Source: an uncultured Spirochaetota bacterium
GTDB taxonomy: Bacteria; Spirochaetota; Spirochaetia; SZUA-6; CAVTHK01
Direction of reading: 5' to 3'
Assembly (NCBI GenBank): GCA_963734495.1
Contig: CAVTHK010000007.1
Span: forward strand, 32,001 to 96,000
Length of the DNA stretch: 64,000 nucleotides
Below, in pieces: positions 1-64,000 of the stretch. The stretch's first letter is position 1. The number at the start of each line of letters is the position of its first letter. The notes under the pieces were generated by a model. It did no database searches, was not told the DNA's origin, and saw nothing but the letters and a program-made list of their open reading frames with translations. The position numbers and the translations under genes were made by a program.

Positions 1-326
1 GTGCACATGTCGGGCCGATTGAGGCCGCAGGAAAGGCAGCGTCCGCAGCCGCGGCGCACGGTAAAGACGGCCAGGTCTCCCGTGCGCACCCTGCGCACGG
101 CGTCGCCCGCCTCCACGACGCGGCCGAGCATCTCGTGGCCGATCACGAGCTCGGCCCGGCCGTCGGGCGCCAGCGCCCGGCCGCCCGCGGCCTCCTCCCG
201 ATCGGTGCCGCAGACTCCGACGCGAACGACCTGCACCTTGATCTCGCGATCGGACGCGATCGCGGGCTCGTCTCGCTCCACGATCCGAAGGTCCTTCCGG
301 CCGGGAGTCAGCGCGATCGCCTTCAA
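1..326 (-). CDS. Zn-dependent glucose 1-dehydrogenase-like MDR alcohol dehydrogenase (5' part; runs off the window)
   Basis: Not in the ORF track. Manual translation from TTG at 326 (SD AGGAGG at 331-336) gives MKAIALTPG...GVCGTD...IGHEMLG...RRGCGRCLSCGLNRPDMC, which has the catalytic Zn motifs (CGTD, GHE) and the structural Zn Cys cluster. Confidence 0.85.
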   Translation of the reverse strand, partial: MKAIALTPGRKDLRIVERDEPAIASDREIKVQVVRVGVCGTDREEAAGGRALAPDGRAELVIGHEMLGRVVEAGDAVRRVRTGDLAVFTVRRGCGRCLSCGLNRPDMC

Positions 327-334
327 TATGCCTC

Positions 335-1435
335 CTAGAGATGCCCCGTGATGAGCCCGCCGACCAGGTAGCCGATCACGGCCACGCCGAGCCCGACCAG
401 GAACATGTCGTACGCCGCTGCGAATGATGCCGCGGCCGGTGAACAGGCTGCGTGCCGCGCCCACGGCAAAGTGAGCCAGCATGCTGATGGAGAACGCGGT
501 CCAGATGACGGCCGGGCCCGTGCCAAAGACGAAGGGGATGACGGGGATAAAGGCCCCCACCGCCGTGGAAACGCCCGTCGTGATGCCTTCGCGCATCGGC
601 GACGCGCTCGCCGCCCGCTATGCCGAGCTCCTCGCGGGCTTTTTCCTGCAGGGCAATCGCGGGATCGGCCATCACCTGGGTGGCGGCGCGGCGGGCCGCT
701 TCGGCCGGCATGCCCTTGGCCTCGTAGAGCAGAGCGAGCTCCTCGGTCTCCACCTCGGGCATCAGCTCTATCTCCTCGCGCTCCATTGCGATCTCGTGCT
801 GCCAGACTTCCTGCTCGCTCTTGGCGGCCAGGAAGCCGCTGCCGCCCATCGAGAGCGAATCCGCGACGATTCCGGAGATGCCCGAAAGCAGCACGTACTG
901 CGGCGTGGCCTGCGCGCCGAGGATGCCCATCACGAGGCCGAAGTTGGCTGTGAGCCCGTCGTTGAAGCCGTAGATGACGTTGCGCAGGAACCCGCCCGAC
1001 CTGCTGTTGTGCCACGGCTCCGCCGTGTTCCCCTTGAGCTCGCTCAGGACCTGCGCGTGGCTCGCCTCGTCCCGCGCGATGCCGCGGAGCGACCTGCCGA
1101 CCTCGGCCGACGAATCCGCGCGGCCCTCCCGCGGGTAGTTGCGCACCTCCCGCGACTCGTCGGCGACGCGGAGGCCGAGCACGAGGCGCGCGTTCCCGTG
1201 ACGGGCGAGCCAGGCCATCAGCCGGATGCGGAGCCCCGGACGCCACTCAGCGACCGACTCGCCGCGCTTCGCGCAGCATCGCGAGAAAGGTCGCCTGGTG
1301 CTTGAGCTCCGCCGCGGCCAGCCGCTCGTAGATGCTCCTGCGGCCCTCGTCTTTCTCGCGGGCCGCGAGCGCCTTGTAGATGAAGGCGGACTCGCCCTCG
1401 TCCTGCCAGTGGGTCCTGAGCGTCTTTGTGTCCAT
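335..1435 (-). CDS. VIT1/CCC1 family iron/manganese transporter with N-terminal ferritin/rubrerythrin-like domain (about 3 frameshifts)
   Basis: ExxH motifs (ELKH, EASH), then LRNVIYGFNDGL, SLSMGGSGFLA and a hydrophobic C-terminus. Pieces lie in three frames (shifts near 1265, 605, 415). Confidence 0.8.
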
Positions 1436-1632
1436 GCCGGCGTCCCCGGGGTAAACGGTACGTACCGCGACCCCCTGCCGTCAACGTCGCGGCGCGGAGA
1501 TCGCGGGAGGGCCGCGGGGAGGGCCGCGCGAGGCCGCGACCGCGAGGGCCGCGAGCCGCCGGGACATACCTCTCCCCCGCCGCCTCCCACGCGGCCTCGC
1601 AACAAGTTCCGTTGATGCGCGCTGCTAGGACT

Positions 1633-1950
1633 CTAGTAGCGGTCGCGGTCGTATCCGCCGCCGCCGCCGCTGCGGGGCGGTCGATCCCTTCCGCCCCCCC
1701 CGGTGCGCTCCTTGGCTTCGCTCACCTTGAGCTGCCGCCCGCCGAGCTCATGCCCGTCGAGGGCGGTGATGGCCGCCCGCGCGGCGTCTTCGCTGCCCAT
1801 CTCGACAAAGCCGAACCCCCGCGACTGGCCGCTCATGCGGTCGCTCACGATGGCCGCTGACTCCACCTTGCCGTAGGTGGCGAACGTCTGGCGCAGCTCG
1901 TCCTCGGTCGTCGAGAAGCTCAGGTTCCCGACATAGATCTTCTTGTTCAC
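1633..1950 (-). CDS. RRM (RNP-1) RNA-binding protein with Gly/Arg-rich tail
   Basis: RNP2 IYVGNL and RNP1 RGFGFVEM. Confidence 0.92.
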   Translation of the reverse strand: MNKKIYVGNLSFSTTEDELRQTFATYGKVESAAIVSDRMSGQSRGFGFVEMGSEDAARAAITALDGHELGGRQLKVSEAKERTGGGGRDRPPRSGGGGGYDRDRY

Positions 1951-1984
1951 AACTCTCTCCCCTTGCGCTCTTCGAGCGCTGTCC

Positions 1985-2158
1985 TTACTTGCGGTCGATT
2001 CCGACCACGGTGAAATTGTCGCCGTAGCAGGACCGCGCGATCTTGTCCAGCTTCTTCTCGGCGCCGCTGCGGGAAAATGCGAAGACCTTGATCTTCATGT
2101 CGCTCGTTTGCCCGGTCAGCTGCCGCTCTGTGGTCAGCGTCATGACCCACGTACCCAT
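1985..2158 (-). CDS. small hypothetical protein (57 aa)
   Basis: ATG at 2158 preceded by GAGGG; protein-like composition MGTWVMTLTTERQ...VVGIDRK. Confidence 0.55.
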   Translation of the reverse strand: MGTWVMTLTTERQLTGQTSDMKIKVFAFSRSGAEKKLDKIARSCYGDNFTVVGIDRK

Positions 2159-2246
2159 GGTGCCCTCGTTCTGGCGTGATGCCTTCGAGCTCGCCGCCGG
2201 CGATGCGGCGGAGCGCATAGCAGAAACCGGACGGATCGGTCGCCGC

Positions 2247-2612
2247 TCAACTGTCCGCGCCCGCAGCCCTGAGCATGCTCTCTATTGCCCGGTTTCCCCT
2301 CTCGACGGCGAACTGCAGGGCCGTCTGCCCGTACTTCGCTCTTGCGTGGACATCGGCGCCCGCCTGGAGGAGGGCGGCCACGACGTCCGGGTAGCCGCCG
2401 ACAACGGAAAGCATCAAGGGCGTGCGATCAAAGGCGTCCTTGGCGTCGACGCTCGCGCCTTTTGCGAGCAGCGATTCGACCTGCCGGACCTTGCCTTCTT
2501 CTGTCGCTTTGAGGAGCGCCAGGTTGACGTCGCCTTTTGAGCACGACGAAACGAATGCGGCGACGATGACCGCGATGGCAGCGATCGTCGCGCGGGTCAA
2601 GCTGATGTGCAT
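2247..2612 (-). CDS. ankyrin-repeat lipoprotein
   Basis: Signal peptide with lipobox-like VSSC; ankyrin motifs TPLMLS and TALQFA; SD AAGGAG upstream of ATG at 2612. Confidence 0.85.
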   Translation of the reverse strand: MHISLTRATIAAIAVIVAAFVSSCSKGDVNLALLKATEEGKVRQVESLLAKGASVDAKDAFDRTPLMLSVVGGYPDVVAALLQAGADVHARAKYGQTALQFAVERGNRAIESMLRAAGADS

Positions 2613-2686
2613 CGTGCGCTCCTTTGCGTGAGTATACACTGCAATCCGCCTAATAGAAAGCGAGCCGCCGGGCCTCGCCGGCCTCG

Positions 2687-4422
2687 TCAGCCAAGCGCGC
2701 GCAGGGCCGCCAGCCAGCGCCGGCACTGCAGCGAAAACTCCCGGAACGCCCGCGCCGCCTGCTCCTGCACGTCCGCGCTCAGGGCGCGGTAGCGGCGCCG
2801 CGCTCGCATGAGGGCGCGCACTATGCTCCTGCGCAGGCCGCGGGCGAGTCGGGCGCGGCCGCTGCCGATCACGCGCGCCACCCTTCCGCCGAGCGCGAGC
2901 GCCGCGCGGGCGAGCAGCGCGGCCAGCGCCTCCGCTTCGAGGATGCGCCGCGTGATGGCGAAAAAGTGGTAGCCCTTGATCGCGAGGGCGACCGCGTCCG
3001 GGAACTGCCGGGGCCGATGCGATCAGAACGCCTCCCAGAAAGCGCAGGTACGCCCCGCCGTAGCGCGAGAAGCCCTGCCTCAGGAGCGACAGAAGCAGCG
3101 CCCTGATGCTCGACCAGGTCACCCGCTGCACGACCCTGGTCGTGGGGGGCAGGCGCCGCATGAGCTCGACGCAGCGCTCGAAATAGCGGGCCGGCTCGTA
3201 GACCTCCGCGAGCACTCTCTTGTAGCCGGCGATCAAGGTCTCCGCGGGCATCCGCGTGACAAAGCTGAGCTTGAGGTCGTGGGTGTTGTTTCCGCTCGAG
3301 TCCTCGAGGAGGCGCCCCTCGGCGGCGAGACGCCTGTGCAGGCGCGTGCCCGGGAGCGCCGTGAGCAGGCCGACCATCGCGGTCGGGATCGCCGCCTCCT
3401 GGATGAGCCTGACCTGCCGCTCGAAGATGTCGGGAGGGTCGGTGTCGAAGCCGACGATGAACCCGCCGGTCACCTCCATCCCGTGGCGCTGGATCGCTCG
3501 TATGCTGTCGAGCGCCGAAGCCTTGAGGTTCTGCCGCTTCCCGGTAAAGGCGAGCGTGGCTTCGTCCGGGGTCTCGATCCCCACGAACACCATCGTGAAG
3601 GCAGCCGCCTCCATCAGCGCCAGCAGCTCCGCGTCCTGCGCCAGGTCGATGCTCGCCTCCGTGGAGAACGTGAAAGGGAACCCGTGCGCCTGCTGCCACT
3701 CGACGACCGCGCGCAGGAGGTCCCGGGTCTTTCTCCTGTTGCCGACGAAATTGTCGTCGACGACAAAGACGTGCCCGCGGAACCCCGCGTCGTAGACCGT
3801 CTCCAGCTCGCCGGCGAACTGCTCGCGGGCTCTTGGTCCGCTGAACGCGGCCGAAAAGCTCGATGATGTCGCAGAACTCGCAATCGTACGGGCAGCCCCT
3901 GGAGTACTGCAGGGGCATGCTGTCGTACGCGCTGAGGTCGACGAGGTCGAAGCGCGGCGCAGGCGTGCGCGTGATGTCGGCGCGCCCGCGATCGCGGTAG
4001 ACGCGCCTCGCCCGGCCGCCCTCGAGGTCGGCGAGCAGCCGCGGCAGGGTCAGCTCCGCTTCGCCGAGGACAAAGACGTCCACGCCGCTGATGCGCTCGT
4101 GAGACGTCGTCGGGTACGGGCCCCCGGCGACGACGGGCGTGTCGCATTCGTTGCAGAGCCGCACCACGTCCTCGAACGAGCTCTTCTGCGCGATCATCGC
4201 AGAGACGAAGACGACGTCGGCCGACTCCACGTCCTCGCGCGGCAGGGGTGCGACGTTGAGGTCGACGAGCCTGACGTCGTAGTCGTCAGGGAGCATGCCG
4301 GCCACGGTCAGCAGGCCGAGGGGCGGGAGCGATGCGCGCTTGCCGATAAACGGCAGCGCGTGGCTGAAGCTCCAGTAAGTGTCGGGGAACTTGGGATAGA
4401 CCATCAGGACTCTGGTGCTCAT
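2687..4422 (-). CDS. B12-binding radical SAM protein with C-terminal DUF4070-like domain (2 frameshifts)
   Basis: PPLGLLTVA and VAGGPY in the B12-binding domain, CPYDCEFC radical SAM motif, VFVGIET and GGFIVGFD. Shifts near 3830 and 3020. Confidence 0.85.
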
Positions 4423-4545
4423 GGGCGGCTCCCTGCACCTGGTCACCGGTCAAGCGGGAACGAATCCGGTACGGTGAACAGCGTGTAACCAGAGAGACCC
4501 CTGACACCGGGAGAAGGTTGCGTTGTTCCGCGGGGAGGCCCGGTC

Positions 4546-5775
4546 TCAGTCCTGACCGGCTATGCGCCGCAGCGCGGCGATCAGCCGCGACACCTCTTCG
4601 GGGGTGTTGTAGTGCACCGCGCCGATGCGCACCATTCCGCCGGACGACTCGACGCCGAGCCGCTTCGTGACCTCGAGGGCGTAGTAGTTCCCGTGCCAGG
4701 CGTTGATGCCTTCGCGATCGAGCTCTTCGCAGACGGCGAGCGGAGTCTTCCCCTCAATGGTGAAGGCGAAGGTAGGCACCCGGCCGCCCGCGTCCCCGCT
4801 CGGCCCGTACAGCTTGAGGGCCGGGATGGCGGCGAGCCCGGCGAGCAGCATGGCGCTGTGCTCCTGCTCCGAGGAGCGGATCGCGTTCATCGCAGCCGCG
4901 AGCGCGTCGCGCCGGTCGCCCCGCGCGCCGCAGAGCTCCCTCCCCACCCAGGCGAGATACTCGACCGCTCCGAGCACGCCGGCCAGCGATTCGAAGCTCT
5001 GGGTGCCCGTTTCCCACCGGTCGGGCGGCCTGTCGGCCGCGGGTCGCACCTTGTACGGCACCAGGCGCTCCAGCAGCTCGTGCCTGCCGTAGAGAACGCC
5101 GGTGTGAGGCCCGAAGAACTTGTACGCCGAGCAGGCGAGAAAGTCGCAGCCCAGGGCGCGCACGTCGATCGGCCCGTGCGGCGCATAGTGGACGGCGTCC
5201 ACAAAGCAGAGCGCGCCGGCCTCGTGGGCGGCCGCGACCGCTTCGGCCACGGGGTTGACGGTGCCCACGGCGTTCGACGCATACCCGACGGCGACCAGGC
5301 GCGTCCGCTTCGACACGATCCGGCGCAGGTCCGCCGCGGTCCACGCGCAGGTGCGCAGGTCGAAGTCCAGCCATTTCACCGTGCAGCCGCGCTCCTCGGC
5401 GATCAGCAGCCAGGGCGCGACGTTCGCGTCGTGGTCGAGGCGCGTCACCACGATCTCGTCGCCCTGTCGCAGCTCGCGCGCTATGCTCCGCGACAGGTGC
5501 AGCGTGAGCGAGGTCATGTTCTGGCCGAACACGATCTCCTCGGGCCTCGCCGCCCCCAGCAGGTCGGCCATCGCGCCGCGCGCCTCCAGGACCGAGGCGT
5601 CCGACGCGCGGCCGGTCCGGAACGCGCCGCCGTGGTTGGCGTTCATCGTGAGCAGGTAGTCCCGCATCCGATCGAGCGCCTCGCGGCAGATCTGCGTGCC
5701 CGCGGGGTTGTCGAAGAACGTCGTCCCCGAATCGAGCGCGGGAAAGTGGGACCTGACGACTGCCGCTTCAATCAT
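4546..5775 (-). CDS. cysteine desulfurase-like protein (class V PLP aminotransferase, VC1184-like subfamily)
   Basis: FDNPAGTQ, LDHDANVAPW, VDAVHYAPH, CSAYKFFGPH (PLP Lys), ETGT. Confidence 0.88.
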   Translation of the reverse strand: MIEAAVVRSHFPALDSGTTFFDNPAGTQICREALDRMRDYLLTMNANHGGAFRTGRASDASVLEARGAMADLLGAARPEEIVFGQNMTSLTLHLSRSIARELRQGDEIVVTRLDHDANVAPWLLIAEERGCTVKWLDFDLRTCAWTAADLRRIVSKRTRLVAVGYASNAVGTVNPVAEAVAAAHEAGALCFVDAVHYAPHGPIDVRALGCDFLACSAYKFFGPHTGVLYGRHELLERLVPYKVRPAADRPPDRWETGTQSFESLAGVLGAVEYLAWVGRELCGARGDRRDALAAAMNAIRSSEQEHSAMLLAGLAAIPALKLYGPSGDAGGRVPTFAFTIEGKTPLAVCEELDREGINAWHGNYYALEVTKRLGVESSGGMVRIGAVHYNTPEEVSRLIAALRRIAGQD

Positions 5776-5871
5776 CGCGGGCCTCCTCGCTGCGGGGCCG
5801 CCCGACGATGCGCCCCGCGGGAGGTGCAAAGCCCCTGAGGGCAGGGCTCCTCCCGCGGGACGCCGGTCGAG

Positions 5872-7200
5872 CTACTCTTTGCCGTACTCTTCGATGAACC
5901 TCGGGTTGGCCTTGAGCAGCCTCTGGTGCTGGCTCTCCCACTCGTTCAGGACGTTGTCGAGCGGCTCGCCGAGGAACCACTTCTGGGTGACTTCCTTCAT
6001 CACGTCCTTGATTCCGGGGATCCAGACGAGGTCGGCGTGCCCTACCTTGCGGTTGCCGTTGAACCAGGTCAGGCACGGGTCGAGGCACTTGTCGGGCATG
6101 ATGTCGACGCCCTTGTAGGTCGAGATGATGCCGCCCTCCCTGACCATGATCTCGCCGCTCTCCTTCTTCACGAAGTTCGTCATGAAGGCGCGGACCGCGT
6201 CGAGGCTCTTGACCGGCTTGCTGATGCTCACGGCCTGCGTGAGGCCGACGTTGAACCAGCGGTCCTCGGGCTTGTCCTGCAGGACGGTCGGGATGATGAC
6301 GAAGTCGAAGTCGGGGCCGGCGAGCTCGCGGATGCGCACCACCGTCGAGCCGTGAGCGACCCAGAAGACGCCGTCGCCCCGGATGAAGCGCTTGATCGCC
6401 TCGTCGTTGTCGACGCCCAGGGCATCGGGCGACATGTACTCGCGGAGCTTCGCGAACTTCGTGAACATCTCGCGGATGAAGGCGTCGTTGAAGTGCCGCT
6501 TGCCCTCCAGCATCTCCTTGTAGTACCCGGGGTTGTTGGCGAGCACGACGGTGGCGAGGTACTGGAAGTCGAACTGCGAGACGTTGTTGACGTCCTTGCC
6601 CGCGATGATCATCGGGTACTTGAGACCCTTGTCGCGCACGGCCTTCGCGGCTTCGAGCAGCTGCGGGAAGCTCTCGGGCCACTTGATGTCGCCGTACTTC
6701 TTGAGCGCTTCGCGGTTGATAAAGAGCCCCGTGTTCTCGTAGTTGATGGGGAATCCGTAGACCCGGCCCTTGTACGAGTTGAAGGGAAGGTCCTCTTTCT
6801 TCGCCTGCGACATGAACGGCTCGTCGGTCATGTCGTAGATGAGCCCGGCCGAAGCGAACTCGCGCACGCGGTTGCCGCCCTGGAACCGGTAGAGATCGGG
6901 CTGCTCGCCGGCCGCGAACCTGGCCTTGAGGGCCGTGATGAACTCCGCGGTCCCCGCCACCGAAGTCACCTCGACCTTGGCCTTCGGGTTCTCCTTGAGA
7001 AACTGGTCGATGACCTTCTGCTCGGCCTGCAGGCCCTTGCCCGTCGCCGAAGTCAGGAACCGCAGCGTGATCGGTCCCACGCCTGCGCCGGTCTTTGCGG
7101 CCGCGGGCGCCTGCCCGCTCGCCGACACGATGCCGGTGGGCAGCAGGATCAGCGCCGCAAGAGCGCAGACCAGCACCGCCGTCTTCCTTCCTCTGAACAT
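5872..7200 (-). CDS. carbohydrate ABC transporter substrate-binding protein (family 1)
   Basis: Signal peptide; AGEQPDL, GRVYGFP and GLFINREAL motifs; SD AGGAGG upstream of ATG at 7200. Confidence 0.88.
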   Translation of the reverse strand: MFRGRKTAVLVCALAALILLPTGIVSASGQAPAAAKTGAGVGPITLRFLTSATGKGLQAEQKVIDQFLKENPKAKVEVTSVAGTAEFITALKARFAAGEQPDLYRFQGGNRVREFASAGLIYDMTDEPFMSQAKKEDLPFNSYKGRVYGFPINYENTGLFINREALKKYGDIKWPESFPQLLEAAKAVRDKGLKYPMIIAGKDVNNVSQFDFQYLATVVLANNPGYYKEMLEGKRHFNDAFIREMFTKFAKLREYMSPDALGVDNDEAIKRFIRGDGVFWVAHGSTVVRIRELAGPDFDFVIIPTVLQDKPEDRWFNVGLTQAVSISKPVKSLDAVRAFMTNFVKKESGEIMVREGGIISTYKGVDIMPDKCLDPCLTWFNGNRKVGHADLVWIPGIKDVMKEVTQKWFLGEPLDNVLNEWESQHQRLLKANPRFIEEYGKE

Positions 7201-7241
7201 GTCTCCTCCTATGCGTGGCCTCAAGGGCCTCATGCACGTTC

Positions 7242-9401
7242 TCAAGACGCGGACCGCGGCCTCGCGATCCGCACGACCACGGCGTCTTTGGCCGGCACCC
7301 GCGCCCGGATGCGGCCGTTCGCCCACCGCGCCGCCGACGGCTCGCCGCGGTGGACGCGCTCGACGCCCCCGGCTTCGAAGCGCCCGGCCACCGCGACGTC
7401 CGCCTCCTGCGGGCGGCCGGACATGTTGACGATCCAGAGAAAGAGCCCTCCGGCGCCTCCGGCGCCTCCGGCGGACGAGGCGAGCCTCGCCTTGATGTCC
7501 GGGTTGTCGACCGTCGCCGCGCGCTCGACGCCGAGCCACTCGAGCAGCGCCGCGAAGAGCCTGCCGCCTTCGGCGGTCGGGCGCCGGTGGTAGGCCTGCG
7601 AAGGGCAGGTGCCGAGCAGGAGCGTCCTGCCCTTGCCAAAGGCGTTCTCGGCTGCGGCCACGGCGCCGCCGGCGAGCGAGCCGCACGGCCGCGCGGACGT
7701 CGGCCGGTAGGTCTGGAGGTATTCGCCGCAGCCAACCTCGACCCGGGGGCCGGACCCGACATTCGCCTGGAAGCTCGTCCCCGGCAGCAGGTCGGGCGTG
7801 AACTCGACGCCCGCTTCGCGCACCCCGAACACTTCGTCGAGCCCCAGGTTGGGCTGCACGTCGCCGGCCGCACCGCCGTCGCCGAAGTAGCCGGGGCAGC
7901 CTTCGCTCACGAGCCTGCCGCCCTTCTCCACCCATGACCTGATCCTCCTGGCGTCCTCGGAGCGCAGCATCAGGGGGTAAGGAAGGTAGAGGGCGGAATA
8001 GTTGTCGATGTCGTCGATGTGCACCCAGTCGGCCTGGATGTTGGCGTCGAAGAAGCCGCGGTAGGCGCCCCACATCATCGCCTTGTAGTTGTCCTCAGAG
8101 CCGAACATCGAGAGCAGCTTGGACGCTGTCTGCGCGGCGGGCACCACGACGATTCCCACGTCGCCCGGCACGGGGGCCGCTTCGAACAGCTCCGCGTGAC
8201 TCGAGTCGTTGGCCCACTTCGCGATCGAGCTCGCCATCTCCGAGCGCGGCGTCGGCAGGCCGTCCATCCCGTACGGGCCGAAAGCGCCGAACAGCGGGCC
8301 GTTGAGCAGGGGCCGCCATCGCGGGTAGAGGATCCCGCGTGCGCCCCCGGCCAGGGAGACCAGGTTCCACAAGCGGAGGTCCTCGGCCTGCGGGATCCGT
8401 CCGTCTTCGCGCGGCCGCCCGACGACCTGGGGCTGCAGCCACAACGGCCCGCCCTGCGCCTCGGCATGCCAGAACGGCTTGCCCCTCGAACCGGCGCGCG
8501 TGATGTCCACGGCGTGCCACTGCTTCCACGCCTCGCTGCCCCTGCGGCAGGCCACCCAGGTAAACCCGTACACCTGGACGTGGGACGCGGCCTCCCACTC
8601 GTCCGAGCCGCCCAACGCCATGTTGTCGATGCTCTGGCCGGTCCCGTGCGCGCAGACCAGGTTCTTCCTGTCCACGGCCCGCAGGGTGTCGATGCGCCAC
8701 TGCATCTGGCCGTAGTGGTCATCCTTGCGGAACTCCAGCCAGTCGATGCTGTCCGGGTAGAAATACAGGCTCGCGGGCGGGCGCACCCGGGCCCAGTCCG
8801 AGTAGCTGTACCTGTGCCATGCCTCTTCGAGGCGCTCGAGACTGCCGTACTTTCGCTGGAGCCACAGCCGGAATTGAGCGGCCGTGTCCTCGCACCAGCA
8901 CACGTTGTGGGGGTAGTTGCACTCGTTCCAGACGTCGTAGCCGAGGGTGGCCGGGTGCTCCTTGTACCTCTCTGCCAGCGCCCGCAGGAAGCGCCCGGTC
9001 AGGTCCCGCGCCTCCGGCTTGTCCAGGCAGAGGCCCGCGTTAAAGCCGCCGGTCGCGCTGCTCACGCCCATCTGCGTCACCGCCCGCCGCCCGTCCTTGT
9101 CCACGCACAACAGGTCGGGCCGCTCGAAGGCCAGCCATTCGGGGATGGACGTCGTGATCTCGGCGATGATCGTCTTGATGCCGTGGCGGGCGGCCAGGTC
9201 GAGGTGCGCGTCGTAGTCGTCCCAGTCGAAGCGGCCGGGCGCCCTCTCGATGCTGCCCCACATGAACCAGTGGCGGAAGATGTTCATGCCATCGCGGGCC
9301 GCCTGAGCGTAGTCACGCTCCCAGTCCTTGCGGGGCGGATTGGACTTGCGGAAGTAGACGGCGCCGTAGGGAACCTGCGGGAGCCTCGTCGTGTCGCCCA
9401 T
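7242..9401 (-). CDS. GH42-family beta-galactosidase
   Basis: YGAVYF, WGSIERAPGRFDW, YDVWNE (acid/base), CWC, FWHAE (nucleophile); C-terminal trimerisation domain. Confidence 0.85.
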   Translation of the reverse strand: MGDTTRLPQVPYGAVYFRKSNPPRKDWERDYAQAARDGMNIFRHWFMWGSIERAPGRFDWDDYDAHLDLAARHGIKTIIAEITTSIPEWLAFERPDLLCVDKDGRRAVTQMGVSSATGGFNAGLCLDKPEARDLTGRFLRALAERYKEHPATLGYDVWNECNYPHNVCWCEDTAAQFRLWLQRKYGSLERLEEAWHRYSYSDWARVRPPASLYFYPDSIDWLEFRKDDHYGQMQWRIDTLRAVDRKNLVCAHGTGQSIDNMALGGSDEWEAASHVQVYGFTWVACRRGSEAWKQWHAVDITRAGSRGKPFWHAEAQGGPLWLQPQVVGRPREDGRIPQAEDLRLWNLVSLAGGARGILYPRWRPLLNGPLFGAFGPYGMDGLPTPRSEMASSIAKWANDSSHAELFEAAPVPGDVGIVVVPAAQTASKLLSMFGSEDNYKAMMWGAYRGFFDANIQADWVHIDDIDNYSALYLPYPLMLRSEDARRIRSWVEKGGRLVSEGCPGYFGDGGAAGDVQPNLGLDEVFGVREAGVEFTPDLLPGTSFQANVGSGPRVEVGCGEYLQTYRPTSARPCGSLAGGAVAAAENAFGKGRTLLLGTCPSQAYHRRPTAEGGRLFAALLEWLGVERAATVDNPDIKARLASSAGGAGGAGGLFLWIVNMSGRPQEADVAVAGRFEAGGVERVHRGEPSAARWANGRIRARVPAKDAVVVRIARPRSAS

Positions 9402-9409
9402 CGCCGCCC

Positions 9410-10282
9410 CTACCCTTTGACCGCGCCGACGAGGATGCCGCTCACGATGTTCTTCTGCAGCAGCAGGTACATGGTGATCAGCGGCACCACCGCGATCGTG
9501 TATGCGGCAAACGTCATCTCCCACCTCGAGCCGAACTCGCCATAAAAGTTGTACATCGCCAGCGTCACCGTCCGCTTGGATGCGTCCGAGAGCGTGAGCA
9601 TGGGGATCAGGAAGTCGTTCCAGATCCCGAGAAAGTCCAGGATGAACAGCGTCGTGATCACCGGCTTGAGCAGCGGAAAGATCAGCCGCCAGAAGATCGT
9701 GTAGACCGAGCAGCCGTCTATGACGGCGGCCTCCACGAGCTCGTTCGGCAGGGTCCTCACGAACCCGACCAGCAGGAACACCGCGAACGGCATGCCGACG
9801 CCCGTGTAAAAGACCACGAGGCCGAGCCGCGAGTTCATGAGCCCCAGGTCCTTGATCAGCTTCACGATCGGAACGAGCACCGTGTAGATCGGGATCATCA
9901 GGCCGGAGAGGAAGAGCACGTACAGGAACTCGTTGAAACGGCTCCGCTTCTTCGCGAGCGTGAACGACGCCATCGAGGCAAACAGGATCCGGAGCACGAC
10001 CGCCGCGAGGCTGATCACGATGCTGTTCAGGTACACCTTTTCGAAGCTGAGCATCGACCACACGTTCTTGAAATTCCCGAGAAAGATGGCCTTCGGGAAC
10101 GCGAGGGGCGTAAAGATGATCTCCCGCGTGGTCTTCAGCGAGATGATGATGATGGAGTAGATGGGGATAAAGTAGACCGCGACGAACACGACGGAGAAGG
10201 CCTCGAGCAGGATGAGAGGCATTCTCCTCTTGAGCAGCGCCGCCGCGCCCCGCGCCTCCCTGACGGCCGTGACGTCACGCAA
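9410..10282 (-). CDS. carbohydrate ABC transporter permease (MalG-like)
   Basis: ELVEAAVIDGCS EAA loop; WNDFL. Confidence 0.92.
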   Translation of the reverse strand: MRDVTAVREARGAAALLKRRMPLILLEAFSVVFVAVYFIPIYSIIIISLKTTREIIFTPLAFPKAIFLGNFKNVWSMLSFEKVYLNSIVISLAAVVLRILFASMASFTLAKKRSRFNEFLYVLFLSGLMIPIYTVLVPIVKLIKDLGLMNSRLGLVVFYTGVGMPFAVFLLVGFVRTLPNELVEAAVIDGCSVYTIFWRLIFPLLKPVITTLFILDFLGIWNDFLIPMLTLSDASKRTVTLAMYNFYGEFGSRWEMTFAAYTIAVVPLITMYLLLQKNIVSGILVGAVKG

Positions 10283-11183
10283 TCTTCTCTTCTCCCCGCC
10301 GGAAGTACCGGAGCTGGATCAGCGACAGCACCACGATCGCGACGAACAGCACGACCCCGATCGCGGTGCCGTAGCCCGCCCGCGAGAAGTAGAACGATTC
10401 GCGGTAGATGTTCAGCGCCATGGTCATCGTGGCGGCTCCGGGACCGCCGCCGGTGAGCGCGAAGATCGAGTCGAAGTCCTTGAGGCCCCGCTCGAAGGTG
10501 AGGATCACGTTGATGGTAAAGGTCGGCGCGAGCAGCGGGATCGTGATGGCGCGGAGCCTCCGCAGCACGTTCGCACCGTCGATCGCGGCGGCCTCCTCGA
10601 GCTCGTGCGGGATGCCCTGCAGCCCGGCGAGGTAGATCATCATCGTCCAGCCCGCGGACCTCCATACCGTCACGAACGCCGCGGCGTAGATCGCGAAGGT
10701 CTGGCTGCTCAGCGCGTTGTTCGCGAGGAGCGTCCAGCCCACCAGCTTGCCGAGCTTCATGAGCGGGTCAGAGTAGAGGAAGCTCCAGATGTAGCCGACG
10801 ATCAGGCCGCTCAGGATGGAAGGCATGAAGATCAGGGCCCGCAGCACGTTCCTGGACCTCATGCTCTGGTTGAGCACGAGGGCCATGACCAGCGCGAGGA
10901 GGTTCTGCGCCACCGTGACCGTGATGGTGTACCGAAAGGTGGTGGAGATCGTCCGCAGGATGTACTGGTCGCCGAACAGCGTCCGGTAGTTCTCCGGCCC
11001 GATAAAGCTCATGCCGCGCCGGATGCCGTCCCAGTCGGTGAGGCTCACGTAGATCGCCTCGAAGAGCGGCACGATGACGAAGAGCAGGAACATCGCCAGC
11101 GCGGGGAGGTAGAGGGAGATCCACGCAAGCTCGTTCTTCACATGGTCCCTGCTGCGCAGGAGGCGACGGCTCATGAGACGCAC
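10275..11183 (-). CDS. carbohydrate ABC transporter permease (MalF-like)
   Basis: FIGPENY, YLAGLQGIP-ELEEAAAIDGA, TGGGPG. Confidence 0.92.
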   Translation of the reverse strand: MRLMSRRLLRSRDHVKNELAWISLYLPALAMFLLFVIVPLFEAIYVSLTDWDGIRRGMSFIGPENYRTLFGDQYILRTISTTFRYTITVTVAQNLLALVMALVLNQSMRSRNVLRALIFMPSILSGLIVGYIWSFLYSDPLMKLGKLVGWTLLANNALSSQTFAIYAAAFVTVWRSAGWTMMIYLAGLQGIPHELEEAAAIDGANVLRRLRAITIPLLAPTFTINVILTFERGLKDFDSIFALTGGGPGAATMTMALNIYRESFYFSRAGYGTAIGVVLFVAIVVLSLIQLRYFRRGEEKIA

Positions 11184-11293
11184 CCTCGAATGACCTGGAT
11201 TCGCGGCGGGATACTACCACGCACCCGCGCCGCGGCTCAACGGGGGGCCGCGGCGGCCGCGGGGCCGCGGGGCCGCGGGGCCGGACGCGGGCC

Positions 11294-12148
11294 CTACGGC
11301 ACGGCCGCGCTCCATGGCACGGCGGCCAGGGGGACCGCCATGCGGACCGTCTTGAGGGGATTGACGATCTGGCTGATCCGCAGATCGCCCGCCAGGCTCA
11401 GCAGCATGCGGGCTTCGTCGTACGAAAGCGGGCTGTGGCGCGAGATCACCTGCGCCGTCTCCTCGACGGCCGCCGCGGCGGCAGCATCGAGCGATTCGGC
11501 CGACGCGATGACCATGAGCTCGCCCCCGCGCACGAGGTAAGGCCGCGACGAAAGGCCGCGCTGCAGCACCCGCACGCGCAGCGTGACCTCCGCCGCCGTC
11601 TCGATGCCCTGCCCCGAAGTCTCGCCGTCGCCCTGCAGGGTGTGCACGTCGCCCAGCGCGAGCAGCCCGCCCTGGACGCGAGCCGTCAAGTGCAGGGTGG
11701 CGCCCGCGGCGACGTCGCGCGTATCCATGTTTCCGCCGTGGTCTCCTGGCACCCGCGTGCTGCGATCCCCCTCGCCCGGCGCGACGCCGATGGTGCCGAT
11801 CATCGGGGCCGCGGCGAGCCGGACCGCCGGGTGAAAATCCACCACCCGCGAGGCCGCGCCGAAAAACCTTGGCTTGCGATGGAAGCTCAAGAACCCCTGC
11901 CCGACCGGCTCTACGGCCAGCACGTCGACGGCCAGCACCTCCCCCGGCCGGACGCCCGTGACCGCAATCGGGCCGGTGGCGGGGTTGACCTTTTCGAGCT
12001 GCGGCGCTTCCGCCATGCCGGGCCTCACTTCGCCGTTGAGAGCGTCGCGGGTCGCCACGACGAACACTTCGCCGGGCTCGACCGCGGCCGCGGGAGCCAT
12101 GTCCGGTCGGAACGACCAGATGACGGACTCGCTGCCGATTCTCCGCAT
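11294..12148 (-). CDS. acetamidase/formamidase family protein
   Basis: NPATGPI, PMIGTIGV, HGGNMD and LGDVHTLQGDGE motifs; SD GGAGG upstream of ATG at 12148. Confidence 0.88.
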   Translation of the reverse strand: MRRIGSESVIWSFRPDMAPAAAVEPGEVFVVATRDALNGEVRPGMAEAPQLEKVNPATGPIAVTGVRPGEVLAVDVLAVEPVGQGFLSFHRKPRFFGAASRVVDFHPAVRLAAAPMIGTIGVAPGEGDRSTRVPGDHGGNMDTRDVAAGATLHLTARVQGGLLALGDVHTLQGDGETSGQGIETAAEVTLRVRVLQRGLSSRPYLVRGGELMVIASAESLDAAAAAAVEETAQVISRHSPLSYDEARMLLSLAGDLRISQIVNPLKTVRMAVPLAAVPWSAAVP

Positions 12149-12164
12149 TGATCCTCCTTGCCGC

Positions 12165-13310
12165 CTACCGCGTGTAAGGGTCCGCGGCGTCGCGCAGACC
12201 GTCACCGAGAAAGTTGAAAGCCAGCACCGCCACCACGACGAACAGGCCGGGGATGAACAGCCACGGCGCCACGACGACCGTGCGCACGTTCTGGGCCTCC
12301 TGGAGCAGGACGCCCCAGCTCACGATGGGAGGCCGCAGGCCCAGGCCGAGAAAGCTGAGCGCGGTCTCGCTCAGGATCATGTCCGGGATCGACAGCGTGA
12401 TCGAGGCGATGATGTGGCTCATAAAGGACGGCACCATGTGGCGGGCGATGATGGCCAGCTCGCTCGCGCCCGCGATGTTGGCCGCCATGATGAAGTCCTC
12501 CTCGCGCATCGCGAGAAAGCGGCCCCGGACCACGCGCGCGAGCCACGTCCAGCTGATCAGGGACAGGATCACCGTGATGCCGAAGTACACCTTGAGCGCG
12601 GACCAGTGCGGCGGAAGCGCCGCGCTGAGCGCCATCCACAGCGGGATGCTGGGCACCGAGCGCAGGAACTCGATGACGCGCTGGATGACGTCGTCGATGG
12701 CGCCGCCGTAGAATCCCGAGACTCCGCCGATGAGGATCCCCAGAACCAGGCTCAGCGTGACGCCGACCAGGCCTATCGACATGGAGATGCGTGTGCCGTA
12801 GACCACGCGCGACAGGAGGTCCCTGCCGTTGCGGTCCGACCCGAGCAGGTACATCGTCCCGCGGGGGTCCCTGATCCCGACGAGATGCAGGTCGGACTCG
12901 AAGAGGCCCCACAGCCTGTACCTGGCCCCGTGCACGAAGAAGTAGAGAGGATAGCGCGCGGCCTTGTCCGGCACGTATCGCGCCCGCAGGGTGTAGGGGT
13001 CGCGCGTCATTGCGAGCCCGTAGACGAAGGGCCTGAGATGCAGCGCCTGCCCGTCGAAGAACCGGACCCTCTGCGGCGGGGCGAAGGTGTAGTCGGCGTT
13101 GTACCGGAACGGGTCGTCCGGCGCGAGGAACTCGCAGAAAAGGGCGATCAGGTACAGCAGCGCGATCACGACGCCGCTGGCGATCGCCGGCTTGTGCCTG
13201 CGGAACTTCCACCAGATGAGCTGCCACTGGGACGCGACCAGGAGCCTCTCGCGCTCCGGGGTCGCGGCAGGCGCCTCGTCGGGACGCGCGCCTTCTTCCG
13301 ACATCGGCAT
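12165..13310 (-). CDS. Opp/Dpp-family ABC transporter permease (OppC-like)
   Basis: LGSDRNGRDLLSR, ETALSFLGLG, FNFLGDGLRDAADP. Confidence 0.92.
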   Translation of the reverse strand: MPMSEEGARPDEAPAATPERERLLVASQWQLIWWKFRRHKPAIASGVVIALLYLIALFCEFLAPDDPFRYNADYTFAPPQRVRFFDGQALHLRPFVYGLAMTRDPYTLRARYVPDKAARYPLYFFVHGARYRLWGLFESDLHLVGIRDPRGTMYLLGSDRNGRDLLSRVVYGTRISMSIGLVGVTLSLVLGILIGGVSGFYGGAIDDVIQRVIEFLRSVPSIPLWMALSAALPPHWSALKVYFGITVILSLISWTWLARVVRGRFLAMREEDFIMAANIAGASELAIIARHMVPSFMSHIIASITLSIPDMILSETALSFLGLGLRPPIVSWGVLLQEAQNVRTVVVAPWLFIPGLFVVVAVLAFNFLGDGLRDAADPYTR

Positions 13311-13321
13311 CGTGGTCCTCC

Positions 13322-14314
13322 TCAGCGCCTTCCCTGGAAGCGTATCCGGGGGTCGAGCAGGGCGAGCAGCACGTCCGAAACGAACGTCCCTATGACGGTG
13401 AGAGTGCTGAGCATGAGGATAAAGCTCCCCGCGAGGTACATGTCCTGAGACGTCAGCGAGAACAGCAGCAGCGGTCCGGCCGTCGGCAGGCTCAGCACGA
13501 CCGACACGATCGTCGCTCCCGAGACCAGGCTCGGCAGGTACCAGCCGAGCGTGCTGACGAACGGATTCATGGCGATCCGAACGGGATATTTGAACAGCAG
13601 CTTCGACTCCGTCACGCCCTTGGCGCGCGCGGTGATGACGTACTGCTTGCGCAGCTCGTCCAGGAGGTTCGCCCGCATCACCCGGATCAGGCCCGCCGTC
13701 CCGCCCATCCCGAGGACGATCATCGGGATCCACAGGTGCTTGATGAGGTCCCACACCTTGGCGAAGCTCCACGCGGCCTCCTGGAACTCCGACGAGAACA
13801 GCCCGCCGACGCTGATCTTGAAGGTGGACAGGGACACCCACATCAGGATCAGGGCGAGCATGAAGTCGGGAATCCCGCGGCCCACAAAACCCAGGAACGT
13901 GAAGGCGTAGTCGCCAAAGGAGTACTGGTGCGTGGCCGAGTAGACCCCGACGGGGATGGCTATGATCCAGGTGAACACGAGCGTCGCGAGCGAAATGACG
14001 ATCGTGAGCAGGAGCCGCTCGCCGATGAGCTCGCTGACGGGCCTGTTGCGCTGAAACGACATGCCGAAGTCGCCGTGCAGGACGCCCCAGATCCACTTGG
14101 CGAACTGCACGTACCACGGCTGATCGAGCCCGTAGCGCTCCCGCAGCGCGTCGATCTCCGACTGGTCGACGACGGTTCCCCTGCTCTGGAGCTGAGCGAT
14201 GTAGGAGGTCAGGTAGTCTCCGGGGGGAAGCTGGATGATCACGAAGCTGATGATCACGATGGCGATCATCGTCGGGATCAGCAGGAGCACCCGTCGCGCA
14301 AGGAAACGCAGCAT
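13322..14314 (-). CDS. Opp/Dpp-family ABC transporter permease (OppB-like)
   Basis: LPPGD, YGLDQP, GDFGMS, TARAKG, LDPRIR. Confidence 0.92.
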   Translation of the reverse strand: MLRFLARRVLLLIPTMIAIVIISFVIIQLPPGDYLTSYIAQLQSRGTVVDQSEIDALRERYGLDQPWYVQFAKWIWGVLHGDFGMSFQRNRPVSELIGERLLLTIVISLATLVFTWIIAIPVGVYSATHQYSFGDYAFTFLGFVGRGIPDFMLALILMWVSLSTFKISVGGLFSSEFQEAAWSFAKVWDLIKHLWIPMIVLGMGGTAGLIRVMRANLLDELRKQYVITARAKGVTESKLLFKYPVRIAMNPFVSTLGWYLPSLVSGATIVSVVLSLPTAGPLLLFSLTSQDMYLAGSFILMLSTLTVIGTFVSDVLLALLDPRIRFQGRR

Positions 14315-14323
14315 CGGCCCTCC

Positions 14324-16808
14324 CTACCCGTCCAGGCCGGCCCAGCCGCGGAGCCCGCCGTCGTCGGTGATCTCGAGCCGCCCGCCGGCCCCGCGCGCCT
14401 CGTACCGCTCGCGCGCCGTCGCGTACGCGCGCTCGACCTCCCACGGCGGCAGGACCGCGTTCCGCGCGTCCACCAGTCCGGACAGCCGCACCAGCCGCGG
14501 GGCAAGAGCCGAGACCAGGTCCGGCAGATCGAAGTGCTCGAGCGCACCCGGCACGACCACGGAGCTCTCCCGGTCGCCCTGGATCCATAGCGGGAACGGG
14601 TCGGCGACGAGGCGCCCGTAGGAGACGAGCGAGCCGCGGATGGACAGCGCGCCGACACGCTCGCTCAGCACGGCGGCGAACAGGCCCCACAGCCCCGCCG
14701 CGCCCTCGCCGATCAACGCCACGCGCCCGCTGTGGCCCTGAATCTCGAGCGCCCGTACGGCGGTCAGGATGTCGAGCACATACTGGCCGATCAGCGGCCT
14801 GCCCACGGCGAGCGCGTCGTGGGTCCGGCGGGTCTCGCGTGTCGAGATGCCGAACCTCACCTCATCCTCCAGGGGCGCCGTCTCGCCGCAGCCGCGGACC
14901 GCGAGCCCGGCCACGACGCGGCCTTCGCGAAGCAGATCCTCGACGCCCTCCGCGCCCGCGAGGAGCTCGCCCCCGGCAGGCGGACGGTCGCGCACGAAGA
15001 GCACCGGACGGCCGAAGACCGATCCCCTGGGGCTCGTACACCTCCAGCCGGAGGGGAAGTCCCGCCTCGGCCTCGACCGACAGCTTCCTGACCACCCACG
15101 CCTCGCCGTCGACCTCGCCCGCCGCCTCGATCTTCGGCGTTGCCGGCGGGTCTCCCGGACGGAGGCAGTCGCGGAGCCGCCCGCGGACCTCGCGGCAGTA
15201 CTCGAACCAGCCGCCGCAGCTCGCGGGCGTCGGCCGCCGCGAAGCCGCGGCCGCCGCTGACTTCTCCAGGAGCGAGTGGACGGTCTCGCTGCCGAACTCC
15301 TCGACCATGCTCGAGCTGGACGCGACGTCCAGCGGAGTCGGCTGCCTCCGCCCGCCGGGGCCGACCGAGGAGGGCAGAAGGTCGGAGTGCGTCTCTCCAA
15401 TGCCCGCCTCAGGATCGCCGAGCTCCCGGTTGAACGTCCAGTAGACGAGCTGCCGCACGGAGTCGGAGCAGTGGAACCCCTGAATGACGGCCATCGAAAC
15501 CCTGTCTCCGAGACCCAGGCGATCATAGATGCCTTTCAGCTCGCGGTAGACCAGCTGCGTGCACCATACCGGCTGGGCGTCATGGCTCGCGATCTCGAGG
15601 ACGAGCGCCCGCGGCGCGATCAGGGCCGCGACTGCCGTGTAGCTCAGCCCCTCGGAGAGCAGCGTGAGCGGGAAGGTCTCCTCCGTCAGGAACGATTCGC
15701 CGCCCCGCCTGTTGTGGCCCGCGTGGGGTCCGATCATGACGGCCGCCGTGTCGTAGATCATGGACATGCAGAGCGCCGCTTTGACCCGCTCGTCGAGCGC
15801 GGCGACGTAGAGGCTCTGACCTCCCCCTCCCGAGCACCCCCAGATTCCGATGCGGGCGGGGTCCACCTCCGGCCGCGCGCTCAGATAGTCGATCGCCCTG
15901 ATTCCGTCCCAGAGGAAATACCGCGTGAGCGACTGCCCGAGCAGGATGGCGTTGAGCGCCTCCAGGTGATGCGCATACCCGGACCCGTTGTAGTGCATGT
16001 CCGCGGTCGTCCAGGGCGACCCGTCCCAGCCCATCTCGTTCTGTCCCGGTGGGTCGATCTGGAGCGTCACGAACCCTTTGCGGACCAGGTTGACGTTTGC
16101 CATCTGCACGAGCTGCGGCTCGCTCTTGGCGGCCACGGAATGGCCGCAGACCCCGAGGATCGCGGGAGCAGGGCGCGAGAGGCCTTTGGGCAGGTACAGA
16201 TTCCCGGGAACGTAGAAACCGGGGAAGCTCTGAAAGACCACGTTCTCGATCACATAGCTCCCGCGGTCGATCACCCGCAGCGTCCGCGCCTCCAGCGGCG
16301 TCTTCTCGGGCAGCCCGCCGAGCCCCGCGATCAGCCTCTCTCTGATCCTCTGCTGGTAGGCCCTAAGAGTCTCCAGGCCGTCTATGGCGGCGCGCTCCGC
16401 CTTCTGCGCGGCGTCGAGCCCGCGCGCCTTCTCTGTCAGGAAATCCTTGAACGGGGCTCCGGACGGCGCGACCCCGGGCACCGGCACCTCGGTGGAAAAC
16501 AGCAGCTGTTTCCACGGGCCGGATTCGGCGCCTGAACCGCTTTGTACGCGCAGATAGTACCCGAAGCCCGGGCTCAGGTCATCGAGCCGGACCTCGTGCT
16601 CGCGCCGGGCGGCGGGATCCGACCCGCGCCGCCCGTAGACGAGCTCCGGCCCGAGGACGATCCGCTCGTTGTCGCGGCGGTCCGAAGCGCCGTAGTCCAG
16701 GACCGTCGCGAGCTCCCAGCGCGCGTCCGACGGAGCCTCCGTCCGCCAGCGGACGACGGCGTGCGTCGCGCCGACCTCCGCGAGGTGCAGTCCCGCGATC
16801 CCGGTCAT
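14324..16808 (-). CDS. tandem alpha/beta-hydrolase (acetylxylan-esterase-like) with N-terminal FN3-like domain (1 frameshift)
   Basis: N-terminal beta-sandwich (AVVRWRT...HEVRLDDLSPG..YY). First hydrolase domain has GCSGGG; second is degenerate (GEGAAG). Shift near 15020. Confidence 0.72.
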
Positions 16809-16836
16809 GCTTCGGGCACGGCCCCGGAAGCGTACG

Positions 16837-18771
16837 CTACTGCGCGAACCAGAACTGCTCGGGATTCGTCGTCCCGATGTTGCCGACGACCCACTCGCAG
16901 TCCCAGCCCTCGTTGGGCACGTTTCTCATGCGGTTGCTCACGGGCACCGGAACCGTCGCGCGATCGCAGATGCCCATGTGGAACAGATTCTCCGCCTGTA
17001 TGTCCATGATCTGCTTCCACAGCGCGACCTGCTTGGCCTGGTCCGCCGTGACCAGCGCCTGGTCGTAGAGCTCGAGCTGGCGCTTGACCTCGGGCGGCGG
17101 CTCGATGCCCTGCTTGCCCTTGGTGTTGTACCACAACCCCCACAGCGGAGCGTAGTTGTTGCCCGAGTTGACCGGGATGTAGTCGGCCGGGTTCAGAAGC
17201 GGCCAAAGCCCGTTCCCCGCGAAGTCGGCGCTCGCGTCGAAGTCCCCGCTGTTCCGCCTGGTGGTGAACAGGCTGCCTTCGATGGCCTTGGGCGTCGCCC
17301 TGACGCCGACCTCGGTCCACCACTTGCCGATCATCTCCAGGGCGTCCTGGAAGTCGTCGCGGAAGCTGTAGGTCTCGACCACGATCTCGAGGGGTTTCCC
17401 GTCCGGCCGCAACCGTATGCCGTCCGGCCCGCGCTTCAGGCCCATCTCGTCGAGAAGGGCGTTGGCCCGCGCCGGGTCGTACTTGACGAAGCTCTGCGCC
17501 GCGCCCTCGTGGTAGAAGGGGCTCTCGCGCTTGGGCGCGACCTGGCGGATCTCCTTGGGCTGCCCGAGGTAGATGAGCTTGCGGATGTCCTCGCGGTTGA
17601 TCGCCTGCGACATTGCGATCCGGAAACGCTTGTCGAGGAAGATCTGCCTCAGCACCGGGTCCTTGTGGTTCAGGTTCAGGCCGAGAACAAAGACGTTCGG
17701 CTCCGCGATCGGCGCGTCGATGACCTTGTACTTGCCGACCGCCTCGTTCTCCTTGAGCACCATCGTGTCCCTCGGGAACTGGCCGACGACGAACATGTCG
17801 AGGTCGTGCTCGCCCGAGAACGTCTTCATCTGCGCGACTTCGGTGTTGGCCGCCCCCGAAACCTGGATCTTGTCGATGTAGGGGAGCTGGTTCCCCGCCG
17901 TGTCCACCTTCCAGTAGTAGGGGTTGCGCACGTAGGTGGCCCCGTCCGTCTGGGTGGACTCGCGCTTCCACGCGGTGACCACGGGGCAGTCCGCATTGAT
18001 GTTGTAGGCCATCCGGTTCAGGAAAAGCCTCGCCCAGTTGTCCATCCCCTTGTCCTTGGCCATCTTGTTCAGATCGTCCACCTTGGCGTACTTCGGGTGG
18101 AACTGCTGCAGGTAGTGCTTGGGCACGTAGCACTTGAACTGCGGCTGGGCGATCTGGCGCAGGAACAGCGCCGACTCCTTGGTGTAGGAGAACCGCACCG
18201 TGTACTCGTCGAGCTTCTCGAACTTCGGCTTCTCACCGCCTGACAGCAGGTAGGTGGGATAGCTCGGGTAGAGCTCGGGGGTGCCGAGCACGTCCACGAC
18301 GAAGAACTCGATGTCGTCGGCGTTGAACGGCTGGCCGTCCGACCACTTGATCCCCTTGTGGATGTACAGGGTAAAGACCTTGCCGTCCTTGACGTCCCAC
18401 TTCTCGATGAGGTTGGGGATCACCTCGTAGTCGTACATGCGGAAACGCAGCAGCGACTCGTAGTACTGCAGCGCCTCGTAGGCGGTGTCGTCCCTCTGGT
18501 TAAGCTCCCGCCACGTGCCGCCGTACTTGCCGACCTGGTCTTTCCACGGCTTGATCACCACCGGCTGCTGCGGGAGCCGGTCCTTGACCGGCGGAAGCTT
18601 GCCGTCCTTGACCATGGCGGCAAGCATCGGCGCCTCCTTGTAGCCGCCGGTCCCCGCGGCCGCCTGCGGCTGCGCCTTCCCGCTCTCGCCCTCCTTCGTG
18701 CCGCCCGCGAATGCCACGGTCCCGGCAAGCAGCAGCGCCACAAACAGGCAGAAGATCCTTCTTTCGCTCAC
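16837..18771 (-). CDS. Opp-family (SBP family 5) substrate-binding protein, likely oligosaccharide-binding
   Basis: Spirochaete-style signal FAGG; EAPMLA..GKLPPVKDRLP, WSDGQPF, RNPYYWKVDTAGNQLPYID; GTG at 18771 after GAGGAGG. Confidence 0.9.
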   Translation of the reverse strand: MSERRIFCLFVALLLAGTVAFAGGTKEGESGKAQPQAAAGTGGYKEAPMLAAMVKDGKLPPVKDRLPQQPVVIKPWKDQVGKYGGTWRELNQRDDTAYEALQYYESLLRFRMYDYEVIPNLIEKWDVKDGKVFTLYIHKGIKWSDGQPFNADDIEFFVVDVLGTPELYPSYPTYLLSGGEKPKFEKLDEYTVRFSYTKESALFLRQIAQPQFKCYVPKHYLQQFHPKYAKVDDLNKMAKDKGMDNWARLFLNRMAYNINADCPVVTAWKRESTQTDGATYVRNPYYWKVDTAGNQLPYIDKIQVSGAANTEVAQMKTFSGEHDLDMFVVGQFPRDTMVLKENEAVGKYKVIDAPIAEPNVFVLGLNLNHKDPVLRQIFLDKRFRIAMSQAINREDIRKLIYLGQPKEIRQVAPKRESPFYHEGAAQSFVKYDPARANALLDEMGLKRGPDGIRLRPDGKPLEIVVETYSFRDDFQDALEMIGKWWTEVGVRATPKAIEGSLFTTRRNSGDFDASADFAGNGLWPLLNPADYIPVNSGNNYAPLWGLWYNTKGKQGIEPPPEVKRQLELYDQALVTADQAKQVALWKQIMDIQAENLFHMGICDRATVPVPVSNRMRNVPNEGWDCEWVVGNIGTTNPEQFWFAQ

Positions 18772-18855
18772 GGCAAACCTCCTCGGGTCAGCACCCGTTC
18801 CCCTTCTCCGTTTCCAGCAGGGCGCGGTGGACCGCGCCCGATCCGGACCCGCTGC

Positions 18856-18884
18856 AGTATAGGACCGGTCTCCGGAGCTGTCAA
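18856..18884 (-). promoter_or_regulatory. sigma70-type promoter of the Opp/esterase/amidase operon
   Basis: TTGACA (18884-18879), 17-bp spacer, TATACT (18861-18856). Confidence 0.8.
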
Positions 18885-18956
18885 ACAAAACCGCGCGCTG
18901 CCCTTGACGTGAACCCGGCCGCGGGCTATGGGTGCGCGAAGAGGCGAAGAACAACG

Positions 18957-19234
18957 ATCAAGCGAGGCAGGCGGGGAGGCCCGGGCGACGGCGTCCTGAT
19001 CACGGGCTGCTCGTCCGGCATCGGGCGGGCGACCGCGATCGCCCTGGCGCGCGCCGGCTTCACCGTGTGCGCGACCGTGCGCAAAGCGGCGGACGCCGAG
19101 AGCCTTCGAGGGCTCGGCGAGACTGGGCTCCTTCCCCTTTTCCCTCTCGACCTCACGCGCCTGACGGACGTCGCCCCGATCGTGGAGACCGTCGCCGCGC
19201 GTGGTCCTGCGGGCGCTGCGCGCGGCGGGGCCGT
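18957..19234 (+). pseudogene. truncated short-chain dehydrogenase/reductase fragment
   Basis: VLITGCSSGIGRATAIALARAG..VCATVRK...LDLT Rossmann N-terminus only. It runs into the 3' end of the convergent ptsP and has no YxxxK. Confidence 0.6.
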
Positions 19235-21496
19235 CTACGCTCCCGTGCCGTCCATCCGGACGCGCAGCCCCTGCAGGTACGCGTCCATGTCGCGTGCAGT
19301 GCGGATCGCGAGCATGTCGGCGGCGACCCGCTCGCACTCGGCGATCGAGAGCCGGCTCGCGCCGGCCCGAAGATCGGCCAGGCGCTCGGGGGCGGCGCTG
19401 AGCCGGCGCACGCCGATGCCCAGGAGAAAGGGGATCATCAGAGGGTCCGCGGCGCTGTCGCCGCAGACCGACAGGTCTGCGATCTTGCCTCCCATCCCGC
19501 GCGCCACCTGCGCCAGGGAGCGCAGCACCGTCGGATGGTGGCTGCGGTACAGCCGGCTCAGCCGCTCGTTCGTGCGGTCCACCGCCAGCAGGTACATGAT
19601 CAGGTCGTTCGTCCCGATCGACAGAAAGTCCGTCGCCGCGGCCAGGTCCTCGATCACCATGACCGCCGAAGGCAGCTCCACCATCGCCCCCACCCGCGGC
19701 CGCGCGTTGTGAGGCACGCCTTGAGCCTCCAGCTCCCGCCGGCACAGCTCCAGCTCGACCCGCGTCTCCTCGATCTCCTCGAGGCTCGAAACCATCGGGA
19801 GGAGGATGCCGAGGTCGCGATCGACGCCGGCCCGCAGCATCGCGCGCAGCTGCTCGCGGAACAGCACCCTGTTGGCGAGTGAGAACCGGATGCCCCGGAC
19901 CCCGAGGAACGGGTTGCTCTCCTGCTCCTCCCTCCCCTGCATCAGCTTGTCGCCGCCTATGTCGGCGGTCCGCAGCGAGACCTCGCATCCGGGGAGCGCG
20001 TCGACGATCCTGCGGTACGTGGCGAGCTGTTCCTCCTCGTTCAGGAAATCGTTGCGTATGATGAAGAGGAACTCGCTGCGGTAGAGCCCGATGCCTTCCG
20101 CGCCCAGAGACGCCGCGAGGCGCGCGTCCTTGAACAGGTTGACGTTCGCGAGCACCCGCACCCTGACGCCGTCGCGGGTGGTCGTCGCGACCGGCGCGGA
20201 GGCAGCCTGCGCGCGGTCGGTCCCGGCCGCAGCGGCGGCGGGCGCGGCCGCCCGGACCGCCGGCGGGGACGGCGGGTCCACGTAGAGCCGGGCGCCGGTG
20301 GCGTCGAGCACCACGGGCGTGCCGGGGACGATGTCGAGGATCGAACGGTCGTGGGTGATCAGCACGGGCAGCGACAGCGAGCGCGCCAGGATCGCGACGT
20401 GGGCGGTAACGGCTGCGCCGAGCAGGACGACCCCTTCGGCCCGCTGGGCCGCCAGCCGGACGAGGTCCGAAGGATAGACGTGGCCGGCGAGCACGATGCG
20501 GCCCCGGTAGTCGCTCTGCTCTCCGGCCCGGCCCGACAGGTTGCGCAGCAGGCGGTAGCCGAGGTCGCGCATGTCCTGGCCCTTCTCGGCCAGCCGCGTC
20601 TCGCTCATCGCGTCGAAGATGTGCGCGTAGTGGGCCACCACCTCGCGGACCGCGGCTTCGGGCGACCGGCCCCCTTCGACCAGGCGGCGCATCGCGCCCG
20701 TGAACGAGTCGTCGTTGAGCATCAGGAGGTGGGCGGAAAAGATGAGCTCGACCACGTCCGCGAGCTGCGACGTGGAGTCGCCGACCAGCTCTTCGATCTG
20801 CCGCCGCGTGAGCTCGAGCGCATCGTTGAAACGCGCCACTTCGGCCCCACCGGCGGCCTCCGTTGCGCCCGCGCCTTTCACCTCGCCGCGCGAGGCCCCG
20901 CCAGGCTCCCGGGCGCCGGGATCCTCCAGGGGCGGGATTCCGAGGCCGCATCCAGGAGGAGCGCGCTGCCCTGGGCGACCCCGGCGGAAGCCGTCTCGCC
21001 GTGGATCAGCCTTCCGCCCGACGACGCGGCGCCCTCGATCCGGCTGTCGAGGAGCACGGATGCGCTCTCGAGGACCGAACCCAGCCGGGCGGCGATGCCC
21101 CGCAGCTCCGCCTCGTCCGCGGGATCGACCGGTCCGGGACGATCGATGACGAGGGCGCCGATGCGATCGGGCCCGCGCGTGATCGGAAAGACGAACCGCG
21201 TGGAGCCGCTCCGGTTCGCGAGCCGCGTCACGCGGCGCTCCCGGACGGCCCCGTCGATGGAATGGCCCGCGCCGGCTTTGTCCGGCAGGTCATCGCCCGC
21301 GCCCGCCGTGGCCCGCAGCACGAGGACGTCCGGCGCTCTGTCGAGGACGTAGATCGCGCAGAGCGTGGCCTGGCCCGCGCGCACGACCATTCCCGCGGCG
21401 CTGCTCCAGGAACACGGACACGTCCGATTCGCGCTCGAAGAGCGAGGCTTCGCGATCGATCGCAAGTGAGAGCCGCCTGATGTCCACGCGTGCCAT
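19235..21496 (-). CDS. ptsP: PEP-protein phosphotransferase with N-terminal GAF domain (EI-Ntr/PtsP-like; 2 frameshifts)
   Basis: GAF-like N-terminus (CAIYVLD..LVLRATAG); TAHVAILARS phospho-His; GIGLYRSEF, RTADIGGDK, NPFLGVRGIR, SIGTNDL, VCGD. Shifts near 21400 and 20900. Confidence 0.85.
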
Positions 21497-21610
21497 TGTC
21501 GCCCCTTTTCGAGAGAGATGCCGTCCGCGCCGCCGCGGCGTCACGGGCAAATGTAACCCTTGCGCGCGCCCGGGCATAGACGCGCCGGGCTCGCGACATC
21601 CGCAGTCGGC

Positions 21611-21640
21611 TTGACAACGTCAGCGGGCGAGTGCTACGAT
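21611..21640 (+). promoter_or_regulatory. sigma70-type promoter
   Basis: TTGACA (21611-21616), 18-bp spacer, TGc-TACGAT extended -10 (21635-21640), upstream of ATG at 21681. Confidence 0.65.
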
Positions 21641-21680
21641 GCGTCGGCCGGGCGGCGCCTTCGGGCGCAGGGACGGGGAG

Positions 21681-23100
21681 ATGAGCGAGCCATTCATGGG
21701 GATCCAGATGGGGTCCCACACGGTGTTCGACGAGGACCTCGAGCGGATGCTCGACCTCCTGCAGGAGACGGCGGGCATCAACGCCGTCATCCCGTACGCC
21801 ACCACGTACGCGGACGTGATGAGGGGCCGCCTGCCCGGGGCGCTGGCGCCGGACCACGGAGTCACGCCGAAGGACCCGCGCACGCGCAACACGACCCGCG
21901 TCTGGTTCGAGCCGCACGAGCAGTACTACGCGGGAACGTTCCTGCGCCACGACACGGCGCGCAGGCAGGGCGAGCTCGCGGATCGCGACGTGTTCGCGAC
22001 CCTGGCCGAGCCGCTGCGGCGGAGGGGCATCAAGCTCTACGCCCGCATCCTCGAGGGGTCGTCCGGCGAGCTCGTGTCCCTGATCCCGAACTGGCCCGCG
22101 ATCCTGACCGTGGACGTGTACGGCCGCCTGACGCGCCTCCCCTGCTGGAACAACCCGGCATACCGCCGGTGGTGGCTCGGGACGGTCGAGGATCTTTTCA
22201 AGAGCTACCCTCTCGACGGGTTCAAGTACGGCTCCGAGCGCAGCGGTCCCCTGTCCAACGTCATCATGGGGACCCCTCACGGCGTCGCGGTCCCCGTCTG
22301 CTTCTGCGAGCACTGCCTGGCCCGAGGCCGGGCCAAAGGGATCGACGGAGAGCGGGCGCGCGAAGGGTTCCGCGGGCTTCACGAATTCCTCGCGAAGCGC
22401 GCGCCGGGGACCACGCCGCCGGATGGGGTGCTGGTGACTGTCCTGCGGTGGCTCCTGCGCTACCCGGAGATCCTCGCGTGGGAAAGCCTCTGGCACGAAT
22501 CCAAGGAGAGCCTGGCCCAGGCTGATGTACGGGGCGATCAAGAGCATCAACCCGCGGGCGCAGGTCGGCTGGCACGTCTATCACCAGGGGACCACGTGGG
22601 ACCCCATATACCGCGCGGCCACGGACTACAGCGCGATGGCGGAATACTCCGACTGGATCAAGCCGGTCGTCTATCACGACATCGCGGGGCCCCGCATCCG
22701 CGACTGGGGCGTGAGAGGCTGGAAGCAGAATACGCTCGCCGAGCTCTCCGAGCCGCAGATCCTCGACCTGATCTACGCAGTGATGGGCTACGACAGGGAC
22801 GTCGAGCCCGCGCTCGATGAGCTCATGACGAAGGGGCTGAGCCCGGACTACGTGTACAGGGAGACGCGCCGGTGCGTCGAGGCGGTCGCGGGCCGGATCC
22901 CCGTCTACCCGGGGCTCGGGTTCGACATCCCGTGGCAGCAGGACAACTTTCCGAGCGATCCCCGGACGGTCTACGATGCCGCGGTCAAGGCGTTCGAGGC
23001 GGGAGCCCGCGGCCTGATCGTCTCGCGGGAATACGACGAGATGAGGCTCGAGAACCTGCGCGCCGTCGGCAGGGCGGCGAAAGAGGCCCGGCTGCCATAA
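21681..23100 (+). CDS. hypothetical glycoside-hydrolase-like TIM-barrel protein (1 frameshift)
   Basis: CWNNPAYR...YPLDG, CFCEHC, DWIKPVVY and SREYDEM resemble uncharacterised GHL-type barrels. Shift near 22522. Confidence 0.6.
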
Positions 23101-23137
23101 GAGCCAAGCTCGCCCGCAGCAGCGGCGCGGCCTCCGC

Positions 23138-24409
23138 TCAGGCGTCCGTCTGCCCGTCTTCGGAGACCGCCTTGATCCGCCAGAGCTCCGGAACCCAGAT
23201 GCCGACGCCGGCCGCGAGCAGCACGCAGCTCGCTCCCATGATCGTGACGGCCCAGGGACCGCCGAGCACGGTCGCCAGGGCGCCGGCGAGGAGGCTGCCC
23301 ACGGGCATGAGGCCGCGGTTCAGCATGTACGTGCCCATCACCCGTCCGCGCAGGTTGTCGGGGGTCAGCATCTGCATCATGGTCTGGTCCTGCGAGGTGT
23401 AGGAGGCGTTGGAAAAGCCCGTAAGCAGGGCGAACGCCATCGACAGCCACAGGACCTGGGACCGCGAGAAGAGGACCAGGCTCACGCCGAACGCCGCGGC
23501 CGCGAGCACGAGCAGCTTCCCGCTGCCCTGTCTCTTGCCGAGGGACGCGACGGTCAGCGCCCCGCAGACTGCCCCGGCGCCGACCATCGTGAGGAGCAGG
23601 CCCTGCGTCGTCGCGTCCCCCTTGAGGACGCCCAGGGCAAACACAGGCATCAGGGTCGTGTACGGCATCCCGAGGAGGATGGGCGCCAGGGCGAGCGTCA
23701 TCAGCGCGAGGATCAGCCGGTGGGAGAGGATGTAGCGGAAGCCTTCGTTCGCGCTGCGGAAGATCGACCGCCCGGCAGATGCCGTCTCGGAGACGAGCGG
23801 CCGGAAGGCCCGCTTCGGCACCCTCATCTGCCCGGTCCAGAGCGTCGCGAACGCGTAGAAGCCGGCCTGGACGTAGTAGGACACGTCGACCCCGAACGCC
23901 TGGATGAGGATGCCGCACAGCGCGGGGCCGAGGCTCCGGCTCAGGTTGAAAGCCGCGGAGTTCAGGGCGATGGCGTTCATCAAGTGCTCGCGGCCGACCA
24001 GGTCGTTGATCAGCACCTGCCGCGCCGGCTGCTGGAACGCCTGCACCGTTCCCGCAAGGAACCCGGTGACGTAGACGTGCCAGACCTGGATGTGATTCGT
24101 CAGGATCAGGGTCGCGAGAATCAGGTTCAGGATGGCGTTGACCACCTGCGCGATGATGAGCTGCGCCTTGCGCCCGTAACGGTCGGCGACGACGCCGGCC
24201 ACCACGCCGAAGAACAGCAGCGGCGCCCCCCGCATCGCGCTCACCAGGCCGAGCTGCATCGCCGAGCCGGTCAGGGTGTAGATGAGCCAGCCGCGGGCGG
24301 CCTGGTCCATCCATTGGCCCATCGAGGTCGTCATCTGCCCCAGCCAGAGGAGCCGATAGTCTCTCAGCTTCAGCGAGCGGAAGGTTTGAAGCCCAACTGG
24401 CTGCCCCAC
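23138..24409 (-). CDS. MFS transporter (DHA3/transmembrane secretion effector-like)
   Basis: 12 predicted TM segments; GVVADRYGRK motif A; LRGRVMG. Confidence 0.9.
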   Translation of the reverse strand: MGQPVGLQTFRSLKLRDYRLLWLGQMTTSMGQWMDQAARGWLIYTLTGSAMQLGLVSAMRGAPLLFFGVVAGVVADRYGRKAQLIIAQVVNAILNLILATLILTNHIQVWHVYVTGFLAGTVQAFQQPARQVLINDLVGREHLMNAIALNSAAFNLSRSLGPALCGILIQAFGVDVSYYVQAGFYAFATLWTGQMRVPKRAFRPLVSETASAGRSIFRSANEGFRYILSHRLILALMTLALAPILLGMPYTTLMPVFALGVLKGDATTQGLLLTMVGAGAVCGALTVASLGKRQGSGKLLVLAAAAFGVSLVLFSRSQVLWLSMAFALLTGFSNASYTSQDQTMMQMLTPDNLRGRVMGTYMLNRGLMPVGSLLAGALATVLGGPWAVTIMGASCVLLAAGVGIWVPELWRIKAVSEDGQTDA

Positions 24410-24539
24410 GACGTGGCGATGCTAGGCTTCCGGTCCTATCGTGTCAACGGCTGCACCCCGCGGCGAGGCAAGAGGACGCCGGGCTTCGCGGAACGCGAGA
24501 CGCGCTCGCCCGGAAAACGCTAAATTGAACGGAGGCTCC

Positions 24540-27029
24540 ATGGGACCATTCAAGGCGGCCAGCTATCGCATCACGCTCGAGCCCGACCTCGAGACGTTCA
24601 CCTTTCGCGGCACGGTGACCCTCGAGGGCGAAATGGAGAGCGCAGGACGCGAGGTGCTTCTGAACGCCGCGGATCTCGACGTCAAGCGGTGCGTCGTCGC
24701 GGGGCGCGGGGCCCCCGAGCCGTGCGGCGTGACACTCAGAGATGCAGAGCAGCTGCTGGTCATCACGCTTCCCCGCGAGACTTCCGGGCGGCTCACCTTC
24801 ACCATGGACTTCGACGGGATTCTCAACGACCGCATGGCGGGGTTCTACCGCAGCCGCTATCGGCACGAGGGCGAGGACCGCTGGATCGCCGTGACGCAAT
24901 TCGAGGAGAACGACGCTCGACGCGCCTTCCCCTGCCAGGACCACCCTGCGAGAAAGGCGACGTTCGACGTCGAGCTGATCGTGGACCGGGACCTCATGGC
25001 CGTGTCCAACCAGCCGGTCCTCTCCGAGGAGCCTTCCGGAAATGGTAAAAAGAAGGTCACCTTCGCGCGCACTCCGCGCATGTCCACCTACCTGCTCTTC
25101 TTCGGCGTCGGCGCGTTCGAGGCGGCCGCGGACAAGACCGACCCGCGCGTGCGCGCCCTGACGGTTCCCGGCCTGATCCGCCAGGCGGGCTACGGCCTCG
25201 AGTTCGGGAGGCTCGCGCTGCGGTACTGCGAGAGCTACTTCCGCACGCCCTACCCGCTCGCCAAGCTCGACCTCCTCGCGGTTCCCGACTTCGCCTTTGG
25301 CGCGATGGAGAACTGGGGCGCGATCACGTTCCGCGAGAACCTGCTCCTGCGCGCCCCCGGGATCACGTCGCGCTCCGAAGAGCAGAGGATCTGCGAGGTC
25401 GTGGCGCACGAGATCGCCCACCAGTGGTTCGGCGACCTGGTCTCGCCGTCGGACTGGAAATACCTGTGGCTGAACGAAAGCTTCGCGACGCTGTTCGGCT
25501 ACCGCGTGGTGGACGCCGCTCACCCGGACTGGGGCGTCTGGGAGCAGTTCCTCGCGGGAAGCGCCGAGGGCGCGCTCGGGCGCGACGGCTACAGCGACGC
25601 GCCGGCCATCGAGATCGCGGGCGCCGAGCCGGTGGTGATCAACGCGTCCAACGCTCCCATCCTCTACGGGAAAGGCGCCTGCATCCTCAGGCAGATCGAG
25701 GGCTACATCGGGGGGGACGACTTCCGCTCGGGGCTCGCCCTCTACCTCCGCGACCACGCCTTTGGCAACGCGGGAAGCCGCGACCTCTGGGCCGCGTTCG
25801 AGACCGCCTCGAGCAAGCCGGTCACCGCCATGATGGAGAGCTGGATCGCGCAGCCCGGCTACCCGCTCGTCACCGTCGAGGGCGAAGGCCGCGAGCTCGT
25901 CCTCGGCCAGCGCCGTTTCTCGTACCTCCCGGCAGCCGGCTCGCAGCGCTGGGTCGTTCCCGTCAACGTCCTCCTCTTCGCCCGCGACGGGAGCGAGCGG
26001 CTCCTGCAGACAGTGCTGACCGAAGAGACGCAGGTCCTCCGGCTCGACGATGAGCCCTGGGCCTGCAAGGTGAACGCGGGCGAGACGGGCTTCTACAGGG
26101 TCCGCTACGGCCGGCACGAGAACCTGGAGCGCCTCGAGAGCCTGGCGGCGGCGAAGACGCTGCGACCCGAGGACCGTTGGGGCCTGCAGAACGACCTCTT
26201 CGCCCTCGTGCGCAGCGGTGAGGCCGACCTCGCGGAGTACCTGCGGCACCTCCGGGCGTACCGTGACGAGGACTCCTACCTTCCGGCCACCAGCATCGCG
26301 GAGAACCTCTTCCATGCCTGGCTCGTCGTGCGCCCAGGGGCCCGCGGCGGCGTCGCCCGCGCGGGCCTCGCGCTGCTCGAGCGGGTGCTGCGCGCCACGG
26401 GCATGGTGCCGCGGGAGGGCGAGCCGCTGACCACCTCCCTGCTCCGCAGCCGGGCCATGCTTCCCGCCGCCCTCTTCGGCTCGGCCGACGTCGCCGCGTT
26501 CGGCGCCGGCAGGCTCGAGCGGATGCTGCGCGGCGAGGGCCTCCCCGCAGACATCCGCGTGGCGGTCATGCAGGTCGGCGCCTGGGCGTCCGGGTCGCCG
26601 GTGCTGCGTCCGCTGCTGGACCTGTTCCGCTCTTCGGGCAGCGAGCAGGAGCGTCTCAACGTCCTGCACGCGCTCGGGTGGATGCAGGAGCGCGGCGATC
26701 TGGAGCAGGTGCTCGACTTCGCGCTGAAAGAGGTGCCGGGCCGCAACAAGTACGTCCCGATCGTCTCCGCGGCGGGGAATCCCCGCGCGGCCGACTGGAT
26801 GTGGGGCTGGTACCGCGACCGCCTCGAGGAGCTGGAGAAGCTGCACCGCATGCACCACGAGCGGGTGATCGCGTCGGTGGTGCCGCTGGCCGGCATGAGC
26901 CGCGCGGACGAAGTGGAGGCGTTCTTCCGGGACTACCTGCGCGACAAGCCCGAGCTGCGCGACGTCGTCAGGCTCTCACTGGAAAGGATGAAGGTGAACC
27001 TGCGCCTGCGCGAGCGCTCCGGCGGCTGA
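24540..27029 (+). CDS. M1 family zinc aminopeptidase (PepN / tricorn-interacting-factor-like, ERAP1-type C-terminus)
   Basis: TQFE..DARRAFPC, GAMENWG, HEIAHQWFG..WLNE; SD GGAGG upstream of ATG at 24540. Confidence 0.93.
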   Translation: MGPFKAASYRITLEPDLETFTFRGTVTLEGEMESAGREVLLNAADLDVKRCVVAGRGAPEPCGVTLRDAEQLLVITLPRETSGRLTFTMDFDGILNDRMAGFYRSRYRHEGEDRWIAVTQFEENDARRAFPCQDHPARKATFDVELIVDRDLMAVSNQPVLSEEPSGNGKKKVTFARTPRMSTYLLFFGVGAFEAAADKTDPRVRALTVPGLIRQAGYGLEFGRLALRYCESYFRTPYPLAKLDLLAVPDFAFGAMENWGAITFRENLLLRAPGITSRSEEQRICEVVAHEIAHQWFGDLVSPSDWKYLWLNESFATLFGYRVVDAAHPDWGVWEQFLAGSAEGALGRDGYSDAPAIEIAGAEPVVINASNAPILYGKGACILRQIEGYIGGDDFRSGLALYLRDHAFGNAGSRDLWAAFETASSKPVTAMMESWIAQPGYPLVTVEGEGRELVLGQRRFSYLPAAGSQRWVVPVNVLLFARDGSERLLQTVLTEETQVLRLDDEPWACKVNAGETGFYRVRYGRHENLERLESLAAAKTLRPEDRWGLQNDLFALVRSGEADLAEYLRHLRAYRDEDSYLPATSIAENLFHAWLVVRPGARGGVARAGLALLERVLRATGMVPREGEPLTTSLLRSRAMLPAALFGSADVAAFGAGRLERMLRGEGLPADIRVAVMQVGAWASGSPVLRPLLDLFRSSGSEQERLNVLHALGWMQERGDLEQVLDFALKEVPGRNKYVPIVSAAGNPRAADWMWGWYRDRLEELEKLHRMHHERVIASVVPLAGMSRADEVEAFFRDYLRDKPELRDVVRLSLERMKVNLRLRERSGG

Positions 27030-27040
27030 CCAGCCGCGTG

Positions 27041-27886
27041 TCAGCCGGCGGCGACCGGCTCCGGCTCGGCCTTCTGCGCGCTCGCGCGCTTCTCCGCGGC
27101 GAGGTCGATGATCGACTTCTGCGGGCACTTCGCCACGCAGATCGCGTGCATCCTGCACTTCGCGTAGTCGATGACCGCGAGGTTGTTCTTTACGACGATG
27201 GCCTGCTCGGGGCAGTTCTTCTCGCAGATCCTGCAGGCGGTGCAGGCCGTCGTGCAGACCTCCTTGGCCCTGCGAGCGCGGTCGAGGTTCGAGCACGCGA
27301 CCAGGACCTCCTGAGCGGCCGGAACCATCGAGATGATCTTTTTCGGACACGCGGCGATGCACTTCTTGCAGGCTTTGCACTTCTCCCTGTCGACGACCGC
27401 GATCCCCTCTTCGCTGAGATGGATGGCGTCGAAGGGGCAGACCTTGACGCAGCTCCCCATGCCCAGGCAGCCGTACGTGCAGGCCTTGTTCCCGCCGAAC
27501 TGCAGGGCGGCGGCCTGGCAGTCCTCCACTCCCACGTAGCGGAACCGCGTTCCGCACCGGCTCGTTCCCCCCTGGCAGGCGACGTACGCGACCTGGCGGG
27601 GGCCCGTCTCGACCGCGACGCCCATGATCTCGCCGAGCGCCTTTGCGACGGATTCGCCGCCGGCAACGCATCCGGTCGCCTCAGCCTTTCCCTCGAGCAG
27701 CGCGTCCGTCAGCCCCTGGCAGCCCGCAAAGCCGCAGGCGCCGCAGTTGGATCCGGGAAGCGCCGCGAGGATCTTCTCGGTCTTGGGATCGACCGTCACG
27801 TGGAAGCGGCGGAAGAAGGCCGCGAGCAGCACCGCGAACGCGGCGCCCAGGCCGCCCAGGACGAGTGTGGCGATGAGAATACTCAT
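27041..27886 (-). CDS. rnfB: Rnf complex subunit B
   Basis: N-terminal TM; LPGSNCGACGFAGC; several ferredoxin CxxCxxCxxxCP motifs. Confidence 0.93.
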   Translation of the reverse strand: MSILIATLVLGGLGAAFAVLLAAFFRRFHVTVDPKTEKILAALPGSNCGACGFAGCQGLTDALLEGKAEATGCVAGGESVAKALGEIMGVAVETGPRQVAYVACQGGTSRCGTRFRYVGVEDCQAAALQFGGNKACTYGCLGMGSCVKVCPFDAIHLSEEGIAVVDREKCKACKKCIAACPKKIISMVPAAQEVLVACSNLDRARRAKEVCTTACTACRICEKNCPEQAIVVKNNLAVIDYAKCRMHAICVAKCPQKSIIDLAAEKRASAQKAEPEPVAAG

Positions 27887-28476
27887 AGGCCAAAGAGTCC
27901 TTTGAACCCGAGGAATGACAGCGACATCAGGCTCGCCGTGATGAACGCGATGGGATAGCCCTTGAACGACCTGGGGACCGGAGCGAAGTCGATGACCTCG
28001 CGGATGGCGGAGAACATCACCAGCGCCAGGAAGTAGCCGCAGCTCACGCCGAGGGAGTAGATGATGCTCTTGAAGAGGTCGAGCTGGTAGTCGATCGCGA
28101 GAAACGCGGCCGCGAGCACCGCGCAGTTGACCACGATCAGCGGCAGGTAGATGCCGAGCGCCCGGTAGAGCACGGGCATGGTCTTGCGGATGAACATCTC
28201 CTCGAGCTGCACGAACGTGGCGATCGTCAGGATGAAGGCCGCCGTCCGCAGGTACACCAGGTCGAAGGGCACCAGAAGATAGTGGTAGACCAGCCAGGAT
28301 ACCGTCGTCGCCATGAACATGACGAACACGACGGCCGTGCCCATCCCGATCGAGGCATTCATGTTGTTCGAGATGCCGAAGAACGAGCAGAGCGCGATGA
28401 AGCGGATGACCAGGATGTTGTTGACCAGGAGGGCGCTCAGGAAGATCAGAAAGAAGCTCATGTCGTTGGAGATCAT
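27883..28476 (-). CDS. rnfA: Rnf complex subunit A
   Basis: LVNN..LC.FFG, LGIYLPLIVVNCAVL. Confidence 0.92.
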   Translation of the reverse strand: MISNDMSFFLIFLSALLVNNILVIRFIALCSFFGISNNMNASIGMGTAVVFVMFMATTVSWLVYHYLLVPFDLVYLRTAAFILTIATFVQLEEMFIRKTMPVLYRALGIYLPLIVVNCAVLAAAFLAIDYQLDLFKSIIYSLGVSCGYFLALVMFSAIREVIDFAPVPRSFKGYPIAFITASLMSLSFLGFKGLFGL

Positions 28477-28478
28477 GC

Positions 28479-29069
28479 TCAGCTCCTCTTGAACAGCCGG
28501 TTCTGCAGCGCCTGCAGGAACCCCATGACGAGAAAGGCGCCCGGCGGCAGGATCATGATGAGGAAGGGCTGGTAGCTCGCCGGTGCTACGACGCTGCCGA
28601 ACACCGTCCCGGCCCCGAGCAGCTCGCGGATCACCCCGATCAGCGTGATCACGAACGTAAAGCCGATCCCCATCCCGATGCCGTCCGCCAGCGAGTGGAG
28701 GACCTCGTTCTTGCTGGAGAACGCCTCCGCCCTCCCCATCACGATGCAGTTGACCACGATCAGCGGCACGAAGACGCCCAGCGACCGCGACAGCACCGGG
28801 CTGTAGGCCTTGAGCGAGTAGTCGACGATCGTCACGAAGGTCGAGATCACGGTGATGAACACGGGAATACGGATCTGGCCGGGCACCATCCTGCGGATGG
28901 CGGCGACGACCACGTTCGAGCAGATCATCACGAAGCTGAAGGCCAGGCCCATGCCGAGAGCATCCGTGGCGCTCGTCGACGTTGCCAGCGTGGCGCACAG
29001 GCCCAGCATGATGACGGTGATCGGGTTCTGCTTGATGAACCCCTTTGTGATCTCCTGAACGAGCGTCAT
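28479..29069 (-). CDS. rnfE: Rnf complex subunit E
   Basis: NP...LGLCATLA, IRIP, PLIVVNCIVMGRAEAF, LPPGAF. Confidence 0.93.
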   Translation of the reverse strand: MTLVQEITKGFIKQNPITVIMLGLCATLATSTSATDALGMGLAFSFVMICSNVVVAAIRRMVPGQIRIPVFITVISTFVTIVDYSLKAYSPVLSRSLGVFVPLIVVNCIVMGRAEAFSSKNEVLHSLADGIGMGIGFTFVITLIGVIRELLGAGTVFGSVVAPASYQPFLIMILPPGAFLVMGFLQALQNRLFKRS

Positions 29070-29599
29070 GATTTCGCCCCCTGTGTGATGCGCTCGACCG
29101 CCGAGCGGACCCCGTTCGTCACGGCGCGCGAGGAGATGGTCGCGGCCGTGATCGCGTCGACCTTGCCCGAGCCCGGATCGTCCTTTTTCAGCTTGAGGCT
29201 CGCCGCGTCCAGCCCGACGAACTGGCCCGAGAACGCCTCACCGGTGATCTTCGCTCCGAGCCCCGGCGTTTCCGTGTGGCTGAGCACGCGCAGGCCCGTG
29301 AGCCTGTTCTGTTCGTCGAGACCGAAGGCGATGGAGATCGGGCCGCTGTAGCCCTGCACGGAGATGATCTGCACCATCCCGGCCGGCTTGCCGCCGCGCA
29401 CGGCCTCCCACCGGACGCCCGCGTCGACCTCGCGGAAGTCGTCGGCGCCGGGCATCACCACGTGGAACGCCTCGCGCCGCTCGATCTCCGCCTGAGCGGC
29501 GATCGGAGCCCTGGTGACCATGTTGACCACGGCCAGCGCTCCGGCTGCGAGCCCGCACACGAGAAACAGGATCGAGCCCATCCGAGTCACGTCCCGCAT
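29066..29599 (-). CDS. rnfG: Rnf complex subunit G
   Basis: GYSGPI, HTETPGLG, VDAITAATISS FMN-binding motif. Confidence 0.92.
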   Translation of the reverse strand: MRDVTRMGSILFLVCGLAAGALAVVNMVTRAPIAAQAEIERREAFHVVMPGADDFREVDAGVRWEAVRGGKPAGMVQIISVQGYSGPISIAFGLDEQNRLTGLRVLSHTETPGLGAKITGEAFSGQFVGLDAASLKLKKDDPGSGKVDAITAATISSRAVTNGVRSAVERITQGAKS

Positions 29600-29601
29600 G
29601 A

Positions 29602-30570
29602 TCAAGCCTCCCTGGACGCCCGCCGCGTGCCGAACCGGCGCGGGACGACGAACCGCTCGATCATCAGGTTCACGCAGTTCATGAACAGGATCGAATAGCA
29701 GACCCCTTCGGGGAACCCTCCCCACGCGCGCACGAGGAAGGTCACGACCCCGCAGCCCAGGCCGAAGACCAGCTTGCCGCGCCTGGTCGTCGGCGACGTC
29801 ACCATGTCGGTGGCCATGAAGAAGGCGCCGAGGATGAGGCCGCCGGAGAGGACTTCGAGCAGCGGGTCGCGGCCGAAGATCCAGGAGAGGAGCGCCACGC
29901 TTCCGATGAAGGTCGCGGGGACGCGCCAGTCGATCAGCTTCAGAGCCAGGAGCAGCAGCGCGCCCGCGAGGAGAGCCACCTTGCAGGTTTCCCCGAGAGA
30001 TCCCGGAACCGCCCCGAGCAGCAGGTCGCGGTAGCCCCAGGGCGGCTGCGTCACGGCGCCGCCGCGGGCCGCCTCCTTGAGCATCCCCAGGAGCGAGGCG
30101 CTCGAGACCGCGTCGGCTCCCCAGCGTCCGAGCACAGGCAGGCTCCAGCTCGTCATGACCACCGGCCACGACGAAAGCAGAATGGCGCGCCCGGCGAGGG
30201 CCGGGTTGAAGATGTTGAACCCGAGCCCGCCGAAGAGCTGCTTGACCAGGAAGATGGCCATGATCGCGCCGATGGCGGCCATCCAGAGCGGGATGGTGAC
30301 CGGCAGCGTGAACGCGAGCAGGATCCCGGTGACCACGGCGCTCCCGTCGCGGATGGTGACCTCCTTTCGGAACACCATCTGCGAAATCGCCTCCGTCGCG
30401 ACCGAGACGACGACGCAGGTCGCGATCACGGCGAAGGCGCGGAGGCCGAAGATCCAGACCGAGGCGGCCGCCGCGGGGAGCAGCGCCAGGATCACGGTCC
30501 CCATGACCCGCATCGTGTTCGCGGGCGCGCGGGAATGGGGAAAGGACGAAACCACGTAGCTCTGCGACAT
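29602..30570 (-). CDS. rnfD: Rnf complex subunit D
   Basis: DGSAVVTG, KQLFGGLGFNIFNPAL, GSLGET, FFMATDMVTSP. Confidence 0.93.
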   Translation of the reverse strand: MSQSYVVSSFPHSRAPANTMRVMGTVILALLPAAAASVWIFGLRAFAVIATCVVVSVATEAISQMVFRKEVTIRDGSAVVTGILLAFTLPVTIPLWMAAIGAIMAIFLVKQLFGGLGFNIFNPALAGRAILLSSWPVVMTSWSLPVLGRWGADAVSSASLLGMLKEAARGGAVTQPPWGYRDLLLGAVPGSLGETCKVALLAGALLLLALKLIDWRVPATFIGSVALLSWIFGRDPLLEVLSGGLILGAFFMATDMVTSPTTRRGKLVFGLGCGVVTFLVRAWGGFPEGVCYSILFMNCVNLMIERFVVPRRFGTRRASREA

Positions 30571-30578
30571 GCCGGTAC

Positions 30579-31907
30579 TCACTTTTTCTGCTGCTTCGCT
30601 TGCGCCAGGTTCCACTTCGCGTGCCTGATGAGCTGGACCGTCGGCCTGTTCGACGAGCACACGTAGACGCAGGCGCCGCACTCGATGCAGTCGTAGACGC
30701 CCCAGGCCTCGGCCTCCGCGAAGGCGCCGCGCTCCGAGAGGCTCCCGAGCTTGTGCGGCACGAGGTACATCGGGCAGGCATCGACGCAGTTGCCGCACTT
30801 GACGCAGGGGCGGCTCGCCTCCTTGTCCGTGTCCTCCCGAAGCACGAGGATCCCGCTGGTCCCCTTGACGACCGGCACGTCGAGCGTGAACTGGGAGATC
30901 CCCATCATGGGGCCCCCCATGATCACCTTGAGCTCGCCGTCGAGCGCGATGCCGCCGGCCTGCTCGATCACTTCGGAGACCGATGTCCCGATGCGCACGA
31001 GCAGGTTCTGCGGCTCGCGCACCCCCGGGCCGCTGACCGTGACCACGCGGTCGATGAGCGGCTTGCCGAGGACGACGGCCTGGTACACGGCGCGGGCGGT
31101 CCCCACGTTCTGCACGAGGACGCCGACGTCGAACGGCAGGCCCCGGCTCGGGACCTCGCGGCCGAGGACCGCCTTGATGAGCTGCTTCTCGGCGCCCTGG
31201 GGGTACTTGACCTTGAGGCCGACCACCTGCACCCCGGGCTCGTCCGCGCACTGTTTCCTCAGGACGTCGATCGCGTCCGGCTTGTTCGCCTCGATGCAGA
31301 TGTACGCGCGCTCGACCGCGAGCACCTTGAGCAGGATCCTCATGCCCTCGAGGATCTCCTCCGGATGCTCGAGCATCAGGCGATGATCGCTCGTGAGGTA
31401 GGGCTCGCACTCGACGCCGTTCAGCAGGAGCGTATCGACCTTGCGCCCCTCGGGCGGGGAGAGCTTGATGTGCGTCGGGAACGCCGCGCCTCCCAGCCCG
31501 ACCACGCCCGCGGCCCGGATGCGCTCCTTGATCTCGTCGCGGCTCATCGCCCGCCAGTCCGCGTGGGACTCCCAGGCGGGCGCCTGCGGGGCTCCTCCGT
31601 CGCGCTCGATGACCACCGACGTGACGGGACGGGGGAACACCGGGTGGGCAGCGGGCTCGATGGCCGTGACCTTGCCCGAGATGGACGCGTGAACGGCCGC
31701 CGACAGCGGGGACTTCGACTCGCCGATCTTCTGCCCCGCCGTGACCAGGTCCCCGACGGCCACAGTCGGCTCGCAGGGCGCACCGGTGTGCTGGTGCAGC
31801 GGCACCACGACGCGGGCGGGCTCCGGCATCGAGCGGATCGGCTTCGCCTTGGTCAGTTCCTTGTGCCCGGGCGGATGCACTCCGCCTCGGAAGCTCTTAA
31901 GACGCAT
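30579..31907 (-). CDS. rnfC: Rnf complex subunit C
   Basis: FRGGVHP, GLGGAAFPT, NGVECEPYLTSD, KYPQGAEKQL, GGPMMG, two 4Fe-4S motifs. Confidence 0.95.
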   Translation of the reverse strand: MRLKSFRGGVHPPGHKELTKAKPIRSMPEPARVVVPLHQHTGAPCEPTVAVGDLVTAGQKIGESKSPLSAAVHASISGKVTAIEPAAHPVFPRPVTSVVIERDGGAPQAPAWESHADWRAMSRDEIKERIRAAGVVGLGGAAFPTHIKLSPPEGRKVDTLLLNGVECEPYLTSDHRLMLEHPEEILEGMRILLKVLAVERAYICIEANKPDAIDVLRKQCADEPGVQVVGLKVKYPQGAEKQLIKAVLGREVPSRGLPFDVGVLVQNVGTARAVYQAVVLGKPLIDRVVTVSGPGVREPQNLLVRIGTSVSEVIEQAGGIALDGELKVIMGGPMMGISQFTLDVPVVKGTSGILVLREDTDKEASRPCVKCGNCVDACPMYLVPHKLGSLSERGAFAEAEAWGVYDCIECGACVYVCSSNRPTVQLIRHAKWNLAQAKQQKK

Positions 31908-32150
31908 GCCCTCACCTCTCGGAAACAGGCTTGCCGGGCGTAGTTAATTTCGTTCCGGCCTCGACGTCGCCGGCGGCGCGGACCGCCGTGCACCGCGGCC
32001 CGCGCGCACTTTCCGGGTGGACGCGCATCGCCGGCCGCTCTGGCCGGCGCATGATCTCATGCGCGCGACCATTTGGTCAACGTGTACGAAACGCGAGGAT
32101 TGCATGCGATCTCGAGCCGCGGCGCAAGGCGGCCCGGGGACGGCGCGCGA

Positions 32151-32918
32151 TCAGGGAGTCCCGCGTATTTCTTTCTCGATGCGAGACTTGTTGGCAATCG
32201 CTTCGCTGCGCCTCGAGTCCACCTGCGTCGTCGCCGCGATCTGGCTGTAAACCGCGACGGCTTCGCGCAGCCGGCCGAGACGGTAAAGGATGTTGGCGAG
32301 GAGAAACGACGCGTCGTCGTCGCGCGAGCGCAGCTGCAGCACGCGACGGACGAGCGGCTCGGCCTCGGCGACCTTGTCCAGCTCGAACGTGTCGAGCACC
32401 GCGAGGCCGTACATCGCCTCGGCGTAGTCGGGGTCGATCTCGAGGGCACGGCGGAAGCTCGAGTCGGCGCGGTCGAGCCACAGGCCCCTCTCCGACTGCG
32501 GCTGTGCGCGGCTCACCTGCGCGGCCGAGACTCCGGCATAGTAGAACAGCACCGAGTTGTTCGTGTGAAAGGTCATGGCCTCCTTGAGGCTCTCGTACGC
32601 CTGCTGGTACATCTCCAGGCGCATGTAGGCCACGGCCAGCATCTTGTAGTAGATGCCGAGCTGCTGCGAGGCTTCCACCTTCTTGTCCACGATGCCGCGG
32701 TAGCGCGCGATCTCCCGCCGCAGCTCCTCGATCCTCGCGTCGGACGGGCCCGGCTGGCCCTGCGCCGGCTTCTCCATCTGTACGAGGCCGTCCACGTAGA
32801 AGTCGTCGCGCTTCTCGCACGACGCGAAGCCCGCGAGCACCAGGCACGCGGCGAGGAACCCGCGGATCGACCTGCCGGCGCGGCGGCCGAAGCGGGCGGA
32901 CGGCTGCGAGGGAGCCAT
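32151..32918 (-). CDS. TPR-repeat lipoprotein
   Basis: Lipobox-like FASC; TPR patterns (ALEIDPDYAEAMYGLA); directly abuts motB. Confidence 0.8.
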   Translation of the reverse strand: MAPSQPSARFGRRAGRSIRGFLAACLVLAGFASCEKRDDFYVDGLVQMEKPAQGQPGPSDARIEELRREIARYRGIVDKKVEASQQLGIYYKMLAVAYMRLEMYQQAYESLKEAMTFHTNNSVLFYYAGVSAAQVSRAQPQSERGLWLDRADSSFRRALEIDPDYAEAMYGLAVLDTFELDKVAEAEPLVRRVLQLRSRDDDASFLLANILYRLGRLREAVAVYSQIAATTQVDSRRSEAIANKSRIEKEIRGTP

Positions 32919-33650
32919 CTACAGGTGACCTTCGTTGAGGAGAATCACGTCGACGCGCCGGTTGTAGGCCCGGCCCTCCGGGGTGTCGTTGGACGCCAGC
33001 GGGACGGTGTCCGCGAGGCCCATGACCTGGCACCGCGTGTCGTCGACGCCGTAGTCGGCGAGGTAGTGCAGGATGTTGATCGCGCGCAGGGCGGACAGCT
33101 CCCAGTTGGTCGGGAACGGCCCCCGCGGCTCGGTGGGCACGTTGTCCGTGTGACCCTCGAGCCTGAACTTCCTGCCGGCCATTTCCGGCGCGGACATGAG
33201 CGCGGCGAGCTTCTGGAGCGGCCCGCGCGCCTGGTCCAGGACCACCTCCGCGCTGGCCGGCCTGAAGAACGAATCCGCGGCGAGCGAGATCACCAGCCCG
33301 CGCTCGTCCTCGCGGATGCGCACGGCCTTGGTGCGGATCTCCGACTGGAAGACGGCCGCGGCCGTCTGCCTGGCGCGGCCGAGAAACTTGCCTTTCTCGA
33401 TGGAGGGCAGCGAGTTCACCGAGTTGCCGAGGTCGGCCAGCTTGCCCGCCTGCAGCGTGTTGCCGCCGGCCTGGCTTCCCACGCCCGTGAAGTTGGAGAG
33501 CACGAGCCTGATCTCGCTGACGTCGAGCTTGTCCGAGGAGACGGCGTACAGCATGACGAAGAAGACGAGGAGCTGCGTGACGAGGTCCGAGTAAGTGAGC
33601 AGCCACAGGGGCTGCCCCTCGTCGCGTTTCTTCCTGAACTTCTTGGCCAT
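32919..33650 (-). CDS. motB: flagellar stator MotB/PomB (OmpA-like peptidoglycan-binding domain)
   Basis: WLLTYSDLVT TM with the conserved Asp; EGHTD, NWELSALRA, NRRVD. Confidence 0.92.
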   Translation of the reverse strand: MAKKFRKKRDEGQPLWLLTYSDLVTQLLVFFVMLYAVSSDKLDVSEIRLVLSNFTGVGSQAGGNTLQAGKLADLGNSVNSLPSIEKGKFLGRARQTAAAVFQSEIRTKAVRIREDERGLVISLAADSFFRPASAEVVLDQARGPLQKLAALMSAPEMAGRKFRLEGHTDNVPTEPRGPFPTNWELSALRAINILHYLADYGVDDTRCQVMGLADTVPLASNDTPEGRAYNRRVDVILLNEGHL

Positions 33651-33659
33651 GCCGAGCTC

Positions 33660-34442
33660 CTAGCGAGCGGCCTCCGCCTGCCGCACGGCCTCGCGCCGCG
33701 CCGGAGGCAGGAAGCAGAGGAGCTTTTCCTCGAGGATGCGAGGGTTGTCCCCGGACTGGATCGACAGCACGCCCTCGACCATGATCTCGCGCACCAGGGC
33801 CTCAGCCCCGTCCCGATCTTCGAGCTTCTTCCTGATCTGCCCGAAGATCAGGTACGAGAGGATGATGCCGTAGAACGTCGTGAGCAGCGCGACCGCCATG
33901 CCCTTGCCGATCGTGGTCCGGTCCTCGATCCGGCCGAGCAGGATGATGAGACCCAGGATCGTGCCGAACATGCCGAATGCCGGCGCCTGCGTGGACCAGT
34001 CGGTGATCAGCGAGATCGCGGTCGCGTGGCGCGCCTGGATCTGGTTGAGCTCGTTGTAGAGGATGTTCTTGATGATGTCGGGGTCCGTGCCGTCCACGAC
34101 GAGCTGGATGCCCTTGCGCAGAAAGCCGTCCTCGATCTCCTCGAGGTCGTCCTCGAGGGCGAGCAGCCCTTCGCGGCGCGCCTTTTCGGAGAAGGCCACG
34201 AGCTGCGTGATGAGCCGCTCCTCCTGGAAGTTCTGCGGGGTGAGGGCGTGGCGGACGAACGTGGCGATCTGAAGGACGCGGCTCACCGGGTGAGCGACGA
34301 AGAGCGAAAAGAACGAGGCGCCGACCGTGATCATCAGCGACGGCGGATCGAAAAAGGCGCGCGGATTGCCGCCGCCCCAGAGGATGCCGATCACCGTCAG
34401 CACGAGGCCGCCCGAGACCCCAAGAATTACGCCAATGTCCAT
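33660..34442 (-). CDS. motA: flagellar stator MotA/PomA
   Basis: ARREGLLALE, APAFGMFGT, ALLTTFYG, IQSGDNPR. Confidence 0.93.
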   Translation of the reverse strand: MDIGVILGVSGGLVLTVIGILWGGGNPRAFFDPPSLMITVGASFFSLFVAHPVSRVLQIATFVRHALTPQNFQEERLITQLVAFSEKARREGLLALEDDLEEIEDGFLRKGIQLVVDGTDPDIIKNILYNELNQIQARHATAISLITDWSTQAPAFGMFGTILGLIILLGRIEDRTTIGKGMAVALLTTFYGIILSYLIFGQIRKKLEDRDGAEALVREIMVEGVLSIQSGDNPRILEEKLLCFLPPARREAVRQAEAAR

Positions 34443-34650
34443 ACGCCTATGCTCTCAGTTCGGAAGTCTTGCGCCCACACCGACGGAACGGCCTCGAAAC
34501 CGTTCTCGATTGTATCACGGCAACGGAAGCACGGCGAGAGGACCCGTCCGGGCAGGCCCCGCCCCCGGCAAAGCCCCGCATGAGCCCCACATTTATCTGA
34601 TCGGAATCCGGGACGTCCGCCGATAGCCCGCGAGGCGCCGGGGCCGCGGC

Positions 34651-35040
34651 CTACTTCTTCTCCACGTCCTCTTCCACAAAGAAGCGCAGGATGGTCGAGC
34701 CGGCGACCAGCCGGTCGCCGTAGAGGATGCGGCTCCTCTTTTCCAGCTTCCGCGCGTTCAGCGTCGTGCCGTTGGTCGAGCCCAGGTCCTCCACGTAGAA
34801 CTCGCCGTTCTCGACGCTGACGCGGAAATGGCGCCGGCTCATCAGCGGGTCGGCGATCGCGAAATCGGCGTCGTCCTGCCGTCCCACGATCGTGGCGGGA
34901 CCGGCGATCACGTGGGACCTGCCGAAGAGATTGCGCGAGAGCACGACGAGAATGCCCTGGCTTCCGAGGATGCTTGCGGAACCCGGCTTGCGCGGGTCGG
35001 TCTGCATCGTGGTCCTGTCCTGCGGCCGCTCCATCGTCAT
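34651..35040 (-). CDS. FHA-domain protein
   Basis: VGR..D, MSRRH and DLGSTNGT FHA motifs; start overlaps the guaA stop (ATGA). Confidence 0.88.
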   Translation of the reverse strand: MTMERPQDRTTMQTDPRKPGSASILGSQGILVVLSRNLFGRSHVIAGPATIVGRQDDADFAIADPLMSRRHFRVSVENGEFYVEDLGSTNGTTLNARKLEKRSRILYGDRLVAGSTILRFFVEEDVEKK

Positions 35041-36878
35041 TCCCACTCCACCGTTGCCGGGGGCTTGCCCGTGACGTCGTAGAGGACCAGGTCGACCTGC
35101 GGGAGCTCGCGCCGCAGCCTGGCGGCGATGCGGTCGAGCGCCGCGGGCTCGAGGTCCCTGCCGACCCACGCGGGCCTGCCGGTCATGTAGTCCTGGGTGA
35201 TCACCGCCCGGATCGCGATCGAGAACCGGCGCTCGCGGCCGAACGGCAGCAGCACCGGGAACGTCTGGCTCACGGGCGGCCTGTCGAGCTCCGCCCGCAC
35301 GATCGCGTCCGCCTCCCGCAGCAGGTCGAGGGCCGGCTTCGAGAGCGTCGCCGGGAACACCTCGGCCCCCGCGAGATTGCCGTCGAGCACGTACGCCACG
35401 CGATTGACGAAGTCCAGCCGGTTGGGGATCTCCGCCCCGAGCGTCGCGAGCGTCTCCCAGGCCGGCTTCTGCGCATTCGCCATCACCGCGAGATAGCGGT
35501 AGCTGCGGTTGTCGCCCTGGACGCCGACCGTGCGCAGCGGCACGACCCGCCCGTCCAGGCCGCTTCCCGCGATCTGGCGCTCGAAGCGCGCCGTCTGCTC
35601 GGCCGTGACCGCCTCGCGCGCCTCCGTGCAGATCACGCGGATCCCGAGCCCGGGCCCGGGGAACGGCTGGCGGGCGGCGATGCGCTCGTCGATGCCGAGC
35701 CTGCGCGCCACGTCGCGCACTTCGTCCTTGTGCCAGTCCCAGTTGGTCTCGATCACCCGCCCCCGTGCGCGCGCCTCGCGGATCAGGTCCACGTCGTTGT
35801 GATGGGTCTTGATCCTGTGCGCGTAGCCGCTCACGTCGGGGTTCCCGCTCTCGATGAGGTCGGGCCTCAGCGTGCCCTGGGCCAGGAACGCCTTGTCGAG
35901 GTCGAGGCCCAGCTCCCGCGCGGCGCGGTCGACCACCTTGACGAAGAGCGTCCCGATGATCCGCCGCTTCTCCTCCGGGTCGGTCGTGCGGGCGAGCGGC
36001 CCGATCACGCGCCCGCCGTCCGGCACGGGTGTGTTGTAGAAGTCCTCCCACGCGTTCACCCGCAGCAGGCTCCTCAGGCCGAGCCGCGCGAGGTTCTCGC
36101 AGACCAGGTCGCTCTCGCCCTTGCGCATCAGGCCGTGGTCCACGTGGATCGCGTGCACCTGCTCCGCATCGAGCGCCCGCAGCAGCAGCGCCGCGCTCAC
36201 GGCCGAGTCCACGCCGCCGCTCACCAGCACCACCACGGGATCGCGCCCGACCCGGCTGCGGATCATCTCGATCGACGCCCGGATGCGGTCCTCCAGGACG
36301 TAGGAGCCGCGCAGCGAGCAGATGCGGTAGACGAAGCTGCTGAGCATGGCCCGCCCGTTCTCGGTCAGATCGACCTCGGGGTGGAACTGCACGCCGTAGA
36401 TCGGCCGCTCGCTGTGGCAGATCGCGGCCACGACGTCCTCCGACCGGCCGGCGACGCGAAAGGAGTCCGCCAGGCGCTCCACGGAGTCGCCGTGGCTCAT
36501 GAGCACCCGCTGCCTGCGCCCGAGCCCGGAAAAGAGCGGGCACCCCGGGTCCACCTCGATGACCGTCTCGCCGTACTCGCGGCCGCCGACGCTCCTGATC
36601 ACGCCGCCGAAATGCTGGTTGATGAGCTGCATCCCGTAGCAGATCCCGAGGAACGGCACGGGCAGGTCGAAGAGCGACCGGTCGTAGGGCGGGCTGTCGT
36701 CGGCGTAGACGCTCGCGGGGCCGCCCGAGAGGATGACCCCCTGGTAGTCGCGCAGGTCGGCGGCGCTGACGTCCAGCGGGAAGATGTCGCTGCGCACGGA
36801 GAGCTCCCGCACCCGGCGGTCGATCACCTTGGTGTACTGCCCGCCGCAGTCCAGCACGGCGACCTTCTCAGTCGTCAC
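35037..36878 (-). CDS. guaA: GMP synthase (glutamine-hydrolysing)
   Basis: GICYGMQ, QFHPEV, SGGVDS, RQPFPGPGL, KPPATVEWE. Confidence 0.96.
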   Translation of the reverse strand: MTTEKVAVLDCGGQYTKVIDRRVRELSVRSDIFPLDVSAADLRDYQGVILSGGPASVYADDSPPYDRSLFDLPVPFLGICYGMQLINQHFGGVIRSVGGREYGETVIEVDPGCPLFSGLGRRQRVLMSHGDSVERLADSFRVAGRSEDVVAAICHSERPIYGVQFHPEVDLTENGRAMLSSFVYRICSLRGSYVLEDRIRASIEMIRSRVGRDPVVVLVSGGVDSAVSAALLLRALDAEQVHAIHVDHGLMRKGESDLVCENLARLGLRSLLRVNAWEDFYNTPVPDGGRVIGPLARTTDPEEKRRIIGTLFVKVVDRAARELGLDLDKAFLAQGTLRPDLIESGNPDVSGYAHRIKTHHNDVDLIREARARGRVIETNWDWHKDEVRDVARRLGIDERIAARQPFPGPGLGIRVICTEAREAVTAEQTARFERQIAGSGLDGRVVPLRTVGVQGDNRSYRYLAVMANAQKPAWETLATLGAEIPNRLDFVNRVAYVLDGNLAGAEVFPATLSKPALDLLREADAIVRAELDRPPVSQTFPVLLPFGRERRFSIAIRAVITQDYMTGRPAWVGRDLEPAALDRIAARLRRELPQVDLVLYDVTGKPPATVEWE

Positions 36879-38359
36879 GGGCCGCCTGCTCCCGCCTCGA
36901 CCGCCTCGACCGCGGCAGATTGCGCGAGCGCGGCCGCGACCCTGTCAAGACGCCGCTCCTCGCGCACGGCCGTGTCGAGCGCCACCTGGGCCGCGAGACC
37001 CGCGTAGGCCGCCGGCTCCTCGAAGAACCGCTGCGGCTCGACGGCGCCCCGCCGCGCCAGCGCCGCGCGCAGCCGCTCCCACACCGCCGGCTGGCCGCGC
37101 AGCACGTCGGCGAGCCTTCGGCCGGAGGAGGCGGCCTCCCGCGAGGCCCGCCGCAGCACCTCGTGCGCCTCTCCTTCGCCCGCCGCGGCGAGCAGGATGT
37201 ACGCCGCCTCGGCGAGCACGTTGTCGCCCGCTGCCTCGAGGTTCGATGCCATCCGGTCGCGGGCTACGTCCAGCGACTCGACCACCGAGAGGGCGCGGTT
37301 GGCGGCCGCCGCGAACCCGGCGAGGTATTCGGCGACAAAGCGGGACGAGGCGGAGTTGGTCAGGTCGCGCTGGTGCTCCGAGATCTGGTCCATGAAGAAG
37401 GTCATGACCCTCGGGGCGAAGGCCTTCCACAGGCTTTTCACGTGCTCGCTGTTCCAGGGGTTGCGCTTCTGCGGCATCGTCGAGGACCCGACCTGGGAAT
37501 CCGCGAAGCCCTCGCGCACCTCGTCGATCTCCGAGCGCTGGAGGTTCCGCAGGTCGTCGGCCAGGTTGGCGAGGACCCCGAAGGCCGTGTTCATCTCGAG
37601 CAGCACGAGGAGAAGGTACTCGGGCTCCACGATCTGCGTCGAGTGGTCCGAGGGCTTGAGGCCCAGCCTGGCCAGCACCTCGGTCTCGAAGGCGCGCGGG
37701 TCCCGGACCATGAGGGCGGTCGCGTTGTAGGCCCCGACCGCGCCCGCCAGTTTCCCGCGGAGGTCCGCGCTGCGGGCTTCGAGGCGCTCGATCGACTTGC
37801 CCAGCCGCGAGACGTACTCGGCCAGCGCGAAGCCGAAGGTGATCGGCACCGCGTGCTGCCCGTGCGTCCGCCCCACCTGGGGAGTCGCGGCCTCGCGGCG
37901 GGCGAGCTCGATCAGCGCCCGCTCGAGGCGGATCAGCACGGGAAGGATCGCGCCGCGCACGGCGTCCCGCACCTGAAGGGCCGCGGCCGTGTCCCTGATG
38001 TCGTAGGAGGTCGCCCCGAGGTGGACCAGGTGACGCACCGCGGGCGGGACCTTCCGCTTGAGCACGTTGACCAGGGCCCGCAGGTCGTGGTGCGTCTTTT
38101 CCTCTTCGGCGTTGACCTCTTCGGGGTCGATCCCCTCCCGCTCGAGGGCGGCGAGGGCCTTGCCCACCGCTTCGCGGTCCGGAATGTCCGGGTCGAGGCG
38201 GATGAGCGCGGCCAGGAGGGCAAGCTCGACGCGGACGCAGGTCCGCACGCGACCGTTCTCGCTGAGGTTCGCGGCGAGGCTCTCGAAGAGCTCGCGGTTC
38301 GCGAGCAGGTACCTGTGGTCGAGCGGCGAGATGTTGGCGAAAATGTCGCGCGCGGGCAT
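36875..38359 (-). CDS. purB: adenylosuccinate lyase
   Basis: ISPLDHRY, HLGATS, GRTHGQHA, GSSTMPQKRNP; cotranscribed with guaA. Confidence 0.93.
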   Translation of the reverse strand: MPARDIFANISPLDHRYLLANRELFESLAANLSENGRVRTCVRVELALLAALIRLDPDIPDREAVGKALAALEREGIDPEEVNAEEEKTHHDLRALVNVLKRKVPPAVRHLVHLGATSYDIRDTAAALQVRDAVRGAILPVLIRLERALIELARREAATPQVGRTHGQHAVPITFGFALAEYVSRLGKSIERLEARSADLRGKLAGAVGAYNATALMVRDPRAFETEVLARLGLKPSDHSTQIVEPEYLLLVLLEMNTAFGVLANLADDLRNLQRSEIDEVREGFADSQVGSSTMPQKRNPWNSEHVKSLWKAFAPRVMTFFMDQISEHQRDLTNSASSRFVAEYLAGFAAAANRALSVVESLDVARDRMASNLEAAGDNVLAEAAYILLAAAGEGEAHEVLRRASREAASSGRRLADVLRGQPAVWERLRAALARRGAVEPQRFFEEPAAYAGLAAQVALDTAVREERRLDRVAAALAQSAAVEAVEAGAGGP

Positions 38360-38499
38360 GGCCGCACTAGTAGAGCATTGCAGCGAAAGTGTAAAGCGCT
38401 GAAGCGCAGGACAGCCTGGCGCGCTCGCCGGGCCGCCGCCGCGCCGCCCCCCCTGCCCCCCCGGTGCTTCGCGGGGTATACTCCTCGGGAGGAGCCGCC

Positions 38500-40428
38500 A
38501 TCACGGATTACGACAAGCTCTTCGCCAGGGCCCTCGAGGCGGGGCGCAACCGGGACTACCGGACCGCCGCGGACCTCCTCACCGAGGTCGCCGGGGGGAG
38601 CGACCGGCACCCCCAGGCGCTGCTCTACCTCGGGCGCGCCTGCCACGCCCTGGGCGACCTTCCCCGCGCGGTCTATGCCCTCGAGCTCTACCTCAAGACC
38701 GCGCCGGAGTCCGCCGCCGGGCGCTTCTTTCTCGGCAGGGCCTGCCTCGCGCTCGGGCTCGCGGGCCGCGCCGCGGCGCTCCTCGAGGCGGTGGTGCGCG
38801 CGCAGCCTCGCTTTGCCGCCGCCGAGAGCCTGCTCGGGCTGGCGCTCCTGCGGCTGCGCCGGGTCGACCGGGCGCTGGAGCACTTCGAGAGCGCCGTCCG
38901 CCTGGAGCCCGACAACGAGCGGATCGCCAACGGCTACCTCGGGGCCCTCGTGGTCAAGGGCATCCGGGCGGCGCGGCGCGGGCTCTCGGGCGAGGCGGAG
39001 CAGATCTTCCGATTCGTGCTCGAGAAGCGGCCGGACAACCTTCTGTCTCACGTGTACCTGGGAAGGATCTACCGGGAGGCCGGCCGCGCGGACCTGGCGC
39101 TCAGCCACTACGGCCGGGCGTGCGAGCTCGCCCCGGATGACCAGGTCCTGCTCGTGCTGTCCTCGATCTCGGCCATGCGGGCCGGGCGCGCCGACCTGGC
39201 GTCCGCCGCCCTGGAAAAGCTCTCGGCCGCCGTGGGCCGGGACGAGGCGTTCGCCCGCGCGCTTTCCGGGAACCCCGACCTGCTGCCCAGGCTCGCGGCG
39301 CTGAGCTTTTTCCAGGGCCGCCGCTTCCGCGAGGCGCTGCGCGCGGGAAAGGTCGCGCTGCGCGCGGACTACCACGACGCCGAGATGCACTCCCTCGTGG
39401 CGAGCGCCTACCTCACGTTAGGCGAAGCCGGCCGCGCCCGCAATCACTTCGAGCGCGCGCTGCAGTACGGCGCCTCGCGCCTGGAGGCCTCGTACGGCCT
39501 CGCCCTCGCGCTCTGGGAGCTGCGGGAGCACGAGGAGCTGCTGCGGGTCGCGAACCGCATCGAGCACCTGCGGCCGGGCGACCGGGCGGGCCGCTACTTC
39601 CGCGCGCTCGCGCGCTCGGCGACGGAGAAAGCCGGCGGCGAGCTGGTCGCGGGCCTGCAGGAGGCGATCCGCGAGAGCGGGCCGGACGAGTACCTGATGA
39701 CCGCCCTCGGCAGGGCCTACCTCGACACGGGCCTCGCCCGCCTCGCGGTCGGCTGGCTCGAGCGCGCGCTCAAGCTCGCACCCGGTCACGGCGAGGCCCT
39801 CGAGCTGCTGCTCGAGGCCCGCGAGGAGCTGGAGGAGGACGAGGAGCTGCCGGCGGCCTATCGCCGTTACCTCGAGCGTTTCCCGAGGCGCGACAAGGCG
39901 AGGCGGCGTTTCGTGGACTGCCTGACGGGCCGTGGCCTCTGGGAGGAGGCCTCGCGCGAGATCCTCGTTCTCCTGACCCGGCAACCGGCGAGCCGGGCCC
40001 TCAGGAAGATGCTCGCCAACTGCTACCTGATGACGCGCCACTATCGCGACGCGGCGGTGCTGTACCGCGGGCTGCTGCGCGACGAGCCGCGATCGCTCGC
40101 GCTGCTGCGCGCCCTCGTCCGCTGCCTGGACCGCATGCGCAGCCACCGCTCGGCCATCGTGCTTCTGGAGAAAGCCGACCCCTTCTTCAAGGGCCACGTC
40201 GAAGTCCTTCTGCCCCTCGGCGTCCTTTACATAAAGGTCAAGGACTTCGAGCGCGCGCAGGCCACGCTGCGGCGGGTCCTCGCGGCGGCGCCAAAGGACT
40301 GGCGGGCCCATCACAACCTCGGCCGCGCCTACGCGAAGGCGGGCCAGCAGGTCTTTGCCGAACGCTTCTTCGAATCCGCCCGCAGATACAGGGCCGCCGC
40401 CGAAAGCGAGGGCGATCGGCGGCGGTAG
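38500..40428 (+). CDS. multi-TPR protein
   Basis: Many TPR repeats. The start is probably ATC at 38500 (after TATACT 38477-38482 and GGAGGAG); the ORF track uses GTG at 38464. Confidence 0.8.
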   Translation: MTDYDKLFARALEAGRNRDYRTAADLLTEVAGGSDRHPQALLYLGRACHALGDLPRAVYALELYLKTAPESAAGRFFLGRACLALGLAGRAAALLEAVVRAQPRFAAAESLLGLALLRLRRVDRALEHFESAVRLEPDNERIANGYLGALVVKGIRAARRGLSGEAEQIFRFVLEKRPDNLLSHVYLGRIYREAGRADLALSHYGRACELAPDDQVLLVLSSISAMRAGRADLASAALEKLSAAVGRDEAFARALSGNPDLLPRLAALSFFQGRRFREALRAGKVALRADYHDAEMHSLVASAYLTLGEAGRARNHFERALQYGASRLEASYGLALALWELREHEELLRVANRIEHLRPGDRAGRYFRALARSATEKAGGELVAGLQEAIRESGPDEYLMTALGRAYLDTGLARLAVGWLERALKLAPGHGEALELLLEAREELEEDEELPAAYRRYLERFPRRDKARRRFVDCLTGRGLWEEASREILVLLTRQPASRALRKMLANCYLMTRHYRDAAVLYRGLLRDEPRSLALLRALVRCLDRMRSHRSAIVLLEKADPFFKGHVEVLLPLGVLYIKVKDFERAQATLRRVLAAAPKDWRAHHNLGRAYAKAGQQVFAERFFESARRYRAAAESEGDRRR

Positions 40429-40435
40429 CCCGGGG

Positions 40436-43078
40436 TCAGCTCGCGTCCGCCTCGGCGATGTTGTGCTGGGCGATCACCAGGTTCGCGACCGGCACCGAGT
40501 ACACCGAGCAGGAGACGTAGTCGAGCCCCGCCTGCATGCAGAACTCGATGTTCTCCGGCACCGCGCCGTGCTCGCCGCAGAGCCCGGTCTCGAGGCCCGG
40601 CCGCGTCATCCCGCCGCGCTTGACCGCGATCGCCACCAGCTCCTTGACGTAGTCGTTGAGGATCTGGAAGGGGTTGGCGGCCAGCAGGTCGAACTGGGTG
40701 TAGTCCGGCATGAAGCTGTTGATGTCGTCGCGCGAAAGGCCCGTCGTCGTCTGGGTCAGGTCGTTGGTGCCAAAGGAGAAGAACTCGGCGTACTTGGCGA
40801 TCTCGCCGGCTCCGAGTGCGGCCACGGGAAGCTCGATCATCGTGCCGATCTTGAACGGGACGGCGCGCGCCCTGGCCCTGGTGCGGACCTCGCGCTCGAT
40901 CTCCGCCAGGCCGCGGATCTCCTTGCCCTCGATCTTCTTGCCGTAGACGATGAGCTTGAGCTCGTTGTCGTTCATCACGACCGGGATCATGACCTCCGGG
41001 TCGACCTTGACGCCTTCCTTCTGCAGCTCGTAGACCGCCTCGAAGATCGCCTGGACCTGCATCTCGTAGATCTCGGGGTAGGAGACCGCGATGCGGCAGC
41101 CGCGGTGGCCGAGCATCGGGTTCATCTCGTGGAGGGCGTCGATCCGCGCCTGCACGTCGGCCCTGGACATCAGCCCGCTCTTGCGTCCCTTGTTGAGGTA
41201 ATCCATGAAGGCGCCGAGCTCCGCCGCCGTATGCGGCATGAACTCGTGCAGGGGCGCGTCGAGGAGCCGGATCGTGACCGGCTTGCCGCGCATGATCTTG
41301 AACAGCTTGTAGAAGTCCTGCCTCTGCACGCCCTTGAGCTTCGCCAGCGTGGCGACGCGCTCCTCGCGCGTCTCGGCGAACACCATCTGGCGGAAGAGGT
41401 TGATCCTCTCCTCCTGGAAGAACATGTGCTCGGTGCGCACGAGGCCGATGCCCTCGGCGCCGAAGCTCCTGGCGAGCTCCGCGTCCCGCGGCTTGTCGGC
41501 GTTGACGCGGACGTGGAAGTGCTTGACGTACTTCTTGACGATGCCGACGAAATCCAGCAGCCCGGAGTCGCCGGGGTCGGGCTCGATCGTGGACGCCTTG
41601 CCCAGGTAGATGTGGCACTCACCGTGGTTCGGCACGTCGACGGTCACATAGTCGCCCTGGTTGATGGTCACCGGGCCGATGGTCGCCTTGTTGGAGTAGA
41701 TGCGCATTTCGGGCTTCACGAGCGAGACCTTGCCGTACTGGCGCGCCACGACCGACGCGTGCGCCGCGTACCCGCCTTCGCTCGAGAGCACTCCGGTGGC
41801 CACCTCGATCGCCTTGACGTCCTCGGCGTACGAGGCCGGCAGGCAGAGGATCAGCCGCGGGTCCTGGCCCGTCTGGGCCGCGACCTTGGCCTCGGCCAGC
41901 AGGCCCTCCGTCGAGAAGAAGATGCGGCCGATGGCGGCGCCGGGCGCGCCGGCGATGCCGCCGGGGATCGTCTTGAGGCCCTTGATCGAGGACCGGTCGA
42001 CGATCGGGTGCAGGATGTCGGCGAGCTGGTTGGGCTTGACGTTCTGCACCAGGTACTTGTCGTCGATCAGCTTGCGCGAGTGCAGGTCGAGCAGCGTCCT
42101 GATGTCGGCCTGGGCGCTCTTGGAGATCACCGGCCGCTGGTCGATCAGCCAGAGCTTCTTGTTCTCGATCGTGAACCGCAGCGAGCGGATCTCGCGGAAG
42201 TGGTCCTCCACGGTCCGCGCGATCTTCTGGAGCTTGGTCAGGTAGGCGGGCGCGATCCTGTTGATGTCCTTGCCCGCGCCGACGACCGAGTCGAATTTCT
42301 CCTGGAAGAACTCGCCCTGCAGCTCGTTGGCGCCGAGCTGGATGTCGCGCGTAAAGAACATGCCGCTCGCCGAATCGCGGCCGTAGTTGCCGTACACCAT
42401 CGGCTGGATCAGCAGGGCGGTGTCGGCGGCCTCGGGGTCCTCGAGGCGCAGCATGTGGGCGACGCGGCGGATGGCGATCTCGAGCTGGCCGTAAGCGTCG
42501 TCGAAAAAGCCCTTGGGCAGCAGCGGCAGGTACTTGTCGATGTACTTCTGCCACTCCTTCGCGGGCAGGTCGTTCTTCAGGACCCGGCCGATCTCCGCCT
42601 GAGCCTCCTTGATGCGGGCCTGGTCCTTCGGCCGGCCCTCGGCCTCCGCGATCGCGGCTTCCACCGTGAACTGGCCGTTGAAGAGGAACAGCACCTCGTG
42701 CCACGCGAAGTTCTGGCCGACGAACTTGGCGAACCCCTCGATCGTGCCCTTGGCGAGCCCGTAGTTGTGCAGCACGGGGTGCGTCGCGATCACGAGGCTC
42801 GGGCTGATGACGATCTTGACCAGCATCGGGTTGCCGGTGTCGCCGAACACCTTGCCGACCTTGGGCTCGATGCGCTTGAAGCTGGTCTTCAGGCTCGCGG
42901 TGAGCGGCTGGTCTTTCAGAGTCGCCGTGAGCTCCGAGTCGAGGATGAACCCGGGCAGGATCGGCAGGCCGAGCTCGGCCAGGTCCATGACGTCGCGCCC
43001 GCGCGTCCCGATCGTCTCGAGGACCGCGGCGTCCTTTGCGTGCTCCGTGGCACTGAAGAAATGTATGTTGTTCTTCAT
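40436..43078 (-). CDS. PPDK-like PEP-utilising protein with degenerate ATP-grasp domain
   Basis: Intact His swivel (GGYAAHASVVAR) and PEP/pyruvate barrel (GIGLVRTEHMF, NPMLGHRGCR, FSFGTNDLTQ, LCGEHG); N-terminal nucleotide-binding motifs are altered. Confidence 0.85.
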   Translation of the reverse strand: MKNNIHFFSATEHAKDAAVLETIGTRGRDVMDLAELGLPILPGFILDSELTATLKDQPLTASLKTSFKRIEPKVGKVFGDTGNPMLVKIVISPSLVIATHPVLHNYGLAKGTIEGFAKFVGQNFAWHEVLFLFNGQFTVEAAIAEAEGRPKDQARIKEAQAEIGRVLKNDLPAKEWQKYIDKYLPLLPKGFFDDAYGQLEIAIRRVAHMLRLEDPEAADTALLIQPMVYGNYGRDSASGMFFTRDIQLGANELQGEFFQEKFDSVVGAGKDINRIAPAYLTKLQKIARTVEDHFREIRSLRFTIENKKLWLIDQRPVISKSAQADIRTLLDLHSRKLIDDKYLVQNVKPNQLADILHPIVDRSSIKGLKTIPGGIAGAPGAAIGRIFFSTEGLLAEAKVAAQTGQDPRLILCLPASYAEDVKAIEVATGVLSSEGGYAAHASVVARQYGKVSLVKPEMRIYSNKATIGPVTINQGDYVTVDVPNHGECHIYLGKASTIEPDPGDSGLLDFVGIVKKYVKHFHVRVNADKPRDAELARSFGAEGIGLVRTEHMFFQEERINLFRQMVFAETREERVATLAKLKGVQRQDFYKLFKIMRGKPVTIRLLDAPLHEFMPHTAAELGAFMDYLNKGRKSGLMSRADVQARIDALHEMNPMLGHRGCRIAVSYPEIYEMQVQAIFEAVYELQKEGVKVDPEVMIPVVMNDNELKLIVYGKKIEGKEIRGLAEIEREVRTRARARAVPFKIGTMIELPVAALGAGEIAKYAEFFSFGTNDLTQTTTGLSRDDINSFMPDYTQFDLLAANPFQILNDYVKELVAIAVKRGGMTRPGLETGLCGEHGAVPENIEFCMQAGLDYVSCSVYSVPVANLVIAQHNIAEADAS

Positions 43079-43135
43079 CGTATGCGCCCCTAGCGCGGTC
43101 CCCCGCGCTGTCTTTCTGCGCGGTCCGCCGCGCCC

Positions 43136-44203
43136 CTAGAAGAGGTTCAGGATCTGGCCCGGGCTGCCCTTGAGGAAAGCCTCGAACAGGTGGCTCGCCC
43201 CCTGCTTGAGGTAGCGCTGGAGCTTCGCCACGTCGCCGATGTTCTCGCCCTGCACCGAGAACATGACCGGCGTCCCCCTCTTGACCTTGCCCCACTTGAA
43301 CAGGGTGTTGATGTCGTGGATCCTCTCGCCCTCGTAGTAGACGTTGACCCGCAGGCCCGCGTGCGAGTGCTCGTAGCTCTGGATGATCTTTTTCCAGGCC
43401 TCGACGTTTCCGTTGTGGAAGAGCTCGTTGGTGACGAGCACGCCGTACAGCGGCGTCATGCGAACCCGGCCCGCGGCCGGGAGGGGCGCGGCAGCCGGCG
43501 CCGCGGCGGGCGCCGCCGCGGGAGCAGCGGCGGCCGCGGGGAACGCCGCCGCGGGGGCTGCGGCCCGCGCAGCGGGCGCGCGGCCGGCGCGCCGCGGCCC
43601 TGCGCCCCGGGCCCTGCCCGCGGCGCGCGGCACCGGCGCCGCGGCGGCCCGTGCCGCCTTTTTTGCCGGCGGCTTGAACCGGCCGCCGGTAAATGCGGAC
43701 GGAGTCTTGACCTTGCGGCCCTCCAGCAGCGCGATCAGGGTGTCGACGGCCTGGCCAAAGGCCGGACGGTCGTCGGTCTGACCGAAGGCGCCGCAGTAAA
43801 CCGTGACGAGCTCCGTCTTCTTGAACGACTGGACCGCCTTGAGGTGGTCTTCGTTCTTCGGGTTGATCAGCGTCAGGCCCAGCTCGGGCGAGTAGTAGGC
43901 GATCACGACGTCCACCGCGGTCCAGCGGCTGCACTCTTCGCGGATCGCATCGAGGTCCTCGACGTTCTCGGTGAGGTTGTGGGAGCGCGAGCGGTAGTGG
44001 TAGCGGTCGACCAGAAGGGCGTTCGCGATGGGCTGGATCTGCGCGCCTTCGATCGCTTTGGATCCCAGAAGCTCGTTGACCTGGTCAGCGAGGTTGGTGT
44101 TGCCCTCGAGGTCGCCCACGATGGCCATGACCTGCTTGAAGTGACGCAGGGACAGGTTGAAGCCCTCGCGCGTCGCCAAGCCCTCGTACTGGGTGCTAAG
44201 CAT
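43136..44203 (-). CDS. conserved spirochaete hypothetical protein (TP0747-like) with Ala/Pro linker and HPr-like C-terminal domain
   Basis: Lies between cfpA and the PPDK-like gene. C-terminus VTNELFHNGN...VNVYYEGERI..INTLFKWGKVKRGTPVMFSVQGEN aligns by eye to HPr. Confidence 0.75.
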   Translation of the reverse strand: MLSTQYEGLATREGFNLSLRHFKQVMAIVGDLEGNTNLADQVNELLGSKAIEGAQIQPIANALLVDRYHYRSRSHNLTENVEDLDAIREECSRWTAVDVVIAYYSPELGLTLINPKNEDHLKAVQSFKKTELVTVYCGAFGQTDDRPAFGQAVDTLIALLEGRKVKTPSAFTGGRFKPPAKKAARAAAAPVPRAAGRARGAGPRRAGRAPAARAAAPAAAFPAAAAAPAAAPAAAPAAAPLPAAGRVRMTPLYGVLVTNELFHNGNVEAWKKIIQSYEHSHAGLRVNVYYEGERIHDINTLFKWGKVKRGTPVMFSVQGENIGDVAKLQRYLKQGASHLFEAFLKGSPGQILNLF

Positions 44204-44273
44204 AATGCCTTCCTGTAAATTAAAATGGTGACCCCCCCGGAGAGAGGTCACCATTTCATCTCATGTCGAAAGT

Positions 44274-46328
44274 TCAGATCTCGGTGAGACCGCTGCGGTC
44301 CCCGCCGCGGCCGCGTCCGCCGCGCGCGCGCCCTCTGCCTCCGCGCCGCCCGGTGTCCACGACGCCGCGTCCGCGCCGTCCCGCCGGGGTCCTGCGCCTC
44401 GCCGCGGCGGGCGCCGGGGCCTGCGCTGCCGGCTCGTTGAGGGCCGCGAGATAGTCGGCGCCCGACGTGGCCGGCTGCCCGGCCGCTTCGGCCTCGGCCG
44501 TCCCGGCGAACGACTGGGCGATGTCCTCGCGGACGGTCGAGCGCCTGCGGGAGAACGAGGCGAAGGCGGCGTCCGCGAAGCCCTTGGACACGCCGTTCAG
44601 GAACTCGTTCAGCACGTTGGCCATGCCGTCGAGAGTGGCCTTCTTCTTCTTGATCGAGGTGATGTCGACGTCCAGCATGAGGCCGGGCTGCATGTGGTAG
44701 GGGTTGATCTTGTAGTCGTACTCGTTGAAGTTCTGCTCGAGCACCTGAAGCCGCTCTTCCATGACGCGGCGCTGGATCGGGTACCGGTAGCTGTACATCC
44801 TGGCGAGCTGCTCGCGCATGAGGATCAGCCGCTTCTTGATCTTGCCCTTCTCGAAGAGGTAGGTGCGGTTCATCCGCTCGACGTCGGTGTCGCCCGGGTT
44901 GATGAACGTGATCTCGTCCCAGGTCTTCTCGATGTCCTCGTACAGCGGGTCGCCGGTGCGAGCCTTGATCCGCTTGCGGATCTTGTTCCGCTGCCGCTTG
45001 GCGAGGTCGTTGAAGTCCACGATCCCTTTCATGAACTTGCTGTCGACATAGGTCATGTCGAGCACGTCCCAGAGGTGCTGCACCTCGATCTCGAAGCTCT
45101 GGATCTGGGCATCGTAGGCCTTGCGCTCCTCGATGAGCTGGGAGCTGTCGTAGTACTTCATCCGGATCTGGTAGCGCTCGTCCGGCAGCTGGCTGGCATC
45201 GGTCTCCTCGTACTCGCGCAGCATCATCTCGCGCGCGTTCTTGAGGTTCTCGATGTACTGGTAGCCCATCTTGGAGGTGTCGAGGATCGACGTGATCGAG
45301 TTGATCGCGGTGTTGAAGCCCCGGTTGCGGATGTTCTCGACGTCGATGATCTTCTTCAGGTTCTCGCGGATGTTCAGGGGGTCGTACTCGTTGGGGTCGA
45401 TCTCGGCGCGCAGGCCCTCGATGCGGTCCATGAGGTGCTTGCCGAAGAACTGGTAGCGCCGGCTCTTGGCGTTCTCCTTGTCGTCGGCCGCGTAGTTCTC
45501 GACCCGCCTCATCTTCTCGAAGATGATCTCGGAGTCGTTGAGCTCTTCCTTGCCTTCCTCGACGAGCTGCTCCTTGAGCTTCTCGATCTCGTGATCGATG
45601 TGGTCCATGATCATCTTGGAGATGAGGTCCTTGATGATGTACTCGACGGTGACCTGGTAGTGGAAGATCGGGCTGATGAGCTCGGAGTCCAGGATGTTCA
45701 CCGAGAGCTTGACGTCCGAGACCGTCTTGGGCCTGCGGAGGTTGTCCTTGAAGGAGCACTTGATGATCGAGTAGGCGTTCTCGCCGCGGATAAAGGCGCC
45801 GACGTCGGTCTTCTGCCGCAGGAGCGAGTTGGTCAGGTTCTCCAGGTCGTTGACGCCGCGCTGGATGTGGCCCTGGAGGTGGCCGTACATGTTGACGATC
45901 GACTTCTCGATCTCACCGGTGTTGAACTTGTCCGCGCCGCCGACCTCGTCGAGCAGGCTCGCGATCTCCTTGGGAGTGTAGCGGGCGAGGACCTTGGTCT
46001 CTTCCTTGTCGATGAAGTTGCGGACCTTCTTCACCATCTCGTCTTCCGACGTGACGATGTAGCGGTTGAACATGTTCTGGTAGTGCTGGTTGAAGTAGTT
46101 GTAGACTTTCTCCTTCAACCCGCCCATTATGTCAACTCTCTCCAAGACCTCCTTGGGGAGCTTGGAGGTCATGTGGTTCATGACCTTGTCGACTTCCTCG
46201 GTCAGGAGCAGGTCCACCTCGGCCTGCTGGTCACGGAACTCCTGGGCAAGAGAGTTCCTCGAACCGACGGCGCTGGGCTTTTCAGGGTGGAATATGTTCG
46301 GGCTCTTGGGAAGATCAATCGCTGCCAT
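44274..46328 (-). CDS. cfpA: cytoplasmic filament protein A
   Basis: N-terminus [30 protein letters not shown] matches treponemal CfpA as recalled; strongly biased codon usage; ~684 aa. Confidence 0.93.
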
Positions 46329-46360
46329 TCGACACACTCCTTACGGCGATTTCGCGACAA

Positions 46361-46389
46361 AGATTAGCTCTTCACAACCGAAATGTAAA
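46361..46389 (-). promoter_or_regulatory. sigma70-type promoter of the cfpA operon
   Basis: TTTACA (46389-46384), 17 bp, TAATCT (46366-46361), with an A-rich UP-like region upstream and SD AAGGAG. Confidence 0.65.
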
Positions 46390-46466
46390 GCTCGTTTTCT
46401 CGTTTTTTCCCTTCCATTATTCTGTTTTTTGCGGCAATGTTAGTGGAAATACGCCGGGGGTGCAGC

Positions 46467-47999
46467 ATGCCGCGAACTTTTGTCCGTCCCTTCCTGGCGG
46501 CGCTCCTGTCATGTGTCGCCCTCGTCTCGGCGGCGGCAGACGACAGGACTGAGCCGATCGACTTCATGATAGCACTTGACCGCTCGCTTTCCATGCGCCA
46601 GGAAATCGACGCGGTCAAGGAGTACGTGAAGACCCAAGTCGTCGACCAGATCCTCCAGCCCGGCGACACCTTCATCGTGGTCGCCTTCTACGGACAGAAC
46701 GAGTTGGCGGTCTTCGAGAACCTGACCGCCGCGACCGACAAGGCGGCGATCAAGCGGACCATCGACGGCCTCACGCCCAAGGAGGCCTTCACCGACATCG
46801 GCTTCGCTCTCGACCGTCTGCGGGACGAGGTGCGCACGCGGTGCAACCCGACGCACAAGAAGACCCTGATCCTGGTCACCGACGGCATCGACGAGCCGCC
46901 GCCCGGCAGCAAGTACTCCGATCCCGGCAGCTGGCGGGGCCACGAGTACATGCGCGTCACCAGCGAGACGCAGAAGGAAGGCTGGAAAGTCATCGTGCTC
47001 GGCGTCGGCGACCAGACTCTCGCCCCGTCGGGCGGGACCCCGGGCGCGCCGGGGACCTCGGTCACGCCGGGAACGACCGGCGCGGGCGCGGCCCCCGGAA
47101 CTACGGGGACGACGGGCAAGACAGGGGCCGCGGCCGAGCCGAGCTCCGTGCAGCAGCTCGCCAAGGACCTCGGGGGCCAGTACGTGCCGGCAGGCCAGCA
47201 GCCGAGCGCCGGACAGATCGCCCAGGTGATGCCCGACCTGACAGGCCGGATGACGGTCGAAGGGATCTCCGTCAGCCCGATGAACCGCTCCGGCGAGGCG
47301 CAGGCGGTGGTTCGCGTGAAGACCGAGTCGTACAGCTCGCGGCCTCAGATCTGGATCTCCGGGCTGTCCTTCAAAGGTGAAGGGCCATCCGGCCCCGTCA
47401 GCCTCGACGGCCTGATCAGCCAGCCCGTCATCGTGCCCCTGCCCCAGTCGGGGGTCACGGAGCTCCATCTCGACCTGCGCGCGGCGCAGCCCCCGTCGCC
47501 GGGATCGTACAAAGGGACCCTCGAGTTCGCGTTCGGCGACAAGGACCAGTTCCCCGCGAGCCAGCCCGTCGAGATGCGCGTGAACTCGCTGCTGCAGGAG
47601 TACCCGTGGATCGTGCCCGTGGCAGCCGTGGCTCTCGCCGCGGTCGTCGCGCTCCTGCTGCTCGGGATCGCCGCCTCGAACCGGATCAAGGTCCGGCTGC
47701 TGGTCGAGGAAAAGCCCATGCCGGCGGGCAGGGACGTCTTCAGCCTGCGCAAAGGCAGGGACTCGTACCTGCGGGAGGCCCGCGAGCGGTTCGACATCGC
47801 CGAGGTGAGGACCCCCAAGACGATCGCGCGCCTGGTGGCCAGCAGGGCCGGCGGCGCGAAAGAGGTGTCCCTGGCCAGGGTCAAGCCCGAGCGCTTCCCG
47901 GAGCTGGACGACGACGAGCAGAACGTGCTCGACGGCCGCTACGTCGTGCGCTCCGAGACCGGGGGAACCTTCCACCTGAGATTCGAGCGTGTCCCGTAG
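46467..47999 (+). CDS. secreted/membrane-anchored vWA-domain protein (TP0750-like)
   Basis: Signal peptide; MIDAS DRSLSM...TD...TDG; Thr/Gly/Pro linker; C-terminal TM. Confidence 0.82.
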   Translation: MPRTFVRPFLAALLSCVALVSAAADDRTEPIDFMIALDRSLSMRQEIDAVKEYVKTQVVDQILQPGDTFIVVAFYGQNELAVFENLTAATDKAAIKRTIDGLTPKEAFTDIGFALDRLRDEVRTRCNPTHKKTLILVTDGIDEPPPGSKYSDPGSWRGHEYMRVTSETQKEGWKVIVLGVGDQTLAPSGGTPGAPGTSVTPGTTGAGAAPGTTGTTGKTGAAAEPSSVQQLAKDLGGQYVPAGQQPSAGQIAQVMPDLTGRMTVEGISVSPMNRSGEAQAVVRVKTESYSSRPQIWISGLSFKGEGPSGPVSLDGLISQPVIVPLPQSGVTELHLDLRAAQPPSPGSYKGTLEFAFGDKDQFPASQPVEMRVNSLLQEYPWIVPVAAVALAAVVALLLLGIAASNRIKVRLLVEEKPMPAGRDVFSLRKGRDSYLREARERFDIAEVRTPKTIARLVASRAGGAKEVSLARVKPERFPELDDDEQNVLDGRYVVRSETGGTFHLRFERVP

Positions 48000-49141
48000 T
48001 CCGGAGCGGCCCTGCCTCCTCGTCTTCGAGCGAGGTCTCTCGATACCGATTCCGGACCTGCGGAGGTTGCCGGGCCTCTTGTTCCCGGTGCTGGGGGACT
48101 ACTGCCTGCTCGACTTTCTCCTCGCGTCGCTTGCGACCCCTCGAGCCGCGCGTGATCATCGCGCTCGAGGAGCGCGCGCGCGACCTCCTCGCGCCCGCGA
48201 TGGAGCGCTGGGCGGGATTCGGCGTCGAAACGGTCGTGCTGGAGCCGGGCGCGGAAGCCGTGGCGGAGCTCCTGGGGTCGATCGACTCGGAGGAGCTGCT
48301 GATCTGCTCCACGACCTTCGCGGCGATGTTCGACCCGGCGCGCCTGGCGTCGGAGCTGCGCACCCCGCGCAGGGAGCGGCTCTCGAAGATCACTGTGGAC
48401 GGGACACCGCTGGACTTCTATGCGGCCCGCAAGAAGAGCCTGATCGCGGCCCTCCGCGAGCCGACGGCGCACGCGAACGCGGAGGAGCCCTTCATCGACG
48501 CGTTCTTCGAGCGCAGGCTGCACGCCGGCTTCAACCACGTGACGGAGCTCCCCGGGAGGGTCGTCCTGTGCCGCAACCTGACGCAGTTCTACCATCAGAA
48601 CCTCTACATGGCGCGCCGCCCCGTGGAGTGGGCCTCCTGGCGCGACCGGCTCGACCGCTTTCGCGGTGAGAGCCGGGCCGTCTACGTCGCCGCGAGCGGC
48701 TACGTCAAGAGCTCGCTCCTCTCCTCGGGCACCGACGTCGCGGGCGAGGTGGAGAACTCGGTCCTTTACCCGGGAGTCACCGTCGCCGCCGGTTCGCTGG
48801 TGCGCGACTCGGTGGTGATGAGCCATAATCATGTCGGCCGCGGGGCGGTGCTGCAGCGGACCCTGGTGCTGCCGGGACGCGACCGCATCCGCAGCCGCCC
48901 GACCGTGGAGGAAAAGGCAGTCGTGGGAGGGGAGACGGTCAACATCAGCAACAGCCGGTTCCCGGAGCAGATCCGCGACGGGATCACGGTGATCGGTCCG
49001 GGCGTCGAGGTGCCGCGGGGCATCGCCGTCGATCAGGGGTGCTACCTGAGCGCCTCCTACCCGCCGGCGGCCCTCAAACGCCTGCACAAGCTCGCGAGGG
49101 GGTCCAGTTACCTCATCGAGAAGGCCGCCGATGGGGTTTGA
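47989..49141 (+). CDS. GlgC/GlgD-like nucleotidyltransferase-fold protein with left-handed beta-helix (likely non-catalytic; 1 frameshift)
   Basis: LFPVLGDYCLLDFLL resembles GlgC/D 'PFGGxYRLIDF'; C-terminal GEVENSVLYPGVTV..GSLVRDSVVM; no LAGG catalytic loop. Shift near 48135. Confidence 0.6.
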
Positions 49142-50108
49142 GCATCTCGCCCGCTTCCTGCGGAGGCACGACCGGTTCATCATCACGGCGCACGAGACGC
49201 CCGACGGCGATGCGATCGGCAGCGAGGTCGCGGCGCTGCGCGCCCTGCGGCGCATGGGCAAGCGCGCCATCATCGTCAACGCAGACCCGTCCCCCTTCAA
49301 TTTCGCTTTCCTGGACCCCGGTTCCGAGACGGTGGTGCTCGCCCAGGCGGGCAGGCTTCCCGACGACCTGGCCGACAGCGCCCTGCTCGTGCTCGATGTC
49401 GCCGATCCCACCAACATCGGCGCGGTCTCGAGCCTGGTGCTGCCCAGGGTGCGCGACTTCTTCTACGTGGACCACCACGAAATCACCGGCCTCGACCCTC
49501 GGCACAACTACGTGGACCGGGACGCGTCGTCGACGTGCGAGATCCTCTATCGCCTCTTCGCGGAGCTCGGCCTCGCGATCGACTACGAGATCGCGCAGCC
49601 GCTCTTCGTGGGGATCGTCTACGACACGGGGAGCTTCGTCTATCCCAAGACGACGGCCTCGACCTTCGGCATCGCCCAGCGCCTCGTCGAGGCGGGCATC
49701 AGCCCGAACGACATCTACAGCCGGATCTACGAGTGCCGGACGATCTCGTTCCTCAAGCTCGAGGCGCGCGTGCTCGCCACCCTGGAGTTCCACTACGGCT
49801 ACGGCGTCGCCGTGCAGACCATGACGGCCGAAACGATCCGGGAGTCCGGGTCGGCGTACGAGGAGGCCCAGACGCTGATCAACACGCCGCTGAGCGCGGA
49901 AAAGGTCAAGGTGTCGATCTTCTTCAAGCAGAATCTCGAAGGGCTCGTGCGCTGCTCCCTGCGCTCCAAGGGCGACATCGACGTCGCATCCATCGCGAGC
50001 GACTACCGCGGCGGCGGCCACAGGACGGCGGCCGGCTTCAAGCTCGACCGCCCCCTTGAAGTCGTCAAGCCCGAAGTGCTACAAAAGCTCGCGGTCTACT
50101 TCCGGTAG
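49131..50108 (+). CDS. nrnA: DHH/DHHA1 phosphoesterase (NrnA-like oligoribonuclease/PAP phosphatase)
   Basis: HETPDGDAIGS, VDHH, YDTGSF, SLRSK, GGGHRTAAG. Confidence 0.88.
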   Translation: MGFEHLARFLRRHDRFIITAHETPDGDAIGSEVAALRALRRMGKRAIIVNADPSPFNFAFLDPGSETVVLAQAGRLPDDLADSALLVLDVADPTNIGAVSSLVLPRVRDFFYVDHHEITGLDPRHNYVDRDASSTCEILYRLFAELGLAIDYEIAQPLFVGIVYDTGSFVYPKTTASTFGIAQRLVEAGISPNDIYSRIYECRTISFLKLEARVLATLEFHYGYGVAVQTMTAETIRESGSAYEEAQTLINTPLSAEKVKVSIFFKQNLEGLVRCSLRSKGDIDVASIASDYRGGGHRTAAGFKLDRPLEVVKPEVLQKLAVYFR

Positions 50109-50122
50109 CCGCCCGTCCCCCG

Positions 50123-51707
50123 ATGTCGAAGAGCCCCGCGATCGCCGCCGCATTTGCATGCTCGATCCTCCTGGCCGGATGCGGGGGCGCCAGGGGCCTC
50201 CCCGATCCGCCCGCCGGCCACGTGGTCGCGCCCCTCGCGCGCCCCGCGGGCCAGGCGGCGTCCGCCGGAGAGCGGCCTGCAGCCGGGCCGCAGGCGGCGG
50301 CGGCCCCGTCCCAGGCGCAGGCCGCCGCGAGCCAGGCGCCGACCCCGCGCCTCGCGCTTGCGCCGGGCGACCGGCTCCTCGACCTGATCGACACCAACCT
50401 CGACCTGGACCCGCCCGACGAGCAGATCCTCGTCGTGCAGTCCGGCGAGGGCCAGCCCATCCGCATCCTCGTGGCGGACTACGACGAGATCCGCCAGGGA
50501 TGGCGGCGGGCGGCGGATTACGCGACTCTCGCCACGAACGCCAGGGCCTTCCGCGTCGAGACCGAGGACATCGTCGGCGACTACACCCTCGAGATCGTCG
50601 CCCAGGGGGTGACCGCCGATTCCCGGACGACGCTCGACGTCCTGCGCCGGGTGCCGGCGCAGTCGGGCACCGGCATTTCGTTCACCCCGATCATCAGCGT
50701 GAGCGCCGACCGCTCCATCACGATCGACCGCCACCGCAGGCCGCAGTCGTACCAGTTCGGCCAGAGGTACGACGAGAGCTTCCCGATCTTTGTCGAGCGC
50801 AGTGACCCGCAGTCCGCCAACCAGCTCGACACCATTCGGGAGACCTGGCGCTGGCGCAACCAGGAGCGGCGGTACTCGAAGACCCTGGAGGAACGGATCC
50901 CCGGCGCGCATTTCGCGGTCGAAGCAGCTCGAGCAGCTCTTCTCGCCCGCGGCCACGGAGGCCGACTACCAGCAGTTCCTCGCCGGCCCGTGGTACCGCA
51001 AGAACGACGTCAAGAGCGTGCTCATGTTCGACGGGCGCACGATGAGCTTCTCCGACGGCGACGTTCAGGAGATCTACCAGATCGACTACTTCTCGCGGTC
51101 CGGCAACACGGTGCACCTCGACGCGCACAATTCCGCGCTGCAGCAGATCAAGAAGTGGATCACCCTGGTCATCGCGTCGCCCAACACGCTGCGGGTCGAC
51201 GTTCGCAACACCCCGTGGATCGCCGAAGAGGACCCGTGGCGGGGGAGTACGAGCGGCTGACCGCGGACCTCCAGCAGTCCGTGCTCGCGGCCCTGCGGAG
51301 GGCCCCGTCGGCCCCGCCCGCCCGCCTGGTCGGCATCTTCCGCGGCAGCGACGGCGTCGAGATCGCCTTCGATGCCCCTTCGTTCACGTGGATCGGCGCC
51401 GACGGCAGGAGCTCGGGCGGCGGGTTCGCGGTGATGGAGGGGCTGCCGCTCCTGAACGCGCACTACCTGGAGCGGGACGTTGCCGGCCCGGATCAACGTG
51501 ATCAACTTCAAGTTCCTCGAGGAGGCCGGGCTCAAGTCGACGGACAAGAGCTATCTCCTCGAGTACAAGGAGAAGGCCGACGCGAGCGCGGTCGTGCGCA
51601 CGATCGCGCTCACGCCGGTGAGCCTCACCGTGCGCGGTGCGGTGGCGACGAGCCATGACGCCGCCGTCTACGAGCAGATCGAAATGAAGGGTGACCCCCC
51701 GCGATGA
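50123..51707 (+). CDS. pallilysin-related adhesin lipoprotein (about 3 frameshifts)
   Basis: Lipobox LAGC; Ala/Pro-rich linker; NLDLDPPDEQILV; position in the cfpA-vWA neighbourhood. Shifts near 50910, 51240, 51480. Confidence 0.65.
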
Positions 51708-52186
51708 GCACTTTCATCACCGTGGCTTTCCTCTGCCTCCTTCCGATCTCGGAGCTCCGCGGCGGCCTTCCGTTCGCGCTGGCCAAAGGCTGGAACCCCG
51801 TCGTGGCGGTGACCGCGTGCGTCGCTCTCAACTGCCTCGCCGGTCCGATCACCTACGGCTTTGTCAACACCGTGCACCGTCTGCTCGTCCGGTGGAAGCC
51901 GTACGAGCGGGTCTTCGACAAGCTCATCAACCGCGCGCGGCGCAAGGTCGCGCCGCAGGTCGAGCGTTACGGCGCGTGGGGCCTCATCGTCTTTGTCGGG
52001 ATCCCCCTGCCCCTCACCGGGGCCTACACGGGCGCGATGGGCGCCTGGGTCCTCGGCATGTCCTTCCGCCGCGCCATCCTCCCCGTGTGCGCGGGCGTGG
52101 CGCTTGCGGGCGTGATCGTGACGGCGGTCTATTACCTGGTGACGGTCGCGGGCGTCGAGGCCCTCCGGATCTTCATCAAGGGATAA
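51704..52186 (+). CDS. COG2426 small multidrug export-like membrane protein
   Basis: LPISELRGGLP and FVGIPLPLTGAYTG motifs. Confidence 0.88.
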   Translation: MSTFITVAFLCLLPISELRGGLPFALAKGWNPVVAVTACVALNCLAGPITYGFVNTVHRLLVRWKPYERVFDKLINRARRKVAPQVERYGAWGLIVFVGIPLPLTGAYTGAMGAWVLGMSFRRAILPVCAGVALAGVIVTAVYYLVTVAGVEALRIFIKG

Positions 52187-52190
52187 CCGT

Positions 52191-54241
<2,051 letters not shown>

Positions 54242-54352
54242 GGGTTCCCCGGGGGCCACGACCCCGGTGAGACACTCGCGAGGTCCGGGCTAAGGCTCAT
54301 GGCCCCCGCCGCCGACGATGGATAGTGGGGGCATCGGCCCCGGAGCCAACAG

Positions 54353-56824
54353 ATGAGCGCCCCGCAGCCTGTCATGGACAACGGACTTTCCCCGCAGAGC
54401 GCGCCGGCGGTTCCCGCGCGGCCGCAGCGCCGCCCGGGCGCGCCGCAGCGCGCGCGCAGGGCAGCGCCGCCGGCACCCGCGCCGCAGCAGCCCGGCAAAC
54501 CCGGCGAGGCGATCGCGTTCGACGACGCGGCCGGCATCTCGCCCGAGGACCAGAAAGAAATTCTCGGCGAGATCGAGAAGGTCGCCACCGAGAGCCGCAT
54601 CCAGGTCTCCGAGGAGATCTTCACGCTGCAGCCGCGGCGCCGCGGAGCGGTCTTCCCCTTCGTCATCAACCTGTTCTTCCTCTCCCTGCTGGTCGCCGGC
54701 ATCGCGGCGTTCGGCCGCATCTTCGGCGCGGAAGAGCGCTCTCTCACCCAGGAGGCGTCCGCGTTCGCCACCACCGAGGGACGCCTCATCGAAGAGCTGA
54801 AGAAGGAATCGCAGGAGAAGCTCCAGGAGAAGGACCAGCAGATCGACCAGATCCAGGGCCGCCTGTCCCGGCTCGACCAGGAGCGCCGGGACCTCGTGTC
54901 GTCGATGAACACCCGCATCCAGGACCGCGAGCGCGAGCTGCGCGCCGCGCTCCAGTCGGAGCTTGCGGCCGAGCGCGAGCGCCTCCGCGGCCAGGGCGTC
55001 TCCGAGGCGGTCATCGACGCGCGGCTTGCGACGCTGGAGACGCAGAAGGGCCAGGAATACAACAGCCGGCTCGCCGCGTTCCGGGCGCAGGCCGAGGACG
55101 AACGCAGGAGGGCCGAGGAGCAATTGCGCGTAGTGCAGGCCGAGTACAGCCGCAGCCTTCAGGGCCTCACCCAGGAGCGCGACCAGCTCACGGCGGACGC
55201 GAAAAAGAGGGAGGACGATCTCCGCAGCCAGCTCGAGGCCAGCTCGCGCTCGCTCGAGCGGGAAAAATCGGCCATCGAGCAGCGGCTCGCGCGCATCTCC
55301 GAAGAGAGGCAGAAGGAAGCGCTGGTCGCGAGCCAGCTCAACGGTTTCTACGGAAACGTGCGGGACCACCTGCGAAGCGCGCGCTACGATCAGGCCCTCC
55401 AGAGCCTCGCGAACATACGCTCCTACCTGAACGAAGACGGCATCGCGCAGCTTCCGGCGGTGGCGGCCCGCCGCGACGTCGAGCTCTTCGTCGTCGACTC
55501 GCTGACCCGCCTCGTCGAGACGCAGAGGTCCCAGGACGCCACGGACACGTCGTCCATCGTGGCGCAGGCCGCGCTGATCACCGAGATCCGGCAGGCGGTG
55601 GCGGCGGCCGACGCGGCCGCGGCCCGCCGCGACCTCCCGGAGGCCGAGCGGCTCTACCGCCGCGCGATCGCGCTCGTCCCGGACGTCGAGAAGAGCTACG
55701 CGTACCTCGCCTCTCTCGGCGACCGGAACGAAAGCGACCGGACCGCGCGCCTCGACGGGCTGCTGGCGCAGGCGGAGGCCGCTTTCACGCAGGGCCAGCA
55801 GGAGCGGGCGCTGGGGTTCTACCGGCAGGCGCTCGAGTTCCTGCCGGCCGATGCGGCGGCGAGGGACCGCCTCCTCGCGCGCGTGCAGGCCATCGGCGCG
55901 GGCAGGGAGCGCGTCGACGGCGCGGCCGCGGCCCCGCCCCTCGAGGAGGGCCGGGCGATGCTGGCCCAGGCGCGCTACCCGGAGGCGGTGGGCGCCTACG
56001 TCGAAGTGCTGATGCGCCGGCCCTCCCCTGCCCAGTCCCGGGAGGCTGTGGACGGGATCAACCGCGCCGTGGCGCAAGCGAAGCAGGCGTCCGCGGCGGG
56101 CGGCGGGGCGGTCGAGCAGCAGCTCGCGGCCCGGCTCGCGGAAATCGAGGAGCTCAAGCGCGAGGTCGCGGCCCGCGACGCGAGAATCCAGGCGTCGGAA
56201 AAAGAGGTGGCGGATCTCCAGGCCGCCCTCCAGGCCCTCAAGGCGAACGCGTCCCCGGACTCGGCCGCCCTCGCGGCGGAGCGGGACCAGGCGCGCGCGG
56301 ATCGGGAGCGGCTCCTCGCCGACATCGACGGCCTGAACAGGGAGCTCGCGACGCTCAAGGACGAGCTCGCGGTTCTGCGGCAGAAGGGGCCCGACGCCGC
56401 GACCGGTTCGAGCGGCGAGGCCGCGAGCCGCGATGAGATGCAGCGGCTGCTCCGCATCGAGAAATCGTTCCAGGACCTGCAGCAGAGCTACCGGCAGTAC
56501 GCCGCGTCCGAGGACCGGATCCTGAAGAGCCAGGGCGAGGCCGGCCGGCTGGAGAGCAAGCTCAAGCTCGACGCTTTTCTCACATCCGAGATGATGGAGA
56601 GCGCTTTCCCGGGGCTCTTCAACCGCATCAAGAAGTACGACCGCGCCTTCCAGGCCGTCGGACGCGACGTCGCGATCCAGGAGCTTTCGGATGTCGTCCA
56701 GAGCCTGACGAAGCTCGACTCCGCCAGCGCGCGTCTCGCCGAGCTCGACAAGCGCATCAAGACAAGCCCGGCGGACGCCCCGATGGTCGAGCTGCTGAGC
56801 GAGCTCAAGCGACTGGTCAGGTAG
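54353..56824 (+). CDS. membrane-anchored long coiled-coil/TPR hypothetical protein
   Basis: Single TM near residue 100-120, then extended heptad-rich regions flanking TPR-like helices. Confidence 0.75.
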   Translation: MSAPQPVMDNGLSPQSAPAVPARPQRRPGAPQRARRAAPPAPAPQQPGKPGEAIAFDDAAGISPEDQKEILGEIEKVATESRIQVSEEIFTLQPRRRGAVFPFVINLFFLSLLVAGIAAFGRIFGAEERSLTQEASAFATTEGRLIEELKKESQEKLQEKDQQIDQIQGRLSRLDQERRDLVSSMNTRIQDRERELRAALQSELAAERERLRGQGVSEAVIDARLATLETQKGQEYNSRLAAFRAQAEDERRRAEEQLRVVQAEYSRSLQGLTQERDQLTADAKKREDDLRSQLEASSRSLEREKSAIEQRLARISEERQKEALVASQLNGFYGNVRDHLRSARYDQALQSLANIRSYLNEDGIAQLPAVAARRDVELFVVDSLTRLVETQRSQDATDTSSIVAQAALITEIRQAVAAADAAAARRDLPEAERLYRRAIALVPDVEKSYAYLASLGDRNESDRTARLDGLLAQAEAAFTQGQQERALGFYRQALEFLPADAAARDRLLARVQAIGAGRERVDGAAAAPPLEEGRAMLAQARYPEAVGAYVEVLMRRPSPAQSREAVDGINRAVAQAKQASAAGGGAVEQQLAARLAEIEELKREVAARDARIQASEKEVADLQAALQALKANASPDSAALAAERDQARADRERLLADIDGLNRELATLKDELAVLRQKGPDAATGSSGEAASRDEMQRLLRIEKSFQDLQQSYRQYAASEDRILKSQGEAGRLESKLKLDAFLTSEMMESAFPGLFNRIKKYDRAFQAVGRDVAIQELSDVVQSLTKLDSASARLAELDKRIKTSPADAPMVELLSELKRLVR

Positions 56825-56854
56825 CTCGCGGACCCGAGCCGCGCGCGCGGTCCG

Positions 56855-57955
56855 TCACTCCAGGCTCGTCACGTCCGCGGTGGGCCAGGAGTACACCTCG
56901 AAGCTGAGGCTGCGCTCGCCGCCGTCCTGCTCGCCGGTGATCAGCGGCAGCACGAACAGCATCCGCAGGCGGGCTTCGGCCGAATCCCAGTATTCGCCCG
57001 CATAGCGCAGGGCGCCCATCGGGAAGTGCGAGAGCCTCCTTCCGTCCGCGCCGTAGATGCGCGCCTCGTCGCCGTGGCGGGCGAACAGCCGCCCTGTGCT
57101 GAGCACCGCGTCGATCCGGAATCCGTCCAGGAGCAGGGACGCGGTCGCGGAGGTGTTGCTCCATCGATAGGTCGTGCAGGCGCCATAAACGCCGGGCACG
57201 GACAGGTAGCTGTAGCCGGTCGCGGGGCTGTAGTGGTAGAACGAGGTCGTATCGATCGCCGCCGGCAGGCCGGCGATCGGCGCCGATGCCAGGACCGGAC
57301 CGGTCAGCGAAGGCGGCGAGGACCCATCGAGAGTCACCTCCCCTTCCTGGTAGCCGGTGCCGGCAGTGACCGGCGCCACGAAGCGCAGCCGACGCTGCGT
57401 CGGGAGCGCGGGGTCCGGCGGGTACACGAAGACGCCGACCACGTTCGGGGCCATCGAGGCGAACGCGGCTTGCGATGCCACCCAGCCCTTGAAATCGTTG
57501 TTAGGCGGCGCCGGGTCCTCGAGAGCGAGCGTCGAGCCGAGCACGCCGATCCACGTCCACAGGAATGGAGTCGACAGCCGCATGAGGAGGAGCCGGCCGG
57601 CAGCCGCCGGCGCGCTCAGCAGCATCGGCACGCGCGCGTCCTGCCACAGGCCGCTGCTCCACTGCCCCGGCGCCACGATGCCCCCGCCGGGCGAATAGGC
57701 CGCGACTACGTACCCCGGGCCGGTGCCCAGAATCCACCCCTGGAGCATGCCTCCGTCGAGCGCGGCGCGCTCGGGCACGAACGCATAGTCGACCGTCGCG
57801 TCGATGCTGCCGACGAACGGCCCTGCGACGCCGACGAGGTCCAGCTTTGCCGTCGTGAGCCGCGCCAGCGACAGCTCGGGGTTGAACGGCGGGAAACGGC
57901 AGGCCGCGAGCGACGCGAGCAGCAGCGCGAGGAGGGCGCGCCTCACCTGTACCAT
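56855..57955 (-). CDS. hypothetical beta-rich lipoprotein
   Basis: MVQVRRALLALLLASLAAC lipobox; beta-strand-rich mature region. Confidence 0.75.
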   Translation of the reverse strand: MVQVRRALLALLLASLAACRFPPFNPELSLARLTTAKLDLVGVAGPFVGSIDATVDYAFVPERAALDGGMLQGWILGTGPGYVVAAYSPGGGIVAPGQWSSGLWQDARVPMLLSAPAAAGRLLLMRLSTPFLWTWIGVLGSTLALEDPAPPNNDFKGWVASQAAFASMAPNVVGVFVYPPDPALPTQRRLRFVAPVTAGTGYQEGEVTLDGSSPPSLTGPVLASAPIAGLPAAIDTTSFYHYSPATGYSYLSVPGVYGACTTYRWSNTSATASLLLDGFRIDAVLSTGRLFARHGDEARIYGADGRRLSHFPMGALRYAGEYWDSAEARLRMLFVLPLITGEQDGGERSLSFEVYSWPTADVTSLE

Positions 57956-59178
57956 CGCAGCCCCACCCTGAACGCGACGAAGTCGATCAGCACTCCGCCG
58001 AGCGCCCCGCCCCACCACGGCTTGTAGAAGTAGCCGCCGCTCCGCTGGCCGTCGACGGTGATCGTGGCCTCGACTGTCGTAGAGTCCGCGCCGTGGACGT
58101 CGTAGACGACCGGGCCGTAGTCGGCGAACATCCGCGCACGCTTCGTCCCCTTGACCTCGACCCCGGCGGCCACGCGGTACGCGAATGCCGCGACGGGGTC
58201 CAGCGCTACGACGCGGTCCGTGTGCATGAGGCGTGCAGCGCCGGACGCGTCGACGTAGGGCCGCACGGCGGCGTCCGCGTCGAGAGGGGTGTAGCCGAAG
58301 CCGGCGACGAGCTCAGTGAGCGGAAGGTTCGCGGCGGTCTCGTCTTCGCCTTCGTTGCGGAGCCACGGGGCGAACACGTACGTGGTGAGCCCGAGGCGGA
58401 AATAGAACGGCCCGAGCAGCCTTCCCGCCGATGCACCCAGGTAGCTCAGGTTCAGGGTGTACCCTTCGAACAGCCAGCGAGGAGCCGGCGTCTGCGGGAC
58501 GCTGACCGTGCCGTCGGCGGCGGAGAGGTAGAGCTCCTCGCGCGCGGGCAGGTCTCCGTCCCGCAGCGCCTCGATCCGGTAGAACCCGGGCCTGACCACG
58601 GCCACGCGGCCCGTCCCGTCGGGACCGATCTGCACCGGCTTTTCCGCCAGGCCCTCCACGGCCGTTCCCGGCAGCGCCTCCACGGCGATCTCCGCGGCGC
58701 TGGCCACCGGCTCCCCCGCTTCTCCGCCCGCGAACTGCGCCGCCACCGCGGCCGCGAGACCGTCCCACGTCGCGACGTCGGCACCGGACAGGGCGGGCAC
58801 AGGGAAGGTCTTCGCGGCGACGAGCCTGCCGCTGCGGAGGTCCGCGCCGGTGACGGCGGCGCTCAGCCCCCCGCCGCCGCGCGAAACCGAAACGCGGACC
58901 CACGCATCCGCTCCCCGGCTCGACGCCTTGGCGCCGCGTTCCTCGTCGGACGCGGGCACCGCGAGCGTGTCGGATTCAACGACGGCGACGGACGCGCGCT
59001 GCAGCCGCGCGAGCAGCGTCTCGTAGAGGAAAACGAGGTCTTCCCGCGCCAGGGCCCCGGGCGGCGACGCCTCGAAGTACAGCATGACCCGCCGCCTGGC
59101 GTCCTGCTCCAGGGACCAGGCAAGAACGGCCGAGAGCGCGAGCAGGGCCCCGATCGCAACCCTTCTTCTCAATCTCAT
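57943..59178 (-). CDS. putative outer-membrane protein (periplasmic alpha/beta domain + PEGA-like + C-terminal beta-barrel)
   Basis: Signal peptide MRLRRRVAIGALLALSAVLAWS; amphipathic strands ending FRVGLRWYR. Confidence 0.65.
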   Translation of the reverse strand: MRLRRRVAIGALLALSAVLAWSLEQDARRRVMLYFEASPPGALAREDLVFLYETLLARLQRASVAVVESDTLAVPASDEERGAKASSRGADAWVRVSVSRGGGGLSAAVTGADLRSGRLVAAKTFPVPALSGADVATWDGLAAAVAAQFAGGEAGEPVASAAEIAVEALPGTAVEGLAEKPVQIGPDGTGRVAVVRPGFYRIEALRDGDLPAREELYLSAADGTVSVPQTPAPRWLFEGYTLNLSYLGASAGRLLGPFYFRLGLTTYVFAPWLRNEGEDETAANLPLTELVAGFGYTPLDADAAVRPYVDASGAARLMHTDRVVALDPVAAFAYRVAAGVEVKGTKRARMFADYGPVVYDVHGADSTTVEATITVDGQRSGGYFYKPWWGGALGGVLIDFVAFRVGLRWYR

Positions 59179-60386
59179 CAACGCCACTTGTACACCAGGC
59201 CGACGGACATGGGCGGTCCCATGTCCTGAATCTGGAGCCATCCCCGCGGGAGGAGGTCGGACGAGTCCTCGATGGCGTACTTGCCTTCGACGCGGAAGTA
59301 GACCGCCCATTTCCGCGTGTTCCACTCGAGCCACAAGTTCGCCGGGCTCACGTAGAGGTCGACTGCGTCGCCCGCGTCCCGCTCCGCGAAGATCGTGACG
59401 ATGCCGCCGAAGCCTGCCGCGAGGCCCACCCGGAAGGGCGAGTACGGGCCCAGGAAGAGGTAGCGGCCCACGAGGAAGCGGATGTCGTCGTGGAACACCG
59501 GCGAGGCCTCGGGCGCGAAGTTGCTCTGAAGGTAGAAGTAGCTGTCGCCGCTCACGAAGAGCCTGTCCGGCTCCAGATAGTAGCGCACGCCCAGGCCCAG
59601 GCCGACGATCTGTCCGGTCGTGTACACGGCCTCCGCGGCCCACCGGGTTTCGGGCCACATCGGGCCCAGCGCGGTTTCGCCGGCCCCGGGGGCCACGCGG
59701 ATCTTCTGGGAGCGGGGCTGGAACCCCGGCTTGCGGGTTTCCACCGTCAGCCGCAGACCGCCCGTGGCCGTCGGCAACACGGCCCGCCCCTGCGCGACGG
59801 TGGCGATCGGCCGGCCGCCGATGAGGACCTCGGCGCCTTCGTCCACGGACCGCAGCGTGAGGTCGTGCACCCTGGAGGCGAGCTCGGGCGGCACCGGCCC
59901 GGCTGCGGGCTCCACGAGCGAGAGCGCATCGACTACAGCGTCGTTGACGAGAATCGTGACGGCCAGGCCGGTGCGACCGCTGCGGACGGCCGAGGCGATC
60001 AGCCGGTCGTCCTTCGCGTCGTAGAGTCTGACCTCGAGGACGATGCGGTTGTCCTCTATGCGGTAGGAGCCGGTGATCGCCAGATCCGCGCCGAGGGCGC
60101 GCGCCACAGCGACCGCCTTCGGCCCGAACACGAGGTCCCCGGCCGGGATCCCGAGGCGCGCCCTGGCCTGCTCCCAGAGCGCGGGCTCCACGACGCGCAG
60201 CCCGGCGTTCGACGCCTCGACGTTCAGCGCCTCGGCGAGGATCCGCCCGTATTGCTCTTCGGCCCCACCCGGCGACAGGTTCGCTGCGGTCAACACCACC
60301 GCGGTGCGCCCGGCACCCGGCTGTTGCTGAGCGGCCGCGCATGCGGCGGCGGCAAGCAGCAGACAGAGACCAACCGGTAAGCGGAT
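59178..60386 (-). CDS. putative outer-membrane protein (TolB_N/CsgG-like + PEGA-like + C-terminal beta-barrel)
   Basis: Signal peptide from ATC at 60386 (RLPVGLCLLLAAAACAAA); ARALGADLAITGSY; GAEVLIGG PEGA-like; ends SVGLVYKWR. Confidence 0.7.
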   Translation of the reverse strand: MRLPVGLCLLLAAAACAAAQQQPGAGRTAVVLTAANLSPGGAEEQYGRILAEALNVEASNAGLRVVEPALWEQARARLGIPAGDLVFGPKAVAVARALGADLAITGSYRIEDNRIVLEVRLYDAKDDRLIASAVRSGRTGLAVTILVNDAVVDALSLVEPAAGPVPPELASRVHDLTLRSVDEGAEVLIGGRPIATVAQGRAVLPTATGGLRLTVETRKPGFQPRSQKIRVAPGAGETALGPMWPETRWAAEAVYTTGQIVGLGLGVRYYLEPDRLFVSGDSYFYLQSNFAPEASPVFHDDIRFLVGRYLFLGPYSPFRVGLAAGFGGIVTIFAERDAGDAVDLYVSPANLWLEWNTRKWAVYFRVEGKYAIEDSSDLLPRGWLQIQDMGPPMSVGLVYKWR

Positions 60387-60420
60387 GATGCACCCTCCCT
60401 TGCGGTCCCCTGTCGCCGTC

Positions 60421-60663
60421 GGGCTGAGCCATCCGTGGCTCTTGCCCACGCGGTCGTACATCTCCGGCGAGTACGCACCCCCTCGCTGCGCTCGGGGCCT
60501 TCGGGGACCAGGGCGCATGTACTCGCGTGGGCAAGCCCATCCATGGCCGGCCTTGCCTGGCGCTATCGTACGTCCATGTACAGCGCCGGGCTGAGCCGTC
60601 CATGGCTCTTGGCCGGCGCTATTGTACATCCGTGTACGCGCCGGCCTGTGGCATCCCTGCCAC
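60421..60663 (-). ncRNA. structured array of ANGGA-loop hairpins: candidate CsrA-binding sRNA or 5' leader
   Basis: Six stems closing C-ANGGAY-G hexaloops. Loops at 60431-36 ACGGAU, 60539-44 AUGGAU, 60572-77 AUGGAC, 60598-603 AUGGAC, 60628-33 ACGGAU, 60653-58 AGGGAU. Internal direct repeats present. Confidence 0.6.
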
Positions 60664-60692
60664 TTGCAAACCCTCGGAAGTGTATATATCAT
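60664..60692 (+). promoter_or_regulatory. sigma70-type promoter for TPR-greA
   Basis: TTGCAA (60664-60669), 17 bp, TATCAT (60687-60692). Confidence 0.65.
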
Positions 60693-60710
60693 CAACTTGG
60701 ACTAAATCAA
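60683..60710 (-). promoter_or_regulatory. candidate divergent promoter driving the hairpin array and outer-membrane operon
   Basis: TTGATT (60710-60705), 16 bp, TGa-TATATA (60688-60683); overlaps the + strand promoter. Confidence 0.45.
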
Positions 60711-60826
60711 GCTCGCAACAAGAGCTATGTGTACGGGAGAACAGCGGGCCAGCAGCTCTCGGCGATGGCGACCCTCCTGGCGCGGCGCCGGGGAGCGTTC
60801 GCCTGTCGACGCCAGTGTGTTCGGCG

Positions 60827-61777
60827 ATGGAAGAGAAGCAGCTGACCTTCAAGGAAGACGAGATCTCGCAGATGCTCAATCACGCCTTCGACCTGTTCCG
60901 GGAAGGGCGCTTCCCCGAAGCGGCCTCCCAGCTCGAGAAGGTGCTGCGCATCGACTTCGACTACCCTGACGTCACCGCCTCTCTCAAGTGCGCCAACTTC
61001 TGGCGCGAAAGGCAGGAGCAGCTCGCCACCATCGGAGAGCCCTACGAGCGGGGCGAGCTCCTGCTCGGAGAGTGGCGTCATTTCGTCGACTTCGTGCAGC
61101 GGATCGGCGGGGTCTCGGAAAAGGGCCTGTTCAGCGTGAGGCAGTACGTGTTCGGCACGGCGCTCGCGGCCTACCGCGGCCTCGCCGAGCAAGGCGGGTA
61201 CGACGCGGACCTGCTGCTGCGGATCGGGCGCTGCTACAAGGAGCTGGGGAGCTACGACCTCGCGATCGAGAGCCTGGAAAAGGCCAATCAGATGAAGAAT
61301 GGCGTCCCGTCGGTCCTCGCGGAGCTGGCGGACTGCTACGCCCTCGTGGGAGAGACGAGGTCCAGCAAGATCTTCTTCCGCGAGGCGTTCTTCCTGGGCG
61401 CCCGCGAGATCGATCTCTCGACGCTGGAGTCCGGCATGATCCAGAGGCTCGTGCAGCGGCTTCGGGGGATGGACCTGAGCGAGTCGGAAGTGCGCGAATG
61501 GGTCCCGGTCTACGGCACGGTGTACGGCGTGCTGAACGTCAAGCGGGAGCTGCGGCCGCTCGAATACGGCAAGCTCAAGCAGTCGATCTTCCGCATGGAG
61601 AACCAGCTCGAGACCGACAGGCAGGAGCGCGATCTGCTGGTGCCGCGCCTGCTGAACCATTACTTCTGGCTGATCGACCATTACGCGAGCACGGGTGAGG
61701 AGCGCGCACACGTCGAGGAGGTCCTCACCAGGGTAAAGCGCCTCGACCCAGCGATCTACAGGGAATACACGCGATAG
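60827..61777 (+). CDS. conserved spirochaete TPR protein upstream of greA
   Basis: TPR motifs (LLLRIGRCYKELGSYDLAIESLEKA), FREAFF, LLNHYFWLIDHY. Confidence 0.82.
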   Translation: MEEKQLTFKEDEISQMLNHAFDLFREGRFPEAASQLEKVLRIDFDYPDVTASLKCANFWRERQEQLATIGEPYERGELLLGEWRHFVDFVQRIGGVSEKGLFSVRQYVFGTALAAYRGLAEQGGYDADLLLRIGRCYKELGSYDLAIESLEKANQMKNGVPSVLAELADCYALVGETRSSKIFFREAFFLGAREIDLSTLESGMIQRLVQRLRGMDLSESEVREWVPVYGTVYGVLNVKRELRPLEYGKLKQSIFRMENQLETDRQERDLLVPRLLNHYFWLIDHYASTGEERAHVEEVLTRVKRLDPAIYREYTR

Positions 61778-61798
61778 AAGCGTCAGAGGGAGAGTGTG

Positions 61799-64000
61799 AT
61801 GCCGGAGAACCTGGTAAAGAGCGTCAGCGACCTGTTGAACGAGGAAAAGTGGACCCGGGCGACGCTGAACAGTTACTCGATCAGCAACTTCAAGGAGCTC
61901 GACGAGACCATCGCGGAGGTGCGCAAGGCGGAGCTGGACTCGGAGATCAAGGATCTCGCCGAGGAGCACCTCAAGCACTCCAAGAACAGCATCATCGCGC
62001 TGTACCTCGCAGGGATCATCAGCCTCCGCAGGCAGCAGGTTGACGATTCGCACCTCGTCGGCCTCATCAACATCTTCACCGACAACCACAAGTGGTCGAT
62101 CGTGGAGTACCTCTGCCAGAGGATCCTCGAGTTCGGCGAGAACAAGTACGCGCTGCGCACGCTGGCCGACTGCTACGAGAACGAGAACGAGCAGCCCAAG
62201 AAGCTGGAGATCTGGGAGCGGCTCATCCGCGTCGACTACGAGGAAGCGGACATCGTGCGCCATCTGGCCGAGCGCAAGGAGGACGAAGGCGCCCTCGAGC
62301 AGGCCGTCGACTATTACAGGAAGGCCCTCCACCGCTACATCAACAAGAAGATGTTCTCCCAGGTCAGGGACGTCTGGGCGAAGCTTCTGGAGCTCAACCC
62401 GAACGACATCGACTTTTACCAGAGGGCGGAGAAGAAGGTCGCCTCCGTGCTGAGCGGCGAGCGCGCCGCCACGCTGCTCGCCACCCTGTACCCCATCTAC
62501 GTCGCCAAGGAGGAGTGGGACACCGCGATCGGCCTGCTCAAGCGGCTGCTGGGCTACGACCCGAGGAACACGGAGGCCAGGGCGCAGATCATCGAGTGCT
62601 ACCGGGCCAAGTACCGCAGCCACAGCCAGCTCGAGGACTACATACGCCTCTCCAACCTGACGCAGTCGTGGCGGAACGTGCACGACGCCATCGCGGACTT
62701 CGAGAAGCACATCTCGTTCGACAAGGGCAACTTCGTCTACCACCGCTCCTGGGGAATCGGCAGAATCCGCGATATAAAGGATGATGTGTTCGTCATCGAC
62801 TTCGCGGCCAAGCGCGACCACCGCATGTCGCTCAAGATGGCCGTCGGCGCCCTGAGCATCCTCCCGGCCGAGCACGTCTGGGTGCTCAAGGCCACCATGA
62901 AGAAGGACGAGCTCAAGGAGAAGATCAAGACCGATCCCGCCTGGGCACTGAAGACGCTGATCCGCAGCTTCGACAACGCGGCCGACATGAAGCGGATCAA
63001 GGCCGAGATCGTCCCCGACGTGCTCACCGCCTCGGAGTGGACCCGCTGGAACAACGACGCCCGGCAGGTGCTCAAGGCCGACCCCGCGTTCGGCAACCTG
63101 GCGGACCGCAAGGACCATTTCGTCGTGCGCGATTCGCCCATCACCTTCGAAGAAAAGACGTTCAACCGGTTCAAGGCGGAGAACAGCTTCTTCGACCGCG
63201 TGCAGGCCATCCGCGACTTCCTCGAGGAGGTCGAGCCCGACAGCGAGTACTTCGAGGAGATGTTCTCCTATTTCAACGGCTTCCTCAAATCGTTCACGAC
63301 CGTCAACGAGACAACCTTCTGCAGCTACCTGCTGGTCCAGCGCATCGTCGCCCGGTTCCCCTACCTCAACCAGAGCCTCGGGTTCGGCTTCGAGGAGCTC
63401 TACCGGCAGGTGGAGGACGTCCCCGCCCTGTTCGCGCGCATCGAGGACGTCGAGCTCCAGCGCGAGTTCCTCCGCAGCGTCGAGCGGATGACGGACGACT
63501 GGGCCGGGATCTTCGCGCGGCTGTTCCGGGGGGCGCCGACGCGCTACATCATCGACGAGCTGGTCGCCCACGACAAGGTCGACACGATCCGCGAGCTCTT
63601 CGCAGGCAGCCTCGAGCAGTACCGCGACCAGCGCGAAAGCTTCGTCTGGCTCGTCCGCAACGTGCTCAGTGAGAGCTGGTTCCAGACGTTCGGGGCGTCC
63701 ATGGAGAAGATCTACATCGCGTCCATCCACCTCCTGGACATCACCTTCCGCGAGATCGAGAACCGGCGCGAGGTCGCCGCCAACAGGAAGCTCAACAAGC
63801 AGATCCAGGACTTCCTCTTCAGGGAGGAGCGGCTTCTCGCGTTTCTCCTCGACGCGGACCAGGATTCCATCTCGCGGCTCTACACGCTCGTCGAGGACGT
63901 CAAGGATCTCGACCCGTCCATCAAGATCCGGCTCAAGCAGCGGATCAAGGAGAAGCACCCGGCCTTCAAGTTCTTCGGCGAGACGCCGGAGGCCCCGGAG
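61799..64000 (+). CDS. greA: long spirochaete-type transcription elongation factor GreA (N-terminal extension; runs off the window)
   Basis: Not in the ORF track. The frame from ATG 61799 reads MPENLVKSVSDLLNEEKWTRATLNSY, with FEKHISFDKGNFVYHRSWGIGRI further in; both are typical of the ~900-aa spirochaete GreA. The GreA domain itself lies beyond the window. Confidence 0.8.
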   Translation, partial: MPENLVKSVSDLLNEEKWTRATLNSYSISNFKELDETIAEVRKAELDSEIKDLAEEHLKHSKNSIIALYLAGIISLRRQQVDDSHLVGLINIFTDNHKWSIVEYLCQRILEFGENKYALRTLADCYENENEQPKKLEIWERLIRVDYEEADIVRHLAERKEDEGALEQAVDYYRKALHRYINKKMFSQVRDVWAKLLELNPNDIDFYQRAEKKVASVLSGERAATLLATLYPIYVAKEEWDTAIGLLKRLLGYDPRNTEARAQIIECYRAKYRSHSQLEDYIRLSNLTQSWRNVHDAIADFEKHISFDKGNFVYHRSWGIGRIRDIKDDVFVIDFAAKRDHRMSLKMAVGALSILPAEHVWVLKATMKKDELKEKIKTDPAWALKTLIRSFDNAADMKRIKAEIVPDVLTASEWTRWNNDARQVLKADPAFGNLADRKDHFVVRDSPITFEEKTFNRFKAENSFFDRVQAIRDFLEEVEPDSEYFEEMFSYFNGFLKSFTTVNETTFCSYLLVQRIVARFPYLNQSLGFGFEELYRQVEDVPALFARIEDVELQREFLRSVERMTDDWAGIFARLFRGAPTRYIIDELVAHDKVDTIRELFAGSLEQYRDQRESFVWLVRNVLSESWFQTFGASMEKIYIASIHLLDITFREIENRREVAANRKLNKQIQDFLFREERLLAFLLDADQDSISRLYTLVEDVKDLDPSIKIRLKQRIKEKHPAFKFFGETPEAPE

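Follow-up and report, generated by a model that had tools for sequence, protein, structure and literature searches.

What is the row of hairpins that fills the spacer between two divergent genes at positions 60390-60710 of the window, by which we mean the whole 64,000-nt stretch of DNA that was analysed? The initial annotation read it either as a CsrB/RsmZ-like sponge RNA for CsrA or as a CsrA-repressed leader of the downstream operon. The loops, the varied stems, the presence of csrA and fliW and the spirochaete host that it named all stood up to analysis, but its reading as a dedicated sponge or an operon-specific leader did not. The array is a local cluster of repeat elements, consisting of two full units, a degenerate hairpin, a unit with nested insertions and a terminal hairpin. 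The genome concerned (G000; 68% G+C, 83% complete) could be compared with a same-genus relative, called the congener below (G001). Its place among the spirochaetes is borne out by three matches to the FlaA sheath protein, against none in 14 control genomes; the 10-mer frequency profile was uninformative at 68% G+C.

The array and its surroundings

The array is flanked on the minus strand by a gene for a lipoprotein-like protein with an N-terminal FlgO-like domain (59178..60389; ORF, Pfam and codon usage) and on the plus strand by a divergent gene for a TPR-repeat protein (60827..61777, ATG at 60827; ORF, Pfam TPR families and codon-usage gene call). The FlgO-like domain matches PF17680 (FlgO) with 31.3 bits at a cut-off of 22.6; a search of genome contigs with this protein returned 470 pattern matches, none of which was confirmed. 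Its signal peptide begins at ATC 60389, and no ATG, GTG or TTG lies between this point and the Shine-Dalgarno (SD) sequence. The array extends from an AT-rich promoter patch, where it meets the -35 box of the TPR gene promoter, to the GGA-containing SD of the FlgO-like lipoprotein gene.

All six C-ANGGAY-G hexaloop hairpins that the initial annotation had placed on the minus strand are present, and an independent hairpin scan recovered five of them. Repeat unit 1 (60605..60668, minus strand) combines hairpin B1, gtggc-AGGGAT-gccac (60648-60663), with hairpin A1, gtac-ACGGAT-gtac (60624-60637), which is nested in a longer GGCCGGCGC/GCGCCGGCC stem (60611-60646). This unit scores 45 bits (E = 2.4e-8) with model R1, which was built without window sequence. 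Repeat unit 2 (60556..60608, minus strand) is formed by hairpin B2, gagcc-ATGGAC-ggctc (60593-60608), and the nested hairpin A2 (about 60556-60591), with the core tgtac-ATGGAC-gtacg at 60567-60582. Hairpin A2 has one extra 5' bulge and an outer stem with 7 of 8 Watson-Crick pairs (8-nt loop pattern), and unit 2 matches model R1 only partially, with 17 bits. The sixth hairpin, CC-AUGGAU-GG (60537-60546), exists but, with only two pairs to itself, forms part of a longer, degenerate B-type hairpin, B3 (60532-60555, minus strand; CAAGGCC..GGGCTTG, CAAGGCCGGCC-AUGGAU-GGGCUUG).

Next to this lies module C (60445..60531, minus strand), an A-type hairpin, CCCACGCG-GUAC..GUAC-..CGCGUGGG, in which the AYGGAY loop is interrupted by an inserted GCGCCCUGG and a CG-UACU-CG hairpin, with a second insert nested within the first. 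The segment 60464-60516 is 96% identical to G000:C16:86540-86592 (53-nt BLAST match), and the core of the insert occurs in 19 copies. The terminal hairpin B4, gagcc-ACGGAT-ggctc (60426-60441, minus strand), ends 24 nt upstream of the SD-like AAGGGAGGG (60394-60402, minus strand), the GGA-containing element before the ORF that had already been pointed out. The 321-nt leader folds with -165.3 kcal/mol (z = -5.88), which none of 100 shuffles equalled, and GTACAYGGAYGTAC, allowing at most one mismatch, occurs twice in the window against 0.00 expected (100 shuffles). The array exceeds chance.

The only promoter-like site that a consensus scan detected in 60300-60900 is the sigma-70-like TTGCAA-17-TATCAT (60664..60692, plus strand), which is directed to the TPR gene and whose -35 box is the reverse complement of TGCAAG, the first bases of repeat unit 1. 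The sense promoter that had been suggested earlier, TTGATT-16-TATATA (60683-60710, minus strand), lacks the -7 T and was rejected by the same scan, and no sense-strand TTGNNN-16..18-TANNNT occurs upstream of the array in the window. A stretch of some 60 nt around this candidate promoter is almost identical in the congener. A scan found no terminator-like site in 60300-60900; the initial annotation had likewise seen no U-tract terminator.

Two other readings of the array were discarded: a 505-aa ORF from TTG 60695 is an artefact of the G+C content, codon usage here supporting coding only from about 60389 downward, and a riboswitch or attenuator is contradicted by the lack of an Rfam match and of conservation. 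No Rfam family exceeded its threshold at the locus or at 20 further loci of the family described below.

The proposal that the leader evolved for this operon finds no support in a comparison with orthologous loci. In the congener the promoter patch and the first few bases of the repeat are still present, with a conserved promoter toward the TPR gene (TTGCAT-17-TATCAT), but its leader is different and shorter (about 140 nt), has no GGA hexaloops and shows no significant folding (z = -1.15). The orthologous loci in six further genomes contain no array.

A dispersed two-hairpin repeat

The building block of the array is a 63-nt unit of two hairpins: B, which is short, and immediately after it A, which is longer and bulged. 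The C-ANGGAY-G hexaloop is invariant in both, and their GGA triplets are 25-26 nt apart. At E<=1e-3 model R1 has at least 47 matches in this genome and at least 21 in the congener; three genomes of another family have 7, 3 and 1, and the remaining 26 relatives none among the candidates scored (35-150 first-look candidates per genome). In a sample of the phylum, 7 of 151 genomes contain matches at E<=1e-4, one of them 12; the distribution over other spirochaete families is patchy. About six further arrays of equal size lie elsewhere in this genome.

The family can also be seen through its loops. Pairs of C-ANGGAY-G motifs at a distance of 17-18 nt occur 25 times genome-wide, against about 0.6-0.8 expected, and in the 25 units found by loop pattern alone the commonest B loop is AGGGAU (14/25). 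There are 85 intergenic C-ANGGAY-G hairpins in this genome. The hexaloops most enriched in intergenic hairpins with stems of at least 5 pairs are AGGGAT, ACGGAT and GAGTAC, with 27 intergenic and 6 coding hairpins for AGGGAT (overall ratio 0.32); GAGTAC/GTACTC loops are likewise enriched among intergenic hairpins. The loops stand out only when intergenic hairpins, longer stems and paired hairpins are considered: the raw genome-wide count of AYGGAY hairpins (181) is not above that of control loops (111-347).

That stems vary while loops are kept, as was claimed from the window sequence, is confirmed by covariation. In alignment A2, made from 11 copies outside the window, paired cells amount to 92.8%, 15 of the 19 pairs have changed on both sides and the loops are invariant; none of 500 shuffles matched this, and slid controls reached 30-42% paired. 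RNAalifold independently predicts the same two hairpins for this alignment and leaves the flanking columns unpaired. R1 matches from other genomes combine the retained loops with stems that are quite different. At one orthologous site (G000 C13:136k, G001 C11:58k) a single unit is retained with entirely different stems; the B loop is AUGGAU in both genomes, and the A loop is AUGGAU in G000 and AGGGAU in G001. Thus the family is multi-copy, with kept loops, covarying stems and fast turnover between related genomes. An empty-site comparison with the congener found synteny broken at the element at C13:39k and only element-to-element matches at the kdpA-kdpB junction. Direct CTGAG, CAAG and CTAG words flank units.

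Placement of the units

Nearly all units (46/47) lie outside called genes, and two kinds of anchoring recur at their 5' ends. In 12 of 47 the stop codon of a co-oriented upstream gene falls inside hairpin B; because that gene is co-oriented, these copies are transcribed in the GGA sense if it is expressed. Another 14 of 47, the window copy included, start on the -35 box of a divergent promoter, with a reverse-strand TTGMMN at the start of the unit and TAnnnT 16-18 nt on, pointing away from it. Of 16 units with a TTGMMN hexamer 14 have TAnnnT after it, whereas this is true of 696 out of 6288 intergenic TTGMMN hexamers, and the full geometry occurs in 98 of 20000 random intergenic windows. It recurs at loci in the congener and in genome G028.

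The orientation of 46 units is mixed: 15 are co-oriented with both neighbours and 12 opposite to both, and 15 lie in divergent and 4 in convergent spacers. Among promoter-anchored arrays only 2 of 16 have an upstream sense-strand TTGNNN-16..18-TANNNT. Some units probably run antisense to the transcription around them. The 20 flanking genes that were scanned are functionally unrelated, without enrichment for motility or chemotaxis; they include the KdpA/KdpB junction, an ECF sigma factor, 6PGD, TruA, RNase H and transporters. A strand test that compares G-T with A-C mismatches gave 13 versus 4 (p = 0.049) and is underpowered. Of the 13 G-T mismatches 11 fall into the B stem, where the two outermost pairs alone account for 9; the outer A stem has 2 versus 4. 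The T of the stop codon pairs within these two outermost pairs of the B stem.

CsrA in this genome

The genes for CsrA and FliW, whose presence had been left to be checked, are both in the genome, adjacent to each other and after flgL. The CsrA protein is canonical, with the CsrA of a FliW complex (5DMB) as best solved relative (E = 3.5e-19), and csrA was found in all five further element-bearing genomes that were tested. The loops match a CsrA-type hairpin site, as originally proposed: loop and closing pair are the same as the CANGGANG core recognised by RsmE/CsrA, and as ACARGGAUGU in the CsrA SELEX consensus. Each of the four flagellin leaders of this genome has one GGA hexaloop hairpin (AUGGAG, AGGGAC, AAGGAU), located 12-22 nt before a GGAGG/GGAG SD. 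Hairpin B4 and the GGA-containing SD of the FlgO-like gene reproduce this hairpin-plus-SD geometry. To our knowledge only the protein FliW acts as antagonist of CsrA in spirochaetes. In line with the earlier statement that no RNA antagonist is described in the phylum, a literature search returned none for spirochaetes in the portions of the sources that were available.

Comparison with known systems

The TwoAYGGAY RNA motif (RF01731) reportedly goes back to Weinberg et al. 2010. It shares with the spirochaete units two adjacent hairpins with C-AYGGAY-G terminal loops, and both are multi-copy, intergenic, repeat-associated elements of varying copy number and putative CsrA/Rsm binders. Gardner & Eldai 2015 (PMC4333381) propose the TwoAYGGAY loops as CsrA sites. 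The accessible text of a study on Pseudomonas (bioRxiv 10.64898/2026.09.22.753630) describes the elements as multi-copy and repeat-associated, a possible multivalent Csr/Rsm sponge, mobile-element-like and with extended forms, and notes REP arrays adjoining them; in the same portion the family is reported for Pseudomonadota and Bacillota only.

Rfam RF01731 aligns its two-hairpin core (model positions 47-111 of 168) to five units in this genome, one of them in the window (60584-60638; 21.5 bits, E = 2.5), and two sequential AYGGAY-loop hairpins, which define that family, are indeed found here. These five genome-wide matches are weak (19.9-22.5 bits), none exceeding the gathering score of 43, and 20 other loci of the family have no match at E<=1. 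Loop position 2 is Y in TwoAYGGAY, whereas it can be any base in the spirochaete units, often G or A. According to RNAalifold the latter lack a basal stem enclosing both hairpins; in addition their hairpin A carries a 3' bulge, they form tandem arrays, accept nested hairpin insertions in the loop and are 5'-anchored on stop codons or -35 boxes. Unlike the hosts named in the part of the TwoAYGGAY literature at hand, the host here is a spirochaete with FliW-type CsrA. Judged by sequence and predicted structure, the family is a spirochaete variant of the known TwoAYGGAY-type elements, which are putative CsrA binders.

CsrA-repressed flagellin leaders are known from B. subtilis (hag) and Borrelia (flaB). 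Such leaders and the one in the window have in common an upstream GGA hairpin and a GGA in the SD, but the former are single-copy, conserved and tied to flagellin, whereas the latter is assembled from repeat units and has no counterpart at the ortholog. REP and BIME elements are GC-rich intergenic hairpins that occur in many copies, frequently right behind stop codons, and make up composite arrays. The units resemble them as dispersed intergenic palindromes in many copies; they differ in conserving the loop rather than the stem or a flanking tetranucleotide, and no RAYT was found here. In Campylobacter, the flaA mRNA is reported to be a target of CsrA and also to titrate it (PMC4894983), a precedent for an mRNA leader in both roles.

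Possible explanations

We give about an even chance to the explanation that the array is a cluster of a TwoAYGGAY-like repeat family through which untranslated regions acquire CsrA-type sites. We infer that the family works as RNA. A unit transcribed in the GGA sense would offer two sites to one CsrA dimer, and the window copy would be transcribed in this sense if the AT-rich patch holds the start of the FlgO-like operon. The array could then make the FlgO-like leader responsive to CsrA through its last hairpin and the GGA-containing SD, as in flagellin leaders. Together with about 100 other hairpins it may form a distributed CsrA-titrating load and not a single sponge gene. Mixed orientation, rare sense promoters, unrelated flanking genes and an array that is not conserved at the orthologous leader are points against this explanation. 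So are the nested insertions and the differing copy numbers, which resemble selfish spread.

A second explanation, possible but somewhat unlikely in our judgment, is a selfish or structural DNA repeat of the REP/MITE kind, forming single-stranded DNA hairpins for a mobilising enzyme or being mere stable 3' or 5' stem-loops. Loop conservation would then reflect the enzyme, the likeness to CsrA sites would be incidental and the array in the window would have no regulatory role. The multi-copy, phyletically patchy distribution, arrays of variable length, insertions nested inside hairpin loops, the other content of the orthologous leader, functionally unrelated neighbours and the direct words beside units are all in agreement with this, and a target preference could account for the exact position of 5' ends on stop codons and -35 boxes. 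The mobile-element-like character described for Pseudomonas TwoAYGGAY in the accessible text cited above (bioRxiv 10.64898/2026.09.22.753630) fits as well. However, terminal inverted repeats were not seen, and the Y1/RAYT transposase PF01797 has no match in G000, at 83% completeness. Y2/IS91 transposases show no specific link, being found in 20 of 31 relatives, including 15 of the 26 without units; an IS91-family Y2 enzyme encoded 223 nt after one unit was considered as mobiliser and rejected, since Y2 is found in 20/31 relatives and units in only 5/31. What is conserved is the 8-nt loop motif; it is asymmetric, does not differ between the two hairpins and equals the protein-binding site of a regulator that is encoded here and used on flagellin leaders. 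The initial annotation had itself named a REP/MITE family with unconserved loops as the contrary case; many copies in both orientations relative to neighbouring genes were found, but their loops are strictly conserved.

Alternatively, the unit could be a promoter-associated DNA element that, for example, donates a -35 box or insulates divergent promoters and is not read as RNA there, the window copy included. The 14 units on a -35 hexamer with TAnnnT, far above both controls, the window copy starting on the -35 of the TPR promoter and the corresponding congener and G028 loci are what such an element would produce. We nevertheless regard it as improbable, since it offers no account of why the loops are invariant and asymmetric, why the stems covary or why 12 copies are anchored on stop codons, and sites for double-stranded DNA binding normally conserve the arms and not the centre of a palindrome.

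A dedicated sponge gene at this locus is the least credible explanation and very improbable: six GGA hairpins in about 240 nt, a conserved AT-rich patch upstream and csrA in the genome would suit it, and CsrB/CsrC/RsmX/Y/Z of Gammaproteobacteria likewise present many GGA hairpin loops for potential CsrA titration, but those are conserved stand-alone genes with a regulated promoter and a terminator, whereas the array is a dispersed repeat with similar-sized arrays elsewhere, has a weak sense promoter, continues without terminator directly into SD and ORF, is missing from the congener and six other orthologous loci, and gave no match to the CsrB/CsrC/Rsm families up to E = 10 in 59800-61300.

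Implications

Returning to a repeat family that plants CsrA-type sites, a wider scenario may be sketched, although we think it rather unlikely in its full extent. A self-spreading RNA module with a platform for a CsrA dimer would have colonised the untranslated regions of several spirochaete lineages, settling on stop codons and -35 boxes, rewiring CsrA targets and forming a distributed sponge of more than 100 hairpins, with the FlgO-like leader as a recent capture. The two anchoring rules, a stop codon or a -35 box in the stem, are a clue to how the units spread or are tolerated. Rfam misses these elements; a model like R1 would annotate them and guard against taking a single array for a novel sRNA gene. 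Should CsrA not bind, the units are still a new structured repeat family in Spirochaetota. If it does bind, a repeat has supplied a spirochaete that has FliW-type CsrA with more than 100 high-affinity hairpins as decoys or targets. This would add an RNA layer of CsrA control outside the Gammaproteobacteria, and it would mean that a mobile repeat can redistribute the sites of a global post-transcriptional regulator.

Hairpin array and neighboring genes

Every hairpin claimed in the initial annotation was confirmed when the minus strand of 60000-61200 was read: B1 (GUGGC-AGGGAU-GCCAC, 60663-60648), the nested hairpin A1 (GGCCGGCGC-GUAC-ACGGAU-GUAC-aaua-GCGCCGGCC, 60646-60611), B2 (GAGCC-AUGGAC-GGCUC, 60608-60593), hairpin A2 of unit 2 (GGCGCU-GUAC-AUGGAC-GUAC-gau-AGCGCC, 60587-60559), a weak hairpin (CC-AUGGAU-GG, 60546-60537) and B4 (GAGCC-ACGGAU-GGCUC, 60441-60426). 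The five strong hairpins were also recovered by an independent scan, the pattern GTACAYGGAYGTAC was observed twice against an expectation of 0.00, and the 321-nt array stretch folds with z = -5.88, with 0 of 100 shuffles folding as well. On the minus strand the array runs from repeat unit 1 (60668-60605) through unit 2 (60608-60556), a degenerate B hairpin (60555-60532), module C (60531-60445) and B4 to the SD AAGGGAGGG (60402-60394), which directly precedes an ORF. Module C is an A-type hairpin with its AYGGAY loop split by an inserted GCGCCYUGG and a CCGGCG-UACU-CGCCGG hairpin; in the window copy a further segment is nested within the insert. The reported lack of a terminator was borne out, with 0 terminator-like sites in 60300-60900.

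The genuine neighbors are a TPR gene on the plus strand (start ATG 60827) and a FlgO-like lipoprotein-like gene on the minus strand (N-terminal FlgO-like domain PF17680, 31.3 bits; signal peptide from ATC 60389), and the array therefore occupies the intergenic region, about 440 bp long, between two divergent genes. A long minus-strand ORF upstream was discarded as spurious on the evidence of codon-position G+C and of a gene caller based on codon usage. In both congeners the start codon of the FlgO-like gene seems to be non-canonical (window 60386-60402, minus strand; G001 locus L009, about 2712-2735, minus strand): in the window ATC, either at 60389 or at 60386, with GGAGG 4-7 nt before it, and in G001 ATT, with GGAGG 6 nt before it. 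No in-frame ATG, GTG or TTG was found between the SD and the signal peptide, and the nearest in-frame ATG (60461) and GTG (60449) have no well-placed SD. Two further minus-strand genes follow (57943-59085 and 56855-57946), with overlapping or adjacent ends, and the three probably form one operon; the last product (387 aa) gave no Pfam match.

The minus-strand promoter proposed upstream of the array (TTGATT-16-TATATA) misses the -7 T and failed the consensus scan; the AT-rich patch that holds it is almost identical in the congener. The sole promoter-like site from that scan is TTGCAA-17-TATCAT (60664-60692, plus strand), directed toward the TPR gene; read on the opposite strand, its -35 box forms the opening bases of the array. 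The presumed mRNA leader of the TPR gene is likewise almost identical in the congener over roughly its first 40 nt (60700-60740, plus strand). These contain an inverted repeat, AGCTC-gcaacaa-GAGCT, which may serve the TPR gene as an operator or a regulatory hairpin.

A dispersed family of two-hairpin repeats

The raw genome-wide count of AYGGAY hairpins (181) shows no excess over control loops. For stems of at least 5 pairs, where the overall ratio is 0.32, the strongest intergenic enrichment is that of the hexaloops AGGGAT/ATCCCT (27/28 between genes vs 6/4 within coding sequence), GAGTAC/GTACTC (71/68 vs 22/28) and ACGGAT (14 vs 5), and these hairpins cluster at about 35 loci. The recurrent unit consists of a short hairpin B and, immediately after it, hairpin A, which is longer and has a 3' bulge of 2-4 nt. 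Paired C-ANGGAY-G motifs 17-18 nt apart number 25 against about 0.7 expected, and the two GGA triplets are 25 nt apart in 16 of these units, 26 nt apart in the other 9.

Eleven unit copies from other loci, with the window sequence left out, were aligned. With the proposed structure 92.8% of cells pair, a value reached by 0 of 500 shuffles and compared with 30-42% in slid controls, and changes on both sides occur at 15 of 19 pairs. The inner stems were partly pre-selected by the hairpin scan, but the outer stem of hairpin A (8 pairs) was not, and there 97.7% of cells are paired with double changes at 8/8 pairs. RNAalifold returned the same two hairpins and no enclosing stem, and the invariant columns in both loops read C-A-n-G-G-A-y-G. 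The covariance model R1 built from this alignment found 57 matches in the source genome at E<=1 and 47 at E<=1e-3, recovering window unit 1 at 45 bits though it was outside the seed; within the window the array locus is the sole match, with unit 2 and B4 partial at 15-17 bits. The module C insert has 19 strict copies genome-wide and is the source of the enriched GTACTC loops; C16:86540-86592 matches 60464-60516 with 96% identity across 53 nt. Similar arrays of 4-8 hairpins occur at C3:171.8k, C7:143.9-144.2k, C7:103.7k, C13:136.0-136.2k, C10:349.0k and C16:86.4k, and the window array is therefore not unique.

Placed against our own gene calls, many units are anchored in one of two ways. In the stop-codon class, 12 of 47 units (two of them duplicates of one region) start inside a co-oriented ORF, 5-6 nt from its end, and the 5' arm of their hairpin B opens with the stop codon (TGAGCAC..GTGCUCG, UAGGACC..GGUCCUG). 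Six of the genes end in TAC-TGA or TAC-TAG; they are mutually unrelated (C13:39353, C7:144143, C3:235693, C3:171886, C4:11446, C2:99225), and the 5' end of the unit (..TACTGAG..) may supply both the last codon and the stop codon of its host gene. In the promoter class, to which the window array belongs, 14 of 47 units start with GUCAAG or UGCAAG, the reverse complement giving a TTGAC/TTGCA hexamer with TAnnnT at 16-18 nt, directed away toward the divergent gene. By eye, 16/47 units carry such a hexamer, 14 of them with the -10 box; the same geometry is found in 98/20000 random intergenic windows and at 696/6288 intergenic TTGMMN hexamers. Both classes recur at loci of G001 and two further relatives (G009, G028). 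Leaving aside one unit inside a called gene, 15 of 46 units are co-oriented with both neighbors, 15 lie in a divergent spacer, 12 have both neighbors opposite and 4 lie in a convergent spacer. For units of the stop-codon class, transcription has to run in the GGA sense. Some members of the promoter class probably lie antisense to local transcription, and a recognizable sense promoter lies upstream of only 2/16 promoter-class arrays. One of these two is the unit at C13:226250-226313 (minus strand; L032), about 20 nt downstream of a near-perfect TTGTGA-17-TATAAT.

Distribution and turnover

With 150 first-look candidates scored per genome, R1 had matches at E<=1e-3 in four of 30 relatives: 21 in the congener G001, and 7, 3 and 1 in three members of a second family. 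The other 26 gave none. In an even phylum sample, 7/151 genomes, the source included, have matches at E<=1e-4 under stricter filters, among them a 2.5-Mb genome of a distant family with 12. Across genomes the aligned matches have the same loops on unrelated stems, at a G+C content of 47 to 79%. In the low-G+C spirochaete G095 (L082 1440-1580, minus strand) a unit comes after the stop codon of a gene for a methyl-accepting chemotaxis protein, and 35 nt of it, including its first hairpin (AUGUAC-AAGGAU-GUACAU), recur 90 nt downstream, before leuS.

The orthologous G001 locus has the same gene pair and a near-identical promoter patch through TGCAAG.G.CAGGG, where similarity ends; its FlgO-like leader, about 140 nt long, lacks GGA hexaloops and does not fold significantly (z = -1.15). 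No array was found at the orthologs in six more distant genomes. In the genome G004 (L013 1-100), two copies of a direct repeat of about 30 nt (..gggtgcgtggattgaaacacc..) precede the FlgO-like ortholog; with the spacer between them they look like the end of a CRISPR array. At the orthologous site C13:136k of the source and C11:58k of G001, one unit is kept beside the same divergent promoter, with AUGGAU as B loop in both, AUGGAU vs AGGGAU as A loop and completely different stems, and the remainder of the array differs. Elements thus persist at sites while their content changes fast. The source array there (C13:136037-136183, minus strand, L031; G001 C11:58.7k, L058) has five hairpins between a divergent gene start and a converging gene end, and so lies outside any obvious mRNA leader; if any array is a free-standing small RNA, it is a better candidate than the window array.

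Csr system of the host

Three genes for FlaA sheath proteins, a family with matches in 0/14 control genomes, are present in the source genome (5.38 Mb, 68% G+C, 83% complete), and by this content the organism is a spirochaete. The proposed CsrA connection presupposes csrA; both csrA and fliW are present, side by side after a flgL-like gene. The encoded CsrA is a canonical one and, among solved structures, is closest to the CsrA of the CsrA-FliW complex (5DMB, E = 3.5e-19). All four flagellin leaders carry one hexaloop hairpin (ccggac-AUGGAG-guccgg twice, gggc-AGGGAC-gccc, ggggcau-AAGGAU-gugcccc) 12-22 nt upstream of a GGAGG/GGAG SD, hence the classic two-site CsrA layout where it is expected, and their loops are of the same kind as those of the array. 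All 5 unit-bearing genomes tested have csrA, which is weak evidence since csrA is common in the phylum.

Possible functions of the repeats

Asymmetric loops that stay constant while their stems covary freely point to recognition of the single-stranded hairpin loop by some factor. Loop and closing pair match the CANGGANG core of the RsmE/CsrA site and, in the SELEX consensus for CsrA, ACARGGAUGU. CsrA dimers can span two sites separated by some tens of nucleotides, and the fixed 25-26-nt spacing fits this. For these reasons, together with the host CsrA and the flagellin loops, we favor a CsrA-type binding module acting at the RNA level, with the FlgO-like operon leader as CsrA target and local titrator, a proposal drawn from sequence to which we give about even chances. 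The family would spread as a module offering CsrA-type sites; B4 and the SD would form the predicted target, and the array in the same leader would double as titrator. The functionally unrelated flanking genes, the antisense copies and the rapid turnover count against it. A strand test gave no clear signal, with 13 G-T against 4 A-C, 9/13 G-T falling in the two outermost B pairs, the site of the stop-codon T.G pair.

The main rival is a selfish or structural DNA repeat with incidental likeness to CsrA sites, possible but less probable than the CsrA module. No Y1 transposase was found in the 83% complete genome, and Y2/IS91 transposases show no specific association with units genome-wide. Two near-identical blocks (C18:52143-55536 and C1:859100-860300) run from an upstream ORF through a stop-codon-class unit and some 230 nt of further sequence to a transposase gene of the IS91 family (Y2_Tnp + Zn_Tnp_IS91). 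Elements of this family are described as targeting CTTG/GTTC, and such words are found in the stems of hairpin B (GTTCTTG). A role purely as promoter-associated DNA would account for the -35 boxes of the promoter class and is improbable. Least probable is a dedicated CsrA sponge gene, one of the two options of the initial annotation, since the array belongs to a dispersed family, is not unique and is absent from the orthologous loci of G001 and six more distant genomes. The hairpins and CsrA-type loops of that annotation stand, and its interpretation is supported in part.

The closest described family is TwoAYGGAY (RF01731), the two-hairpin core of which aligns to five source-genome units at only 19.9-22.5 bits. 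With scores under the gathering score of 43, and without the TwoAYGGAY basal stem, which is absent from the spirochaete units, Rfam membership fails; the architecture is alike. Gardner and Eldai propose TwoAYGGAY as a CsrA-binding sRNA (PMC4333381). A 2026 preprint reports it for Pseudomonadota and Bacillota, and describes the Pseudomonas elements as multi-copy (median 11-23 per genome), beside REP arrays, 'mobile-element-like' and possibly a multivalent Csr/Rsm sponge (bioRxiv 10.64898/2026.09.22.753630). The accessible literature on CsrA, FliW and sponges in spirochaetes, on CsrA with REP/GGA and on spirochaete intergenic hairpin repeats yielded no such spirochaete elements. As read from sequence, the locus is a set of TwoAYGGAY-like repeats in Spirochaetota with tandem and nested modularity and stop-codon and -35 anchoring. 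The array is no new sponge gene and is part of a well-defined, uncatalogued family that allows a direct test of RNA-level CsrA titration in a FliW-type system.
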